Positions 1 to 64,000 of a stretch of DNA of 64,000 bases are shown one piece after another. This DNA comes from Chloroflexota bacterium (GTDB lineage: Bacteria; Chloroflexota; Dehalococcoidia; Lucifugimonadales; UBA3495), in contig JAQBVF010000020.1 of assembly GCA_027623675.1 (NCBI GenBank), positions 1-64,000 on the forward strand. Reading direction: 5' to 3'. Each line of letters begins with the position of its first letter. Position 1 is the first letter of the stretch. Under the pieces are notes generated by a model, which saw nothing but the letters and a program-made list of their open reading frames with translations, did no database searches and was not told where the DNA came from. The position numbers were made by a program, and so were the translations under genes.

Positions 1-72
1 GGTGTGGTCCGAGCGAGGGTCTTCCAGGCTGCCAAAATAGCGCGTGATCGAAGGCGCCGGTCTTTCCTCCAT
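1..72 (-). CDS. ISAs1-family transposase, N-terminal 24 aa (partial)
   Basis: Manual translation MEERPAPSITRYFGSLEDPRSDHT. The F-x-x-L-x-DPR motif is typical of ISAs1 transposase N-termini, and there is a GGAGG RBS at 84-80. Confidence 0.7.
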   Translation of the reverse strand, partial: MEERPAPSITRYFGSLEDPRSDHT

Positions 73-149
73 GAGTCATCCTCCCCACCCCTAAGATGAC
101 TCTTATCCTACCATCGCCACCTAGCCTCCATTCAGATGCGATTGCCCTG
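1..149 (-). mobile_element. Left end of an ISAs1-family insertion sequence, running off the window start
   Basis: Minus-strand CAGGGCAATCGCATCTGAA (149-131) resembles ISAs1-type terminal inverted repeats and lies upstream of a transposase-like start at 72. Confidence 0.7.
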
Positions 150-212
150 GCCCACCCCGGAATCCCTGAACCATGCTGAGATCGAGGGACGGAATATCGG
201 AGTTAGGCCACT

Positions 213-542
213 CTACTTAGCGGGCAGCGACCGGGCGTACGCCGCGCCGCGCTCCACCCACTCGGCCAGTCCGGCGTCGTTGGCCAGGCCCTCCGGTCCT
301 ACGTAGACGAAGCCCTTCATGGGCCGTCCGGTGAAATCCATGGGCCGGGCGTGGGGCAGGCGCAGGGCGTCCTCAAAGTTGTCGGGGCCGGGCCGCACCA
401 TCAGGTCGGCGCCCGTGATGCCCACGGCCATATTCCCGCCAACCATGAAGCAGATCCCGCCGAACATCTTCATCTCGGTATAAGCCGGCTCTGTCTGGAA
501 CACAGCGCGGACCCTTTCCGCCAGCTTCTCGTCGTAGGCCAT
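213..542 (-). CDS. TfoX/Sxy N-terminal domain family protein
   Basis: MAYDEKLAERVR...KMFGGICFMVGGNM...RPMDFTGRPMKGFVYV motifs. Confidence 0.8.
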   Translation of the reverse strand: MAYDEKLAERVRAVFQTEPAYTEMKMFGGICFMVGGNMAVGITGADLMVRPGPDNFEDALRLPHARPMDFTGRPMKGFVYVGPEGLANDAGLAEWVERGAAYARSLPAK

Positions 543-599
543 ATACATCTCCCGGGCATTGAATCGCCAGATCGCTTTGCCACATAGCGTTGAGAGTGC

Positions 600-1837
600 T
601 TAGCTAACCTCGGCCAACCGGCTTTCCAGGAACCGGGTTTCTGCGGCGTTGGTGGTTAGCTCCAAGGCCCGCTGGTAGGCGGCGCGGGCCTCGCCGTACC
701 GGCCCATCCGGCGCAACAGGTCGGCCCTGGCTGAGTGATACCAGCGGTAGTCCCGCAACGGCTCCGATACCTCCGGGCGGTCCATCGCCAAGAGACCGTC
801 CAGGGGCGTCCGGGCCATGGCCACCGCCACCGCGCGGTTCAATTCGACCACCGGGGACGGCTGCAACTGGCTTAGCGCCGCATACAGGGCGGCGATCTGA
901 GGCCAGTCGGTCTCTTCAGCGGTGGCTGCCTGAGAGTGGAGCGCGGAGATGGCCGCCTGCACCTGGTATTGGCCAGGCCGGCCCATCGCGAGAGCCCGGT
1001 CAAGCAGCGACGAGCCCTGTTCGGCTTGCTTTCGGTCCCATATCGACCGGTCCTGGTCGGCAAGCAACACGGGCAAACCTTCGGGCGATTGGCGGGCGCC
1101 GCTCCGTGAGTCCTGAAGGAGCATCAAGGCTAGCAGCCCCAGAACCTCCGGGTCATCGGGCATAAGCTCGGCTAGGACACGGCCCAGTCTGACGGCTTCC
1201 GCCGAAAGGTCGCCGCGGGTCACCTGACCGCCGCCGCTGGCCGCATACCCCTCGTTGAAGATCAGATAGATAACCGCGAGCACGCCCTCCAACCGGTCAG
1301 GGAGAATGCTGTCGGCCGGCACTCTGTACGGTATGCCGGCGTCTCTGATCTTGCGTTTCGCCCGCACCAATCGCTGGGCCATGGTGGCTTCAGGCACCAA
1401 AAATGCCGTGCTGATCTCGGTGGTGGTCAGTCCGCCCAGGGTCCGAAGCGTCAATGCCACCCTGGCTTCCATGTTCAGGGCCGGGTGGCAGCAGGTGAAG
1501 ATCAACCGCAGCCGGTCATCGTGCAACTGCGAATCGTCGAGTCCGTCCAGCATCTCAGATTCATCTTCCTCTGGTTGAGCGTCCGCGATGAGGATGTATT
1601 TCTGGTCGCGAACCTGGTCGCGCCGGGCGGCGTCGATTCCCTTTCTACGGGCTGTGGTGGTTATCCAAGCCGCCGGGTTATCTGGCACGCCGTCCACCGG
1701 ACCAACGCAACGGCGAACGCCTCTTGGAGCGCCTCTTCGACCGCGTCAAAGTCCCGCAGCAGGCGTATCAAAGCCGCGGAGACTTTGCCGTACTCGTCCC
1801 GGAAGACGTTTTCAATGGCTTGGTGGGTTTCGGACAA
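600..1837 (-). pseudogene. ECF42-type RNA polymerase sigma factor with C-terminal TPR extension, frameshifted near 1694-1700
   Basis: The N-terminal frame from TTG 1837 ([48 protein letters not shown]) joins the 600..1697 frame ([12 protein letters not shown]...[15 protein letters not shown]...) only if 7 nt are restored. A DGPF gene lies upstream. Confidence 0.8.
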
Positions 1838-1912
1838 CGTGCGATCTCCATGGGCCGGCGCTCCCGACCGTGAGGCGTTGGGAGCGCCGGCCAGGCATCG
1901 ATCCGGACTCGG

Positions 1913-2269
1913 TCAGTGGTCAAATTCCATGATCGGGCGAATCTCCACCGTGCCGCCTTCCGCGATATGGGGCATCTTGCCGGCCCATTCTATCGCGTTG
2001 TCCAGGTCGGGTGCGTCTACCATGTAAAACCCGCCCAACTGCTCTTTGGTCTCGGCGAAGGGGCCGTCGGTGGCCAGGGGCGCCGGGTTTCCGGACCGGA
2101 CAGTCGTTGCCGCCATCGTGGGCTGCAGGGCCTCGCCGGCCAGCAGCAAACCTGAAGATTGTAGATCGGCGGTGTACTTGAACCAGGCGTCCATCGTTTT
2201 GGACATCTCTTCCGGAGATCTGTTCATGTTGGTCTGCTCGTTGTCGTAGATGAGAAATAGGTATTTCAT
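1913..2269 (-). CDS. YCII-related DGPF-domain protein (ECF42 partner)
   Basis: TDGPFAETKEQLGGFY motif, directly upstream of the ECF sigma gene. Confidence 0.9.
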   Translation of the reverse strand: MKYLFLIYDNEQTNMNRSPEEMSKTMDAWFKYTADLQSSGLLLAGEALQPTMAATTVRSGNPAPLATDGPFAETKEQLGGFYMVDAPDLDNAIEWAGKMPHIAEGGTVEIRPIMEFDH

Positions 2270-2310
2270 TGCTCGCTCCTAAGGTCAAAATTCTGTTCCT
2301 GCAAATATAC

Positions 2311-2337
2311 GACGCACGGGAACCAGTAAAATCGACA
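2311..2337 (-). promoter_or_regulatory. ECF42-type promoter (-35 TGTCGA, 17-nt spacer, -10 CGTC)
   Basis: Minus strand reads TGTCGA-TTTTACTGGTTCCCGTG-CGTC about 40 nt upstream of the DGPF gene, matching the known ECF42 consensus TGTCGA / CG(A/T)C. Confidence 0.75.
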
Positions 2338-2465
2338 ACCCCAACTGTTGTCCGCCGATCCCTGGCTCGCTCTGCTGAAAGTCCACCACGGATTGTGCCA
2401 TACTGCATCACTACTATTATCTGATTTGCCGATTCCCGCTTCGGAACTGGCCGCGGCTTTGAACC

Positions 2466-3791
2466 ATGGACCCGATCCAAACCGACCCCGAAACCCAAAT
2501 CGTAAAACCAAGCCGGATATTCTACGGCTGGTGGATACTGGGGACCATCAGCTTGATGGCCGCCATGAACAACGCCTTCTTTGATAAAGGGCCGACGCTG
2601 TTCCTGATCCCAGTTGGCGCCAGCCTGGGGCTGAACCGGGCCACCACATCGCTCATATTCTCCCTGGGCCGGTCGGAAGGCGCGGTGAACGGGCCGGCCG
2701 TCGGTTATCTGGTAGACCGGTTCGGCGCCCGCAGGATAATGGTCATCGGCACGCTATTGGCCGGGACCGGTTTTATCATCTTCGCCTTTGCGTCCAGCCT
2801 TTGGGTCTTCGCCCTGGCCTACCTGGGCTTCGTAGCCCTGGGGGCAACCATGGCCTTTCAGGACTCGGCTACGTCCATGGTCAATATGTGGTTCAGCCGA
2901 TACCGGGTGCGGGCCATGTCCATCCGCGAAGCTTCAGGTAACTTGGGCTCCACCATCCTGATTCCCCTGATGACCTTGGTCATCGCCTTCTACGATTGGC
3001 GGATCGCCGCCCTGATGGGCGCCGTGGCCTATCTGGTGTTGATACTGCCTCTGATTCCGTTCCTGAGAGAGTCTCCCGAGAGCATGGGCCTGTTGCCCGA
3101 CGGGGCTGACGAAGACGCTTTGAAAAAGGCGCGTGCGAGCGCCGCGGGGACCAGCCCCGTTGAGCTCCAACGGTTGCGCCGTTACTACGAGGGAACTGAG
3201 TTCACGGTTCGCGAAGCCCTGCGAACGTCGTCTTTCTGGTACTTACTTTCGGGCACGGTTCTCAGGCAGGTCTCGCGAGTGGGGATCGATCTCCACTACG
3301 TGGCGATATTACAGTGGAAAGACTTCGACATCACCACTGCATCGCTGTTGTTCACCCTGCGCCTGGGGATGAACGTGCCGTCCAAGCTGATCGTCGGGTA
3401 CTTCGGTGACCAGGTCTCCAAGCCCGCCATCTTGGCCGGGGGAATGGTGCTGTATTCCTTAGGCCTGGTCATGCTGCTATCGACCGACGCCACCTGGATA
3501 TTGTTGGTCTCCGCGGTTGTCATGGGAATGTCGGAGGGCATTACGCCCGTGAATTGGGGGGCGATCGGCGATTACTTCGGCAGACACCACTACGCCACAC
3601 TTCGGGGAATCATTAACTTCAGCTATAGCTGGGCATTGCTGTTGGTGCCATTCGCCGCCGGCTGGTGGTTCGACCAATATTCCAGCTACACGGCGCCGCT
3701 GGCCGTCGCCCTGGTGGCGGCCGTCGCCTCGGCAGTGATCTACGCCTTGATGCGCCAGCCAAAACCGCCGGCCAGACTTGCCGCGGATTAG
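2466..3791 (+). CDS. MFS transporter
   Basis: About 12 hydrophobic segments, MFS motif A GYLVDRFGARR, and ESPESMGLLPDG. Confidence 0.9.
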   Translation: MDPIQTDPETQIVKPSRIFYGWWILGTISLMAAMNNAFFDKGPTLFLIPVGASLGLNRATTSLIFSLGRSEGAVNGPAVGYLVDRFGARRIMVIGTLLAGTGFIIFAFASSLWVFALAYLGFVALGATMAFQDSATSMVNMWFSRYRVRAMSIREASGNLGSTILIPLMTLVIAFYDWRIAALMGAVAYLVLILPLIPFLRESPESMGLLPDGADEDALKKARASAAGTSPVELQRLRRYYEGTEFTVREALRTSSFWYLLSGTVLRQVSRVGIDLHYVAILQWKDFDITTASLLFTLRLGMNVPSKLIVGYFGDQVSKPAILAGGMVLYSLGLVMLLSTDATWILLVSAVVMGMSEGITPVNWGAIGDYFGRHHYATLRGIINFSYSWALLLVPFAAGWWFDQYSSYTAPLAVALVAAVASAVIYALMRQPKPPARLAAD

Positions 3792-3882
3792 CGGCAGGCA
3801 TCGCGTGGGCTGTCATTTGGTAAGCTAAAGTCAGACACGAGTTCCACAACGCCGAGAGACGGACCAGCCGGGGGTGACACAC

Positions 3883-4305
3883 ATGGCCGACGCGGTGACA
3901 CTGCGCCAATGCACGCCAGCCGATCTCGAATCGGTATTGGCATTGTGGCGGGCTGCCGGCTCCACCCCTAGCGTCACCGACACCAGCGATATGTTGCAGG
4001 CCGCCATCGACTCGGCGTCGACGTCAGTGGTGCTGGCGGTGAGCGGAGGCACGATAGCTGGCTCCATCATTGGGGCATTTGACGGCTGGCGGGGCAATAT
4101 CTATCGGCTGGCGGTCCATCCAGACTACCAGCGGCGCGGCATCGCCAGGAGATTGGTCGCGGAGATCGAAGGATGGCTTCGGGACCACGGGGTTAAGCGC
4201 GTGGCCGCGGTGGTCGAGAGAGACCATCCCTGGGCGGTGGGCTTCTGGGAATCCACTGGGTTCAAGCTGGAACCCATGGACCTGAGGTACACCCGCAACC
4301 TTTAG
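3883..4305 (+). CDS. GNAT-family N-acetyltransferase
   Basis: LAVHPDYQRRGIA acetyl-CoA-binding motif; FDGWRGNIYR. Confidence 0.88.
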   Translation: MADAVTLRQCTPADLESVLALWRAAGSTPSVTDTSDMLQAAIDSASTSVVLAVSGGTIAGSIIGAFDGWRGNIYRLAVHPDYQRRGIARRLVAEIEGWLRDHGVKRVAAVVERDHPWAVGFWESTGFKLEPMDLRYTRNL

Positions 4306-4326
4306 GCTTCATCGGCGGGTGGACGC

Positions 4327-5412
4327 CTAGAAAACCACCACCGAACGCAGGACCTCGCCGCGCTCCATCTTGTGGAACGCTTCTTCCACGTCGCCGATGG
4401 CGATGGTCTCGGACACGAAGCGTTGCAGGTCAAGCCGGCCCTGCAGATGCAGGTCGATCAGCATGGGGAAATCGCGCGAGGGCAGGCAGTCGCCGTACCA
4501 GGACGATTTCAGGCTGCCGCCGCGCCCGAACACTTCCAGTAGGGGCAGGTCGATCCTCATGTCGGGGCTGGGCACGCCCACCAGCACCACCGTGCCGGCA
4601 TGGTCCCTGGCGTAGAAGGCCTGCTCGTAGGTGATGGGATTGCCTACCGCCTCGATGGCCACGTCCACGCCGTTGCCGCCGGTGAGCTTGCGTATCTCCT
4701 CCACCGGTTCGGTTGACGAGGCGTTGATGGCGTGGGTCGCGCCGAACTCCTTGGCCCAGGCCAGCTTTCGGTCGTCCAGATCCACCGCGATTATGGTGTG
4801 GGCGCCGGCCAGCCTGGCCCCGGCGATGGCGGCGTCGCCAACACCTCCGCAGCCGAACACCGCCACCGAGTCGCCACGGCTCACGTTGCCCGTGTTCATC
4901 GCCGCGCCGAACCCGGCCATGATGCCGCATCCGACCAGTCCGGCGGCTTCGGGACTGGCGTTGGGCGAGACCTTAACCGCCTGCCCGGCGGCCACCAAGG
5001 TCAGTTCCGCGAAAGCGCCGATGCCCAGTGCCGGGGAGAGGGGCGTGCCGTCGGCCAATGTCATCGTCTGGGAGGCGTTCTGGCTGGCGAAGCAGTACCA
5101 GGGTGCGCCGCGCCGGCACGACCGGCAGGCGCCGCAGGGGGCGCGCCAGGCGATGATTACGAAGTCGCCGGGGACAACGTTGGTCACGCCTTCACCCACC
5201 GACTCTATGGACCCTGAGGCCTCGTGTCCCAGGAGGAAGGGGAAGTTGTCGTTGATGGCCCCCTCGCGGTAGTGGAGGTCGGTATGGCAAACACCGCAGG
5301 CCTTGACCCGCACCAGCACTTCTCCGGGGCCTGGATCAGGCACCAAGATTGGGACCAACTGCACCGGCGCACCCTTGGCTGCCGCGACTACGCCATTAAC
5401 CTGATGGGCCAT
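4327..5412 (-). CDS. Zn-dependent alcohol dehydrogenase, S-(hydroxymethyl)mycothiol dehydrogenase (MscR/AdhE2)-like
   Basis: [24 protein letters not shown], structural Zn CxxCxxC..C, and [14 protein letters not shown] typical of the actinobacterial mycothiol-dependent formaldehyde dehydrogenase. Confidence 0.8.
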
Positions 5413-5518
5413 GGATCACTTTCTCCTAAGCCCTGACTGGGCTAGATCGCCCTTTGGGCTAGAGCCTGTTGGCATCTCCGGAAGATTCTATGCCGGACCC
5501 CCGTTCGCTGTCCACGGA

Positions 5519-6721
5519 TCAGCGGGCCAACGCCTTCTCGATCCTTTTGGCGAATCCGATCAGGGCTTCGTCTGACCCGTGGTCTCCCATGAGAGATATG
5601 CCAACGGGCAGACCGTTGACCAGGGCCAGCGGCAGGCTCAGTTGCGGCCTCCCGGTGGTGCCGCCGATGCAGGTTAAGCGGCTCAGCCTTCCCTGAACGT
5701 CCTTCTTGGCCGAGGCGGGAAGGCCCCGCAGCGGAGCGGCAACCGGCGCGGTGGGCAGACAGACGAACCCGCCTCCGGCGAACACCTCGTCCATCCTGGC
5801 CCGGAGCTTGTCGCGGGATATCGCGGCCTCGCTCAACTGGGCATCGGTCAGGCTGATGGCCAGATGGTAGCGTTCGCTAACCCAGAAGCTGAACCTTGGG
5901 TTCACCTGGTCGACCCAGTCCTTCACCGAGTCCCAGGCTTCCTGCGATTGCAATACGTTCTGCTGGGACGCCCATTCAGTCAGTCCGTCGGGCGCCAGCC
6001 GCTCGGTGGTTGAACCGCCGGCCATGGCGGCGATCTTCTCGGCCAGCGGCATCAAGACATCCGCCACGTTGGGGTCGGCCTCTTCGAAGCAATCTTGGGC
6101 GATGACCACGCGTTCCGGACTATGGTCGGGGATACTGCTTTGGAACACTTCAGCCGCCACCCGGGCATAGGTTTCGGCGTCCCTGGCGAACCAGCCGATG
6201 GTGTCGTAGCTGGGGGCCTGCATCAAGATGCCTTCCAAGGGGATGCGCCCGTGGGTGGGGCGGAGTCCATAAAGACCGCAGAAACTGGCGGGGATCCTTA
6301 CCGAGCCTCCGGTGTCGGACCCCAGGGCAAAGTCCACCAATCCACCAGCTACCGCCGCCGCCGACCCGCTGGACGACCCGCCCGGCACCCGGCCCAGCGC
6401 CTTGGAGTTGATGGGGGTGCCGTAGTGGGCGTTCTCACCCAGGATGCCCCTGGTCAACTCGTCGGTGTGGGTCTTGCCCACCATGGTAGCCCCGGCTTTG
6501 ACCAGCGTTTGCACGATCCAGGCATGACGCTCGGCCGGGAGGTGGGTCGCCTTCCAGTCGGGATTGCCGCCGCCGGTCACATGGCCCTTTACGTCGAAGA
6601 TGTCTTTGGCGGCGAAGGTCAGACGGTTCAACGGACCTCCCATTCGCCCGGCTAGGTAGGCGTCGGTGTCCTTGCAGAAGGCGTCCAACGGATCAGCGAG
6701 GGGTTGCCTGGGCCTGGGCAT
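5519..6721 (-). CDS. Amidase signature family protein
   Basis: AKDIFD lysine, GGSSSGS and GSDTGGSVRIPAS motifs. Confidence 0.92.
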   Translation of the reverse strand: MPRPRQPLADPLDAFCKDTDAYLAGRMGGPLNRLTFAAKDIFDVKGHVTGGGNPDWKATHLPAERHAWIVQTLVKAGATMVGKTHTDELTRGILGENAHYGTPINSKALGRVPGGSSSGSAAAVAGGLVDFALGSDTGGSVRIPASFCGLYGLRPTHGRIPLEGILMQAPSYDTIGWFARDAETYARVAAEVFQSSIPDHSPERVVIAQDCFEEADPNVADVLMPLAEKIAAMAGGSTTERLAPDGLTEWASQQNVLQSQEAWDSVKDWVDQVNPRFSFWVSERYHLAISLTDAQLSEAAISRDKLRARMDEVFAGGGFVCLPTAPVAAPLRGLPASAKKDVQGRLSRLTCIGGTTGRPQLSLPLALVNGLPVGISLMGDHGSDEALIGFAKRIEKALAR

Positions 6722-6867
6722 GGGGAACCTCCAGAAGCGGTAGCAGTAAAATCGTTGTAAGAGTATAGCTTAGCGGCCCAGGTACGGGCGGGAACTTTAT
6801 CGCGGCGCGGTCCGTCAAGAGAAGAGAACAAGGCGACAAGAACAAAGGGATCAAACGGAGGACGGCG

Positions 6868-7671
6868 ATGAAGAAGATGCGAGTCGGTATGATAACGGCA
6901 CTGGTTGCAGCGCTGGCGTTGATCGCGGCAGTGGCTTGCGGCGGCAACGAAGCCACACCCCTGTCCACCCAACCGCCGCCAACCGAAACCCCGGTCCAAG
7001 GACAGCCGACTGCCGAACCGCCAAGCATGGTCGAGAACCTAGCGCCCATCGAGGATACGGCCGTGTTGCCGCCCGCTGCCGAGGGAGGGGAATACGTCCT
7101 CGTGATCACCTCCGGGCTGCCTGGCGGCTGCGCCACGTTCAGCGGGTACAGCGTGGAGCGAGATGGCAACGATTTCGCCGTCACCGTGTCCAATCTGATG
7201 CCCGACCCCAAAGAGTCCATCGCCTGCACCGCCATCTACGGCTACCACGAAGGTGAGACGGTCTTGGGCCGCGGACTTACAATCGGCGAGACCTACACGG
7301 TAACCGTGAACGGTAGCCTGACCCATTCATTCACCGCGCTCGATGATGCCGGGTTGGCCATGGTCGAGAAGGAATCTCCCATCGAGGAAGCCGGTGTTGC
7401 CAAGGCTGACGGCGGGTACGTGCTGACTGTGGTTTCCAGACTGCCCAAAGGCAGCAGCTGCTCCCGGTTCAACGGGTACGAGATCAACCAGCGGTTCGCC
7501 GAGCGCATCGAAGTGACCGTAACCCACCGGGAGGTTGCCGAGGACAACGTCCCCTGCACTCGAGACCTGCCGGTGGTCGTAACCGAGATTCCCCTGGGAG
7601 GAGATTTCGAAGCTGGCCGCACCTACACCGTGTTGGTCAACGGCACGGAGGCCTCGTTCACCGCCGAATAA
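6868..7671 (+). CDS. Hypothetical lipoprotein with two tandem Cys-pair domains
   Basis: Lipobox AVAC, Pro-rich linker, and two ~105-aa repeats (LPGGC...ACTAI...YTVTVNG / LPKGSSC...PCTRD...YTVLVNG). Confidence 0.75.
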   Translation: MKKMRVGMITALVAALALIAAVACGGNEATPLSTQPPPTETPVQGQPTAEPPSMVENLAPIEDTAVLPPAAEGGEYVLVITSGLPGGCATFSGYSVERDGNDFAVTVSNLMPDPKESIACTAIYGYHEGETVLGRGLTIGETYTVTVNGSLTHSFTALDDAGLAMVEKESPIEEAGVAKADGGYVLTVVSRLPKGSSCSRFNGYEINQRFAERIEVTVTHREVAEDNVPCTRDLPVVVTEIPLGGDFEAGRTYTVLVNGTEASFTAE

Positions 7672-7690
7672 GCCCTGATTCAGGCGAAAC

Positions 7691-7728
7691 CCAAGAACCG
7701 GCCGGGTACGCTTTCGGCCGGTTCTTGG
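7691..7728. terminator. Hairpin, probable intrinsic terminator
   Basis: 14-bp stem CCAAGAACCGGCCG/CGGCCGGTTCTTGG just after the lipoprotein stop; no strong U-tract. Confidence 0.5.
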
Positions 7729-7825
7729 CGTTCGGGGAATCTGCGATATACTATCTGCCATCTGATCTGATGAGCGAATCTTTCCAAAACATCTGATTTA
7801 AGGATGCGAATCGTGGAGGGTCGAT

Positions 7826-9181
7826 ATGCTGACCGCCGAAGAGAATGACAGGCTTACCAAAGTAGGCCCAGGGACTCCCATGGGCGAGCTCATGCGCCGG
7901 TACTGGATCCCCATCCGCCCCCTGGCTGAGCTTAAAGAGCGGGATGTGATGCCGGTCCGTATCTTGGGCGAGGACCTGGTCCTGTTCATCACCGGAAAGG
8001 GTGAGTTGGGTCTGGTCGGCGAGCGCTGTCCGCACCGTATGGCCATGATGAAGTACGGTATACCCGACGAGGACGGCCTCCGTTGCTGCTATCACGGATG
8101 GGAGTTCGCCCCCAACGGCCAATGCATCGACATGCCCCTGGAGGCTCCCACCAACAAGCTGAAAGACCAGGTCAATATTGCCGCATACCCGGTGCGGGAG
8201 ATGGGCGGCTTGGTCTGGGCCTACATGGGTCCCGCTCCGGTGCCCCTGCTCCCGCCTTGGGACCTGTTCGTGATGCCCAACGCCATCCGCCAGATCGGCA
8301 TCTCCCATCTGGAGTGCAACTGGCTGCAATGCCACGAGAATACCGGCGACCCGGCCCATAGCGTCTACCTCCACGGCTACACGTTCAGATACATGCTAGA
8401 GAAGCAAGGGAACCTGGAAGAGCGTACCAAGGACCGTCAGATGTCCACGCTTCACGCCAGGATCGATATGGGCCGGGGCATCGAGTCGCTCTACGCCCAC
8501 GAGACCCAGTACGGCATGGAGAAAGGCATCAACTACTCCAAGGCCTTGGGCGCCGACAAAGACCGCCGGTCCAGGCATTCCACGGTCATCTTTCCCTTCT
8601 ACACCCAGACCGGCGGGCCCGGACAGGTGCGGCAGGAGTTCCAGATCCGGGTGCCCATCGACGACACGAACACCTACCACATCGCCTACGGCTGCTACAC
8701 GGCCCCGGAAGCGGTGCCTGCCCCCGTCCAGGATACGATTCCTTACTACGACATCCCCATCTTCGATGAAGACGGCCAGCCATTGTGGGACTTCGTTCTG
8801 GCCCAGGACGCCCATGCCTGGGTCTCCCAGGGCGACATCTACGACCGGACGGCGGAGCAACTGGGCCGGACCGATCTGCCCATCGTCTTCATGCGCCGCC
8901 AGTTCGAGGAGCAGATACGCATCATGGAGGACGGCGGCGACCCGAAGAACGTCTTCCGCGACCCGGACGCCATGCCCGCCCTGATCCACGGCGGCATCTG
9001 GGATGAGGGCGATTCGTCGGTCACCGGGGCCGGCGGCGCCATCGCCAACTTCCGTTCTGCCTACCACAAGGGTTACGGGGTCGACGACGCCGACCGCTAC
9101 GGCCCGGCCATGCCCGACATCATCGACCTGATGCAGCGCATCGACGACCACATCTCGGCGGGAGCGGCTTCCGACGACTAG
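7826..9181 (+). CDS. Rieske non-heme iron oxygenase alpha subunit (phthalate dioxygenase-like)
   Basis: Rieske CPHR...CCYHGW; mononuclear Fe site ENTGDPAHSVYLH and QD; N-terminus LTKVGPGTPMGELMRRYW. Confidence 0.9.
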   Translation: MLTAEENDRLTKVGPGTPMGELMRRYWIPIRPLAELKERDVMPVRILGEDLVLFITGKGELGLVGERCPHRMAMMKYGIPDEDGLRCCYHGWEFAPNGQCIDMPLEAPTNKLKDQVNIAAYPVREMGGLVWAYMGPAPVPLLPPWDLFVMPNAIRQIGISHLECNWLQCHENTGDPAHSVYLHGYTFRYMLEKQGNLEERTKDRQMSTLHARIDMGRGIESLYAHETQYGMEKGINYSKALGADKDRRSRHSTVIFPFYTQTGGPGQVRQEFQIRVPIDDTNTYHIAYGCYTAPEAVPAPVQDTIPYYDIPIFDEDGQPLWDFVLAQDAHAWVSQGDIYDRTAEQLGRTDLPIVFMRRQFEEQIRIMEDGGDPKNVFRDPDAMPALIHGGIWDEGDSSVTGAGGAIANFRSAYHKGYGVDDADRYGPAMPDIIDLMQRIDDHISAGAASDD

Positions 9182-9357
9182 GCAACGCTCCGCCCAGGCG
9201 CTTGGCCCAGGCTTGTAGACCAACCCGGATGGCGGTCACGAGCCTGGGTTTTTTGCGCACCGGCGATACCTGGCTGCGGCGGTACCCCACCGGTGATAAA
9301 CTGTGGCGCAATCACGGACGATACCAGCCTGACCAAGTTGATTTTAGGAAGTAACCC

Positions 9358-10341
9358 ATGCGAGCAGCAGTCATAACCGAGCCCGGCGGTCCCGATGTTC
9401 TCAAAGTGATGGAGGTCGACGACCCGGTCCCCGGCCCCGAAGACATCCTGGTCGATGTTAAGGCCTCTGCGCTGAACCGCGCCGACATGCTGCAACGGCA
9501 GGGCGCCTACCCGGCCCCGGCCGGCAGTCCCTCCGACATCCCTGGTCTGGAGTTCTCCGGCGTGGTCCTGGAGGCCGGCGAGCGGGTTATCGGCCTGGCC
9601 AAGGGAGACCGAGTGTTCGGCCTGCTGGGCGGCGGGGGTTATGCCACCCGGACCATCACCCACCACCGGATGGCCATCAAGATCCCCGAAGGCTGGGATT
9701 TCGTCCAGGCGGCCGCCACTCCGGAAGTGTTCTTCACCGCCTACGACGCTCTGTTCAACCGGGGCAACCTGCAGATGGGCGAGAGCGTGCTGGTCCATGC
9801 CGCTGGCAGCGGGGTGGGCACGGCAGCGGTGCAACTGGCCCACTGTGCCGGGGCGTTCGTGTTCGGCACCGCCGGTTCCGCCGAGAAGCTGGACCGAGCG
9901 GCCAAGCTGGGTATGAACGTGGGCATCAACTACCACGAGCAGGACTTCGCCGCCGTTATCAAGGAAGCAACCGGCGGCGTTGGCGTCGACGTGCTGATCG
10001 ATTTCATCGGCGCGCCGTACTGGGACCAGAACATCGCCTCCATGGCCATGCTGGGGCGGGTGGTGGAGGTCGGCCTGATGGGCGGCGCCCGGGTCGAGGT
10101 GAACCTGGGCCAATTGTTGGGCAAGCGCCTGCAGGTGGTGGGCACCGGGCTGAGAAGCCGGTCCATCGAGGAGAAGCTGGTGGTGACCGCCCAGTTCAAG
10201 CGTCACGTCTTGCCCCACCTGGCGTCGGGCAGCATGCAGCCGGTGGTTGACCGGTCGTTCCCATTGGAAGAGGTCGCGGAGGCCCACCGGTACATGGAGA
10301 CCAACGCCAACTTCGGCAAGATAATCCTGTCCATGGAATAA
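9358..10341 (+). CDS. NAD(P)H-quinone oxidoreductase, PIG3 family (MDR)
   Basis: LNRADMLQRQGAYP, PGLEFSG, HAAGSGVG and GKIIL motifs. Confidence 0.9.
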   Translation: MRAAVITEPGGPDVLKVMEVDDPVPGPEDILVDVKASALNRADMLQRQGAYPAPAGSPSDIPGLEFSGVVLEAGERVIGLAKGDRVFGLLGGGGYATRTITHHRMAIKIPEGWDFVQAAATPEVFFTAYDALFNRGNLQMGESVLVHAAGSGVGTAAVQLAHCAGAFVFGTAGSAEKLDRAAKLGMNVGINYHEQDFAAVIKEATGGVGVDVLIDFIGAPYWDQNIASMAMLGRVVEVGLMGGARVEVNLGQLLGKRLQVVGTGLRSRSIEEKLVVTAQFKRHVLPHLASGSMQPVVDRSFPLEEVAEAHRYMETNANFGKIILSME

Positions 10342-10619
10342 GCGGTCGGCTTGGTCCCCAGAAGGACCCCCTTGCCAGAGATGCAGTCGCCCGACAGTAT
10401 CTGCTCGCCAAGCCCGAGACTACCTGGGGTTCATGAGCAGGGCGCTCGTTCGGTCGGGGATGCTATAGAAGATGGTTGTGGCAAAGTGGCCCGGCATCCG
10501 GGAATCCGGCGGATTTCAAAGCTACCTCATTACCGGCTATAATGCCCTAACCGTTTCATCTGGGCGGTTCAACATCCGGCGTCTTGAAATCACGAATCGC
10601 TCCTCACGGAGGCACGACG

Positions 10620-11684
10620 ATGGCGGAGATATTTGGTGTAGGTGTAACCCATTACCCGGCCCTGATCGCTCCCGACGAGGACCTGTCGTTTCCCATCCAC
10701 CGGACGCTGAAGAATGACAAGCGTCTACCCGAGGCGCTGAAAGACCCCATGAATTGGCCCGTGGAGATGCGGCTGGAGTTTGGGAATGACGACGGTTTTG
10801 CCGCTGCCCAGCATCACCGGGAGCGCCTGGTGGCCGGGTTCCGGAAGATCAGGCAAGAGATTCAGGCGTTCAATCCCGACTTCGTAATCATCTTCGGCGA
10901 CGACCAATACGAGAATTTTCGGGAGGACGTGATCACTCCCTTCTGCGTGCTGGCTTACGATGAATTCAATTGCTCCCCGCTCACCAGGGCCGACGGCTCG
11001 GAGCGGCGCAATGTTTGGGAGGAGCCGGCCGACAAGATTTTTCATTACAATGGCCACCCCGAAGCCGCCCGCCTGCTGACCACCGGCCTGATCAACGAGG
11101 GTGTGGACATGGCCTACTCCTACCGCCCCCTCCATGAGCCGGGGCTGGCCCACGCCTTTATCAACACCCTGCTGTACCTTGACTACGACCGCGAAGGATT
11201 CGACATCCCGGTGGTGCCCTTCGCCGTCAATTGTTACGGCCGGGGGATCATCAGTCAGAGAGGAGGCGCGCTTCCGGTGAAGGTCAACGGCGTCGCCCCA
11301 GAGCCCGACCCGCCCGGCCCCACCGCCAAACGCTGCATGCAGGTTGGCGCCGCCTTGGCCCGGGTGTTGAAAGAGAGCCCCTACCGGGTGGCCTTGGTGG
11401 CTTCTTCAAGTTGGTCCCACGCTTTCTTGACCGCCAAGAACAACTATCTGTGGCCTGACACCGAGTCCGACCGGATGATGTTGGACAACTTGAAAAAGGC
11501 CAACTACGCGGCGTGGAGCGAACGCAGCACCGCTGAGTTGGAGGGCGCCGGCCAACACGAACTGCTCAACTGGGCCTGCCTGTTGGGCGCGATGGAGGAA
11601 TTGGACGGCAAGCCCGACTTCGTGGACTGGGTGGAGACCAACGTCCTGACCTCCAATAAGTGCTTCGCCACGTTCAAGGTTTAA
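10620..11684 (+). CDS. Extradiol ring-cleavage dioxygenase, LigB/class III family
   Basis: GVTHYP, FGDDQYENF, GLAHAF, SSSWSH and GQHELLNW metal-ligand motifs. Confidence 0.8.
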   Translation: MAEIFGVGVTHYPALIAPDEDLSFPIHRTLKNDKRLPEALKDPMNWPVEMRLEFGNDDGFAAAQHHRERLVAGFRKIRQEIQAFNPDFVIIFGDDQYENFREDVITPFCVLAYDEFNCSPLTRADGSERRNVWEEPADKIFHYNGHPEAARLLTTGLINEGVDMAYSYRPLHEPGLAHAFINTLLYLDYDREGFDIPVVPFAVNCYGRGIISQRGGALPVKVNGVAPEPDPPGPTAKRCMQVGAALARVLKESPYRVALVASSSWSHAFLTAKNNYLWPDTESDRMMLDNLKKANYAAWSERSTAELEGAGQHELLNWACLLGAMEELDGKPDFVDWVETNVLTSNKCFATFKV

Positions 11685-11771
11685 GCCAAAGCTGATATCG
11701 GCGGGGCCGGAAACCCATTGCAGCCGGCCCTTTCAAATCAAGAAACTGTCAAACAACCAACGAGGTGCGAT

Positions 11772-12722
11772 ATGCCATTAGACCCACAGGTGATCAAGGT
11801 GATGGAATCAGTGGCGGCCCTGGGACTTCCTGCCGCCCATACCGTTAGCCCGGCGGAAGCCCGGATCAACGCCGCCAAGCGGCCCCGTGCTCCCGGCCCC
11901 GAAGTCGCCAAGGTGATGGACCGGACCATCCCCGGTCCGGACGGCGATGTACCCGTGCGGATCTACACCCCGGAAGGCGATGGCCCCTTCCCCATCCTGG
12001 CCTGGTTCCACGGCGGCGGATGGGTGGTGGGCGACCTTGAGTCCGCTGACGGCTCGGCCCGGAGCCTGTGTGTCGGAGGGCGATGCGTGGTCGTGTCCGT
12101 GGACTACCGGCTGGCCCCGGATACCAAGTTCCCCGGCCCCGCCGAAGACTGCTGGGCCGCAACCACCTGGGCGGTGGAAAATGCCGCCGGCATCAACGGC
12201 GACCCCACCAGACTGGCGGTCGGGGGTGACAGCGCGGGCGGCAACCTGGCCGCGGCCATGTGCCTGATGGCAGCGGACCGGGGCGGACCGAAGATCGCGG
12301 CGCAGATATTGGTCTATCCGGTAACCGACGTCGATTTCAACACCGGGTCCTACAGCCAGAATGCCGAGGGGTATTCGCTGACCAAGACGACCATGCAGTA
12401 TTACTGGGAATGCTACATCGATGTTGCCAAAGACGCGTCCAACCCCTACGCGGCGCCGATGCAGGCCAAGAGCCTGGCGGGACAGCCGCCCGCCTTGGTG
12501 ATCACCGCCGAGTTCGATCCGCTGAGGGACGAGGGCGAGGCCTACGCCAAGCGTCTGCAAGAGGCCGGGGTCGCCACCACCAGCACCCGTTACGACGGCG
12601 TCATTCACGGTTTCTTTAGCATGGGAGCAGTGGTGGACAAAGGCCGGCAGGCGGTGGACGAAGCGTCCGCCGCGCTTCGGAGCGCCTTCTCCCGCGCTGG
12701 ATCACCCAGCGCCGCCGACTAA
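11772..12722 (+). CDS. Alpha/beta hydrolase (hormone-sensitive lipase family esterase)
   Basis: HGGG oxyanion hole, GDSAG nucleophile, DPLRDEG and HGF. Confidence 0.92.
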   Translation: MPLDPQVIKVMESVAALGLPAAHTVSPAEARINAAKRPRAPGPEVAKVMDRTIPGPDGDVPVRIYTPEGDGPFPILAWFHGGGWVVGDLESADGSARSLCVGGRCVVVSVDYRLAPDTKFPGPAEDCWAATTWAVENAAGINGDPTRLAVGGDSAGGNLAAAMCLMAADRGGPKIAAQILVYPVTDVDFNTGSYSQNAEGYSLTKTTMQYYWECYIDVAKDASNPYAAPMQAKSLAGQPPALVITAEFDPLRDEGEAYAKRLQEAGVATTSTRYDGVIHGFFSMGAVVDKGRQAVDEASAALRSAFSRAGSPSAAD

Positions 12723-12755
12723 CAACCCCCATACCGGGACCTACCGGTCAGCGAG

Positions 12756-12793
12756 AAAGAAGGCCGCCGCGATCTTACGGCGGCCTTCTTTTT
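12756..12793. terminator. Bidirectional intrinsic terminator
   Basis: AAAGAAGGCCGCCG/CGGCGGCCTTCTTT stem with A and T tracts between convergent genes. Confidence 0.75.
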
Positions 12794-12813
12794 ATCAAGC
12801 CGGCGCGGGTGAC

Positions 12814-13581
12814 CTAGATCATCCGGGAGCCGCCGTCGACCACTAGAGTCTGTCCAGTCATGAAATCGCTGTCCGGCGAGAGCAGGAAAACCACCGACCC
12901 GACCAGGTCGGCGGGCGTCTGGTCCCGCTTGATCGACCGGGCGCCCAGCCGCCGAGGGTTATTCGCTAAGAATTCCCGGGTCGGCTCATCCGTGCTCATA
13001 GTGAACCCGGGCGCGATGGCGTTGACGTTGATGTTGTGACTGCCCAATTCCCGGGCCAGCGACCTGGTGAGTCCGATCAGGCCCGCTTTGGAGGTGACGT
13101 AATGGGCTGCAAAGTTGCCGCCGTAGTAGATGGTGCTGGAAGAGATATTGACGATCTTGCCGGCCCGTTCCAACTTCATGAAAGGCACTACCGACCGGCA
13201 GCAGAGAAAGGCCCCGCGCAGGTTCACCGACATCATCCGGTCCCATTCGTCCAAAGGGATCTGCTCAAAGGCCACCCGGGCCATAACCTGGGGCCGTTGA
13301 TAGAAGGCCGCGTTGTTTACCAAGCCGTCGACCCGGCCAAAACGGTCCACCGTACCCCGGACCAACCTCTCGACGTCCGACACCTCTGAGACGTCGGTCC
13401 GGATCGAGACCACTTGCTTACCGCCAGCCACCATTGACGCGGCCAATGCTTGCCCGGCGGGTTCGTCCACGTCCGCGATAATCACCTGGGCCCCTTCTTC
13501 AGCCAGGGATTCGACATAGGTACGCCCGATCCCATTGGCGCCGCCGGTCACGATGATGACCTTGCCCGTTAGCCGGTCCAT
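12814..13581 (-). CDS. Short-chain dehydrogenase/reductase (SDR)
   Basis: TGGANGIG, NNA and YVTSK catalytic motifs. Confidence 0.92.
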   Translation of the reverse strand: MDRLTGKVIIVTGGANGIGRTYVESLAEEGAQVIIADVDEPAGQALAASMVAGGKQVVSIRTDVSEVSDVERLVRGTVDRFGRVDGLVNNAAFYQRPQVMARVAFEQIPLDEWDRMMSVNLRGAFLCCRSVVPFMKLERAGKIVNISSSTIYYGGNFAAHYVTSKAGLIGLTRSLARELGSHNINVNAIAPGFTMSTDEPTREFLANNPRRLGARSIKRDQTPADLVGSVVFLLSPDSDFMTGQTLVVDGGSRMI

Positions 13582-13928
13582 AACTTTGCTCCCCTGCCAG
13601 GTGATTTTCGGGTGATTTATTACGGGTGATTTGATAAGGAATGCTCCCGCCTCGCCCGTTGACCGGGCGGGTCCTTGATATTGAAACACCCAAAAGTTGT
13701 TATGACCGACATGATTCGGAAGGATGGTCCCAGCTTTTGGTCTGGGTTAATGCCAGAATCCTGCCCATTATAGCAACCGATTGAATCGTAAACGCAGGTG
13801 TATCCGGCGATAGCAAGAAAGTTTATGTGAATACGGTCCGGTGCCGGGCTGGTCAAATCCGCAGAGATGCGTGCTACACTAACCCGCATTAAGCTGGGCA
13901 ACATCATTTGGCTCCGTAGAGGTGCCCC

Positions 13929-14538
13929 ATGACCACAACATCGGCTGTCAGCGTCACCGTTTGGTACGACTACACTTGACCCTACTGTTACGTCGGCCTG
14001 GGTAGGCTCGACATGTTGGCCAAGGAGTTGTCATTCCAGGTTGAGCGGAAGCCGTACCTGTTGCGGTCCGAACGCCCCCCCGGAGGGCGAACCTCGCCGC
14101 CTGTTTGACGGAGAAACGGAAACCGACCTGAACCCCGAGATGCAGGAGAGAGCTAGAGGCGTGAGTTTGACCATGCGCCGCCCGCGGTGGTCGCCCAACA
14201 CCCTGCGCGCCCACGAGGCCACGGCGTACGCCAAGGAACAGGGGAAGGACGACCGCTTCCACCATCTTGCCGCCGCGGCCTACTGGGAAAATGGGGCCGA
14301 TATCAATGACTTGAACGTACTGAAGGGCGTCGTCGAGGCCGCTGGCATGGACTGGCCGGACCTGGCCCCACGCATCGAATCCGGCCAGTACCGTGATGCG
14401 GTCATTCGCGATTACGAAGCGGCCAAGGAGTTGGGAGTGAGCGGCACCCCCACCTACTTGATCGGCGGCGAACTCCACCGGGGCGACGTTAGCATCGACG
14501 AATTGCGCGGCGCGATAAGCGCAGCCTCCTCTGATTAA
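13929..14538 (+). CDS. DsbA/FrnE-like thioredoxin-fold selenoprotein (U17-P-Y-C), with an apparent +1 frameshift near 14064-14081
   Basis: ATG 13929 gives MTTTSAVSVTVWYDYT-TGA-PYCYVGLGRL...KPYLLR and continues in the +1 frame as PNAPPEG...PNTLRAHE...GVSGTPTY. A SECIS-like hairpin follows the TGA. Confidence 0.8.
13992..14012 (+). promoter_or_regulatory. Bacterial SECIS-like hairpin
   Basis: GTCG-GCCT[GGGT]AGGC-T-CGAC; the G-led apical loop starts 20 nt after TGA 13977-13979. Confidence 0.7.
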
Positions 14539-14565
14539 CCCAGCCAGGGCCGGGCTTGGACGATA

Positions 14566-15747
14566 TTGCTCGTGACTCTTGATTCCACGGTGCTCGTCAT
14601 TGGGGCGGGTATCTTCGGGCTGACCGCGGCGTTGGAGCTGCGGCAGCGGGGCCATCAGGTGACAGTGGCCGACCCTGGACCGGTGCCCCACCCTTTGGCG
14701 GCGTCCAATGATATTAGCCGCATGGTTCGCATGGACTACGGCGCCGACGGCCTCTATTCTTCGCTGGGCGCGGAGGCCATCGAGGGCTGGCGCCGCTGGA
14801 ATGCCCAATGGGGCCGGGAGCTTTACCACGAAGACGGCTTCCTGCTGATGACCAGCGTGCCCATGGTCCCCGGTGAGTTCGAGCAGGACTCTTTCAGCCT
14901 GCTTACCGGCCGGGGCTTCCCCTTGGAGCGCCTGCCTGCCGGCGGTTTGGCGCAAAGGCATCCCCACTGGAACTCCGAGCGCTACATCGACGGTTATTTC
15001 AACCCCAGGGCCGGTTGGGCCGAAGCCGGTGAGGTCGTCGCCAGCCTGGCCAAGGACGCCGCCAGCGCTGGGGTGTCTATCGTCACCGGATTCCAAGCCG
15101 TAAGGCTGCTGCAAGAGGGCGGCCGGGTTACAGGGGCAGTATCTTCGGACAATGCCGAACTCCGGTCCGACCAGGTGGTGGTTGCGGCCGGGGTGTGGAC
15201 CACCGCATTGCTGCCCGAACTGGCAGACCGCATGTGGCCGGTGGGACAACCGGTCTTCTACTTCAAGCCGCCAAACGCCAACAGCTACCGGGCGCCGTCA
15301 TTTCCACCCTGGGGCGCGGACATCCCCCGCAGCGGCTGGTACGGCTTTCCAGCCAACGCAGACGGCGTGATCAAGATGGCCAATCACGGGCCGGGCAGGC
15401 GGGTCAAGGCTGATGCACAGAGGGTGATAATCGCCTCGGAAGAAGCCTACTGCCGGGCTTTCCTGGCCGAGTCACTGCCACTGCTGGCTTCTCTTCCCAT
15501 GCACGGCAGCAAGCTGTGCCTCTACTGCGACACCTGGGACGGCGACTTCTGGATCGGCCGTGATCCGGAGCGGCAGGGCCTGGTGGTGGCGACCGGGGGC
15601 AGTGGGCACGCCTTCAAGTTCGCCCCGGTGCTGGGCGGGCTGGCCGCCGATGCGCTGGAAGGGGTGGAGAACGATTACAGCCAGCGGTTCGCTTGGCGTC
15701 CCCTCGGCCAGATCAAGAGCGAGGCTATCCGCTACGACGGCGGATAG
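14566..15747 (+). CDS. FAD-dependent oxidoreductase (sarcosine oxidase / fructosyl-amine oxidase-like)
   Basis: GAGIFG dinucleotide fold, ASNDISR, CLYCDT and GSGHAFKFAP. Confidence 0.85.
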   Translation: MLVTLDSTVLVIGAGIFGLTAALELRQRGHQVTVADPGPVPHPLAASNDISRMVRMDYGADGLYSSLGAEAIEGWRRWNAQWGRELYHEDGFLLMTSVPMVPGEFEQDSFSLLTGRGFPLERLPAGGLAQRHPHWNSERYIDGYFNPRAGWAEAGEVVASLAKDAASAGVSIVTGFQAVRLLQEGGRVTGAVSSDNAELRSDQVVVAAGVWTTALLPELADRMWPVGQPVFYFKPPNANSYRAPSFPPWGADIPRSGWYGFPANADGVIKMANHGPGRRVKADAQRVIIASEEAYCRAFLAESLPLLASLPMHGSKLCLYCDTWDGDFWIGRDPERQGLVVATGGSGHAFKFAPVLGGLAADALEGVENDYSQRFAWRPLGQIKSEAIRYDGG

Positions 15748-15776
15748 GTCTTCGGCCCCGGATTGGGCGGACTTTT

Positions 15777-16856
15777 CTATTTTAGAGCGGCGGCTGGAAG
15801 TTCCTGGAGCCGGGGATTAACCTCTTTGGCAAAGAGCCGCATGCTCTTCTCAACCTCATCGTAGGGCATCCCGCCGAAGCTGAAAGCCGCCAGGAATGAG
15901 TCGGCGCCGGTCCTTGCCCGCGTGTCCATGATCTTCTGGTAACACTGCTCCGGCGTGCCCCATACCTGTAGGTCAAGGAAGAAGTCCTTCACGTCCTGGT
16001 CGCCGTACTGGTCGATCTTCTCGGTGAACTTCCCGTAGTATTCGTAGCCCTTGGTCGTCTTCAGATGGTCGCTGTGGAATTCGTAATGGTCCATTATCGA
16101 TTCCCAGTATTCCCCGACGTACTCCGTGGCCATCGCCCGCGCCACGTCTTCGTCCTCGTGACAGAAGGTGAAGCCGACAACGATAGGCGGCGGGGCCGGT
16201 GAGCCGTTGACCTCTTGGAATATCTCCCGGTACGACTTCAACTCTGACTCTACTTCGCTCCAGGGCTTCTGGGGGATGATCAGCATGCCCAGCCCCAACT
16301 GGGCCAAGGCCAAAGAGGACTCGGGAGACACGGCGGCGGCGTAGGTCCGGCCCCGGAAACTCTTGAACGGCTTGGGGCGGATGTCCACCCTGGACTGCTT
16401 GATGAACTCCCCGTCCAGTTCCGCCACGCCTTCATCCAAGGCCTGGACCAACATCTTGGCGCCTTCCGCGAACCTGGTGCGTGATTCGGCCATGTTTACG
16501 TTGAAGCCTTCGAACTCCACGCGGCCCAAGCCGCGGCCCACGCCGACCACCGCCCGGCCTCCGCTGAGATGGTCCAAAACCGAGAATTGCTCGGCGATCC
16601 TCACCGGGTTGTGCCACGGCAGCACGACCACCATGCTGCCAAGCTGGACCTTTTCCGTGCGCCCGGCCATGTAAGAAAGGAACTGCAGAACGTCGGGGCA
16701 CATGGTGTAGTCGGTGAAGTGGTGCTCCACTCCCCAGATGGACTGGAACCCCAGGGGCTCCGCCAGGTCGGCCAGGCGCAGCTCGTTCTGGTAGACCTCC
16801 AGGTCGGTGCGGGACCGGAGGCGGTTCTGGAAGAAGATCGACGATCCGACGTGCAT
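15777..16856 (-). CDS. LLM-class (luciferase-like) flavin-dependent oxidoreductase
   Basis: WGVEHHF, LPWHNPVRIAE, LDHLSGGR and GRG motifs. Confidence 0.9.
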   Translation of the reverse strand: MHVGSSIFFQNRLRSRTDLEVYQNELRLADLAEPLGFQSIWGVEHHFTDYTMCPDVLQFLSYMAGRTEKVQLGSMVVVLPWHNPVRIAEQFSVLDHLSGGRAVVGVGRGLGRVEFEGFNVNMAESRTRFAEGAKMLVQALDEGVAELDGEFIKQSRVDIRPKPFKSFRGRTYAAAVSPESSLALAQLGLGMLIIPQKPWSEVESELKSYREIFQEVNGSPAPPPIVVGFTFCHEDEDVARAMATEYVGEYWESIMDHYEFHSDHLKTTKGYEYYGKFTEKIDQYGDQDVKDFFLDLQVWGTPEQCYQKIMDTRARTGADSFLAAFSFGGMPYDEVEKSMRLFAKEVNPRLQELPAAALK

Positions 16857-16950
16857 CAGGTGACTCCAGCGGCCATTACGGAATGGGGGCGAATTGCCAT
16901 CGTGAGTTGCGACTCAGTCTACAGTTCCGGGTCTTGGTCCGTCCACCGAT

Positions 16951-16980
16951 AAAAAAACGGCAGGGTACTGCCCTGCCGCT
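16951..16980 (-). terminator. Intrinsic terminator of the GlcG-like gene
   Basis: CGGCAGGG/CCCTGCCG stem with a T7 tract on the minus strand. Confidence 0.65.
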
Positions 16981-17014
16981 TCTACGTTTGACCTATCGTC
17001 CGTGTGCCTGGAAT

Positions 17015-17431
17015 CTAAGCGCTTTCGGAGAAACCGCCGGCGACGATGCCTGCCCGGCTGCAATCCTCGTCTTCTTGAGCGGTGCCGCCGCTGCCACCGA
17101 CAGCGCCGACGAGCTCGCCGTTCTTAAAGACCGGCAGCGCGCCCTGGCCGGGAATCATGTGGCCGCCCTCCATGGCCATGAACGCCCGGAAGATGGGGGC
17201 CTGGGAGTTTTCGGTCAGCTTGCCGCTGGCGGTCCCAAAACTGGCCGCCGCCACCGCCTTGCCACGGGACACGGCTGGGGTGCGCCAGGGGGCCCCGTCC
17301 ATCTTGAACATGGTGATCAGGTCACCCCGCGGGTCGACCACCGAGATGCTCATCTTAACCCCTAACTCTATGACCTTGGCCTTGGCCCCGGCCAAAATAG
17401 CTTCGGCTTCCGCAAGTGTCAATGTAGCCAA
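17015..17431 (-). CDS. GlcG/HbpS-family heme-binding protein
   Basis: SVVDPRG, GKAVAA, GALPV and VGAVGGSGG..EDED; TTG start with GGAGGT RBS. Confidence 0.85.
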   Translation of the reverse strand: MATLTLAEAEAILAGAKAKVIELGVKMSISVVDPRGDLITMFKMDGAPWRTPAVSRGKAVAAASFGTASGKLTENSQAPIFRAFMAMEGGHMIPGQGALPVFKNGELVGAVGGSGGTAQEDEDCSRAGIVAGGFSESA

Positions 17432-17550
17432 AATGCCACCTCCATAAATTGGGCTCTCTTGGAATCGCGTGTTCCGGGAGTCACGCGTATAGGCGCGACC
17501 ACCGGGCAACATTGTAGGTGACAGGTAGGTTTGGGGAAAGAGGGGTAACT

Positions 17551-17588
17551 AAAAACGGGGAGGTTTTGTCATTCGAAGCCTCCCCGTT
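17551..17588 (-). terminator. Intrinsic terminator downstream of the cohesin gene
   Basis: AACGGGGAGG/CCTCCCCGTT stem with a T tract on the minus strand. Confidence 0.65.
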
Positions 17589-17629
17589 GCGCCATGGGTC
17601 AGATCAGGTTTAATGAATCGGCCAGCTGC

Positions 17630-18280
17630 CTACTGGAATGTCACGATTGGCGACAGCGGGGCCAGGTCACCACCGTTGAATTGCCCTGGAGTGGTCTTGG
17701 TGAGGATATCCACCAGAGTGCTTGCGTTGAAGGCGGAGATGCTTTCTAAACCCAGGGGCATGGTGCCGGCAGCGCCCTCCCGCAGTTTGAACCTGACCAC
17801 GGCCACGGGACCGCTTCCGGTCATGCCGTCCACGTCGATTATCCCGGCCCAGAGGCGGCCCGGTCCCGGCGAACTGGAGTCGATGAGGGCCTTTCCGGCC
17901 AGCGTTCCCCGCTCCAATTGGGCGAATTCCAACTTGGCCGGGTCAAATGTCAGTATGAACTCCAAACTACCCACATTGCTGGCCCGGGTGGCCAGGATGG
18001 GCACGGAGATCATCTTGGGGGTCGCGACCACCACTGGATCAGGCGCCGCCGTGGCCGTGGGAGCTGCCCTTGGGGTTGCCGTTGGCTTGCCGACCGCCGC
18101 CGGTGTGGGGGTCGAAGACCCGCCCACCCGGTCCGGGCCGCCGTCGCTGCCGCCACCTCCGCCGAGAACTCCCACGGCGAACAGGAGGCCGATCAACAGC
18201 CCTACTCCGGCGATCGACCCAACCACCCATTTCCAACTGGAGGCTAATCCAATGAACGCAACTTCCAACAACCAGCGCAT
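17630..18280 (-). CDS. Membrane-anchored cohesin-domain protein
   Basis: N-terminal TM helix, Gly/Pro/Thr linker, then a cohesin-like beta sandwich (ISVPI...VGSLEFILTFDPAKLEF..LERG...GSGPVAVVRFK). Confidence 0.75.
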   Translation of the reverse strand: MRWLLEVAFIGLASSWKWVVGSIAGVGLLIGLLFAVGVLGGGGGSDGGPDRVGGSSTPTPAAVGKPTATPRAAPTATAAPDPVVVATPKMISVPILATRASNVGSLEFILTFDPAKLEFAQLERGTLAGKALIDSSSPGPGRLWAGIIDVDGMTGSGPVAVVRFKLREGAAGTMPLGLESISAFNASTLVDILTKTTPGQFNGGDLAPLSPIVTFQ

Positions 18281-18335
18281 CTGCTGCTCCCCTAACTCGG
18301 CCGAGCCATGTTTGAGATTATCCGGGCATCTTTTA

Positions 18336-21212
18336 TCATAATGGGCGCGCCATGTTTAAGATTATCCGCGCATCTTCAACAGTAACTTTGCCGTCATCGT
18401 TGACGTCTAGCGATAGGTCTGGCGTCAATAGGTTGGACGCCATCTTCAGGGCCATCAGAGCGTCCATCGCGGTGATCAGGCTGTCCCCTCCGCCGTCGCC
18501 CTGTATCTTGGTGCCCACCTTGAAGTCGGCGCCAACCAACTCCACCGCCAACGGGCCGCTGGCAGAGTGGTTCACCAAGGCATCGGACAGTGTTATCGGG
18601 CTGACAGCCCCCTCGGAGCCAATGACCTGGAATTGCACCACGGCGGCCGTCCCTCCAGGTCCGTCGCCCTGGGTTAGGGCAAAGCCGAACCTGACCTGTC
18701 CCCGGGTATCTGTGTCGTAGCTGAATGAGTTTGGATTCATCCTGGACCCACGTTCCACCGCGACCACCCTCAGAGAATCGGGGTCGTAATTCATGGTGAA
18801 TCCCATGCTGGTGATTCCTTCGGCCTGGTTCAACTCCACCGGCACCCGCACGATGCTGCCGGTGGGCGACACCCGAGATTTGAGGACCAAGGCTGTGCCG
18901 CTTGGGGTGACGACCTTGGGCTGAGGTTCCGTGGCGGGCGGCTCGGGAGTCGGTTTCGTGACCTTGGGAGCAACCGGCCTGGCATCGCTCTCACGGTTCA
19001 CAGTTATGTGATAGGTCCCCACGGCTTTGGCCACCCTGCCGGAGGCTGAGACGGCCAGGGTGTACCAACCGGTCGCCGGGGCCTTCCATTCCAGGGATTG
19101 GTCCAGCCCGAAGTTGGAGGTGCTGAACCCGGCGGCCTGGTTCTCCACCGAGAACCGCACGCCTTCAGCGGTGCCCAAGGTTACGTCTACGGTGTACTTA
19201 GTTCCCGCATCGGCAGGGAAACGGAAGTAGTCATAGTCGTTGGCCGGGCTGATGGCCCCGGCGATGGCGTTGCCAAAGCCGATGCGCGTGCCCTCCTCGG
19301 GCAGATCACTGTGCCGGTCTTGCAGCGTGGTGTCGGGCGTGATCTTGAGCGAGTAGGTGCCGGTGGGTTCCGCCGCCTTCGGCGAGGCTGAAACCTTTAC
19401 GAAGTAGGTCGCCGAGTTTGAGGCGGTCCAGCGGACGATATTACTCTCCCCAAAATTTCTGGCGCCGGCTTCCGGGATGCCGTCCAGGTTGGTTACTTCC
19501 AGTGAGACCGAAGTTGCTGATCCGTAGGTCAGGTCAAATTCGTATTCCACGCCCCGCTCGGCGGGGAAGGAGAAGTAATCCAGGTCGGATTTAGGACTGA
19601 TAGCCCCTTGGTAGATGGTGCCGAAGCTGACCGGGGTGCCGCTTGCGGCTGTGTCCAGATGCCGGTCTTCCAGGCTGGTGTTCGCCGTAACCGTCAACGA
19701 ATAGGTGCCGATGCCCTGGGATGCCTGCGGGGAATAAGACACCACCACATAGAATGTTCCCGTGCTAGCCGCGGTCCAACCCAAGGCGGTGCCCAACCCG
19801 TTGGTGCTGCTCAATGTGTCACCGGCGGCGTTCTCGATCGAGATGACAGCGCCGTTGGCGGTGATCAGGTCCATGCTCACCGAATAGTTGACTCCCCGTT
19901 CCGTTGGGAAGGAGAAATAGTCGCGGTCGGTCTCCGGGCTGATGGCGCCCTGATTGGCGCTGCCAAAGCTGATGGCCGAAGCCAGGGCCGGAATCTCGCC
20001 GTGATGGTCCTGCAGCGTGGTGTCGCTGCTCAGGTTCAGCGAGTAGGTGCCAATAACATTCGGGACCTGAGGCGAGGCCGAAACTACTGCCAGATAGCTG
20101 CCGCTGGCCGGCGCAAGCCACTCCAGGCTGGTCCCCACGCCACCGTTGGAGGCCAGGCTGATCTCGTCGGTGTTAAGGATGGTCAATTCGACGCCGTCTG
20201 CGCTGCCCAGCGACACGTCGAGCATATACTTCACGCCGCGCAGGGCCGGGAACGAGAAGTAGTCCCGGTCGTCGGCGGGGCTGATGGACCCCTGGTGGGC
20301 ATTGCCGAAGCTGATCACCGTTGCTCCGGCGATGGTCTGGGAATGCTGGTCCATGAGGTTAGTTTCGGCGTTCAGCTTGATCGCGTAGGTGCCGTTGGAG
20401 TCCCGCACCCGGCTGGTGCCGGTAACCGAGATGTAATAGGTATTGTCGCTGGGAGCGATCCAATCCAGGGTGTTGCCGATGCCGTCGCTGGTCTTTTCCA
20501 AGCCGTCGAAGGGAGACCGGATGGCAATCTCGACGCCCTCTGAGGTGCCCAGATCAACCTCCACGTTGTACCTCACGCCGCGCCGTGCCTGAAACGAGAA
20601 GTAATCGTAGTCGTCGCCGCCGTCCACGGTGTTGGCCAGCTTGGGCTGGTTGCTCCAAGGGCTGATGGCTCCTTGGTAGATGTTGCCCGGCGATATCTGG
20701 GTGGCCCCGTTCCGGCCTTCGGAATGGCGGTCAATGAAACGCGTGTCCTCAAATCCGCTTAGTGTGTAATCACCGAGGTAGAAGGAGTCGTCGAAGTTGT
20801 TGATGGTGCCCGACACTTCTACGTAATAGGTGTCGGTGGTGCGGGCGGTCCAATTTACGGTCTTCCGGCCGCCTTCGATGCTCAAGTCCTGACCCGGAGA
20901 CCCGCCGTTGCCTCGGGCTAGAGAATTAATGATGGCGATATTGGCGGCCACCACCGTGGTCTCGTCCAAAACAAAGGTATATTGGACACCGCGCTGGGCC
21001 TGGAAGGAGAAATAGTCAACGTCGAAGAGGATGTCAGATGGGTCGATTACCCCGGCGACGGCGCCAGCGCCGATCTTGATGCTGGTTGAAGTGAACCGGT
21101 AATCGCCGTGGTCGTCGTCGGCGTAGGCAGGGTATTGGCTGGAGAAGAAAGCCGCCACAATGATCGTTAGCAGCACCAGCGTCATCGTCAGCAGATGTGT
21201 TGATTTACGCAT
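18336..21212 (-). CDS. Secreted protein with six PPC-like repeats, a cohesin domain and a C-terminal dockerin
   Basis: Signal peptide (PAYA|D); six D-x-H...GAISP..D.DYFSF repeats; Pro-rich linker; cohesin (VRVPVEL...MGFTMNYDPDSLRV); dockerin GD..GD..ITAMDALMALKM...DVNDDGKVTVEDARIIL. Confidence 0.8.
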   Translation of the reverse strand: MRKSTHLLTMTLVLLTIIVAAFFSSQYPAYADDDHGDYRFTSTSIKIGAGAVAGVIDPSDILFDVDYFSFQAQRGVQYTFVLDETTVVAANIAIINSLARGNGGSPGQDLSIEGGRKTVNWTARTTDTYYVEVSGTINNFDDSFYLGDYTLSGFEDTRFIDRHSEGRNGATQISPGNIYQGAISPWSNQPKLANTVDGGDDYDYFSFQARRGVRYNVEVDLGTSEGVEIAIRSPFDGLEKTSDGIGNTLDWIAPSDNTYYISVTGTSRVRDSNGTYAIKLNAETNLMDQHSQTIAGATVISFGNAHQGSISPADDRDYFSFPALRGVKYMLDVSLGSADGVELTILNTDEISLASNGGVGTSLEWLAPASGSYLAVVSASPQVPNVIGTYSLNLSSDTTLQDHHGEIPALASAISFGSANQGAISPETDRDYFSFPTERGVNYSVSMDLITANGAVISIENAAGDTLSSTNGLGTALGWTAASTGTFYVVVSYSPQASQGIGTYSLTVTANTSLEDRHLDTAASGTPVSFGTIYQGAISPKSDLDYFSFPAERGVEYEFDLTYGSATSVSLEVTNLDGIPEAGARNFGESNIVRWTASNSATYFVKVSASPKAAEPTGTYSLKITPDTTLQDRHSDLPEEGTRIGFGNAIAGAISPANDYDYFRFPADAGTKYTVDVTLGTAEGVRFSVENQAAGFSTSNFGLDQSLEWKAPATGWYTLAVSASGRVAKAVGTYHITVNRESDARPVAPKVTKPTPEPPATEPQPKVVTPSGTALVLKSRVSPTGSIVRVPVELNQAEGITSMGFTMNYDPDSLRVVAVERGSRMNPNSFSYDTDTRGQVRFGFALTQGDGPGGTAAVVQFQVIGSEGAVSPITLSDALVNHSASGPLAVELVGADFKVGTKIQGDGGGDSLITAMDALMALKMASNLLTPDLSLDVNDDGKVTVEDARIILNMARPL

Positions 21213-21496
21213 ACCCCTACTCCCTTCCTCCGCCACCTCGCGCTCACCACGGGGGCTGCTCCACGGTCATCTTTGGACACGCGGGACCGAATGAGCGGGC
21301 GTCCGCACACTCCCGCAGACGCGGTCAGGAGAGCAGACGTTCCGCTGTTAGCATTGAAATTTGGTTGCATTTTAAGATTAATATTAAATTATAGTCAATT
21401 GAATACGACACCAGATAACACGATAATCACGCGCCACCACAAGAATGGCGAAGGATGATTGGAAGGTATTGGCGTCTGGCGGCGGGGGTGAACCGG

Positions 21497-23017
21497 TCAG
21501 GGCGCGTAGATGTCCGTTTGGGGGTAAAAAGCGTACCAGCCGAACCAGTATGCCTCCCGGCTGGGCAGCCGGTCCAAGGACCGGGCGGCGCCGTCCAGGC
21601 TGACCAGAGCGTCGTCCTCAGCCCGCCATTCCACGCCATCCTCGTCGGTCACAACCATCATCCGGCCCGGCCCGGTCCGGGCCGGAGTGAACACATGGTT
21701 ACCCCGGCCGTAGGCCCTAACCCCGCCGCCGGACCCAGGCGATAGGACGACCACGTTCTGGCCGCCCAATTCGTCGTTGAGCGCGGTTGGCGAGGCGAAT
21801 ACCGACAGTGGGTACGCCCTGGCTTCATCGCCGACAACGAGGCCAAAAACCGGTTCTTTGGTTTCCAACTCGGCGCTGCGCAGCGGGACCGGGAACATGG
21901 TCGTTGTCTGGTTGCGGTAGGCGAAGTAAGCGGAGTCGTTCTGGGACTCGGGGGAATAACTTTCTGCCGGATACCTGCCGGTTTCCGCGTTCAAGACGGT
22001 GGTGTCCGGGTGTTCCGCCACCCAGTCGGCCCAAAACGTGAGGGTCATGGGCAGCACCTCCAGTTCCAAGCCGCTGCCGACCAGCGGGCCAACCGCGGGC
22101 ACGCCCCGAAATTGCTGCCACAGCGTCTCCGTCTTGCGGTCGTACATCAGTTTGTTGCTGCGGTAGAGGAAGCCGGAGGTGCCGAACTCCACCCTTTCGC
22201 CGTTGATCTCCGTGGAATACACGATTCCAGAGCCGCAGAGGGTTCAATAAGCCAGGGCGAAGGGCACGCCTCCCAGGATGTCGTTGGCCATCTCGTGACG
22301 GTTCAAGATGCGTAGTGGATAGGCCCGGTGCTCGCCGTTGATGGACACTCCGAAGACCCGGTCGCCCGGGAGCAGGTAATCGGCGTCTTCCGCAGAGACC
22401 ACGGGTGGGTCGCTCAGGTCGGGGATGCCGTCCTTGGCCACACCTCCCCAAACGATCTCTTCCAGCCGGATATCCGATCTCACGCCGTCATAGATGAAGC
22501 CGCCCAGACCGGGGTCCACGATGGCGTATAACCGGCCCTTCCATCCGGCGAACCCCGGCGGCGGCCGTACCTGAGGGTTGTTGCCCAGCCACTCGACCCA
22601 CCACTGCCACTCATTCTGCTCTGGCGGGAAGACCATCACGTCTTCCGGCGGCACGTTGTCTTTGAGCCGGGACAGGAAGGAGGTCATGTTGATGATGGCT
22701 TCATCGTCGTTCTGAAAGCGGAGGAACTCCAGCAGCACCGGGATGTAGGTCTGGTTCCCGGAATAAGCCATCTTGCGGGCGACCTTGGCCAGGGGCAGCT
22801 CCAGGGAGGCCAGCATCAACCCGGTAGGGTCGTCGGGCAGTCCGGTCAGGTCCACCTCTCCGGGCATCGGCTCGATGGGTATCACGGCCCCGGGCCCGGA
22901 TGTGGCCGGGACGGGCGTGCCGCCTCCGCCCGGCGAACAGGCCGCCACCAAAAGCGCCGCAGCCGTCGCCGCCAGCCAGACTGGCCGCCGATGTTTTGGC
23001 TTATGAGACAACCGCAA
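21497..23017 (-). CDS. DUF3179-domain lipoprotein, selenoprotein (U-T-L-C)
   Basis: ORFs 22244..23527 and 21497..22222 are in one frame, separated by TGA 22246-22244 (LAY-U-TLCGSG, where DUF3179 has YCPLCGSG). GGVAKDGIP, RAYP, HEMAND, FGTSGFLYRSNKLMYDR and lipobox VAAC are present. Confidence 0.85.
22208..22232 (-). promoter_or_regulatory. Bacterial SECIS-like hairpin
   Basis: Minus strand CTC-TGGAAT[CGTGT]ATTCCA-CG-GAG; the loop starts 20 nt after the TGA. Confidence 0.7.
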
Positions 23018-23145
23018 TGGGCCGGACCTCTCTAAGCGTTCAGCTTTGGGGCTGCACCGGGAGGATACGAGTCGTGACGCCGGGCGCCCGATACGTTTGT
23101 TCGATGCATGGGGCGGTGAAAGGATGCGCCTGGTCGGGGGCGGTA

Positions 23146-24324
23146 CTACTGGGACTCGCGGAATAACTCGCGGCCGATGAGCATGCGGCGTATCTCGCTG
23201 GTGCCGGCGCCGATCTCGTACAGTTTGGCGTCCCGCAACAGGCGGCCGGTGGGCGACTCGTTGACGTAGCCGATGCCGCCCAGGGTTTGCACGGCTTGCA
23301 GGGCGGTCTGCGTGGCCTGTTCGGCACTGAAGAGCAGGCAACCGGCGGCGTCTTTGCGGCTGCTCTCGCCCCGGTCGGCAGCCCGGGCCACGGCGTAGAC
23401 GTAGGACTGGCACGCGGAGATGGCGGTGTACATATCGGCCAACTTGGCCTGGACCAACTGGAACTCTCCGATGGGCTGGCCGAATTGTTCGCGTTGGTGG
23501 ACGTAGGGCAAAACCGCGTCCAAACATGATTGCATGATGCCCAGTGGGCCGCCGGCCAGCACCAGCCGCTCGAAGTCCAGGCCGCTCATCAGCACCCGGA
23601 CACCGTGGTCAACCTCGCCCAGCACGTTCTCCTCGGGCACCTCGCAGTCCTGAAAGACCAACTCGGACGTGCTTGAGCCGCGCATCCCGAGCTTGTTCAG
23701 CTTGGGCGACGCCCGGAACCCGGCAAACGCCTTCTCGACGAGAAAGGCGGTTATGCCGTGGGAGCCGGCCTGGGGGTTGGTCTTGCCGTAGACCACCAGA
23801 GTGTCGGCTTCGGGTCCGTTGGTGATCCACATCTTGCTGCCGTTCAGAACGTAGCGGCCGCCCTTCTTCTCGGCGCGGAGGGCCATGCTGATCACGTCGG
23901 AGCCGGCCTCAGCCTCGCTCATCGCCAGCGCGCCGACATGCTCCCCGGATATCAACTTGGGCAGATAACGCCGTTTCTGGCCGTCGTTGCCGTTGCGGAA
24001 GATCTGGTTGACGCACAGGTTGGAGTGGGCGCCGTAGCTCAGGCCCACGCTGGCCGACCCGCGGGAAATCTCCTCCATGGCGATGGTGTGGGCCAGATAG
24101 CCAAGGCCCGCGCCGCCGTACTCCTCGGAGACGGTGATGCCCAAAAGCCCCAACTCGCCCAGCTTGGGCCACAGGTCCCGGGGAAATTGGTCGGTCTGGT
24201 CGATCTCCGCGGCTCTGGGTGCGATCTCCTGAAAGGAGAAACTTCGCACCGTATCCCGGATGATGTCGATGGTCTCACCCAGCGAGTGGTCCAAAGCGCT
24301 GTACAGCGGCCGTCGGGATGTCAT
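23146..24324 (-). CDS. ivd: Isovaleryl-CoA dehydrogenase
   Basis: [28 protein letters not shown] and [19 protein letters not shown]. Confidence 0.88.
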
Positions 24325-24350
24325 GGGCTCGTCTCCCTGAGGGCGGGGTT

Positions 24351-25751
24351 TTACGGCGTGCGCCGGTCGATTATACGGCGGGCCTTGAACTGGGTGCGTT
24401 CGAACTCGCCGGCCGGTTTCAACTCAACCGCCACGCTGACACCGATGGCCCGGCGCAGCTCTCCGGTGAACCGTTCCCGGAGCGGCGCCAACGCCGCAGG
24501 ATCGAATTCTTGGCCGGCGAACGCGTTGCCCAGGACCTCGGCTTGGACGGTGAGGCGGTCCATCTGGCCCGGTTCCCGCTCCAATACCAGCCGGAACTCG
24601 CCGCCGAACTCGTCCATACCCCGGAGTATGTCTTCGATGCGCGAGGGAAAAACGTTCTGCCCCCGGACGATGATCATGTCGTCCACCCGCCCGTAGATGC
24701 CCGACACCAGGGTGGGATAGGTGCGGCCGCAGGGGCAGTCCACCATGTCCCAGCGGGCGATGTCCCCCGACCAGTAGCGGATCATGGGCTGGGAGGTGCG
24801 TTCGGTGTGCGAGTAGATGGGCACGCCTTCCTCTCCCATCGGCAGCACCAGCTTGGACTGAGGGTCGACCAACTCGGTGTAGACGATGTCTTGCCACAGA
24901 TGCATACCGCCTGCCAGGTGGCGGCAGCCCGAATTGCTCATCCAGGGCGTCATCTCGGCCATGCTGCCCTGGTCCACGACGTAGCAGCCGAAGGTCTCCT
25001 CGATCAGACGGCGGGTGGCTGGGACGCTGGCCCCCGGCTCCCCGGAGAAGAACATGAACCTAAAGGCGAAGTCCTCTTTGGGGTCCAGCCCCATCTGGCG
25101 GGCGGTCTCGGCCAGGTAGAGGGCGTAGGAGGGCGTGGCGTAGAGCACGGATGGCTTCACCATCGCCGACCACTCGACCGCGCGCTCGGTCTGTCCCGGA
25201 GCGCCGCTGCCGAAGGGGAAACAGGCTGCTCCCAGCCGTTCCGCGCCGACCAACGCGCCCCAACTGCCAACGTAAAGGCTGAAGACAGCGGCCACCATGA
25301 CCGTGTCGTTGGCACGCAAACCCGCGCCCCAGAGGATGCGGGCATGGGCCTCCGCGATGCGGTCCCAGTCGTCCTTGCCCACGCCAAACACGGTGGGGCG
25401 GCCGGTGGTGCCCGATGTGCCGTGCACCCGGAAGATATCTTCCGGCGGGATGCAGAGGAACCGGCCGTAGGGCGGGTGGTCCACCTGTTCCTGGCGGATG
25501 TTCTCTTTGGTCAGGATGGGCAGTTGGGCGAACTCTTCCAGGCTGGCCAGGTTGGCCGGGTCCACGGGCGCGTCCCGGTAGAACTCCTGGTAGAAGCCCG
25601 AATTTTGGAAGGCGTAACGCACCTGGGCTTGCAGCTTGGCCAATATGTGCCGGTCCCGCTCGCCGGGCGGCATGGTCTCCAGGTCGGGCGACCAGTATTC
25701 CTGGTCCGGGCTGGGGTGGTAGCTGTCAGGGTATTTGGGGGGCCATTCCAT
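24351..25751 (-). CDS. Phenylacetate-CoA ligase-family acyl-CoA ligase (probable 2-hydroxyisobutyrate-CoA ligase)
   Basis: [11 protein letters not shown]-loop, TPSYAL and [11 protein letters not shown]; co-oriented with the B12 mutase subunits. Confidence 0.8.
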
Positions 25752-25817
25752 AGGTGCAGTCTCTTGCCCAGGGATGGGTAGCCAAGCCTGGTTTTCTAGT
25801 CTTGTTGGGGTACGGGG

Positions 25818-26246
25818 TTATGCCTGTGGCGCGGACCGGCCCCGGCTCACCTGTTGGATGATGAAATCGGTCATGCTGGTGGTATAGCTGCCAACCGGGA
25901 AGACTCCTTGAACGCCCATCTTTTCCAACGGTTCCACGTCGTCTTCCGGGATGGTGCCGCCGACCATCAGCAGAACGTCGCCGGCGATGCCTCTTTCTTT
26001 GAGGGCGTTGATCAGCCGGGGTATCAGACGCATGTGCGCCCCGGAGAGGATGCTGATGCCCACGACGTCCACGTCTTCTTGCAGGGCGGTCTGGGCTACC
26101 TGGTCCGGCGTGACCCGCATGCCCATGTAGACCACCTCCATCCCGGCGTCCCGCATGGCCCTGGCGATGACCTTGATGCCCCGGTCATGTCCGTCCAAGC
26201 CCAACTTGGCCAAGAGGACTTTTATGTTGGCGGTCTGAGAGACCAA
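25818..26246 (-). CDS. Acyl-CoA mutase small (cobalamin-binding) subunit, HcmB-like
   Basis: LDGHDRG base-off/His-on B12 motif, SILSGAH and GGTIP. Confidence 0.9.
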
Positions 26247-26249
26247 GGC

Positions 26250-26501
26250 TCAGGCAGCTTCCCGGTCAGAGTAGGAGACGATAGAGACCTCGGTCTGAAG
26301 GGCTTTCAGCCGGGTCAGCAGAGTTGTGAGTTGATCGGTGACCTTGCCGGACACAAATGGTTCATGGCAGCTACGGCAACTCTCGGCCGGAACATCTTTA
26401 ACCACGACCACCGTGCCTTCGAAAACGAAGGGCACTGCGGAAACGCCGTCTTTCAGCCGTCCACCGCACAATAGGCAGGTTTTAAGATCTTCTGATACCA
26501 A
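26250..26501 (-). CDS. YgiT-type / MqsA-like zinc-ribbon protein
   Basis: CLLCGG...VVVKDVPAESCRSCHE. Confidence 0.75.
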   Translation of the reverse strand: MVSEDLKTCLLCGGRLKDGVSAVPFVFEGTVVVVKDVPAESCRSCHEPFVSGKVTDQLTTLLTRLKALQTEVSIVSYSDREAA

Positions 26502-26503
26502 GT

Positions 26504-28123
26504 CTAAAACACCCCTGGGTCCACGTACTCGCCGTAGACTTCGCGCAAAGTATCGAGGATCTCGCCCTCGGTGGCCAGGGCGGTAACCGCCTCCAGCACC
26601 GGCGGCATCAGGTTCTTGTCGTCGTGGGCGGACTGCTTCAACGAAGCGAGGGCAGACTTAACGTCGGCGGCGCTGCGACCCCCCTTGGTCTCGGCCAGCC
26701 GGCCCTTCTGCCATTCCTCTTCTTCTGGGTCGAACTGGAACAGTTCCAGTTTCTGTTGGTTCTCCGATCGGTACTGGTTCAGGCCCACGACTACCTGAGC
26801 GCCGCTCTCGATTCTGAGTTGGTATTCGTAGGCCGATCGGGCGATCTCCATCTCGATGTACCCGGTGTCGATGGCCTGGAGCATGCCGTCCTTGAGCGAG
26901 CCGTTGCCCATCTCTTTTATCTTGTTGATGTAGACCCAGGCCCCCTCCTCCATGTTGTCGGTCAGGCTTTCCACGAAATACGACCCGCCCAGGGGGTCCA
27001 CCGTCCCGGCCACTCCCGACTCGTGGGCCAGGATCAACTGAGTGGCCAGGGACATGCGCATGGCTTCCTCTGATGGGATGTCGAAGGCTTCATCGAAACC
27101 GCTGACGTGGAGCGATTGGGTGCCGCCCAAGACCGCGGCCAACGCCTGCAAAGTGCCGCGGGCGATGTTGTTCTGCGGGTCCTGCCGCATCAGGGTGGAG
27201 CCAAGGGTCTGGGTGTGGAACCGCAGCCGCATGGACTCGGGCTGTTGGGCCTGGTACCGGTGCTTCATGATGCGCGCCCACATGCGCCGCGCCGCCCGGT
27301 ATTTGGCCACCTCTTCGAATACGTCGTTGTGGCAGCCGAAGAAGAACGACAGCCGGGGGGCGAAGCTGTCCACCGGCAGTCCCCGTTCCAAGGCCGATTC
27401 CACATAGGCCATGCCCTGGGCGATGGTGAAGGCCAACTCCTGCACGGCGTCGGATCCGCTCTCGCGGATGTGGTAGCCGGAGATGGAGATGGTGTACCAG
27501 TTGGGCACGTGGTTGGTGCAGAATTCCACGATGTCGGTGGTCAGCTTCAGGGAAGGACCCGGCCCCAGAGCAAAGGTCTTTTGGCCGTGGAACTCTTTCA
27601 ACGAGTCGTTCTGGACGGTGCCCCGAAGCGCGCCCCAGTCCACCCCCCGTTTCTGGGCCACTGACAGGAACATGCCCATCAGCACGATGGCGGGGTGGTT
27701 GATGGTCAGGGACACGCTGACTTTGTCCAATGGTATGTCCAAGAACAGGTCGTCAATGTCGCGGACCGAGTCGATTGCCACGCCCAGCCGCCCAACTTCT
27801 CCCTCGGCAAGTTCGTGGTCCGAGTCGTAGCCGGTCAGAGTGGGGTGGTCGAAGTCGGTGCTGATGCCGTTCTGGCCGTGTTCCAGCAGGAACCGGTAGC
27901 GTTCGTTGGTGGCCTGCGCCGTCCCGAAGCCGGCGATCTGACGCCGGGTCCACAGCCGCCCTTGGTACATGTTGGGATAGGGCCCGCGGGTGAATGGGAA
28001 TTCGCCGGGCTGGCCCAGGTCGCGGGCGAAGTCGTTTCCGGCGATGTCGGCCGGCGTGTACACGGGCTTCACCTCCAGCCCCGACAGACTGCGGTTCGGT
28101 TGTACCTCTGATTGGTCGGCCAT
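26504..28123 (-). CDS. Acyl-CoA mutase large subunit, 2-hydroxyisobutyryl-CoA mutase (HcmA)-like
   Basis: PGEFPFTRG, WTRRQIAGFG (Ile where MCM has Tyr89), ISTDFD, QNDSLKEFHGQK (no MCM Arg) and SISGYHIRE. Confidence 0.85.
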   Translation of the reverse strand: MADQSEVQPNRSLSGLEVKPVYTPADIAGNDFARDLGQPGEFPFTRGPYPNMYQGRLWTRRQIAGFGTAQATNERYRFLLEHGQNGISTDFDHPTLTGYDSDHELAEGEVGRLGVAIDSVRDIDDLFLDIPLDKVSVSLTINHPAIVLMGMFLSVAQKRGVDWGALRGTVQNDSLKEFHGQKTFALGPGPSLKLTTDIVEFCTNHVPNWYTISISGYHIRESGSDAVQELAFTIAQGMAYVESALERGLPVDSFAPRLSFFFGCHNDVFEEVAKYRAARRMWARIMKHRYQAQQPESMRLRFHTQTLGSTLMRQDPQNNIARGTLQALAAVLGGTQSLHVSGFDEAFDIPSEEAMRMSLATQLILAHESGVAGTVDPLGGSYFVESLTDNMEEGAWVYINKIKEMGNGSLKDGMLQAIDTGYIEMEIARSAYEYQLRIESGAQVVVGLNQYRSENQQKLELFQFDPEEEEWQKGRLAETKGGRSAADVKSALASLKQSAHDDKNLMPPVLEAVTALATEGEILDTLREVYGEYVDPGVF

Positions 28124-28190
28124 CGTATCTATCCATTGCGCAGGGGTCCCGGTTGACGGAGACCCCTGCAGTGTTGCTCGATTGCTGGCT

Positions 28191-29069
28191 TTACCCGATG
28201 CGGACGTACTTGTCCACGCTCTTCCCGGCGCCCAGGGACAGGTACAGGTCGCCGTGGGCATCGACCCAAGAACCGTGGGCCGAGATGCACTCGAACCGCT
28301 CCAGCACCTTGCCGTCGCCGTCCAGCACGCTCATCTGGGCCGGGTGGGTGTCGTCGGGCCGCTCGCTGGTGTAGAAGATGCCCTCGCTGTCTTGAGAGAT
28401 GTCCAGGGGACGCTGCATGTCGGTCCACATGGTCACATACTCACCGTCGGGAGAGAACACCTGCACCCGGCTGTTCTCACGGTCGCAGAGATATATCTGC
28501 CCGTCCTGGCCCACGATCAGGCTGTGGGGCAGGTGGAACTGGTTGGGGCCGCCCTTGCCCGGCTCGCCCCAGGATGAGATCAGGTCGCCGGCCGCCGAGA
28601 ACCGGTGGACTCGGGCGTTGCGGTAGCCGTCGGATATATAAAGGTCGCCGTTGGGGGCGGGGACCATCTCGGTCACGTAGTTGAACGGGCCTGCCGACCT
28701 GGGGCAAACATCGCCGGCCTTCTCGCAGCCGGTGTCCGAGTACTCGCCCTTGGTGCCGATGGACAGCATGGGTTTGCCGTCCAGGGTGGTCTTCATGGCG
28801 ATGGAGCCTTCGCGGTCGGTGAGGTAGGCGATATCGTCCTGGATGAAGATGCCATGGGGGTCGTCGAACATCCCGTCACCCCAAGAACTCAGGAAGTTGC
28901 CCTCCCGGTCAAAGACCAACACCGGTGGGTTGGTGCGCTGGAAGACGTAGACCCGGTCCTGGGAGTCGGTGGCCACTGCGCTTGCGGTGCCCATCGCCTG
29001 GCCCGCGGGCATCTTTGCCCAGTTGGGGATGTATTCATAGGTGTATTTGCCGCTTCCTACCTTGGCCAT
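28191..29069 (-). CDS. NHL-repeat beta-propeller protein (PAL-like)
   Basis: Repeats PHGIF, YISDGYRNARVHRF, QFHLPH and DRENSRVQVF. Confidence 0.85.
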   Translation of the reverse strand: MAKVGSGKYTYEYIPNWAKMPAGQAMGTASAVATDSQDRVYVFQRTNPPVLVFDREGNFLSSWGDGMFDDPHGIFIQDDIAYLTDREGSIAMKTTLDGKPMLSIGTKGEYSDTGCEKAGDVCPRSAGPFNYVTEMVPAPNGDLYISDGYRNARVHRFSAAGDLISSWGEPGKGGPNQFHLPHSLIVGQDGQIYLCDRENSRVQVFSPDGEYVTMWTDMQRPLDISQDSEGIFYTSERPDDTHPAQMSVLDGDGKVLERFECISAHGSWVDAHGDLYLSLGAGKSVDKYVRIG

Positions 29070-29260
29070 GGTGGGTTCCCTCCTGCCAACGAAAATGAAA
29101 TTTCTGTACCGCGGCTCCGGGCGGGCATGGGCGCACGCCTGGCAACCGTCACAATACTACCACAGGCAGGGCTGGCCCCAATACCGGGCGCTTGAATTTG
29201 TGCTGTCCGGCCACATAATCTAAACTGGCCGGAGGACTTGGCCAGTTGTTGGAGGTTTCC

Positions 29261-30112
29261 ATGCCCGGACTAGAAGGAAAAATAGCTTTGATCACCGGCG
29301 CCGGCGGCATGCGCGGCGTGGGCCGGGCCACGGTTATGAAACTGGCCGGGCAGGGGGCGGATATCGCCCTTTCCGACGTGCATCGGGAGGTATCTGACCT
29401 GCCGCCCGCTGAGGTCAGGAACGAATGGGGCGGCATCGACACCGTGTCCCAAGAGGTCCAAGCCCTGGGCCGGAGCGCTCTGCCGATCTACTGCGACCTT
29501 TCCGACCCCGACCAGATCGAGCGGATGGTGGAACAGACCATCGCCAAGTTCGGCCGGATCGACATCCTGGTCAACAACGCCCGGGCCATCATCGGCAAGG
29601 ACAAGGTGCCGGTAACCGAGCTGGACAAAGAGGTCTGGGACCACTTTCTGTCCATCAACACCACCGCCGTGTTTCTGGCCACCAAGTTCGTGGCCCGGCA
29701 CATGATCGACGCGGGCAACGGCGGCCGCATCATCAACATCGCTTCCAATGCCGGCAAGCAGGCCAGCGCCAATGGGGCCGCCTACTCGGCATCAAAGTTC
29801 GCCGTCATCGGGTTGACCCAAGCCACGGCCATGGACCTGGCGCCCTATAACATCACCGCCAACTCGGTCTGCCCCGGCCCGATCAACACCGACCGCATGA
29901 GTTACTGGGAGCGGGACCAGGCTGCTGAAAGGGGCATCACACAGGAGGAATTCCGCAGTCAGATCGTGGAGAATTCCGGCCAAAACACCCCGCTTGGCCG
30001 CATCGCCGAAGCTCAAGACGTGGCCAACATGGTGGCCTTCCTGGCGGGCGAGGACGCCTCGTTCATCACCGGCCAGGCCTACAACGTGAACGGCGGCCAA
30101 CTCTTCCATTAG
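29261..30112 (+). CDS. Short-chain dehydrogenase/reductase (SDR)
   Basis: TGAGGMRGVG, NNA and YSASK. Confidence 0.92.
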   Translation: MPGLEGKIALITGAGGMRGVGRATVMKLAGQGADIALSDVHREVSDLPPAEVRNEWGGIDTVSQEVQALGRSALPIYCDLSDPDQIERMVEQTIAKFGRIDILVNNARAIIGKDKVPVTELDKEVWDHFLSINTTAVFLATKFVARHMIDAGNGGRIINIASNAGKQASANGAAYSASKFAVIGLTQATAMDLAPYNITANSVCPGPINTDRMSYWERDQAAERGITQEEFRSQIVENSGQNTPLGRIAEAQDVANMVAFLAGEDASFITGQAYNVNGGQLFH

Positions 30113-30335
30113 GCCGGGTCATTATTACTAACCGCGACTCCGAATCGATCGTTTCCAGCGCCAAGGCCTGCTGGGTCGAGGCCGCCGATGCCCGCAAGAG
30201 AGGCTCGGCCTGCATCGGCGCGGGTAAACCGTCAGCCTGATTCGATACAAGCGGTTGCTGAAACGCGACCAAAATTAAACTAATGGGATACCGGACCGTA
30301 ACGGCCGCGGGACCCAAGAATACACTTAGGAGACT

Positions 30336-31094
30336 ATGACACCAGAAAACAATAACGATCTTTTCATCGAGGAATACACCGCCGAGTTCGTCGGCCGCTG
30401 GGACGAGCTGATCGATTGGGACCGGCGCCGCCAGGCTGAGGGTGGGTTCTTCGAGCGGATACTCAAGGAGAACGGCGCGACGTCGGTACTGGACATCGCC
30501 TGCGGCACGGGCTATCACACGATTACGCTGCAACTGAACGGCTTCGATGTCACCGGCTCTGACGGCTCCGCCAACATGGTCGCCAAGGCCAAGGAGAACG
30601 CCGAAATCTCCGGATTGCCGGGCCTACGCCTGCTCGAAGCTGAATGGACCTCCCTTTCGGCCACGTTCCCCGGCGAGAAGTTCGACGCCGTCGTCTGCCT
30701 GGGCAACGCCTTCACGCACCTGTTCGACGACGACCAACGGCGGCTAGCTCTGAGCGAGATTCATGGCCTGCTGAACGAAGGTGGCGTGGCGGTGATCGAC
30801 CACCGCAACTACGACACCATGCTGGACAAGGGCTTCTCCAGCAAGCACCAGTCCTACTACCTGGGCGAGACGGTGGACGTTAAGCCCGAGTCGGTCAGCG
30901 AGGAATTGGTCCGAATCCAATACTCCTACTCCGACGGGTCGGTGCACCACCTCACGTTGTGCCCCATCCGGCAGGAATACTTCAGCGGTCTGCTCCGCGA
31001 GACCGGTTTCCGCGACGTGGTCCGGTACGGAGATTTTCAGGCTGATTACGGCTTGTACGAACCCGACTTCATCATACAGGTGGCGAAGAAGTAA
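30336..31094 (+). CDS. Glycine/sarcosine N-methyltransferase-like class I SAM methyltransferase
   Basis: EYTAEFVGRWDELIDW, VLDIACGTG, CLGNAFTHLF, DHRNYD and GFSSKHQSYY. Confidence 0.8.
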   Translation: MTPENNNDLFIEEYTAEFVGRWDELIDWDRRRQAEGGFFERILKENGATSVLDIACGTGYHTITLQLNGFDVTGSDGSANMVAKAKENAEISGLPGLRLLEAEWTSLSATFPGEKFDAVVCLGNAFTHLFDDDQRRLALSEIHGLLNEGGVAVIDHRNYDTMLDKGFSSKHQSYYLGETVDVKPESVSEELVRIQYSYSDGSVHHLTLCPIRQEYFSGLLRETGFRDVVRYGDFQADYGLYEPDFIIQVAKK

Positions 31095-31290
31095 CCGACG
31101 AAGCCAGAGTCACCTTCCGCACCATTAAAGTGGGAACCATCGCTCCCACGGACGGCGCCAGCATCGGCCCAGATGCCCGGGGACCAGGTCCGGCGCCGCC
31201 GACGGCTAGAACGGCCGGTTGAAACGAAACCACCGGCCCTGGTTGTTACCGGGCCGGTGGTTCTGATGCCGATCATATTTGGCGCCGAGA

Positions 31291-32331
31291 CTACCGGTTC
31301 AACAGTTTCTTGACCGTTGTGATGACTCGCGTCTCGTTGGGCATGTACTCGTTCTCCATGGCCCGGCTGTAGGGCACCGGAGTGTGGGGCGCGGTCACCC
31401 GGGAAGGGGGTGCGTCCAGGTAATCGAACACTTCTTCCGCCACCCGCGAGCAGATCTCGGAGGCCATGCTGCAAACCGGGGTGTCCTCGTCCACGACGAC
31501 CAACCGGTGGGTCCGTTGGACCGACGAGTTGATGTGATCGTAATCGATGGGGGAGACGCTTAGCAGGTCAATCACTTCGCAGCTGATCCCCTCTTTGGCC
31601 AATTCCTCGGCGGCGGCGGTGGCGACCCAGGTCATCTTGGAGATGCCAACCAGGGTGACATCGCTTCCTTCCCTCACGGTCCGGGCTTTGCCGAGAGGCA
31701 GCACGTATGGTTCCTCAGGCACTGGGCCGGAGATCCCGTACAGGCCCTTGTGCTCAAAGAAGACCACGGGGTCGTCATCGCGGATGCTTGCGGCCAGCAG
31801 GCCCTTGGCGGTGTAGGCGTCGGACGGCGCCACGCCCTTTAGGCCGGGGATGTGGCTGAAGATGGAGTAGTAGGACTCGGAGTGCTGGGCCGCAGCCCCG
31901 AACCCGGCGCCGATGCGGGTCATCATGGTGAACGGCACCTTGACCTGGCCGCCGAACATGTAGCGCATCTTGGCGGCGTTGTTGACCAACTGGTCCATGC
32001 ACACACCGATAAAGTCGATGAACATCAACTCGGCCACGGCCCGCAGTCCCGTGGACGATGCGCCGATCGCCGCTCCAATGAACGCGGCTTCTGACAAAGG
32101 CGTGTCCAACACCCGTTCTTTGCCGAATTGCTGTATCAGGCCCACGGTTGTCCGGAATGGTCCGCCCCAAGCGTCTTCTACGCCTTGGTCCTGACGGCCC
32201 GCGCCACCGGCGATTTCCTCGCCCATGATGATCACGTTCTCGTCGCGTTCCATCTCCTGGCGAAGGCATTCGTTGATGGCCTCACGGAACTGGATCTCCC
32301 TAGTCCCGGTTGTCTGCATCGTCGTGGTCAT
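31291..32331 (-). CDS. 2-oxoacid/acetoin dehydrogenase E1 beta subunit
   Basis: DTPLSEAAF, AAQHS and DDDPVVFFEHK. Confidence 0.9.
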   Translation of the reverse strand: MTTTMQTTGTREIQFREAINECLRQEMERDENVIIMGEEIAGGAGRQDQGVEDAWGGPFRTTVGLIQQFGKERVLDTPLSEAAFIGAAIGASSTGLRAVAELMFIDFIGVCMDQLVNNAAKMRYMFGGQVKVPFTMMTRIGAGFGAAAQHSESYYSIFSHIPGLKGVAPSDAYTAKGLLAASIRDDDPVVFFEHKGLYGISGPVPEEPYVLPLGKARTVREGSDVTLVGISKMTWVATAAAEELAKEGISCEVIDLLSVSPIDYDHINSSVQRTHRLVVVDEDTPVCSMASEICSRVAEEVFDYLDAPPSRVTAPHTPVPYSRAMENEYMPNETRVITTVKKLLNR

Positions 32332-32410
32332 CTTTGTCTCCTTGGCCGCCCGGGTCCGGGTATCTCCGAAGCTGGGCGTTGGTTGGTTGAGATGCTGGTG
32401 GCGCTGAGGG

Positions 32411-33418
32411 CTAGACCGCCATGTTTACGCCGCGTTTCATCATTTCCTTGGGGTAATCAACATACACGTCGTCATACAGTTCCACCGGCTGAGGCAGAGG
32501 GCTTGCGTCGGCGAACTTCACCGCCTCTTCCATGAGGGCTTCGGCGTCCGCGTCCATCTGGTCCAGTTCTTCGGCCGTGATGTCGCCTTGGGGGATGATC
32601 GTGTTTCGGAAGTGCATCAAGGGGTCACGAGCGCGCCAGTGGTCCTCCTCTTCCTTGGAGCGGTAGGTTAGAGGATTGTCGAACACCGTGTGGCCGTAGT
32701 ACCGGTAGGTGGCGCACTCGATCAAGCTCGGGCCGTCGCCTGCCCTGCTCCTGGCCACCGCTTGGGCCGTCGCGTCGTACACGGCGAAGACGTCCATGCC
32801 GTCCACGTGTATCCCGGGCATGTCGTATCCCGCTGCCCGGTCGGCCACGTGGGTGGTGGACACACCGTACTCGCTGGGAGTCGACATGGCGTAGCCGTTG
32901 TTCTCGCAGAGAAAGATTACCGGCAGCTTCCAGATCGAGGCCAAGTTCATGGACTCGTGAAGCACGCCCTGGCTGGATGCCCCGTCGCCGAAAAAGGCCA
33001 CTGCCACCCGGTTAAGCTTCTTTACCTTGGAGGTCAAGGCCGCGCCCAGGGCCAAAGGTATGCTGGCTCCCACGACGCCGTTGGTGCCCAACATGCCCTT
33101 GCTCATGTCTGAGATGTGCATGGACCCGCCCTTGCCCTTGTTGGGGCCGGTGGAGCGGCCGAAGAGCTCGGCCATCATCAGCTTGGGGTCGACGCCCTTG
33201 GCGATGCAGTGGCCATGGCCACGGTGGGTGCTGCCGATATAGTCTTCGTTGGTGAGGTTGGCGCAGACTCCGGTGGCCACCGCCTCTTGCCCCGCGGAGG
33301 AATGGACCGAGGCCGACATGCCCCGCTGTCCCGTTTCCGGGATGCCCCGTTCCTCAAAATGGCGGATGGTCGTCATGGTTTTATAGAGATTGAGCAGACC
33401 AGCGCGGTCAAGATCCAT
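32411..33418 (-). CDS. 2-oxoacid/acetoin dehydrogenase E1 alpha subunit
   Basis: STHRGHGH, GKGGSMH, the TPP motif GDGA...ENN and TYRYYGH. Confidence 0.9.
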   Translation of the reverse strand: MDLDRAGLLNLYKTMTTIRHFEERGIPETGQRGMSASVHSSAGQEAVATGVCANLTNEDYIGSTHRGHGHCIAKGVDPKLMMAELFGRSTGPNKGKGGSMHISDMSKGMLGTNGVVGASIPLALGAALTSKVKKLNRVAVAFFGDGASSQGVLHESMNLASIWKLPVIFLCENNGYAMSTPSEYGVSTTHVADRAAGYDMPGIHVDGMDVFAVYDATAQAVARSRAGDGPSLIECATYRYYGHTVFDNPLTYRSKEEEDHWRARDPLMHFRNTIIPQGDITAEELDQMDADAEALMEEAVKFADASPLPQPVELYDDVYVDYPKEMMKRGVNMAV

Positions 33419-33550
33419 GGTTCCTCCTATGCCGTGCCTGGAGATGCCTGGCAATCCGTGAGCGCCAAGTGGATTAGGCACAATACTAGCATGCCGCCGA
33501 TGGTTGTCAATACGAACCAGGCATGGAGCAGATGGAGGCGATGGAAGGGG

Positions 33551-34402
33551 TTATCCGGCGGCCCCAGTCACCGAAACTGCGTCGCCCTCGCCAGCTTCCA
33601 GCAGCAGCGCCGCGTTGCCGTTGGGCAGGGCAATCTCCAGGTATCCGTGACTGCCCACCAGCGCTATCAGGCGTTCAGATCCGTGTCCCTTATCGCCCCG
33701 GGAAACTTCGTTAAAGGTGCCGCTGAGCCCGTTAATCGTCCGGCTTCTGATCCGCACCTCCACTTGTGCGCCTCTGGAGAAGTGTTCTGCTGGGATGTTG
33801 GTGATCAGGTTCCCGTAGGTGTCCCTGAAGATGATCTCGCCTATGATCCGGCCGCCCTCCTTCGCCGGATATGGCATGGGCAGGAAGAAGAGACTGTCGA
33901 TAACGTCGCCCAGGTCTTCAGGCGCAACGCCCAGGGAGAGGTGGGACGCTACCGGAGTGAACACGTCCCGGCCGTGGAAGGTCTGGCTAACCGGATGACG
34001 CCAGTACCTGGTGTCGGTGAGATGCACCGCGGTCAGCTCGGGTGGCAGTTTCACGAAGTTGGAAACCACTGGTGTGGAAGGCAGGTAGGCGGCCATCACC
34101 CCGCTGAGCAGGCCATTGTCGGGAGCCACGTAACGGCCCCACGGCGTGGACAGCATCACTGGACGGCGTGGGGTGCCGACCCCGGGGTCGACGACCGCGA
34201 CGTGGATGGCGTCTTGGGGGAAAAACCGGTTATTGACACCCAGAACGAAGGAGCCATGGAGGATGTTCTGAGGCATGATCTGGTGGGTCAGGTCGATCAT
34301 GCGAAGGTCCGGGTTGATGGCGAGCGCCACGCCCTTCATAACTCCGGCGTAGGCGTCGGATAAACCGAAGTCTGTGGTGAAGACCAGCAGTGGCGATGTC
34401 AT
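33551..34402 (-). CDS. SAM hydroxide adenosyltransferase (DUF62, chlorinase/fluorinase superfamily)
   Basis: TTDFG, VVDPGVGTPRR, APDNG and TFHGRDVF. Confidence 0.85.
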   Translation of the reverse strand: MTSPLLVFTTDFGLSDAYAGVMKGVALAINPDLRMIDLTHQIMPQNILHGSFVLGVNNRFFPQDAIHVAVVDPGVGTPRRPVMLSTPWGRYVAPDNGLLSGVMAAYLPSTPVVSNFVKLPPELTAVHLTDTRYWRHPVSQTFHGRDVFTPVASHLSLGVAPEDLGDVIDSLFFLPMPYPAKEGGRIIGEIIFRDTYGNLITNIPAEHFSRGAQVEVRIRSRTINGLSGTFNEVSRGDKGHGSERLIALVGSHGYLEIALPNGNAALLLEAGEGDAVSVTGAAG

Positions 34403-34431
34403 GCCGGGATTCGGCGAGGGGCCGCTTCGGT

Positions 34432-34647
34432 CTAACCGACGCGGACGCTGATGATTGAGATTACTACGAAGGTCACCGCCAAGCCGACGGTGAACTGGAA
34501 GAGAGTCTTCTCCAGGCCGCGGCGCGTGCGGATGGTTGAAGATGCCGAGCCGAAGAGCCCGCCGCCTCCCTCTTTGACCTGGGCCAGAATCACAACCACC
34601 AGCAATACGGACACCAGTAGTTGGATCACGTTCATGAAATCGCTCAT
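34432..34647 (-). CDS. secG: Preprotein translocase subunit SecG
   Basis: Two TM helices around QVKEGGGGLFG and TRRGLEK. Confidence 0.85.
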   Translation of the reverse strand: MSDFMNVIQLLVSVLLVVVILAQVKEGGGGLFGSASSTIRTRRGLEKTLFQFTVGLAVTFVVISIISVRVG

Positions 34648-34705
34648 GGGCTAACCTCGGCGGACCGCATCCGCCTGCTTAATAGTCCCCACCGGTCCGG
34701 GACTT

Positions 34706-36175
34706 TTATTTCCCCGCGTCTAAGGCCTCGACCACCAGTTCGTTAACCAAGTCGGGCTTGGCCTGGCCTTTGGTGAGCTTCATCACCTGGCCCACCAGAA
34801 ACTTGGCGGCGCTTTCCTTGCCGCTGTTGTAATCGGCCACGGCCTGGGGGTTGGCTTGGATGGCTTGGCCAACCGCCGACTTGACCGCCGACGAATCGCT
34901 TATCTGAGTATAGCCCTTCTCCTGGATTATGTGTGAGGGAGAATCTCCGGAATCGAAGGATTCTTCCAGTACCGTCTTGGCCATGGACACGCTGACAGCG
35001 TCCTGGTCCACCAGGCTGATCAGCTCGGCCAGGTGCTCCGGGGATACCGGGGACTCGTTGATCTCAAGATTCTTTAGATTCAGCAACCTGGTCAGGTCGC
35101 CCAGTATCCAGTTGCTCACGTTCTTGGCGAACCTGCCGCTCTCCGGCCCGCCAGATGACTTAAGGCTGTTGGTCTTCTCATAGAAATCGGCCATGGCCTT
35201 GGAGCCGGTCAGCAGCCGGGCATCGTACTCTGGCAGCCCGTATTGCTGGGTGAACCGGGTCAGCCGCTGGGCGGCTAATTCGGGGATCCGGGAACGGATC
35301 TCCTCGATCCAATCGCCTGCCACGACGAGGGGCGGCAGGTCGGGCTCGGGAAAGTAGCGGTAGTCGTGGGCCTCTTCCTTGCTGCGCTGGGAGTAAGTGA
35401 CGCTGCGTTCCTCGGACCACCCGCGGGTCTCCTGGACCACCCGCTCGCCGGAGTCCAGGATCCTGCGCTGCCGCTCTTGTTCGTGGTTCAGGGCCATGAA
35501 CACCGAGCGCAGGCTGTTCATGTTCTTGATCTCGGCCTTGGTGCCGTACGCTTCCTGGCCCACGGGCCGGAGGCTGATGTTGGCGTCGCAACGGAAGCTG
35601 CCGTCCTGGGCGTTGGCAGTGGAGACGCCCAGGTACTGGATGATTGAGTGCAGACTCGTCAGGTAGGCGCGGGCCTCCTCTGGAGTCCGCATGTCGGGAT
35701 GGCTGACAACCTCCATGAGGGGCACACCAGAGCGGTTCACGTCCACCAGGCTGTGGGCGTCGGCTCCACCGTTCACGTGCTGGAGTTTGGAGACATCCTC
35801 CTCCAGGTGCACTCGCTCCACCCGCACTCTCCGGTCCTGGCCGTCGGCTGTGATATCCAGGTGGCCGTTCATGGCCAGGGGCATGTCGTACTGGGATATC
35901 TGATACCCCTTCATCAGGTCGGGGTAAGGGTAGTTCTTGCGGTCGAACTTGGTCAGGTTCGGAATATCACAGCCCAAGGCCAGTCCGGTCATGATGGTGA
36001 ATTCGACGGCCTTCTTGTTGATCACGGGTAGTGCGCCGGGCAGCCCGAGGCATACCGGACAGACCCTGCTGTTGACCGGCGCGTTCTGATAGTCGGCCCG
36101 GCAAGAGCAGAACATCTTGCTCTGGGTCAGCAGTTGAACGTGGACCTCAAGTCCTATTACTGTTTCGTATTCCAT
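34706..36175 (-). CDS. gatB: Asp/Glu-tRNA amidotransferase subunit B
   Basis: IGLEVHVQL, FDRKNY, DYRYFPEPDL and GQVMK. Confidence 0.97.
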   Translation of the reverse strand: MEYETVIGLEVHVQLLTQSKMFCSCRADYQNAPVNSRVCPVCLGLPGALPVINKKAVEFTIMTGLALGCDIPNLTKFDRKNYPYPDLMKGYQISQYDMPLAMNGHLDITADGQDRRVRVERVHLEEDVSKLQHVNGGADAHSLVDVNRSGVPLMEVVSHPDMRTPEEARAYLTSLHSIIQYLGVSTANAQDGSFRCDANISLRPVGQEAYGTKAEIKNMNSLRSVFMALNHEQERQRRILDSGERVVQETRGWSEERSVTYSQRSKEEAHDYRYFPEPDLPPLVVAGDWIEEIRSRIPELAAQRLTRFTQQYGLPEYDARLLTGSKAMADFYEKTNSLKSSGGPESGRFAKNVSNWILGDLTRLLNLKNLEINESPVSPEHLAELISLVDQDAVSVSMAKTVLEESFDSGDSPSHIIQEKGYTQISDSSAVKSAVGQAIQANPQAVADYNSGKESAAKFLVGQVMKLTKGQAKPDLVNELVVEALDAGK

Positions 36176-36283
36176 GGCTTATCGGGATTATCGGGGGTTC
36201 GTTGGCGTGTCGAAATCAGGCGCGATGTGCGTCTGCGATCCAGTATATCAGGCGCATATTTTGGTAACAACGACGCCCGGCGG

Positions 36284-37177
36284 CTAGGAGCCTAGGCCGT
36301 TGCTCCGGAGCATCTCTTGCGCGGTGGTGCCGATGTCGGCGGGGGTGGGGATGATCCAGGCGCCGGCGTCCTTGAGCGCGGCGATCTTGTACTCGGCGGT
36401 GGCGCTCACCCCGGTGATGATGGCTCCGGCGTGCCCCATACGCTTGCCGGACGGGGCGGAAGCACCCACCACCAGAGCGGCAATAGGCTTGCTGAAGTCA
36501 GATTTGATGAAGGCCGCGGCGTCTTGTTCCATGGTCCCGCCGATCTCGCCGATCATGACCACGGCGTCGGTGCCGGGGTCGGCATCGAAGAGCGCCAGAA
36601 CGTCGGCGAAATTGGTCCCGATGATCGGGTCGCCGCCGATGCCCACGCAGCTTGACTGGCCCAGCCCCAACGTCGTGAGCTGCCCCACGGCTTCGTAGGT
36701 TAGGGTGCCGCTGCGGGAGAGCACACCCACTCGGCCCGGCAGGTGGATGGCGCCGGGCATGATGCCTATCTTGCACTTGGCGCCAGGGTTGATCAGACCG
36801 GGGCAGTTGGGACCGATGAGCCGCGTTGGCCGGTCCCGTACATAACGGTAGACCTTGACCATGTCTTGCACCGGGATGCCCTCGGTGATGCAGGCGATCA
36901 AGGGTATGCCCGCGTCGGCGGACTCGGTGATCGCGTCGGGCGCGAATGGCGGCGGCACGAAGATCAGCGACATATTGGCTTGGGTCTGGGCCACGGCTTC
37001 CTCGACCGAGTCGAACACTGGAACAGTGTCCTCAAACATGGTCCCGCCCCGCCCAGGGGTCACTCCGGCAACCACGTTGGTCCCGTAGGCCATGCAGGCC
37101 CGAGCGTGAAAGCTGCCCTCCCGTCCGGTTATGCCCTGCACCAATACCCGTGTGTTTTCGTCGACCAATACGCCCAT
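36284..37177 (-). CDS. sucD: Succinate-CoA ligase alpha subunit
   Basis: [21 protein letters not shown] and MGHAGA. Confidence 0.96.
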
Positions 37178-37216
37178 CAGGCTCTATCTCCAGCCCCAAC
37201 CCGGCTCGATTCAGGA

Positions 37217-38374
37217 TTAAATATTCAGTTGCTTAATGGCGTCGGCGGCTTCGGTCAGCGTGTCGGCGAATACCACCGGCAGCCCCGAGGCGCCCAAGAT
37301 CTCTTTGCCCTCGGCCACGTTGGTGCCCAGCATCCTAACCACCAACGGGATGGTCGACCCGGTCTCCTTGTAGGCCAGCACGATGCCTTCGCCGGCGATG
37401 TCGCAGCGCAATATTCCGCCGAAGATGTTGACCAGGACCCGCCGGACTTTCGCGTCGGAGAGAATGATCTTCACCGCGCTGGAGACTTTCTCTGGGGTGG
37501 CCCCACCGCCCACGTCCAGGAAGTTGGCGGGGGCCGCGCCGGCCGCGGTGGTCACGTCCAGGGTGGCCATTGCCAGGCCCGCCCCATTGACTAAGCACCC
37601 CACGTCGCCGTCCAGGTTTACATAAGCGATGTCCAGGTCGGCCGCCTGCGCTTCCAACGGGTCTTCCTGATTCACGTCCCGGTACACCATCAGGCCGGGG
37701 TGGCGGAACATGGCGTCGTCGTCCAGGTTGATCTTGGCGTCCAGCGCCACGACCCGGTCGTCGCCGGTGACGATCAGCGGGTTGACCTCAACTAGGGAGC
37801 AGTCGTTCTCGACGAAGACCTGGTGCAGGGCGGTCAACACCTTGGCGGCGCTGCCGGCCACGGTGGGTCCCAGGCCCAACCGGCGCACCAACCGCCTGGT
37901 CTGAAAGGGCATCAGCCCAAGCAATGGGTCCACCGGCTCGGTGTGGATGTCTTCGGGGTTATTGGCGGCGACCTCTTCAATGTCCATGCCGCCTTGAGTG
38001 CTGACCAGAAGGACGGGGCCCCGGTGGCCGCGGTCGATGGTCAATGCAACGTAGAGTTCATTCTTGATGTCGGCCAGTTCTTCGATGAGGAGCTTTTCCA
38101 CCGGCGCTCCCTCGGGTCCCGTCTGCGGCGTGACCAGGGTTGAAGCTAGCATGCTCCGGGCGGCCTCTTCGGCCTCCTCCGGGCTGCGGACCAGCTTCAC
38201 CCCTCCCGATTTGCCCCGGCCGCCGGCGTGGATCTGGGCTTTAACCACTGATCGGCCGCCCAGTTCTTGCGTCGCCGCCTTGGCCTCGGCCGGGGTGGTG
38301 GCGACTATGCCCCGAGGCACCGGAATGCCGTAGCGGGCGAATACTTCTTTAGCTTGAAATTCGTGAATGTTCAT
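37217..38374 (-). CDS. sucC: Succinate-CoA ligase beta subunit
   Basis: MNIHEFQAK, KAQIHAGGRGK, NGAGLAM and NIFGGILRCD. Confidence 0.96.
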   Translation of the reverse strand: MNIHEFQAKEVFARYGIPVPRGIVATTPAEAKAATQELGGRSVVKAQIHAGGRGKSGGVKLVRSPEEAEEAARSMLASTLVTPQTGPEGAPVEKLLIEELADIKNELYVALTIDRGHRGPVLLVSTQGGMDIEEVAANNPEDIHTEPVDPLLGLMPFQTRRLVRRLGLGPTVAGSAAKVLTALHQVFVENDCSLVEVNPLIVTGDDRVVALDAKINLDDDAMFRHPGLMVYRDVNQEDPLEAQAADLDIAYVNLDGDVGCLVNGAGLAMATLDVTTAAGAAPANFLDVGGGATPEKVSSAVKIILSDAKVRRVLVNIFGGILRCDIAGEGIVLAYKETGSTIPLVVRMLGTNVAEGKEILGASGLPVVFADTLTEAADAIKQLNI

Positions 38375-38665
38375 CGTCGTCCTTGGTGGCGCAGACCTTT
38401 AGGTTTTGGGATCCAGGCCGGGAAAACAGGCGGGTAAACCAAGCTGGTAAACCAAACGGTAACGGGCCGTGCGCCAGGCGTTCGTAAAATGTAGGCGATT
38501 TTGCTGCGCCCGTCAACGCGCTTGCGCCCGTGTCCGGTGGACAAACCGGGCGCGCCGTACCATAATCCCGCGCAAATCTCAGCGTGGGTAACTCTGGCGA
38601 ACGGTGGCCGGAGTTTACCGGCAAGAGAGTACCAACCAAAGGATCCAAGATATTTAGGAGGAGCC

Positions 38666-39520
38666 ATGGTCCGCTACAACAAGGTTATTGAGTTATTGGA
38701 GCAGGACAAGCCGGTATTCTGTTCCGGCCTGGTCTGGAACGGCAACCTGGATGACATGACTTTTGTGGGCGACGCCGACTACGACATGGTCATCGTTGAG
38801 ATGGAACACCAAGGTTTCAGCTTCAACGATCTGCGGACCATGCTCCAGTTCCTGATGAACCGCAAGAAAGTGGTAGGGAGCGGCTCGCTGCAAGCTGACC
38901 CGGCGCCCTTCGTTAGGGTGCCGCCAAATTTCAGGGAGCGGAACCAGTGGGTGCTGAAGCAGGCTCTGGACGCCGGCGTTTACGGGTTGGTCCTGCCCCA
39001 CCTGAACAATGTGGATGACGCCCAGGCAGCGGTGGTCGCCGCCCGCTACCCGCAGGTGCCCGGCGTGGCCGATTTCGAGCCGCAGGGCGAGCGCGGCTGG
39101 TGGTACCGCATCGCTCCCCGCTATTGGGGCCTGACTCCCGCTGAGTACTACGACGCCGCCGATCTTTGGCCGTTGGACCCGGAGGGCAACATGCTCTTGG
39201 TCGGCATCATTGAGGAGCCGGACGGAGTGAAGAATGTGCGGGACATCCTGCGTGAGGTCAAGGGTATCGGCGCCATCTGGGCCGGCCCCGGCGATATGTC
39301 GGTGGCCATGGGGCACAAGGGAAACGCGAATCACCCCGACGTGCAGGCCAACCTGCTAACGATACTGGACGCCTGCAAGGAATTTGGGGTGCCCTGCGCC
39401 ACCGGCTGCACTGCCGAAGAGGTGCCGATGCGCCTGGAACAGGGCTTCCGGATAATAATAACGTCCCCCGAAAAGACCACTAGGGGTCTGGACGAGGGAC
39501 GTCGTATCTCCGGTCGTTAG
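38666..39520 (+). CDS. HpcH/HpaI aldolase family protein
   Basis: EMEH, VRVP, KQALDAG and GPGDMS; AGGAGG RBS. Confidence 0.85.
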   Translation: MVRYNKVIELLEQDKPVFCSGLVWNGNLDDMTFVGDADYDMVIVEMEHQGFSFNDLRTMLQFLMNRKKVVGSGSLQADPAPFVRVPPNFRERNQWVLKQALDAGVYGLVLPHLNNVDDAQAAVVAARYPQVPGVADFEPQGERGWWYRIAPRYWGLTPAEYYDAADLWPLDPEGNMLLVGIIEEPDGVKNVRDILREVKGIGAIWAGPGDMSVAMGHKGNANHPDVQANLLTILDACKEFGVPCATGCTAEEVPMRLEQGFRIIITSPEKTTRGLDEGRRISGR

Positions 39521-39538
39521 GGTCGCTGGAACCCTGGG

Positions 39539-40525
39539 CTATTTAGTGCCAGACGCGCCAGTTCCGGCGGTGTCACTGGAGCCCTGGCCGGGACTCTGCA
39601 AGAACTTGAAGATATCAGCCTCCGAGGACAGAACGACCGTCGTCCGCTGGTTCAAGAACTTCTTGTAGGCTTCTAGGCTCCTCTGGAACGAGAAGAAGTC
39701 TGGGTCCTTGTTCAGAGACTCGGCCAGGATAGCGATGGCCTGGGCTTCACCGTCACCTCGTAGGCGGCTGGCGTCCCTGTCGGCCGCCGCTAGGATAACC
39801 TCAACCTCTCGGTCAGCCGCCGCCCGCCGGGTCCGGGCTTCTCTCTCACCCTCGGCACGCAACCGGCGGGATATCTTCTCCCGGTCTGACCGCATGCGCT
39901 CAAATATTCTTCCGGCCACTTCCTGTGGGAAATCAGCCCGTTTGATTCGGATGTCGACCATCTCGACGCCGAATGGAGGGTTTTCCTTGGCCAGGTTAGC
40001 TTGGACCGCCGCGATCACTTCCTGTAGCAGTTCGGTCCGGGAGTTGGTGGCACGGACTCGGGTGTTGCCCTCGGCGTCCGTCACAGGATCACCCGACTTG
40101 TCCAATTCGACGATGCCGCCGATGATCTGTTCACGGCTGCGTTCGGCAACCTTGGCGCGCAGGGATGAGTTGATCCTTTGGGCCAGCACCCGTCGCGCGT
40201 TTTCTTCGGTGTTCAGGGTCTGGAGGAACGCGCGTGGGTCGCTGATCCGGAACCGGCCGTAAACATCGATTTCCAAGATGTTGATGTCGCGGTCCAAGAA
40301 CCGCTCGGTCGGAGCGTCGAGCCGCAGCAGCCGCTTGTCGTAGTTGGTGACTTTGTCCACACCGAACGGCGCCTTCCAAGAGAGGCCTGGGGTTGTGCGG
40401 ACCGCCCGCACATCGCCGAAGCGGGTGACCACCACCTGTTCGGTTTCATCCACCACATAGGCGCTGGTGGTTAAGGTTATTAGAGCCAGGATTACAATTA
40501 CCCCGGATATTATCAGGTTCCTCAT
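39539..40525 (-). CDS. hflC: Protease modulator HflC (SPFH)
   Basis: N-terminal TM, VVTRFG, DIRIKRADFP, RMRSDRE and DPDFFSFQRSLEAY. Confidence 0.9.
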   Translation of the reverse strand: MRNLIISGVIVILALITLTTSAYVVDETEQVVVTRFGDVRAVRTTPGLSWKAPFGVDKVTNYDKRLLRLDAPTERFLDRDINILEIDVYGRFRISDPRAFLQTLNTEENARRVLAQRINSSLRAKVAERSREQIIGGIVELDKSGDPVTDAEGNTRVRATNSRTELLQEVIAAVQANLAKENPPFGVEMVDIRIKRADFPQEVAGRIFERMRSDREKISRRLRAEGEREARTRRAAADREVEVILAAADRDASRLRGDGEAQAIAILAESLNKDPDFFSFQRSLEAYKKFLNQRTTVVLSSEADIFKFLQSPGQGSSDTAGTGASGTK

Positions 40526-40581
40526 GGAGACCCCTTTTATTCCTTAGTTAACGGTCAAGTAATGGCGGGTTGCCAGTCAGG

Positions 40582-42279
40582 TTACGGTGCGGTTGGTCCG
40601 ACCGGGACCGGAACGATCGCGCCGTCGCTGCCAAGTATCAACACAGTCTCCGCGTCTGGGGAAACGATTATCTTATTGATGCTGGGCAGGATGTCTTCCA
40701 TCGCCTCAAGGTAGAGCCTCTCTTGGGTCACGAGGCTGGTGGCCGGGACAGCCAAGTCTTCTCGGTTCATGTATTGCACGGTGAACAGGTCTCCCGCGGC
40801 CAGCGTCTCGCCGGTTTGAACGCTCAAGGTCAGGATGTTCGTTGACGGGTCGAACCCAGACACCGAGATGTCGACGCCACTGGTCTTTCCACCGTCCGGT
40901 CCGTCAATAACTTTAATGTCTGAGAAGGAGATTCCGGTGGCCAGGTCGTTGTCACCGTCTGCGTTGTCCGCGTCCAAGGCCTTGTTGGTCAACCTAACGT
41001 TGAACGGTCCGGCGCCGGCGAACTGGGGTATCGCCAGATCCTCATTGCCCAGATAGGCGATGGAGAATCTCTCTCCGATGGTCAGGTTGCCGGATTGCGC
41101 GGCGAAAGCCGTTGAGAAGCCGCAGATTTGGGTGGCGTCTGTCGCCGCCACATCCCGGGCGGTGAAGGCGCATTGGGGCGCTCCAATCACGGTTACGCCG
41201 GCAACCAGGATGTCGAACCCGTCACCGTCTATGTCAGGGGCCGAGATTATCGACACGTCGGAGAGCCCGATTCCCGTGGTCGGGTCGTTGTCGCCGTCGG
41301 CGTTATCCGAGTCTTGAAGCACGTTCTCCAGGGTTACGGAGCGGTCGTTGAATTGGCCCAAGATGGCCAGGAACCGGTCGGCTTCACCTTGGGCCCTCTC
41401 GATACGGGCCCTTTTGAAAGCCTCTGCCGGCTGAATGATCTGTTCGGCGCGGCCCCTGGCTTCGGGGATCACCTGGTTCTCGTAAGCCTGGGCTTGGTTG
41501 GTGGCTGTAACCTTGTCTTGGCGGGCCTGAAGCACATCGTTGAAGGCGGCCTGCACCTCAGCGGGAGCTTCCACTTTCTGCAGTTCCACGCTGACGATAT
41601 TCAAGCCGGTGTCGTAGCTGTCGAGGATCTCCTGCAATTTCGACCGGGCGTCCACTTCCAGGTTGACGCGCTGCTCTGCCAGAACTTCGGCGAGAGATCT
41701 CTGGCCGACCACCAACCGCAGGGCCGCTTCAGTGGCATCTTTCAATGTCCGGCCGTCGGGTCGGCCAGCGGGAATGTTCCGCTGTGACCCGGCATCCTCA
41801 CCGGGATCGGACACCCGGAACAGGTATTTGGCCAGGTCCTTGATGTCGTACTGGATCACCATCTGTACGTCGATGATGTTCAGGTCCCCGCTGATCATCT
41901 GGGCCTCGCCCGGCACGGGAGTGTCGGCCACGCCGTCGCCGCTGCGGAATCCAATTTCCAGGCGGCGGACCAAGTCGGTCTTCACGATATCTTTCTTGCC
42001 GATCGGCCCGGGCCACCACCAGTGCAGTCCGTTTTGGGTCACCGGTGTTTCCTGGGCGCTACCGAACAGGCGGAGCACCGCTTTCTCGCCGGGGCTGGTG
42101 GTGTAGATCCCAGTCGCCAGCCAGATCACTGCGATCAGGCCGACAACCAAAACCGCAGCCAGCCCGACTCCACCGCCTCCCAATCGTTGGGAGATTCGCC
42201 CGATGGAATCGCGCACATTTGTCATGATTTGTTCGAGATCTAATTCGGGCCTATTTGGTCCGCCGCCGGGTTGATACAT
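40582..42279 (-). CDS. hflK: Protease modulator HflK (SPFH) with a ~200-aa insertion
   Basis: TM helix, GLHW, MISGDLNI, VQAAFNDV, AQGEADRF and ERLYLEAME. Confidence 0.88.
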   Translation of the reverse strand: MYQPGGGPNRPELDLEQIMTNVRDSIGRISQRLGGGGVGLAAVLVVGLIAVIWLATGIYTTSPGEKAVLRLFGSAQETPVTQNGLHWWWPGPIGKKDIVKTDLVRRLEIGFRSGDGVADTPVPGEAQMISGDLNIIDVQMVIQYDIKDLAKYLFRVSDPGEDAGSQRNIPAGRPDGRTLKDATEAALRLVVGQRSLAEVLAEQRVNLEVDARSKLQEILDSYDTGLNIVSVELQKVEAPAEVQAAFNDVLQARQDKVTATNQAQAYENQVIPEARGRAEQIIQPAEAFKRARIERAQGEADRFLAILGQFNDRSVTLENVLQDSDNADGDNDPTTGIGLSDVSIISAPDIDGDGFDILVAGVTVIGAPQCAFTARDVAATDATQICGFSTAFAAQSGNLTIGERFSIAYLGNEDLAIPQFAGAGPFNVRLTNKALDADNADGDNDLATGISFSDIKVIDGPDGGKTSGVDISVSGFDPSTNILTLSVQTGETLAAGDLFTVQYMNREDLAVPATSLVTQERLYLEAMEDILPSINKIIVSPDAETVLILGSDGAIVPVPVGPTAP

Positions 42280-42653
42280 GTTCTTCTATTCCTTTATTCC
42301 TTTTGCCTACGCTGTTTTGCACGGCGCCGGGGAGTCCAATTTGGCTGGCGCCAGGTGATTCTTAAACGTATGTGACTTATTATCTGGTTGGCCTTGTAGA
42401 TTCTAACATTTAGCTGGCCGCCAAACTACAGGACAGTCCCTCAGTATGATGCACTACGTCGTCATTACGTTTTTCGGTTCGGTATGGACTGCGCCCGTCA
42501 GACCGAGAGAAATTTGCGCTGTAATCAGGCGTGGCCCAGCCTGCGCCGACCTCTCTGCCGGGGTATAATGTTGCGGCACGGAGACCCGGCAGGCTGGCGC
42601 CGGGCGAGGCCAAACGAAACCCGCCAAATCTATCTCATCAAAGGACCAGGCAG

Positions 42654-42917
42654 ATGACGACAACCGGTCTGGAAGTAATCCCCGGCAACGACATGACTCG
42701 GATCAAGGCTGTGTGCGAGCACCAGCGAGGCCTGATCTATGTGGTACCGGCAGAGCGAAGTTGGGTCTGCGACAGCGAGAGCATCCCCGCTCACGCTCTG
42801 GCTGGTTTCTTTCGAGAGTTGGGCGCCCTGGAAAACCCAGCGGTGGAGGGTCTGATGCAGCAATGGGGCATCTACTACCGGCAACTGCCCCAAGAGCAGC
42901 CTGACCAGGCAGGCTGA
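42654..42917 (+). CDS. Small hypothetical protein (87 aa)
   Basis: AAGGA RBS, TATAAT upstream at about 42564, no overlap with neighbouring genes. Confidence 0.65.
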   Translation: MTTTGLEVIPGNDMTRIKAVCEHQRGLIYVVPAERSWVCDSESIPAHALAGFFRELGALENPAVEGLMQQWGIYYRQLPQEQPDQAG

Positions 42918-43034
42918 GCCTGGACCAATGACCTGTGGAAGGCGGGGTTGGGTCTGGACCTAATGGCCTCGCGAAAACTTAGACACCCTGCTCATTGGTT
43001 TTTGCCGCGCCACGTTTGGTAATACTCGATCTTG

Positions 43035-43078
43035 AAAATAAAAAGGGGCGGAATCTTAATCCCGCCCCTTTTATTTTT
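43035..43078. terminator. Bidirectional intrinsic terminator
   Basis: AAAAGGGGCGG/CCGCCCCTTTT stem with flanking A and T tracts between convergent genes. Confidence 0.8.
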
Positions 43079-43107
43079 CTGCCTTGTCTGGCAATCGCCG
43101 CCGCGTG

Positions 43108-45351
43108 CTAACTTGGCTCGGCTTCGCCGGCGGCGGATGTCAGCGTTGGCGCCGGAGTGGGCGCGGAAGATTGTGACAGCGCCGGTGTTAGCGCCGGTCC
43201 CGCGTTAGCCGGGTCTGGGTTGGCGTTATGGGTGGGCGGCGTCTCCGGCGGCGTAGGCGGTGTTGCCGGCTCTCCGCCAAGGTCGTCATCGGCGTTGAAC
43301 AGCCGGTTCATAGCCTCGCCCGATACCGTTTCGTACTCGATGAGGTATTCAGCCAATCTGATCAATTTCGGCTTGTGGGTAGTGATTACACGCACAGCCT
43401 GGTCATAGGCCTCGTTAATCAGTTCACTTACCGCGTGGTCGATCTCCCGGGTGATAGATTCGCCGTAGTCCTTCTCCTCACCCATATCCCGGCCTAGGAA
43501 CACCATTTCCTGGACCTTGCCGAAAGTCCGGGGCGCTCCCAGTCCATCCAGGCTATGGGAAACCTTGACGGTGATAGTGACCGGCGGCAATCCCTTTTCG
43601 ATCAGTCCGTCGCTAAACTCAGCCAGTTGGAAATCATCTTCCTTGCGGGATCTGAATTGGGCCCCGTCAGTCATGGTGACCAAAAGGTCGTTGCCGTAGA
43701 CTTCGATCTGGGCGATCTCCCCAACCCGCGCCTTTCGGAAGACATCGCTGATGGGCATCTCTTCGTAGGATTTGGCGCTGAACATGCCATAGCGCTTGAC
43801 CATGCCCAGGGCCAGCTTGGTGGCTTGCTCTAGGTCGTTGCTGGCGCCGGTTGTAACTTCGTCGAAGATGATCTGCTCTGCGACCCGTCCGCCCATGGTG
43901 ACCGCCATCCGGTCGGCGAACTGGTTCTTGGTCCACAGGTACCGGTCTTCCTCGGGAACCAAAGAGGTATGTCCGCCCATCTGCCCACGGGCGACGATGG
44001 ATATCTTGTGCACCGGATCGGCGTGTTCCATGCCCCAGGCCACGAGAGCGTGCCCAGCTTCGTGGTAAGCAGTCATCTCTTTTTCTCTAGGGTTGATGAC
44101 TCGGTTCTTGCGCTGTGGCCCGGCGATCACACGGTCGACCGCCTCTTCAAAGTCTGCCATGAATATCTGTTTCTTGTTGCCGCGGGCTGCCATGATGGCC
44201 GCTTCATTGATCAGGTTGGAAAGCTCTGCTCCGCTGAACCCAGGCGTTTCCTTGGCCAGGGAGTCGAACGTAACTTCAGGGGCCAAGGGCTTGCCTGCGG
44301 CGTGGACCTTCAAGATAGCCTTGCGTCCTTCGATGTCGGGCAGGTCCATGGTCACGCGCCGGTCGAAACGTCCTGGACGCAACAGGGCCGGGTCCAGGAT
44401 GTCGGGCCGGTTGGTGGCGGCGATGACGATGATGTTGGTATTGGTCTCGAAGCCGTCCATCTCGACCAATATCTGGTTCAGGGTCTGCTCCCGCTCGTCA
44501 TGCCCGCCGCCAAGACCAGCGCCACGGTGACGGCCGACGGCGTCAATCTCATCAACGAACACGATACAAGGGGCGTTGCGTTTGGCCTGCTCGAACAGGT
44601 CGCGCACCCGGGCCGCGCCGACGCCGACAAACATCTCAACGAATTCGGATCCGCTGATGTGGAAGAAGGGCACGCCGGCTTCGCCGGCCACGGCCCTGGC
44701 CATCAATGTCTTACCGGTGCCGGGCGAGCCGACCAGCAGCACGCCTTTGGGTATGCGTGCACCCAGGGCAAGGAACCGCTCCGGGAACTTGAGGAATTCG
44801 ACAACTTCGGAGAGTTCCTCTTTGGCCTCTTCAACCCCTGCCACGTCGGCGAACGAAACCGTGGGACGGTTGAAGGGCATCATCTTGGCGCGGCTGCGGC
44901 CAAAGCTCATGGTCTGATTGTTGCCGCCCTGTGCCTGACGCATCATGAACAGAATCAGCCCGCCGAAGAAGATTAGAGGCAGGAAATTAAGCATGAGGCC
45001 GAAGAAACTGCTGAGGCCGCTCGAGCCTTTGAAGACCACCTGCACGCCAGACGGCGGGCCGATCTGCACTCCGCTCTGGACCAGCAGTCCTAGAACGTCG
45101 GTGTCGGGGCCGATCCGGCTGGTGAACCGGTCGGCGCCAGCGGTGTTGGTGCTTCTGGGGAATACTGTAAGCTTCCGGCCATCGATGACAATCTCGCGAA
45201 TGTCGTTGTTCTTGGCCATGGCCACAACCGTGGTCAGAGGCTCTTCGCTGCGGGCACCGAAGCTGGGCAACAACGTGTAGAAAATCACAATCACCCCGAT
45301 GATAATCATCAGGTACACGAAGCTGTTGCGAAGCCACCGGTTATTACCCAT
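43108..45351 (-). CDS. ftsH: ATP-dependent zinc metalloprotease FtsH with an insertion in the protease domain
   Basis: Two TMs, Walker A GSPGTGKT, Walker [21 protein letters not shown] and HEAGH. Confidence 0.96.
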
Positions 45352-45810
45352 GTTCACCCCTTTTTCCTTTGTTTTAGACCTTAATTCCAGCCTACGACGC
45401 AGCCCGCAGACCCACCAACCTAATCTTATCGGAGTAGCACTGATAATGCAAAAACCTAATCCTATTCATACGAGTGAATCCCATGCCTAGATACCCCGGC
45501 GGCCACTGATTAACGATTCACCCCCGAGGCCCGGGACAGGTCGTGGTATCCAGGTCGTTCCATCAGGGTAGGCCCGTGCTTGAGGTTGTTTAAGATTAGA
45601 TGTGCAGATGCGTGCAACTTATTATAGAATCTGTCTGCGGATGGGACATCCATAGCCTAGCGTCAGGAATCCACCTATCTGTCATACGCATCTGATTGGG
45701 ATATGGATCGGGGTGAGGGCGGCTGGTCCGCATCTAAGGACCCGGTCCGGATGTTGATGGGGACGGCTAAATTAGCCAAAATCAAGAATTAATAGCAAAT
45801 GGAGGGAGTA

Positions 45811-46653
45811 ATGGCAGATTACGCACATCCCGAATCTCTGGTCAGCACCGATTGGCTAGCCGAACATGGCAATGACGCCAACGTCTCTTTGGTGGAGGTA
45901 GATGTAGATACATCTTCCTACGCCAGCGGCCATATCGCGGGAGCGGTGGGTTGGAACTGGCAGTCGCAGTTGCAGCAGACGGTCCGCCGAGACCTGATTA
46001 GTAAAGAAGAATTGGAGAGTCTGCTCGGCGCGGCCGGTATCGACAACGGCACCACTGTCGTCCTCTACGGCGATAACAACAACTGGTTTGCCGCCTGGGC
46101 CTTTTGGCAACTGAAATATTACGGTCACGACGACGTCAAACTGATGAACGGCGGCCGGGCCAAATGGGAGGCTGAGGGCAAACCGCTCACCACCGACGCT
46201 GTGAATCCCACCGCCAAGTCTTACCAGGCAAAGTCCCCCAACGAAGACATCCGGGCCTATCGCGACCAGATCCTGAGCAAGGTCGCCGCGGGCAATATCT
46301 CGCTGGTCGACGTGCGCGCTCCGGCCGAGTACAGTGGCGAGCTTCTGGCCCCCGAGAACCTGCCCCAGGAGGGCGCCCAGCGGGGCGGCCACATCCCCAG
46401 CGCGGCGAACGTGCCTTGGGGCCAGGCGGTGGCCGAGGATGGCACGTTCAAGTCAGCCGATGACCTTCAGGCGCTGTATGGCGGCAAGGGCATCGACGGC
46501 AGCAAGGAGACCATCGCTTACTGCCGAATCGGCGAGCGTTCCTCCCACACTTGGTTCGTGCTGACCCAGCTCTTGGGCCATAGCAATGTCCGCAACTACG
46601 ATGGCTCCTGGACCGAATGGGGCAGTATCGTAGGAGCGCCCATCGAGAAGTAA
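45811..46653 (+). CDS. Thiosulfate sulfurtransferase (tandem rhodanese, CysA/SseA type)
   Basis: GHIAGA, GGHIP, active site YCRIGER and YDGSWTEWG. Confidence 0.92.
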   Translation: MADYAHPESLVSTDWLAEHGNDANVSLVEVDVDTSSYASGHIAGAVGWNWQSQLQQTVRRDLISKEELESLLGAAGIDNGTTVVLYGDNNNWFAAWAFWQLKYYGHDDVKLMNGGRAKWEAEGKPLTTDAVNPTAKSYQAKSPNEDIRAYRDQILSKVAAGNISLVDVRAPAEYSGELLAPENLPQEGAQRGGHIPSAANVPWGQAVAEDGTFKSADDLQALYGGKGIDGSKETIAYCRIGERSSHTWFVLTQLLGHSNVRNYDGSWTEWGSIVGAPIEK

Positions 46654-46689
46654 AGGCGAAAAAGGTTCTCGCGATAGCGTATTCGAGCT

Positions 46690-46719
46690 AAAAAGGGCTG
46701 CATCAACGCAGCCCTTTTT
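46690..46719. terminator. Bidirectional intrinsic terminator
   Basis: AAAAAGGGCTGC/GCAGCCCTTTTT. Confidence 0.8.
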
Positions 46720-46759
46720 GCTTGGCATTGGAATCGGATGGCCAGGGGAAAGTATGCGG

Positions 46760-47197
46760 CTAGAGATTTCGGCGTATCTGATCGGCGGTTCCGATCAACT
46801 CTTCATCAGATTGACCGGTCTTTGGGAACTCGAACTCCCAGATGCTTAGCCTGGGATGAGGGTCGGTCGAATGGCGAACGATCAGGTGCCAATGGAGGTG
46901 AGGGGTGGCGTTGCCGAGGAGTGCATGATTCAATTTCAGGCCGGGAAAGGTCTTCTCCAACGCGGTGGCGACGCGGGCGGCATCGTCCATGAACCGGCGC
47001 TGCAGCTCGCTGGTCAAGTGGTGCAGCTCCTTCACGTGGTCCCGAAAAACCAAGATGGTCGAACCACGGAAGAACTGCCAATCGCGGTTTAGGACAGCTG
47101 TGCAAACGTCCAGTTCGGCAATCTTGTTTGGGTACTGGCCCTCCCTTTCGGTGAATATCGCGTCCTGGCACATGGAACAATCGTTGTCGTTTGTCAT
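46760..47197 (-). CDS. HIT-family hydrolase
   Basis: CxxC at the N-terminus and LGNATPHLHWH histidine triad. Confidence 0.88.
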   Translation of the reverse strand: MTNDNDCSMCQDAIFTEREGQYPNKIAELDVCTAVLNRDWQFFRGSTILVFRDHVKELHHLTSELQRRFMDDAARVATALEKTFPGLKLNHALLGNATPHLHWHLIVRHSTDPHPRLSIWEFEFPKTGQSDEELIGTADQIRRNL

Positions 47198-47433
47198 CGC
47201 TACCTCGCCGGCATCGACCGGGGAAAATCAGAGTGCGTCCCAATGGAATGTCGACGCTGCATGGACCGGCCGACGGGCATGACCGACCCCGCTGGGCCCG
47301 TCCGGCGCCTCCGGAACTTTTCACGCCACTAATCATGATGCGGCCACCTGCGGCTCAAGCAAGCGGGTTTGGAAAATCCTGTCGACTATGGAAAGGATTG
47401 CCTTATGTTGCCCCATTGAGACGCCTGGCCGCG

Positions 47434-47970
47434 TCATATTTGAGGATACGACCCGTCCTCTAGGGGGCCGGACTCGACCCGGGCAGCGATCCAAGGCTCA
47501 ATCTTTCGCCGGTACCAAGGCTCCCACAATGGCCTGAGGGGAAATGAGCTTGGCAGGTTCTTGTAGGAACGCTCCGGAGAGATACCTGGAGCGATCTTCT
47601 TGGCATCGAATCTGACCCATGCCCGGTATGTGATGAAGTAACCGAGGGGAGACAGCCGGTTGTGGAAGTGGTCAGTCGCCACGTGACCCAGATGAGCCGC
47701 GACGGCAGCCAAGAATATGGGATGGTAATAGGAGAAGACCAGTAATAAAAGACCGATAATCGAGTATTCCCAGCCGTGGAATAGAACTAGGATCTGGTTT
47801 GGCTTCCGCCGTATCCACCACTGGTAATAATCTACAAGATGGTCGATATCCACCGCCACGCCCACTCCGACGGCAACCGCCCCTGCCAGTGGTGAACCGG
47901 TCCCGGCCCAAACGGACGCGCCAATGACCGTGGAGATGGCCGTATGGCCCAAAGGTCCCATGCGCCACAT
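47434..47970 (-). CDS. Membrane protein, putative metal-dependent hydrolase (YdjM-like)
   Basis: Hydrophobic segments with GH, DIDH, FHGWE and HxxHxxxD motifs. Confidence 0.65.
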   Translation of the reverse strand: MWRMGPLGHTAISTVIGASVWAGTGSPLAGAVAVGVGVAVDIDHLVDYYQWWIRRKPNQILVLFHGWEYSIIGLLLLVFSYYHPIFLAAVAAHLGHVATDHFHNRLSPLGYFITYRAWVRFDAKKIAPGISPERSYKNLPSSFPLRPLWEPWYRRKIEPWIAARVESGPLEDGSYPQI

Positions 47971-48159
47971 GATACGCGAGGACCAGGACTGAGAACCAGC
48001 CTACGGAGACGCCGTAGCGCCGATATTCGGTTCGCGCCATTGCCCGGTCGTTATGTTGAAGGAATGGCCCCCGAGGGCTTATACGTCCGGTCCCGTTGGG
48101 CCATCACTTCGGCCCCATGGTGACTCTTGCGTATCATGGGACCCGCTTAAACTCAACAT

Positions 48160-48444
48160 ATGAGTACATCGACGATTTTCTTTCCACATAACTCGGTCCC
48201 TTCGGTGGCGGTCCCTTCGGTAGTCCAAGCTGGGTTTTGGGAGCGGTTTCCCGCATACATCGGAGTATTTATCGGAGTCGTCATATCCGGCCTAGCCGTG
48301 GTGATGCTGCTGGGGTTCACCTTTCCGATTCTTGCGGCGCTCACCGTGGTCCAAAAGACCAAAAGGGCCGTGCTGACCATCGCCGAACAAGGCCGGGGTT
48401 TTCCGAGGCTTGGCGTTAATCATCTGCCGAACCGGGCAAAATGA
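48160..48444 (+). CDS. Small hypothetical membrane protein
   Basis: Non-overlapping 94-aa ORF with a long hydrophobic segment; weak RBS. Confidence 0.45.
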   Translation: MSTSTIFFPHNSVPSVAVPSVVQAGFWERFPAYIGVFIGVVISGLAVVMLLGFTFPILAALTVVQKTKRAVLTIAEQGRGFPRLGVNHLPNRAK

Positions 48445-48453
48445 TTCGCCATT

Positions 48454-48721
48454 AGTCATCCCGGAGTTTCATCGTGGGCAGCACGCTACCGGGCAGATGC
48501 CGTCATTCCGGCGAAGGTCGAAATAACAGTCGTGCCGAGCAACCACACTCGCTATCTGTCATTCTGATCCTTCCGCAGAAGGAGAAGAATCTCTTTGCTT
48601 GACTTCGAGGTTGCTACCGTTCCGCAGGGCCGGCAGTTGGTCTCCCATCAGCGACGAGATTCCTCTCTTCGCTCGGAATGACACAGGCGGCGGAATCCAC
48701 CCACCAAACTCCGGGATGACT
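48454..48721. repeat. Nested palindromic REP/MITE-like element
   Basis: Perfect 16-bp outer IR AGTCATCCCGGAGTTT (48454-48469 / 48706-48721) enclosing an inner pair TGTCATTCTGA...AGAATCTC (48557-48593) / GAGATTC...CGGAATGACA (48656-48683), plus a third GTCATTCCG at about 48502. Confidence 0.7.
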
Positions 48722-49062
48722 CATGTTTATTGCCACATACCTTAACGAGGATCGTTCAATCATATAAGGTCCAAAAGCAGCCTGCTGTCACTCGCTTCCG
48801 CTCCCCCTTTCTAACCGCCCCGGATAAACTCTCATGGGTAGCATGAGGGTGATTTTTCTCAGCTATTCTCCGCTATCCGACCGGGCTCATGGCGCGTCCA
48901 ACAAACCTCAGACGCCCGCCGATATTCCCGTCAGCTTTCAGTGTTCGGCTCCTCTGATCAATCGGCTTGGCCCATGACCGTCCGTGTTGGTTCAGCGCTG
49001 TGAACCACCGAATCAGGTGAATTCCTGGTGGTCCCCGATCTCAAAGCGCGGTTCCGGCTTCC

Positions 49063-49122
49063 GTAACAAAGGATTAACAATCTGGAAACATTCGTGTAAC
49101 AGTTACGAAACCGTCTGGAAAT
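49063..49122 (+). promoter_or_regulatory. Phased GlnR-like (OmpR-type) operator array upstream of amt1
   Basis: GTAAC, TTAAC, GAAAC, GTAAC, GAAAC and GAAAT start at 49063, 49074, 49085, 49096, 49107 and 49118 (exact 11-bp period); a TAGACT -10-like box lies at 49133. Confidence 0.75.
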
Positions 49123-49154
49123 ATACGGCGCTTAGACTACCTTCCGAAACCTAG

Positions 49155-49205
49155 TGGGATTAGCCATTTGGGATTAGCCATTTGGGATTAGCCATTTGGG
49201 ATTAG
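49155..49205 (+). repeat. 14-bp tandem repeat (TGGGATTAGCCATT x3.6) in the amt1 leader
   Basis: Copies start at 49155, 49169, 49183 and 49197; the last merges into the AGGAGGA RBS. Confidence 0.9.
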
Positions 49206-49214
49206 GAGGAACCA

Positions 49215-50582
49215 ATGTTAGTCGAGACAGCGCCTCTGTCCGGGGCCGGACAATCGAATGGGGCACGGTTGCTGCGACGGTCTCTGCCCTTCGTCATCGC
49301 CGGGTTGGTGGCCGTGTCGCTCATCGCGGCGTACAACGTAGCATTTGCCCAGGACATCACTTCCGACGCGGATAAATTGGACCAGGAGGCCAACATCATC
49401 TGGATGTTGGGCGCGTTCTTGGTCTTCTTCATGCAGGCGGGGTTCGCTTTCCTTGGCGCCGGTCTGATCCGGGCCAAGAACACCACCAACTACATGACCA
49501 AGAGCTTCATGGACTTCGCCATCGCGTCGTTGTCTTTCTGGGCCTTTGGTTTCGCGTTGATGTGGGGAACATCGGCCGCCGGAATTGCCGGCAACACCAA
49601 CTATTTCCTGACCGACGCGGCTGACGGACAGACATATGTCGACTTTGTTTTCCAGATGGTCTTTGCCGGGACCGCCGCCACCATCGTGGCTGGTGCGGTG
49701 GCCGAGCGGACAAAAACCCAAGCCTACCTGGCTTATAGCTTCATCATCGGCGCGATCATCTACCCGCTGTACGGCCACTGGGTCTGGGGCGGTGGCTGGT
49801 TGGGTTCCCTGAGCGAGATCGACCTTCCTGCGGCGGCCGACTACGCCGGTTCCGGTGTTGTGCACGCCGTGGGTGGCTTCGTCGCTCTGGCGGGCGCGGT
49901 TGTCGTGGGCCCACGGACCGGCAAGTTCAACGCTGACGGCACCTCCAATGTGATTTCAGGGCATAACGTGCCCTACGTGGTGATCGGAACGTTCATCCTG
50001 TTCTTCGGTTGGTTCGGGTTCAACATCAACACCGGCGACTCCATCGGTCTGAACGCCATCAACACCCTGTTGGCCGGCGCAACCGGCGCGGTGGTCGCCC
50101 TGTACATCCAATTGATCCGGACCGGCAAGACCGACATCCTGATGGCCTGTAACGGCGCATTGGCCGGTCTGGTAGGCATCACCGCCCCGGTGGCGTTCGT
50201 GGAGCCGTGGTCCGCGGTGGTCATCGGCGCCATAGCCGCGCCGATCATGATGGGCTCATTGATATTGATCGAACGGGTTCTCAAGATTGACGACCCGGTC
50301 GGCGCTATCTCCGTCCATGGGGTGACCGGACTATGGGGCCTGTTGGCGGTGGGAATATTCGCCAACGGCAACAACGGTGTTGTCGGCCTCGTGGAAGGAG
50401 AGGTCAAGCAGCTCCTCTCCCAGTTGATCAGCATGGGGGTGGTGTTGGCCTGGGGCCTGGTTACCGGCTTCGCCCTCTTCCTGCTGCTCAAATTCACCAT
50501 GGGCGTCCGCGCCACTCCGGAAGAAGAGATGGAAGGGCTGGACATTGCAGAGCATTCTCTGCCCGCCTACGGCGACGACTAA
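49215..50582 (+). CDS. amt: Ammonium transporter (Amt), first paralog
   Basis: MQAGFAFL, FQMVFA, HWVWGGG, DYAGSGVVH, GWFGFN and DDPVGAISVHG (twin His). Confidence 0.93.
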   Translation: MLVETAPLSGAGQSNGARLLRRSLPFVIAGLVAVSLIAAYNVAFAQDITSDADKLDQEANIIWMLGAFLVFFMQAGFAFLGAGLIRAKNTTNYMTKSFMDFAIASLSFWAFGFALMWGTSAAGIAGNTNYFLTDAADGQTYVDFVFQMVFAGTAATIVAGAVAERTKTQAYLAYSFIIGAIIYPLYGHWVWGGGWLGSLSEIDLPAAADYAGSGVVHAVGGFVALAGAVVVGPRTGKFNADGTSNVISGHNVPYVVIGTFILFFGWFGFNINTGDSIGLNAINTLLAGATGAVVALYIQLIRTGKTDILMACNGALAGLVGITAPVAFVEPWSAVVIGAIAAPIMMGSLILIERVLKIDDPVGAISVHGVTGLWGLLAVGIFANGNNGVVGLVEGEVKQLLSQLISMGVVLAWGLVTGFALFLLLKFTMGVRATPEEEMEGLDIAEHSLPAYGDD

Positions 50583-50616
50583 CACTCAGGTTAGTCCAAC
50601 AGCCTTGACCGGAGAT

Positions 50617-50652
50617 GCCGCTAGGGGGGTCCGTCGTTCCCCTAGCGGCTTT
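50617..50652 (+). terminator. Hairpin, probable terminator after amt1
   Basis: GCCGCTAGGGG/CCCCTAGCGGC stem followed by TTT. Confidence 0.6.
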
Positions 50653-50710
50653 CCGGCGTCTTAAGCAGCGTGAAATCTAACATCGCGGTTGGCCGGATGT
50701 TTGGCCGGAT

Positions 50711-50748
50711 GTAACAAACATTTAACAACTTGGCAAATTTTCTGTAAC
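50711..50748 (+). promoter_or_regulatory. Second phased GlnR-like operator array
   Basis: GTAAC 50711, TTAAC 50722, GCAAA 50733 and GTAAC 50744 (11-bp period); TAGACC at 50764. Confidence 0.65.
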
Positions 50749-50794
50749 AACTCGGACGCAAACTAGACCTAACACTAAATCGGAGGAAAGACCA

Positions 50795-50878
50795 ATGATT
50801 GCAATCGTTGCAGCAGGGGCATTTGTGGGGCTGTTCGGGATGTGGGTGGTTCTTCCTCGGATGTTCCTCCGCAAGTAA
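50795..50878 (+). CDS. Unannotated 27-aa single-TM peptide (MIAIVAAGAFVGLFGMWVVLPRMFLRK)
   Basis: Strong GGAGG RBS, ATG 50795 and TAA 50876-50878; hydrophobic helix plus basic tail; directly after the GlnR-like array. Confidence 0.7.
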   Translation: MIAIVAAGAFVGLFGMWVVLPRMFLRK

Positions 50879-51037
50879 TTCCGGCACAGGTGATTCCTGA
50901 GTCATCGGCGCAGGCACGGGTCCGCCCTGGCGCCGGCGCACCAAACAATACGTCAGGCCAGACAATCCATGCTAGCCGCTCCGGCGATGGCCTGGATTGT
51001 TTATTGTCTAAAGAAAAACGACGGCGGTGAAATAGGA

Positions 51038-52246
51038 ATGGATACGGGAGATACAGCTTGGATCCTGGCGGCCTCAGCGCTAGTGCTGCTGATGACGCCC
51101 GGAGTAGCATTTTTCTACGGTGGTCTGGTCCGTAAGAAGAACATCGTCTCAACCATCATGTACAGCTTCGTGAGCATGGGGCTGGTTGGGGTAGTATGGG
51201 TCCTCTGGGGCTACAGTTTGGCATTCGGCCCGGATGTGGGCGGGTTCATCGGAAACCTGGAGTGGTTCGGCCTGAAAGGTGTTTCGGCCGATGCCCCCGG
51301 CCCCTACTCAGACACGATTCCGCATCAGGCGTTCATGATCTTCCAGGCCATGTTCGCCATCATCACCCCGGCCTTGGTTACTGGCGCATTCGCCGAGCGC
51401 ATGAAATTTGGCGCTCTCTGCATCTTCATCGTTCTATGGGTGACCCTCGTCTATGCTCCGCTGGCCCACTGGGTCTGGGGCGGCGGGTGGCTGGGCGACG
51501 TTGGCGCGCTGGACTTCGCCGGCGGCACGGTGGTCCACATCAGCGCTGGTGTTGGCGCTCTGGCCGCGGCCCTGATCATAGGCCGCAGGATCGGGTTCCT
51601 GGAACAGCCCATGGGACCGGCCAACGTGCCGATGGTGGTTCTGGGCGCCGGCCTGCTGTGGTTCGGCTGGTTCGGCTTCAACGCCGGTAGCAGCCTATCA
51701 GCCGACGGTGTGGCAACCAACGCATTCGTGGTGACCAACACCGCCGCGGCCGCAGCCATGATGGCTTGGTTGATGATGTCGTGGCTGATCGACAAGAAAC
51801 CCAGCGCGGTGGGCGCGGCTTCCGGAGCGGTGGCGGGCCTGGTGGCCATCACGCCTGCAGCCGGCTTCGTCGGTCCCATGCCGGCATTGGTCATCGGCTT
51901 TGGCGCGGGCGTATTCTGCTACAGCATGGTCAAGTTGCTGCTTCGCCTCAGGGTAGACGACGCGCTGGCGGTGTTTGGCGTCCACGGCATCGGTGGCGTT
52001 TGGGGTGCGCTGGCCACCGGTCTCTTCGTTGGGGTGGGCTACTCGGCGCTGGGTGACGGCGTCAGCCGTGGGGAGCAGGTCGTTGACCAGTTGATCGGCA
52101 TCGGAGCGGCCGCCGGTTGGTCGTTCGTGGTGACTGGGGCCATCATGTTGGCCTTGAAATACACCATCGGGATCAGCGCCGACGAGGAGAGTGAGGGCGC
52201 AGGCCTGGATATCTCCGAACACGGTGAGGCGGCCTACGAGCCTTAG
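51038..52246 (+). CDS. amtB: Ammonium transporter AmtB, second paralog
   Basis: GDTAW, LMTPG.AFFYGG, DFAGGTVVH, GWFGFNAGS, DDALAVFGVHG and GLDISEHGEAAY. Confidence 0.95.
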   Translation: MDTGDTAWILAASALVLLMTPGVAFFYGGLVRKKNIVSTIMYSFVSMGLVGVVWVLWGYSLAFGPDVGGFIGNLEWFGLKGVSADAPGPYSDTIPHQAFMIFQAMFAIITPALVTGAFAERMKFGALCIFIVLWVTLVYAPLAHWVWGGGWLGDVGALDFAGGTVVHISAGVGALAAALIIGRRIGFLEQPMGPANVPMVVLGAGLLWFGWFGFNAGSSLSADGVATNAFVVTNTAAAAAMMAWLMMSWLIDKKPSAVGAASGAVAGLVAITPAAGFVGPMPALVIGFGAGVFCYSMVKLLLRLRVDDALAVFGVHGIGGVWGALATGLFVGVGYSALGDGVSRGEQVVDQLIGIGAAAGWSFVVTGAIMLALKYTIGISADEESEGAGLDISEHGEAAYEP

Positions 52247-52275
52247 CCGCCCGCTGGTTTCCAAGGGGGACGTCG

Positions 52276-52321
52276 AATGGGCAGTGTTGGCAAGACCGGT
52301 CAACACTGCCCATTATTTTTT
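52276..52321 (+). terminator. Intrinsic terminator between amtB and glnA
   Basis: 14-bp stem AATGGGCAGTGTTG/CAACACTGCCCATT followed by A and a T tract. Confidence 0.8.
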
Positions 52322-52448
52322 GAGGCGAGCGGCCGATCACGACGACGTGGCTGTGGTAAAGCCGGTATACTTAATCCCAGAAGGCGATCAGATTGCGGGG
52401 ACGCCGGCGGTAGCCGTCGGCCCGACTATCGAAGGACTGGTCTATAGG

Positions 52449-53792
52449 ATGAGCATGGACTCAGAGCGGGCTGCGGAGCGAGACTTCGTGGTGCGCACCG
52501 CCCGGGAGAATGACGTTAAGTTCATTCGATTGTGGTTCACCGACATTCTGGGCCATCTGAAGGGATTCGCGATCACCGTGGAGGACCTGGAAGACGCCAT
52601 CATGCATGGTGTGGGCTTCGACGGGGCCGCTATCGAAGGCTTCGCCCGCATCGATGAAAGCGACATGCGCGCCTTTCCCGACCCGACAACGTTCACCATC
52701 CTCCCCTGGCGTCCTCGGCAGAATGCCGTGGCCCGGATGTTTTGCGACATACGCACCCCGGCCGGCGAATCGTTCATCGGCGACCCTCGCTACGCTCTGA
52801 AACGTAACCTGGAACGCCTGGCCCGAAGCGGGTACACCTACTACGTGGGTCCCGAATTGGAATTTTTCTATCTAAAGGATTCTGTATCGGCCGAGCCGCT
52901 GGACCAGCAGGGCTATTACGACCAGGTTTCCAGCCATCCGGCGGCGAACCTGCGCCGGGACACGGTCTTGAATCTGGCCGACATGGGGATACCGGTTAAG
53001 TACTCCCACCACGAGGGCGCCCCCAGCCAGCACGAGATCGACCTGCAATACACCGATGCACTGACCATGGCCGACAACGTGATGACCGCCAAGCTGGTCA
53101 TCAAAGAACTGGCCCAATTGCAGTCGGCCTACGCCACGTTCATGCCCAAGCCGATCTCGGGGATGAACGGGTCTGGCATGCACATACACCAGTCGCTGTT
53201 CCAGGGTGACAAGAACACTTTCTTTGACCCCGATGATGAACACCACCTGTCGCTGACGGGCAAACGGTTCATCGCCGGTCTGTTGCACCACGCCCCGGAG
53301 ATCACCCTCGTAACCAACCAATGGGTCAACTCTTACAAACGCTTGGTTCCCGGGTTCGAGGCCCCGGCGTTCATATCTTGGGCCCACGTGAGCCGTTCCG
53401 ACCTGGTCCGCGTCCCCGCCCACAAGCCCGGCTACGAGAGCTCCATGCGCGTTGAATACCGCGCTCCGGACCCGGCCTGCAATCCATATCTGGCATTCAG
53501 CGTAATGTTGGCGGCCGGCTTCAAGGGCATCGAGCAGGAATACCCGGTGCCGCCCGCGGTGGAAGGCAACGTGTTCGCAATGTCGGCGGAAGAGCGCGCG
53601 GCCAAGGGAATCAGATCCCTGCCCGGCAGTCTGGGCGAGGCGATCGCGTTGGCTGAAGGCAGTGAGTTGCTCAAGGAGGCGTTGGGCGAACATATCGTCC
53701 GCAGCGTCATCCAGAACAAGACCATGGAGTGGAACGAATACCGGGCCACCGTGACCGACTACGAGACATCGAGGTATCTGCCGATCCTCTAG
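52449..53792 (+). CDS. glnA: Glutamine synthetase type I (alpha-type)
   Basis: FTDILG, FDG, GPELEF, HHE..PSQHE, ATFMPKP..GMNGSGMH, NSYKRLVPG and EYRAPDP. Confidence 0.9.
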   Translation: MSMDSERAAERDFVVRTARENDVKFIRLWFTDILGHLKGFAITVEDLEDAIMHGVGFDGAAIEGFARIDESDMRAFPDPTTFTILPWRPRQNAVARMFCDIRTPAGESFIGDPRYALKRNLERLARSGYTYYVGPELEFFYLKDSVSAEPLDQQGYYDQVSSHPAANLRRDTVLNLADMGIPVKYSHHEGAPSQHEIDLQYTDALTMADNVMTAKLVIKELAQLQSAYATFMPKPISGMNGSGMHIHQSLFQGDKNTFFDPDDEHHLSLTGKRFIAGLLHHAPEITLVTNQWVNSYKRLVPGFEAPAFISWAHVSRSDLVRVPAHKPGYESSMRVEYRAPDPACNPYLAFSVMLAAGFKGIEQEYPVPPAVEGNVFAMSAEERAAKGIRSLPGSLGEAIALAEGSELLKEALGEHIVRSVIQNKTMEWNEYRATVTDYETSRYLPIL

Positions 53793-53836
53793 CGGTTGTC
53801 ACTCGGATGACCAGGCGGAACGTGGTTGGTCTTTGC

Positions 53837-55798
53837 TTACTTGGCCGGCGAGACCTCGAGGGTGTATCCGGCTTGTTCCCGGGTCTTTTCGGCCAGCAAA
53901 CCCACGGCTACCACCAGCCGCTCACCGTCTTTTAGCGTGGGGAGTGCCAACACCCCGAAGTTGTCCGCATTCAGCGGCATCTGCCGCACCACGGGCGCAT
54001 CCCCAATGGTAATCACCTGGACCTGGAAATTCTGACGCACCACGTTGTCGGTGAACTCAAACCCCGAGGCATTCCAACCTGTGTCTTCACCCGTGATTCC
54101 CGCTGCCTCGATGGTTAGGCCGCGGAAGCAGGCCCCGCTTCCGTTGATGGCATCGTCGGTTATATATTGCAGCCGCACCAAGATGTCTCGGCCCGCGTAT
54201 GCGGTCAGGTCGATCGATTCCTCGACCCAACCACCGCTGTGGCCGGTGTAGCCGGGGCCGAACCCGCTGCCGATGGGGTTCTCTTGTGAGGTCGCGCTGG
54301 TTTCAAATATCCGCCAGGTATGTCCGCCGTCCACCGACACTTCGACGTAAGCGTAATCCCAGTCCTTTTCGATCTCGAACCAGACCTCGTACCGCAATGC
54401 GGCCTCTTCTCCGGCCGGCAGGCTGACCCGGCGGGCCAAAGTGGAATCGATGGAATCGCCCGAGTTGCTCCACCAACAGCCTGCGCCCACGTCGATGGGC
54501 AGCAATGGCGTTGTGGCCGGACCCTGAAAGGACAGGGATGAGCCCTCGGGGACCAACTTTAATTCGGTATATTCCACCCCGTACTGCGACAACCGTGACT
54601 CAAACTGACCAGACCCGTCGATTTTTCTGGATATATCTGCCCCGGCGCTCATGTCGGCGTAGCCCAAGATGCCAGCTCCGTCGATAATGTTGGCGGCCGC
54701 CCACTCCCGGAACACATCATCGAACCGCGCATCATAGCCGAGAGCGGCCAGGTAGCCGTTGATGCCCGCGATCCCGTCTTCCGGCTGGGCCAACAGGCGC
54801 TTGAGGCTGTCGCGGCCGCCGTAGTGCTCGGTCAAGAAGTGCATGAACAGAGACGCCGCGCCGTAGTTGCCGATGCTTCCGACGGACGAGAGCGGCCAGT
54901 GGACCAAAGACGTGGTTGGGTCACTTAGGTATTGACCGACCGAGAAGCGGGAATCGAAGGCGATGCTGCTGGATAGCTCAGCCAGTCCCTCATTGACCCA
55001 GGTGTCCTCTGAGTTGTCGGCATTCCAGTGGATCGCATGCTGAAGTTCATGGGCTAGGACCTGGTCGTAGTTCGCGGCGCCCGGCGGAACGCTAACCGCG
55101 TTGACGTAGATCATCTCGCGCTCGTTGCTTCTGGGCCTGACTGCGGCGGGATATTCGTCGGTGGAACTGAAATATCCGGCCACGCCCCTGATGCTCGCGT
55201 TCAGAATGTTTAGGTGAGGGTCATTGTCGATGCCTGGGCTCCATTCGGAGCCAAATACCTGGGTGACCGCCGGGTAGGTGTTTTCTTCAAACAGCGCCGC
55301 GGACCGTTCCAACCGCTCGCGGTCGATGTCCAGACCATATTCAACGTACCAATAGGCGCGAGGAGTGACTAGGACCAGCTCGAAATCGCTCTGATAGGCC
55401 CTGGGATTGGCCAGGTCCACCAGCCAAAATGTATCGGTCCGCCCCGCCTCTAATGGGACGCCGGACCCAGATGGTGTCCTGGAGATGCTGCCGCTGCCGG
55501 GCACGAGTTCTTCGGTCAGCCGGAACAGGTCCCGGTCGGGGGCATCGCTGAATTGAAGAGCGGGGCCTGCCTCGGCCGGGGTTGACGGGACCGCCGGCTG
55601 CGGCCCTGATGTGGGCGAAACGGCAATAGTTGGGAGATTTTGGTCCGGTGTGTCGGTGGCAGGAGGAGAGGCGGTCTCGGTGAATCCGGCGCTTGGGGTC
55701 ATGACGGTCGCAGCTTCACGGGACTGACCGGTACAAGCGGCAAGGCCCGCGGCGGCGAGAAGGATGGCGATGCAGATCAGGTATCTGGTTTTCGGCAT
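53837..55798 (-). CDS. Lipoprotein zinc metallopeptidase (immune inhibitor A / M6-M30-like)
   Basis: Lipobox LAAC, HELQH...NEGLAE zincin motif, and IEKDWDYAYVEVSVDGG C-terminal domain. Confidence 0.8.
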   Translation of the reverse strand: MPKTRYLICIAILLAAAGLAACTGQSREAATVMTPSAGFTETASPPATDTPDQNLPTIAVSPTSGPQPAVPSTPAEAGPALQFSDAPDRDLFRLTEELVPGSGSISRTPSGSGVPLEAGRTDTFWLVDLANPRAYQSDFELVLVTPRAYWYVEYGLDIDRERLERSAALFEENTYPAVTQVFGSEWSPGIDNDPHLNILNASIRGVAGYFSSTDEYPAAVRPRSNEREMIYVNAVSVPPGAANYDQVLAHELQHAIHWNADNSEDTWVNEGLAELSSSIAFDSRFSVGQYLSDPTTSLVHWPLSSVGSIGNYGAASLFMHFLTEHYGGRDSLKRLLAQPEDGIAGINGYLAALGYDARFDDVFREWAAANIIDGAGILGYADMSAGADISRKIDGSGQFESRLSQYGVEYTELKLVPEGSSLSFQGPATTPLLPIDVGAGCWWSNSGDSIDSTLARRVSLPAGEEAALRYEVWFEIEKDWDYAYVEVSVDGGHTWRIFETSATSQENPIGSGFGPGYTGHSGGWVEESIDLTAYAGRDILVRLQYITDDAINGSGACFRGLTIEAAGITGEDTGWNASGFEFTDNVVRQNFQVQVITIGDAPVVRQMPLNADNFGVLALPTLKDGERLVVAVGLLAEKTREQAGYTLEVSPAK

Positions 55799-55844
55799 GC
55801 TCGGCAGGTGCAACGAAAATGGGTGAGTTAGCGGGCGTTGGGGA

Positions 55845-56414
55845 TTAATTTCCTATCACGTTAAAGCGGTTCATGGCGACGTCTATGTTCTCTTCCAACA
55901 TGCATTGTACTGCGGCGGCCGCATCCTGGATCGCCTGGGCGATGAGCGGCTCTTCTTCTTTGGTGAACCGGCCCAGCACATGGGGTATGTTTTCGCCGGC
56001 CTGGCCCGGCTGGCCAACCCCGATTCGCAGACGTGGAAATTCTTCTGATTGTACGGATGCGATGATGGATCGGATGCCGTTGTGCCCCGCGTGACTGCCG
56101 CCCGTGCGGAGCCTGATCCGGCCAACTGGCAAGGCCATTTCGTCGTAGACCACCAGTAGGTCTGAAGGGCGTCCGCCGAACCGGGCCAACAGATATTCGA
56201 TCCCTTCACCGCTGTTGTTCATGAAGGTGCGTGGTTTCGCCAGCACCACATCGTGCCCGGCGATCCGCCCCTGGCCCAGGATGGCCTTTTCGCGCCGGTC
56301 GTTCAAGCGTATATCCGACTGTTTGGCGACCAGGTCAATGAACCGGAACCCCACGTTGTGCCGAGTCGAAGCGTAACGTGTGCCGGGATTGCCCAGGCCG
56401 ACGATGAGGAGCAT
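55845..56414 (-). CDS. pth: Peptidyl-tRNA hydrolase
   Basis: VGLGNPG, TRHNVGF, FMNNSG and GHNG. Confidence 0.96.
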   Translation of the reverse strand: MLLIVGLGNPGTRYASTRHNVGFRFIDLVAKQSDIRLNDRREKAILGQGRIAGHDVVLAKPRTFMNNSGEGIEYLLARFGGRPSDLLVVYDEMALPVGRIRLRTGGSHAGHNGIRSIIASVQSEEFPRLRIGVGQPGQAGENIPHVLGRFTKEEEPLIAQAIQDAAAAVQCMLEENIDVAMNRFNVIGN

Positions 56415-56416
56415 GT

Positions 56417-60516
<4,100 letters not shown>

Positions 60517-60853
60517 TTATAGTGAATTACCTGGCTGAGCACGATTATAATATATTCCCACCGTAGGTTCTCTCTAGAGGCGTCATCCTTATGTGGACTC
60601 CGTCCAACTGAGGATGACGCCCCGTCCACACCGGAGATTCTTCCATAACCGCACACGTCGCGGCCTCGATCCGAGATCGGATGCTGAACGATCACGGTTT
60701 CGACGTAGATACCGGAGATTGCTTACCCACAGGGGAAACGAATCGATACTAATTTCGCGCTCTGGCATCACGAGACAAGTCAGAGATACCAAACTCCCGG
60801 GGACTGGATCGAGGTTATGATTCCTCCAATAGCGAAGATAACAAGGAGCCGGA

Positions 60854-62023
60854 ATGGAAGTCGCTAGCCGTATGTTGCATCTGGGCACCGACGGAGCTTT
60901 CGAGATGTTAGCCCAGGCTCAGGCACTAGAATCCCAGGGTAAAGAGATCATCCATCTGGAGATTGGCGATCCCGACTTCCCAACTCCAAGGCACATCGTA
61001 GAGGCTGGCATGCAAGCGCTTCGCGACGGCATGACCCATTACAGCGCGACGGCCGGAATGCCGGAATTGCGGGAGGCGATCGCGTTAAACAGCCGCGAAA
61101 TCCGGGGGGGAGACACTGAACCGGGCAATGTGGTGGTGACGCCTGGGACCAAACCCTTGGTGCTATACCTGCTGCTTGCCCTGGCCGGACCCGGGGTTGA
61201 GATCATCTATCCAGACCCGGGAAACCCCGTATACGAGTCGCTGATTAGATTTGCCGGGGCCTCTCCAGTGCCGGTCCAACTCCTGGAGAAAAATGGCTAC
61301 CATCCAGATCTTGATGCCTTAGCCGGATCGATCACCGACAAAACTCGGGTCATGATTCTCAATTCCCCCGGTGATCCCTGCGGTTCAGTCCTGACCAAGC
61401 AAGAATCGGAAGCCATCGCAAGCCTGGTGCTGAAGCATCCTGAGCTGTACGTGTTGTCCGATGAGACTTACAAGGACACTCTCTACGCCGGGGAGCATCA
61501 CAGCATCTCGTCCATACCAGGGATGCGGGAACGGACGATCGTTCTAGACGGTTTCTCCAAGAATTACGCCATGGCTGGGTGGCGCTTGGGGTACGGGATA
61601 CTACCGGAAGAACTGGTGGCCCCCGTGGTTAAACTGGCTAACAACCACATCTCTTGCACGGCCACATTCACCCAACACGCAGGCGTGGCTGCGTTGGAGG
61701 GCCCTCAAGATTGCTTGCACGAAATGACCGCTGAATTCGCCAACCGGCGGCGGTTGATTGTGGATGGCTTAAAAAGCATCCCTGGCGTTGACTGCCCGGA
61801 GCCTGAAGGGGCGTTCTACGTCTTTCCAAGCGTCAAGAATACTGGGATGACCAGCACAGAATTCCAAAACCGAGCTTTGAATGAGGCCGGAGTCGCGCTG
61901 CTCTCGGGTGCGGGTTTCGGCGACTTGGGCGAGGGTTACGTTCGGCTTTCTTACGCGAACTCTCAGGAAAACATAATCAGGGCTATCGACCAGCTTGACC
62001 GGTTCGTGCGGTCGTCCACCTGA
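60854..62023 (+). CDS. PLP-dependent aminotransferase class I/II (aspartate aminotransferase-like)
   Basis: IGDPDF, SDETY and GFSKNYAMAGWRLG. Confidence 0.92.
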   Translation: MEVASRMLHLGTDGAFEMLAQAQALESQGKEIIHLEIGDPDFPTPRHIVEAGMQALRDGMTHYSATAGMPELREAIALNSREIRGGDTEPGNVVVTPGTKPLVLYLLLALAGPGVEIIYPDPGNPVYESLIRFAGASPVPVQLLEKNGYHPDLDALAGSITDKTRVMILNSPGDPCGSVLTKQESEAIASLVLKHPELYVLSDETYKDTLYAGEHHSISSIPGMRERTIVLDGFSKNYAMAGWRLGYGILPEELVAPVVKLANNHISCTATFTQHAGVAALEGPQDCLHEMTAEFANRRRLIVDGLKSIPGVDCPEPEGAFYVFPSVKNTGMTSTEFQNRALNEAGVALLSGAGFGDLGEGYVRLSYANSQENIIRAIDQLDRFVRSST

Positions 62024-62085
62024 GGCGGCATGTTTGATGGCCGGGTTTCCTTCGGACTGGGTCTGTAAGCTTTCCCTGTCGGTAT

Positions 62086-62793
62086 CTACCTGCCTCTAGA
62101 ATTCAGGTAGTTCTCCGCTCGGTGTAGGTCGTCAAAGGAATCTATACCGATCCAGAATTTGTTGGATTTCACTCCCAATATCCGCGATCTGCGGGCCAGA
62201 CCGGGGAAGGTATGCGTTTCATGGTCACCGATCTCAGGGAAATCATCGGCGACCCTCCCTTCCATCACGTATAGACCCGCGTTAACCCAATAGGGCAAAT
62301 GAGGGCTGTCTTCAAAGTCCAGGATCTGGTCTTGGTGATCCATCTGTATCACGCTATAGGGGCTAACAAATGGAACCACCATCATGGTCACCAGATGCGA
62401 AGGATTCTTTTTGGTCCGCTCGTCGTGACGCCGTAGCAACGTCATCAACGGTTCTTCGGTGATGGTGTCGCCATTGGTGACTACGATGGGAGCGGTCGCA
62501 TCAGTTACGACGGATAGTCCTTTCTTGACGGCTCCTCCTCTGCCCAGAGGCGAATCTTCAACGCTGTAATGGGCTCGAATCCCAAATGCCTGGCCATCTT
62601 GAAAGTGGTCTCGAACCGATTGCCAGCGGTATCCAACCAGGAATACCACCTCTGTAACTCCGCCGTCTCTGAGCCATTCCACCTGGTATTCCAGGACCGG
62701 ACGGCCATTTAGAGGCGCCATCGGTTTCGGAATATTGTCCGTAAGTGGGCGAAGCCGTTCGCCCCGCCCCCCCGCTAATATCAAACCAAACAA
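62086..62793 (-). CDS. Sugar-phosphate nucleotidyltransferase family protein
   Basis: LAGGRGERLRPLT..PKPM, EDSPLG, NGD and NAGLY. Confidence 0.88.
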   Translation of the reverse strand: MFGLILAGGRGERLRPLTDNIPKPMAPLNGRPVLEYQVEWLRDGGVTEVVFLVGYRWQSVRDHFQDGQAFGIRAHYSVEDSPLGRGGAVKKGLSVVTDATAPIVVTNGDTITEEPLMTLLRRHDERTKKNPSHLVTMMVVPFVSPYSVIQMDHQDQILDFEDSPHLPYWVNAGLYVMEGRVADDFPEIGDHETHTFPGLARRSRILGVKSNKFWIGIDSFDDLHRAENYLNSRGR

Positions 62794-63042
62794 ATTTCAC
62801 CTTGCTTCAACCGCATTGGGCGGACCACTTCGATTGGCTCATCTGACATTACCCCGAAGTTAGTAACGTTGACCAGCGGACCTGTCCGGCAACCGCTGCA
62901 ACGACCTCTTCCGGCGGTTTTCCGGCCCGGCATCACTGAGTCCCCACTTCGACATCCCATTCTAGCGGAGGGCTTTACTCTCCAGCGATGCTGGTTCTGG
63001 GGTAGGCCGGAGCCGATTTTATAGCCACCGGTATTCAAAAAG

Positions 63043-63073
63043 ATAAGGCCAGCGGTCTGACCGCTGGCCTTAT
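63043..63073. terminator. Hairpin, probable terminator of the TPR gene
   Basis: ATAAGGCCAGCGGT/ACCGCTGGCCTTAT 14-bp stem. Confidence 0.6.
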
Positions 63074-63125
63074 GAAACCTGTTGCCGTGTCTATTTACAG
63101 GCCGGGGGGGTCATCTGACTCTCGA

Positions 63126-63998
63126 TCAGTCGAAATGCGTGACCGCGTTCAGGGTGAAAAACCCCGCGTTACGGTAGTCCAGCGGAGGGGCCCGCAACCC
63201 GCTGATTGACTTGGCGGTCTCAAAGTCGGCCAATGACTGTTCTTGTTTTCCAAGGACGTGGTACAGGACTCCCCGGTTCGTAAAGTACGTGGCGTTTCCC
63301 GGGTCTAGTCGGATCGCTGTATCGAAATCGGTTAAGGCAGACTCGAATTCCTGGAAGGTTGCGTAGGCCTTGGCGCGTGTGTAATAGAAATTTGGCGTGT
63401 CCGGCTTGATCCGGATCGCTTCGCCTATCTCCGAAAACGCCTTATCGTACTCGCCAAAATAGGCGTAAATCTCACCACGGTCGGCGTAATGCTGTGGGCT
63501 CGGAAGTTTTAGTCCCTCAGACATATCTAGGACTTCCCGCGCGGACTCTTTCGCCTCCAACCGAGCGAGAATCTCGGCGCGAATCAAGTATGCCAAGCCA
63601 AGGTCCGGGTCCAACAAACTCGCATTTTCCGCAAGCGCTAGACCCTCCGTCAGGTTTCCAGCCGACGACTGATATTCGGCGTAATAAGCGTTGATCAGCG
63701 CATTTTGAGGAGAGCGCCTAAGCGCGGAAGCCAGGTCTGACCGGGAGTTTCGGCCGACGATGAACCCTCCCCGGATAGTGATGTCATTCTTGAAAGCCAC
63801 GAAACCTAGGGTCGCCAGCACTTCATCCATGGAGAAGCCAAGGCTATAACTTTTCTCGATGTCGTTGAAGGCAAGTGCTCCTTCTCCCGTGGCGAAGTAA
63901 GCAAGTCCCCGATAAAAGAGTGCGATCGCGTCCTCAGGGTTTTGCCTGATCTGTTCGGTGAAATAATCCACGTCGGATTCAACCCCGAGACTCGCGTG
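63126..63998 (-). CDS. TPR-repeat protein (C-terminal part, runs off the window end)
   Basis: Repeated Y..RG..Y...G....A..DF..AI.L.P patterns; the frame stays open to the window edge. Confidence 0.85.
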   Translation of the reverse strand, partial: HASLGVESDVDYFTEQIRQNPEDAIALFYRGLAYFATGEGALAFNDIEKSYSLGFSMDEVLATLGFVAFKNDITIRGGFIVGRNSRSDLASALRRSPQNALINAYYAEYQSSAGNLTEGLALAENASLLDPDLGLAYLIRAEILARLEAKESAREVLDMSEGLKLPSPQHYADRGEIYAYFGEYDKAFSEIGEAIRIKPDTPNFYYTRAKAYATFQEFESALTDFDTAIRLDPGNATYFTNRGVLYHVLGKQEQSLADFETAKSISGLRAPPLDYRNAGFFTLNAVTHFD

Positions 63999-64000
63999 GA

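Follow-up and report, generated by a model that had tools for sequence, protein, structure and literature searches.

SAR202 bacteria are abundant in the ocean, and the biology of their surface is little known. The stretch of DNA analysed here (the window, 64,000 nucleotides of contig JAQBVF010000020.1 from a Chloroflexota bacterium) encodes two cohesins and one dockerin in two neighboring genes. This locus raises two questions: what the dockerin would bind, and what role could be played by the cohesin that precedes it in the same polypeptide.

Architecture of the cohesin-dockerin gene pair

Two adjoining, co-oriented ORFs of 958 and 216 aa were found where the initial annotation had placed them (Table 1), with an in-frame GTG at 21236 as an alternative start for gene 1. 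The signal peptide, six PPC-like repeats, Pro linker, cohesin and dockerin that had been read in gene 1 were recovered by Pfam, repeat profile and hydropathy, and gene 2 was confirmed as a membrane-anchored protein with a stalk and one cohesin by hydropathy, its PF00963 score and a structural model. Each protein has one hydrophobic segment, located at the N-terminus, and the gene 1 product is probably secreted. No catalytic Pfam family was matched in either protein, in agreement with the earlier claim that glycoside hydrolase and protease domains are absent.

Table 1. Features of the cohesin-dockerin cassette in the window
Feature	Position	Strand	Basis
Gene 1 (P0001, 958 aa): predicted secreted repeat protein with C-terminal cohesin-dockerin tandem	18336-21212	-	ORF, Pfam
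Predicted signal peptide, aa 1-31, ends ...PAYA	21120-21212	-	One hydrophobic segment, peak 2.31; cleavage site from sequence
Six PPC / collagen-binding-domain-like repeats, aa 32-742	18987-21119	-	Pfam, repeat profile, structure-relative search
Pro/Thr linker, aa 743-772	18897-18986	-	Sequence
Own cohesin Coh1, aa 773-900	18513-18896	-	PF00963; model pLDDT 89.5; Foldseek best match 2xdh
Dockerin, aa 905-958: two EF-hand-like loops, two helices; G908 at 18489-18491	18339-18500	-	Pfam, alignment, model
Spacer, 55 bp, with Shine-Dalgarno-like GGGGAG ahead of gene 2	18281-18335	-	Locus comparison
Gene 2 (P0002, 216 aa): cohesin with membrane anchor	17630-18280	-	ORF, Pfam
Predicted transmembrane helix, aa 16-39	18164-18235	-	Hydropathy peak 2.35; helix in model
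Gly/Pro/Ala/Thr stalk, aa 40-89	18014-18163	-	Sequence; pLDDT low in model
Anchor cohesin Coh2, aa 90-205, without strand 1	17666-18013	-	Alignment; structure match to 2xdh
Extra C-terminal strand, P-x-x-x-F	17633-17665	-	P211 invariant; strand 212-215 within pLDDT 98 block
Sigma-70-like promoter match (10/12), upstream of gene 1	21369-21398	-	Weak: 3 sites found vs 1.1 expected

The repeats of gene 1 matched PPC (PF04151; E 3e-9, 37.9 bits against a cut-off of 25.9), and a repeat profile identified exactly six of them, 36-47% identical to repeat 4 and with invariant D-x-H and D-x-D-Y-F motifs; relatives carry 6 to 9. Their best solved relatives are the collagen-binding domains of clostridial collagenases (5iku, E 6e-5), which belong to the same fold family as the gene 1 repeats and likewise have acidic motifs at the N-terminus, although the similarity is weak and gene 1, unlike the collagenases, lacks a protease domain. 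The aromatic collagen-binding strip at the collagenase positions is presumably not conserved in the gene 1 repeats.

Both cohesins exceeded the PF00963 cut-off of 24.1 bits (Coh1, 55.8 bits, E 7e-15; Coh2, 29.9 bits, E 7e-7), and for both the best solved match was the Archaeoglobus fulgidus cohesin 2xdh, by sequence (E 3e-19 and 6e-18, respectively) as well as by fold (E 3e-12 for the AlphaFold2 model of Coh1 in Foldseek). The Coh2 model aligned with residues 17-156 of 2xdh (Z 16.5, rmsd 1.7, 113 aligned), a match that leaves out the ~15 N-terminal residues of solved cohesins, and an extra C-terminal strand extends past their end. In the model, this strand likely takes the place of strand 1, which would make Coh2 a circular permutation.

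Of the profiles searched, cohesin and PPC held in the window, but its dockerin remained below the Dockerin_1 cut-off (PF00404; 21.6 against 22.9 bits; isolated domain, E 3e-4), which the orthologous dockerin passes in most relatives. The six loop aspartates (D906, D910, D917, D936, D940 and D947) are kept in 117-120 of 121 homologues, and both helices are present in the AlphaFold2 model. Loop 1, GDGGGDSLIT, had been described as degenerate. That description does not extend to the family, where the loop is intact: Gly at EF-position 3 (G908, codon GGA) occurs only in the window genome, and of the 121 homologues 67 have Asn and 52 Asp (119 together), one further row being gapped. On this alignment, G908 is a strain-level substitution. 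The dockerin is predicted to depend on calcium.

The pair is compact. The spacer measures at most 11 bp in 23 of the 27 paired loci (55 bp in the window), no terminator-like site was found between or after the two genes (0 against 3.7 expected), and the locus comparison revealed no conserved intergenic hairpin, so there is no sign of a device raising subunit output over that of the anchor. The flanking genes (DUF3179, HbpS-like and acyl-CoA genes) are common to some relatives, G025, G045 and G091 not among them; they were not treated as parts of the cassette.

Predicted docking of the secreted protein on the anchored cohesin

Comparison with relatives covered 30 loci. In 29 of them the two genes adjoin in the same orientation; the remaining one stops at a contig edge, and its pair sits on a different contig. 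The cassette is patchy, being present in 38 of 101 family genomes (E under 1e-100). In 300 class genomes, 4 strong tandems were found outside the family, each with a Coh2-type gene after it, and the pair recurs in other Dehalococcoidia with different non-catalytic cargo: none of 61 tandem-bearing proteins has a catalytic hydrolase or peptidase domain, and their cargo includes PA14, laminin-G, F5/8, CBM96, PKD and TSP3. Anchor and cargo types are exchangeable across relatives. These cargo types suggest that the gene 1 repeats may act in adhesion or capture. A scan of the genome collection with the tandem as query returned 16 distant loci, none of them useful.

We consider it likely that the cassette is a two-gene surface display, in which the calcium-binding dockerin of the secreted six-repeat protein would clip onto membrane-anchored Coh2 by its helix-1 face, so that the repeats, probably ligand-binding, would be held in a row outside the cell. 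The docking had been proposed in the initial annotation; four lines of evidence lead us to infer the binding and its orientation, namely the conserved gene order, conservation of the docking face, a residue pair linking the two genes and the precedent in A. fulgidus. The docking face of Coh2 is as conserved as its core (entropy 0.80 vs 0.81), with four invariant residues (S105, E107, W144 and D191 in 27 loci), and overall divergence of the two cohesins is similar (mean identity 43% for Coh1 and 46% for Coh2). On the dockerin side, conservation is stronger in helix 1 than in helix 3 (1.17 vs 1.71); at recognition positions 10/11, repeat 1 has mostly Ala/Leu and repeat 2 varies, the symmetric residues of a dual binding mode being absent. 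As precedent, dockerin 2375 of A. fulgidus is reported to bind cohesin 2376 in the available text of PMC9705933.

The cross-gene pair links Coh2 position 107 with dockerin position 915. In 72 cassettes with anchor and tandem, all 21 with His107 had Glu915 and all 51 with a non-His residue had a non-Glu one, the sole perfect pair among 22,088 Coh2 x dockerin state pairs; in the Coh2 x Coh1 control, the maximum was 0.93 among 73,543 pairs. These positions align to the contact between CipA Asp39 and the dockerin Ser-Thr motif, as described in the accessible part of PMC5772552. The link was noticed by eye before it was counted, the metagenome search was seeded with a His-rich alignment, and the 3-4 independent changes on the tree put significance out of reach (sign test p 0.5-1). 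All switches fall outside the window's own clade, and one locus outside the count, with the anchor upstream (L174), is an exception, combining His107 with Pro/Thr915. Also weighing against the docking reading are the sub-threshold Pfam score of the window dockerin and its Gly at a calcium-ligand position.

The role of the cohesin next to the dockerin

Coh1 ends at V899, only five residues before G905 of the dockerin, and this junction length is fixed in 206 of 249 tandems; binding inside a single chain is therefore unlikely. One alternative, compatible with docking on the anchor, is an anchored chain, which refines the filament suggested in the initial annotation: the first subunit would sit on Coh2 via helix 1 and each following one, probably through the face of helix 3, on the Coh1 of the preceding subunit, so that a polar chain with repeat arms would form. 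We regard such head-to-tail assembly as plausible, if somewhat doubtful. The cassette offers two sockets for one plug, and of the 35 genomes with the pair, 32 have no PF00404 match (E <=0.1) other than its dockerin, among them all 7 that consist of a single contig, although this profile may overlook divergent dockerins (one, G079:C96, was missed and later found). Some loci have two tandems per anchor (L170, L171, L190-L192, L216), and six carry the same dockerin on cargo without any cohesin, which implies that Coh1 is not required to support the dockerin.

Conservation of the Coh1 face is in keeping with a binding function in one comparison and argues against it in another. Its central part surpasses the opposite sheet in conservation (1.26 vs 2.14, p 0.015), but the Coh1 face falls far short of the Coh2 face (1.68 vs 0.80, p 0.004), with no invariant residue and G843 replaced by Asp/Glu in 4 of 27 loci; by these measures, Coh1 is a second socket under looser constraint than Coh2. 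Two residue associations fall at canonical contacts, 804-945 (the leading Coh1-dockerin pair in mutual information, z 6.8) and 802-945 (the highest phi of 25,784 pairs, 0.90), but with the tree taken into account they ranked ~885 of 5,375 and ~67, respectively, with a set-level p of 0.13 and a p of 0.25 for five independent pairs. The 804-945 signal was dropped as proof of Coh1 binding after these tests. At module level, cohesin 2375 was paired with dockerin 2375 of A. fulgidus in designer cellulosomes (available portion of PMC3520109), and the dockerin of Ruminococcus flavefaciens ScaH recognised its own cohesin as well as the anchor ScaE, the self-binding being termed very weak on arrays in the text available of PMC5301203. 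The tight gene spacing suggests near-equal output rather than many subunits per anchor. A more specific, joint version of the chain, which we think rather unlikely, would have helix 1 read the circularly permuted anchor as base and helix 3 the protein's own cohesin for elongation, yielding a polar calcium-dependent fibre with swappable binding domains and, in some lineages, dockerin-only caps.

The same spacing is consistent with a 1:1 ratio, and with Coh1 being chiefly a rigid spacer or buttress, comparable to the X module of X-dockerin dyads (CipA, ScaB, CttA), its face a relaxed relic and one subunit occupying each anchor. This possibility, which we hold only tentatively, would account for the fixed junction, a tandem model with pTM 0.83 across both domains, the conservation of R780 in the first strand of Coh1 (113 of 121 homologues) and the drift of the Coh1 face between clades. 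Yet the same dockerin stands without a preceding cohesin in the six loci above, in both sets conservation remains higher on the Coh1 face than on the sheet opposite, and the cohesin fold is complete. Among the Foldseek matches listed for the Coh1 model, no X-dockerin chain appeared, which is not evidence of absence.

Whether Coh1 has another partner depends on the remaining modules of the genome, which is 91% complete and contains 5 cohesin matches in 4 ORFs, with at most 2 per protein; no multi-cohesin scaffoldin was found in it. Listing its dockerin proteins yielded one more besides that of the cassette, in a second cohesin+dockerin / anchored-cohesin pair at C39:50871-54340, and neither dockerin protein has a catalytic Pfam match. 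Coh1 could be an adaptor socket (a minimal scaffoldin) for this C39 protein, for an undetected divergent dockerin or for a protein of another cell, and relatives in other orders do have several dockerin proteins per anchor. However, the C39 protein was matched in 6 of 101 family genomes against 38 for the cassette, its dockerin has different recognition residues, an anchor gene of its own next door and no match to the family dockerin profile, and no dockerin-tagged enzyme was found in the window genome. We therefore judge an adaptor role improbable.

Neither mraY nor murG was found in this genome, and the window cell appears, by gene content, to lack peptidoglycan. A cultured SAR202 strain is likewise described, in the available part of PMC10444878, as having no peptidoglycan genes and an S-layer-like outer layer. 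The secreted protein might then be the subunit of a structural coat fastened by the anchored cohesin, and its tandem acidic-motif beta-sandwich repeats could pack into a lattice. The patchy presence (38 of 101), the varying repeat number and the entirely different cargo found on this tail are more in keeping with an accessory adhesin than with an essential lattice, making a coat very improbable.

Relation to known cohesin-dockerin systems

The closest parallel to the surface display favored here is A. fulgidus ORF2375/ORF2376, likewise a cohesin+dockerin gene adjoining a single-cohesin gene, the window pair being also enzyme-free; the archaeal dockerin has been used with both cohesins in engineered systems (PMC9705933, PMC3520109, as far as their available text goes). 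Unlike it, the window cassette is bacterial, its cargo consists of six to nine PPC repeats across the family, and its anchor cohesin is without strand 1 and carries an additional strand at the C-terminus. In R. flavefaciens, ScaH, ScaF and ScaI (Coh-Doc, LRR-Coh-Doc) and CttA dock on the single-cohesin surface anchor ScaE, one of them with repeat cargo, within a cellulosome of type III modules that comprises 223 dockerin ORFs and is anchored through sortase/LPXTG (PMC5301203, in the part available). The modules here more closely resemble archaeal and type I modules, a membrane helix or lipoprotein serves as anchor, and no enzyme of the genome was found to be dockerin-tagged. The Clostridium thermocellum cellulosome (CipA; anchors OlpA, OlpC and SdbA) has in common the cohesin fold, the dockerin motif and a monovalent surface anchor, whereas the cassette shows no multi-cohesin scaffoldin, cellulose-binding module or glycoside hydrolase and its dockerin is asymmetric, without the Ser-Thr motif. 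Non-cellulosomal surface assemblies have been proposed from genomes for the "planctosome" of freshwater Planctomycetes and for ANME dockerin/cohesin proteins (PMC6461901, PMC9012536); according to the available portions of these papers, they involve peptidases, ABC binding proteins, S-layer domains or multi-cohesin proteins, unlike the closed two-gene set of the window.

Significance

The cassette is a closed two-part system, usually with one dockerin and two cohesins. The Glu107/Ala915 and His107/Glu915 combinations provide a natural specificity switch that could serve in designing orthogonal protein clips. Should the chain model be true, the cassette would form a natural cohesin-dockerin polymer, of which we found no description in the literature searched; if the fibre reading is true, this would be a pilus-like polymer made of cohesin-dockerin clips alone in wall-less Dehalococcoidia. 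More generally, the cassette shows a possible route by which such cells may display large cargo without peptidoglycan genes, sortase or SLH anchors.

Gene pair and domain architecture

From N to C terminus, the gene 1 product (958 aa) has a single hydrophobic segment followed by six repeats, then a Pro/Thr linker, a first cohesin (Coh1) and, at the end, the dockerin. In the gene 2 product (216 aa), the anchor, a stalk joins a transmembrane helix to a second cohesin (Coh2). ORF calls, Pfam and the repeat and hydrophobic-segment analysis bore out both ORFs and this architecture as first described. Coh1, Coh2 and the repeats passed the Pfam cut-offs, but the dockerin fell slightly short (21.6 vs 22.9 bits). 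Its acidic loop residues are retained in 117-120 of 121 homologues. The initial annotation called one dockerin loop degenerate; since position 908 is Asn/Asp in 119/121 homologues, the Gly found there is private to the window genome. Its codon, GGA, differs by two bases from what four close relatives have there (GAC/GAT/AAC), and G908 may be real variation or may stem from an assembly error.

AlphaFold2 models were confident for the cohesin-dockerin tandem (pLDDT 89.5, pTM 0.83) and for gene 2 (pLDDT 86.8), and the nearest solved structure, by sequence and by fold, was the A. fulgidus cohesin 2xdh. Alignment of Coh2 to solved cohesins begins only at about their residue 16-20 and Coh2 runs 11 residues beyond their end, in a tail that has a proline invariant in both alignments and is a confidently predicted strand in the AlphaFold2 model. 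This tail likely replaces strand 1, which would make Coh2 circularly permuted.

Locations of the features discussed
Feature	Location	Strand	Loci
Gene 1	window 18336-21212	-	
Gene 2	window 17630-18280	-	
G908 codon	window 18489-18491		
Split DUF3179 region	window 21497-23500	-	
First DUF3179 ORF	window 21497-22222		
Second DUF3179 ORF	window 22244-23527		
Second pair, same logic	G000:C39:50871-54340	-	L019, L020
Anchor of the dropped cassette	6766-7857	-	L174
Paralogous cassette	4815-11351 (G047:C173)		L084

Spread and cargo

Named homologues were Chloroflexi and SAR202-cluster proteins. Gene 1 had matches at E < 1e-100 in 38 of the 101 genomes sampled from the family, and the synteny check found gene 2 directly after it in 29 of 30 fetched loci, the 30th stopping at a contig edge. 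The spacer was at most 11 bp in 23/27 paired loci (55 bp in the window). A strong tandem was present in 4 of 300 other genomes of the class, with a Coh2-type gene downstream in all four; a phylum-wide sample of 401 genomes added one further case from beyond the class. Anchors across relatives are either membrane helices or signals of lipoprotein-like type. Neither mraY nor murG turned up in the window genome (91% complete), in agreement with excerpts of PMC10444878. Upstream of the pair, a DUF3179 coding region is apparently split across two frames, the first ORF matching profile positions 74-292 and similar sequence going on in the second; loci L092 and L093 have the same two-ORF split.

The repeats belong to the PPC family, are closest to clostridial collagen-binding domains (E 6e-5), and were found in no other protein of the window genome. 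Among 117 proteins, 79, 22, 13 and 3 had six, seven, eight and nine repeats, respectively. Their invariant acidic motifs suggest calcium sites. A profile search with the tandem yielded 505 representatives at E < 1e-30; in the 61 of 150 listed that were scanned, the tandem was combined with PA14, laminin-G, F5/8, CBM96, PKD, TSP3, FG-GAP or unknown domains, and no catalytic hydrolase or peptidase domain was found. The tandem is a mobile tail, and this cargo spectrum points to glycan or surface binding as the predicted role of the repeats.

Probable docking on the anchor cohesin

The docking face was mapped by alignment to CipA and contact residues from excerpts of PMC5772552, where the dockerin Ser/Thr motif contacts Asn37, Asp39, Gly123 and Ala125. 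In 27 paired loci Coh1 and Coh2 were equally diverged. The mapped face also takes in positions beyond the four named contacts. By entropy (lower is more conserved), the Coh2 face in these loci matched its core in conservation (0.80 vs 0.81), with S105, E107, W144 and D191 invariant, whereas the Coh1 face was less conserved than its core (1.68 vs 0.86; Coh1 vs Coh2 faces, p 0.004). Dockerin helix 1 was conserved more than helix 3.

In three distant cassettes, where the pattern was first seen, Coh2 Glu107 is His where dockerin position 915 is Glu. Loci gathered afterwards, among them those of a metagenome search with a His-rich seed, gave 87 cohesin hits in dockerin-free ORFs, reduced to 72 non-identical ones with a complete tandem upstream. 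His107 went with Glu915 in 21/21 and non-His with non-Glu in 51/51; on the tree this comes down to only 3-4 changes, and a sign test did not reach significance. Among 22,088 state pairs between Coh2 (residues 104-216) and the dockerin, no other was perfect, and a control of Coh2 against Coh1 contained no perfect pair in 73,543. One dropped cassette, left out of the 72, combines His107 with Pro/Thr915. The proposed binding of the dockerin to the membrane cohesin, probably through helix 1, thus gains good but indirect support from face conservation and the His107/Glu915 pairing.

The anchor of the dropped cassette lies upstream of its cargo, and its cohesin is fused to a cytoplasmic coiled-coil-like domain preceding the membrane helix; it is a possible signalling variant. 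The paralogous cassette has TolB/beta-propeller-like cargo and a tandem that is extended far at its C terminus and seems to contain two frameshifts in the assembly; it ends with a lipoprotein-anchored cohesin bearing His107.

Role of Coh1

Subunits were also proposed to chain head-to-tail, each docking on the Coh1 of the previous one. We consider this plausible, though less likely than not, and the data sets bearing on it overlap and are not independent. Genomes with the pair usually have one dockerin for two cohesins, six loci have the same dockerin without a cohesin, and several have two tandems per anchor. The central face of Coh1 is more conserved than the opposite sheet (1.26 vs 2.14, p 0.015; 2.0 vs 2.82 in 194 tandems), although this face drifts, G843 becoming Asp/Glu in 4/27. 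The top Coh1-dockerin associations, 804-945 and 802-945, correspond to Asp39/Asn37 with Ser45 in the helix-3 mode, but tree-aware tests did not uphold the covariation: the two ranked about 885th and about 67th of 5,375, with p 0.13 at set level and 0.25 for independent pairs. The A. fulgidus 2375 modules serve as a pair in designer cellulosomes (excerpts of PMC3520109), and arrays showed very weak recognition by the ScaH dockerin of R. flavefaciens of the cohesin in the same protein (excerpts of PMC5301203). Against chaining, the tight gene spacing suggests near-equal output of both genes, and the five-residue Coh1-dockerin junction, constant in 206/249 tandems, fits a mainly structural Coh1, a role that we rate about as likely as chaining.

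Several loci (L173, L190-L197, L216, L170, L171) hold clusters in which one or two anchors are surrounded by several cargo proteins, tandem or dockerin-only, whose dockerins are nearly identical; no other loci offer so good a natural setting for testing adaptor or capping roles.

Other dockerins and cohesins

Searches of the window genome turned up two dockerins and five cohesin matches. The second dockerin is part of an unrelated pair on contig C39, with matches in 6/101 family genomes and close matches in 2/7 same-genus genomes. Its first protein (583 aa) is secreted, with a cohesin and a divergent dockerin; its second (569 aa) has two cohesins and a C-terminal membrane helix. In 32/35 relatives that bear the pair, among them all seven with a single-contig genome, PF00404 finds the gene 1 dockerin alone, although this profile may miss divergent dockerins, as it did at G079:C96. 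Two pair-bearing genomes, G085 and G008, encode a beta-propeller protein (L062, L069), presumably sugar-dehydrogenase-like, with a C-terminal dockerin, a possible enzyme cargo. Cassette-free family genomes (L054, L055, L064, L071, L077) have a different secreted protein of ~420 aa with a C-terminal dockerin of another type, adjoining in three of them a gene that we take, from its motifs, to be polyprenyl-synthetase-like.

Relation to known systems

Known or postulated examples of non-cellulosomal cohesin-dockerin pairs come from A. fulgidus, ANME archaea and Planctomycetes (excerpts of PMC9705933, PMC6394049, PMC9012536, PMC6461901, PMC12484212). In the literature searched, which covered few subscription papers, we found no paper on cohesin and dockerin in Dehalococcoidia. 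Within the same literature, papers listed for Chloroflexota dealt with other topics, the search for SAR202 surfaced one Planctomycetes paper, and for self-polymers ScaH alone was relevant. The window gene pair is a real, conserved surface-display cassette and a variant of the Archaeoglobus/ScaH type that the literature searched does not describe. Self-polymerisation is an attractive possibility that is cheap to test.
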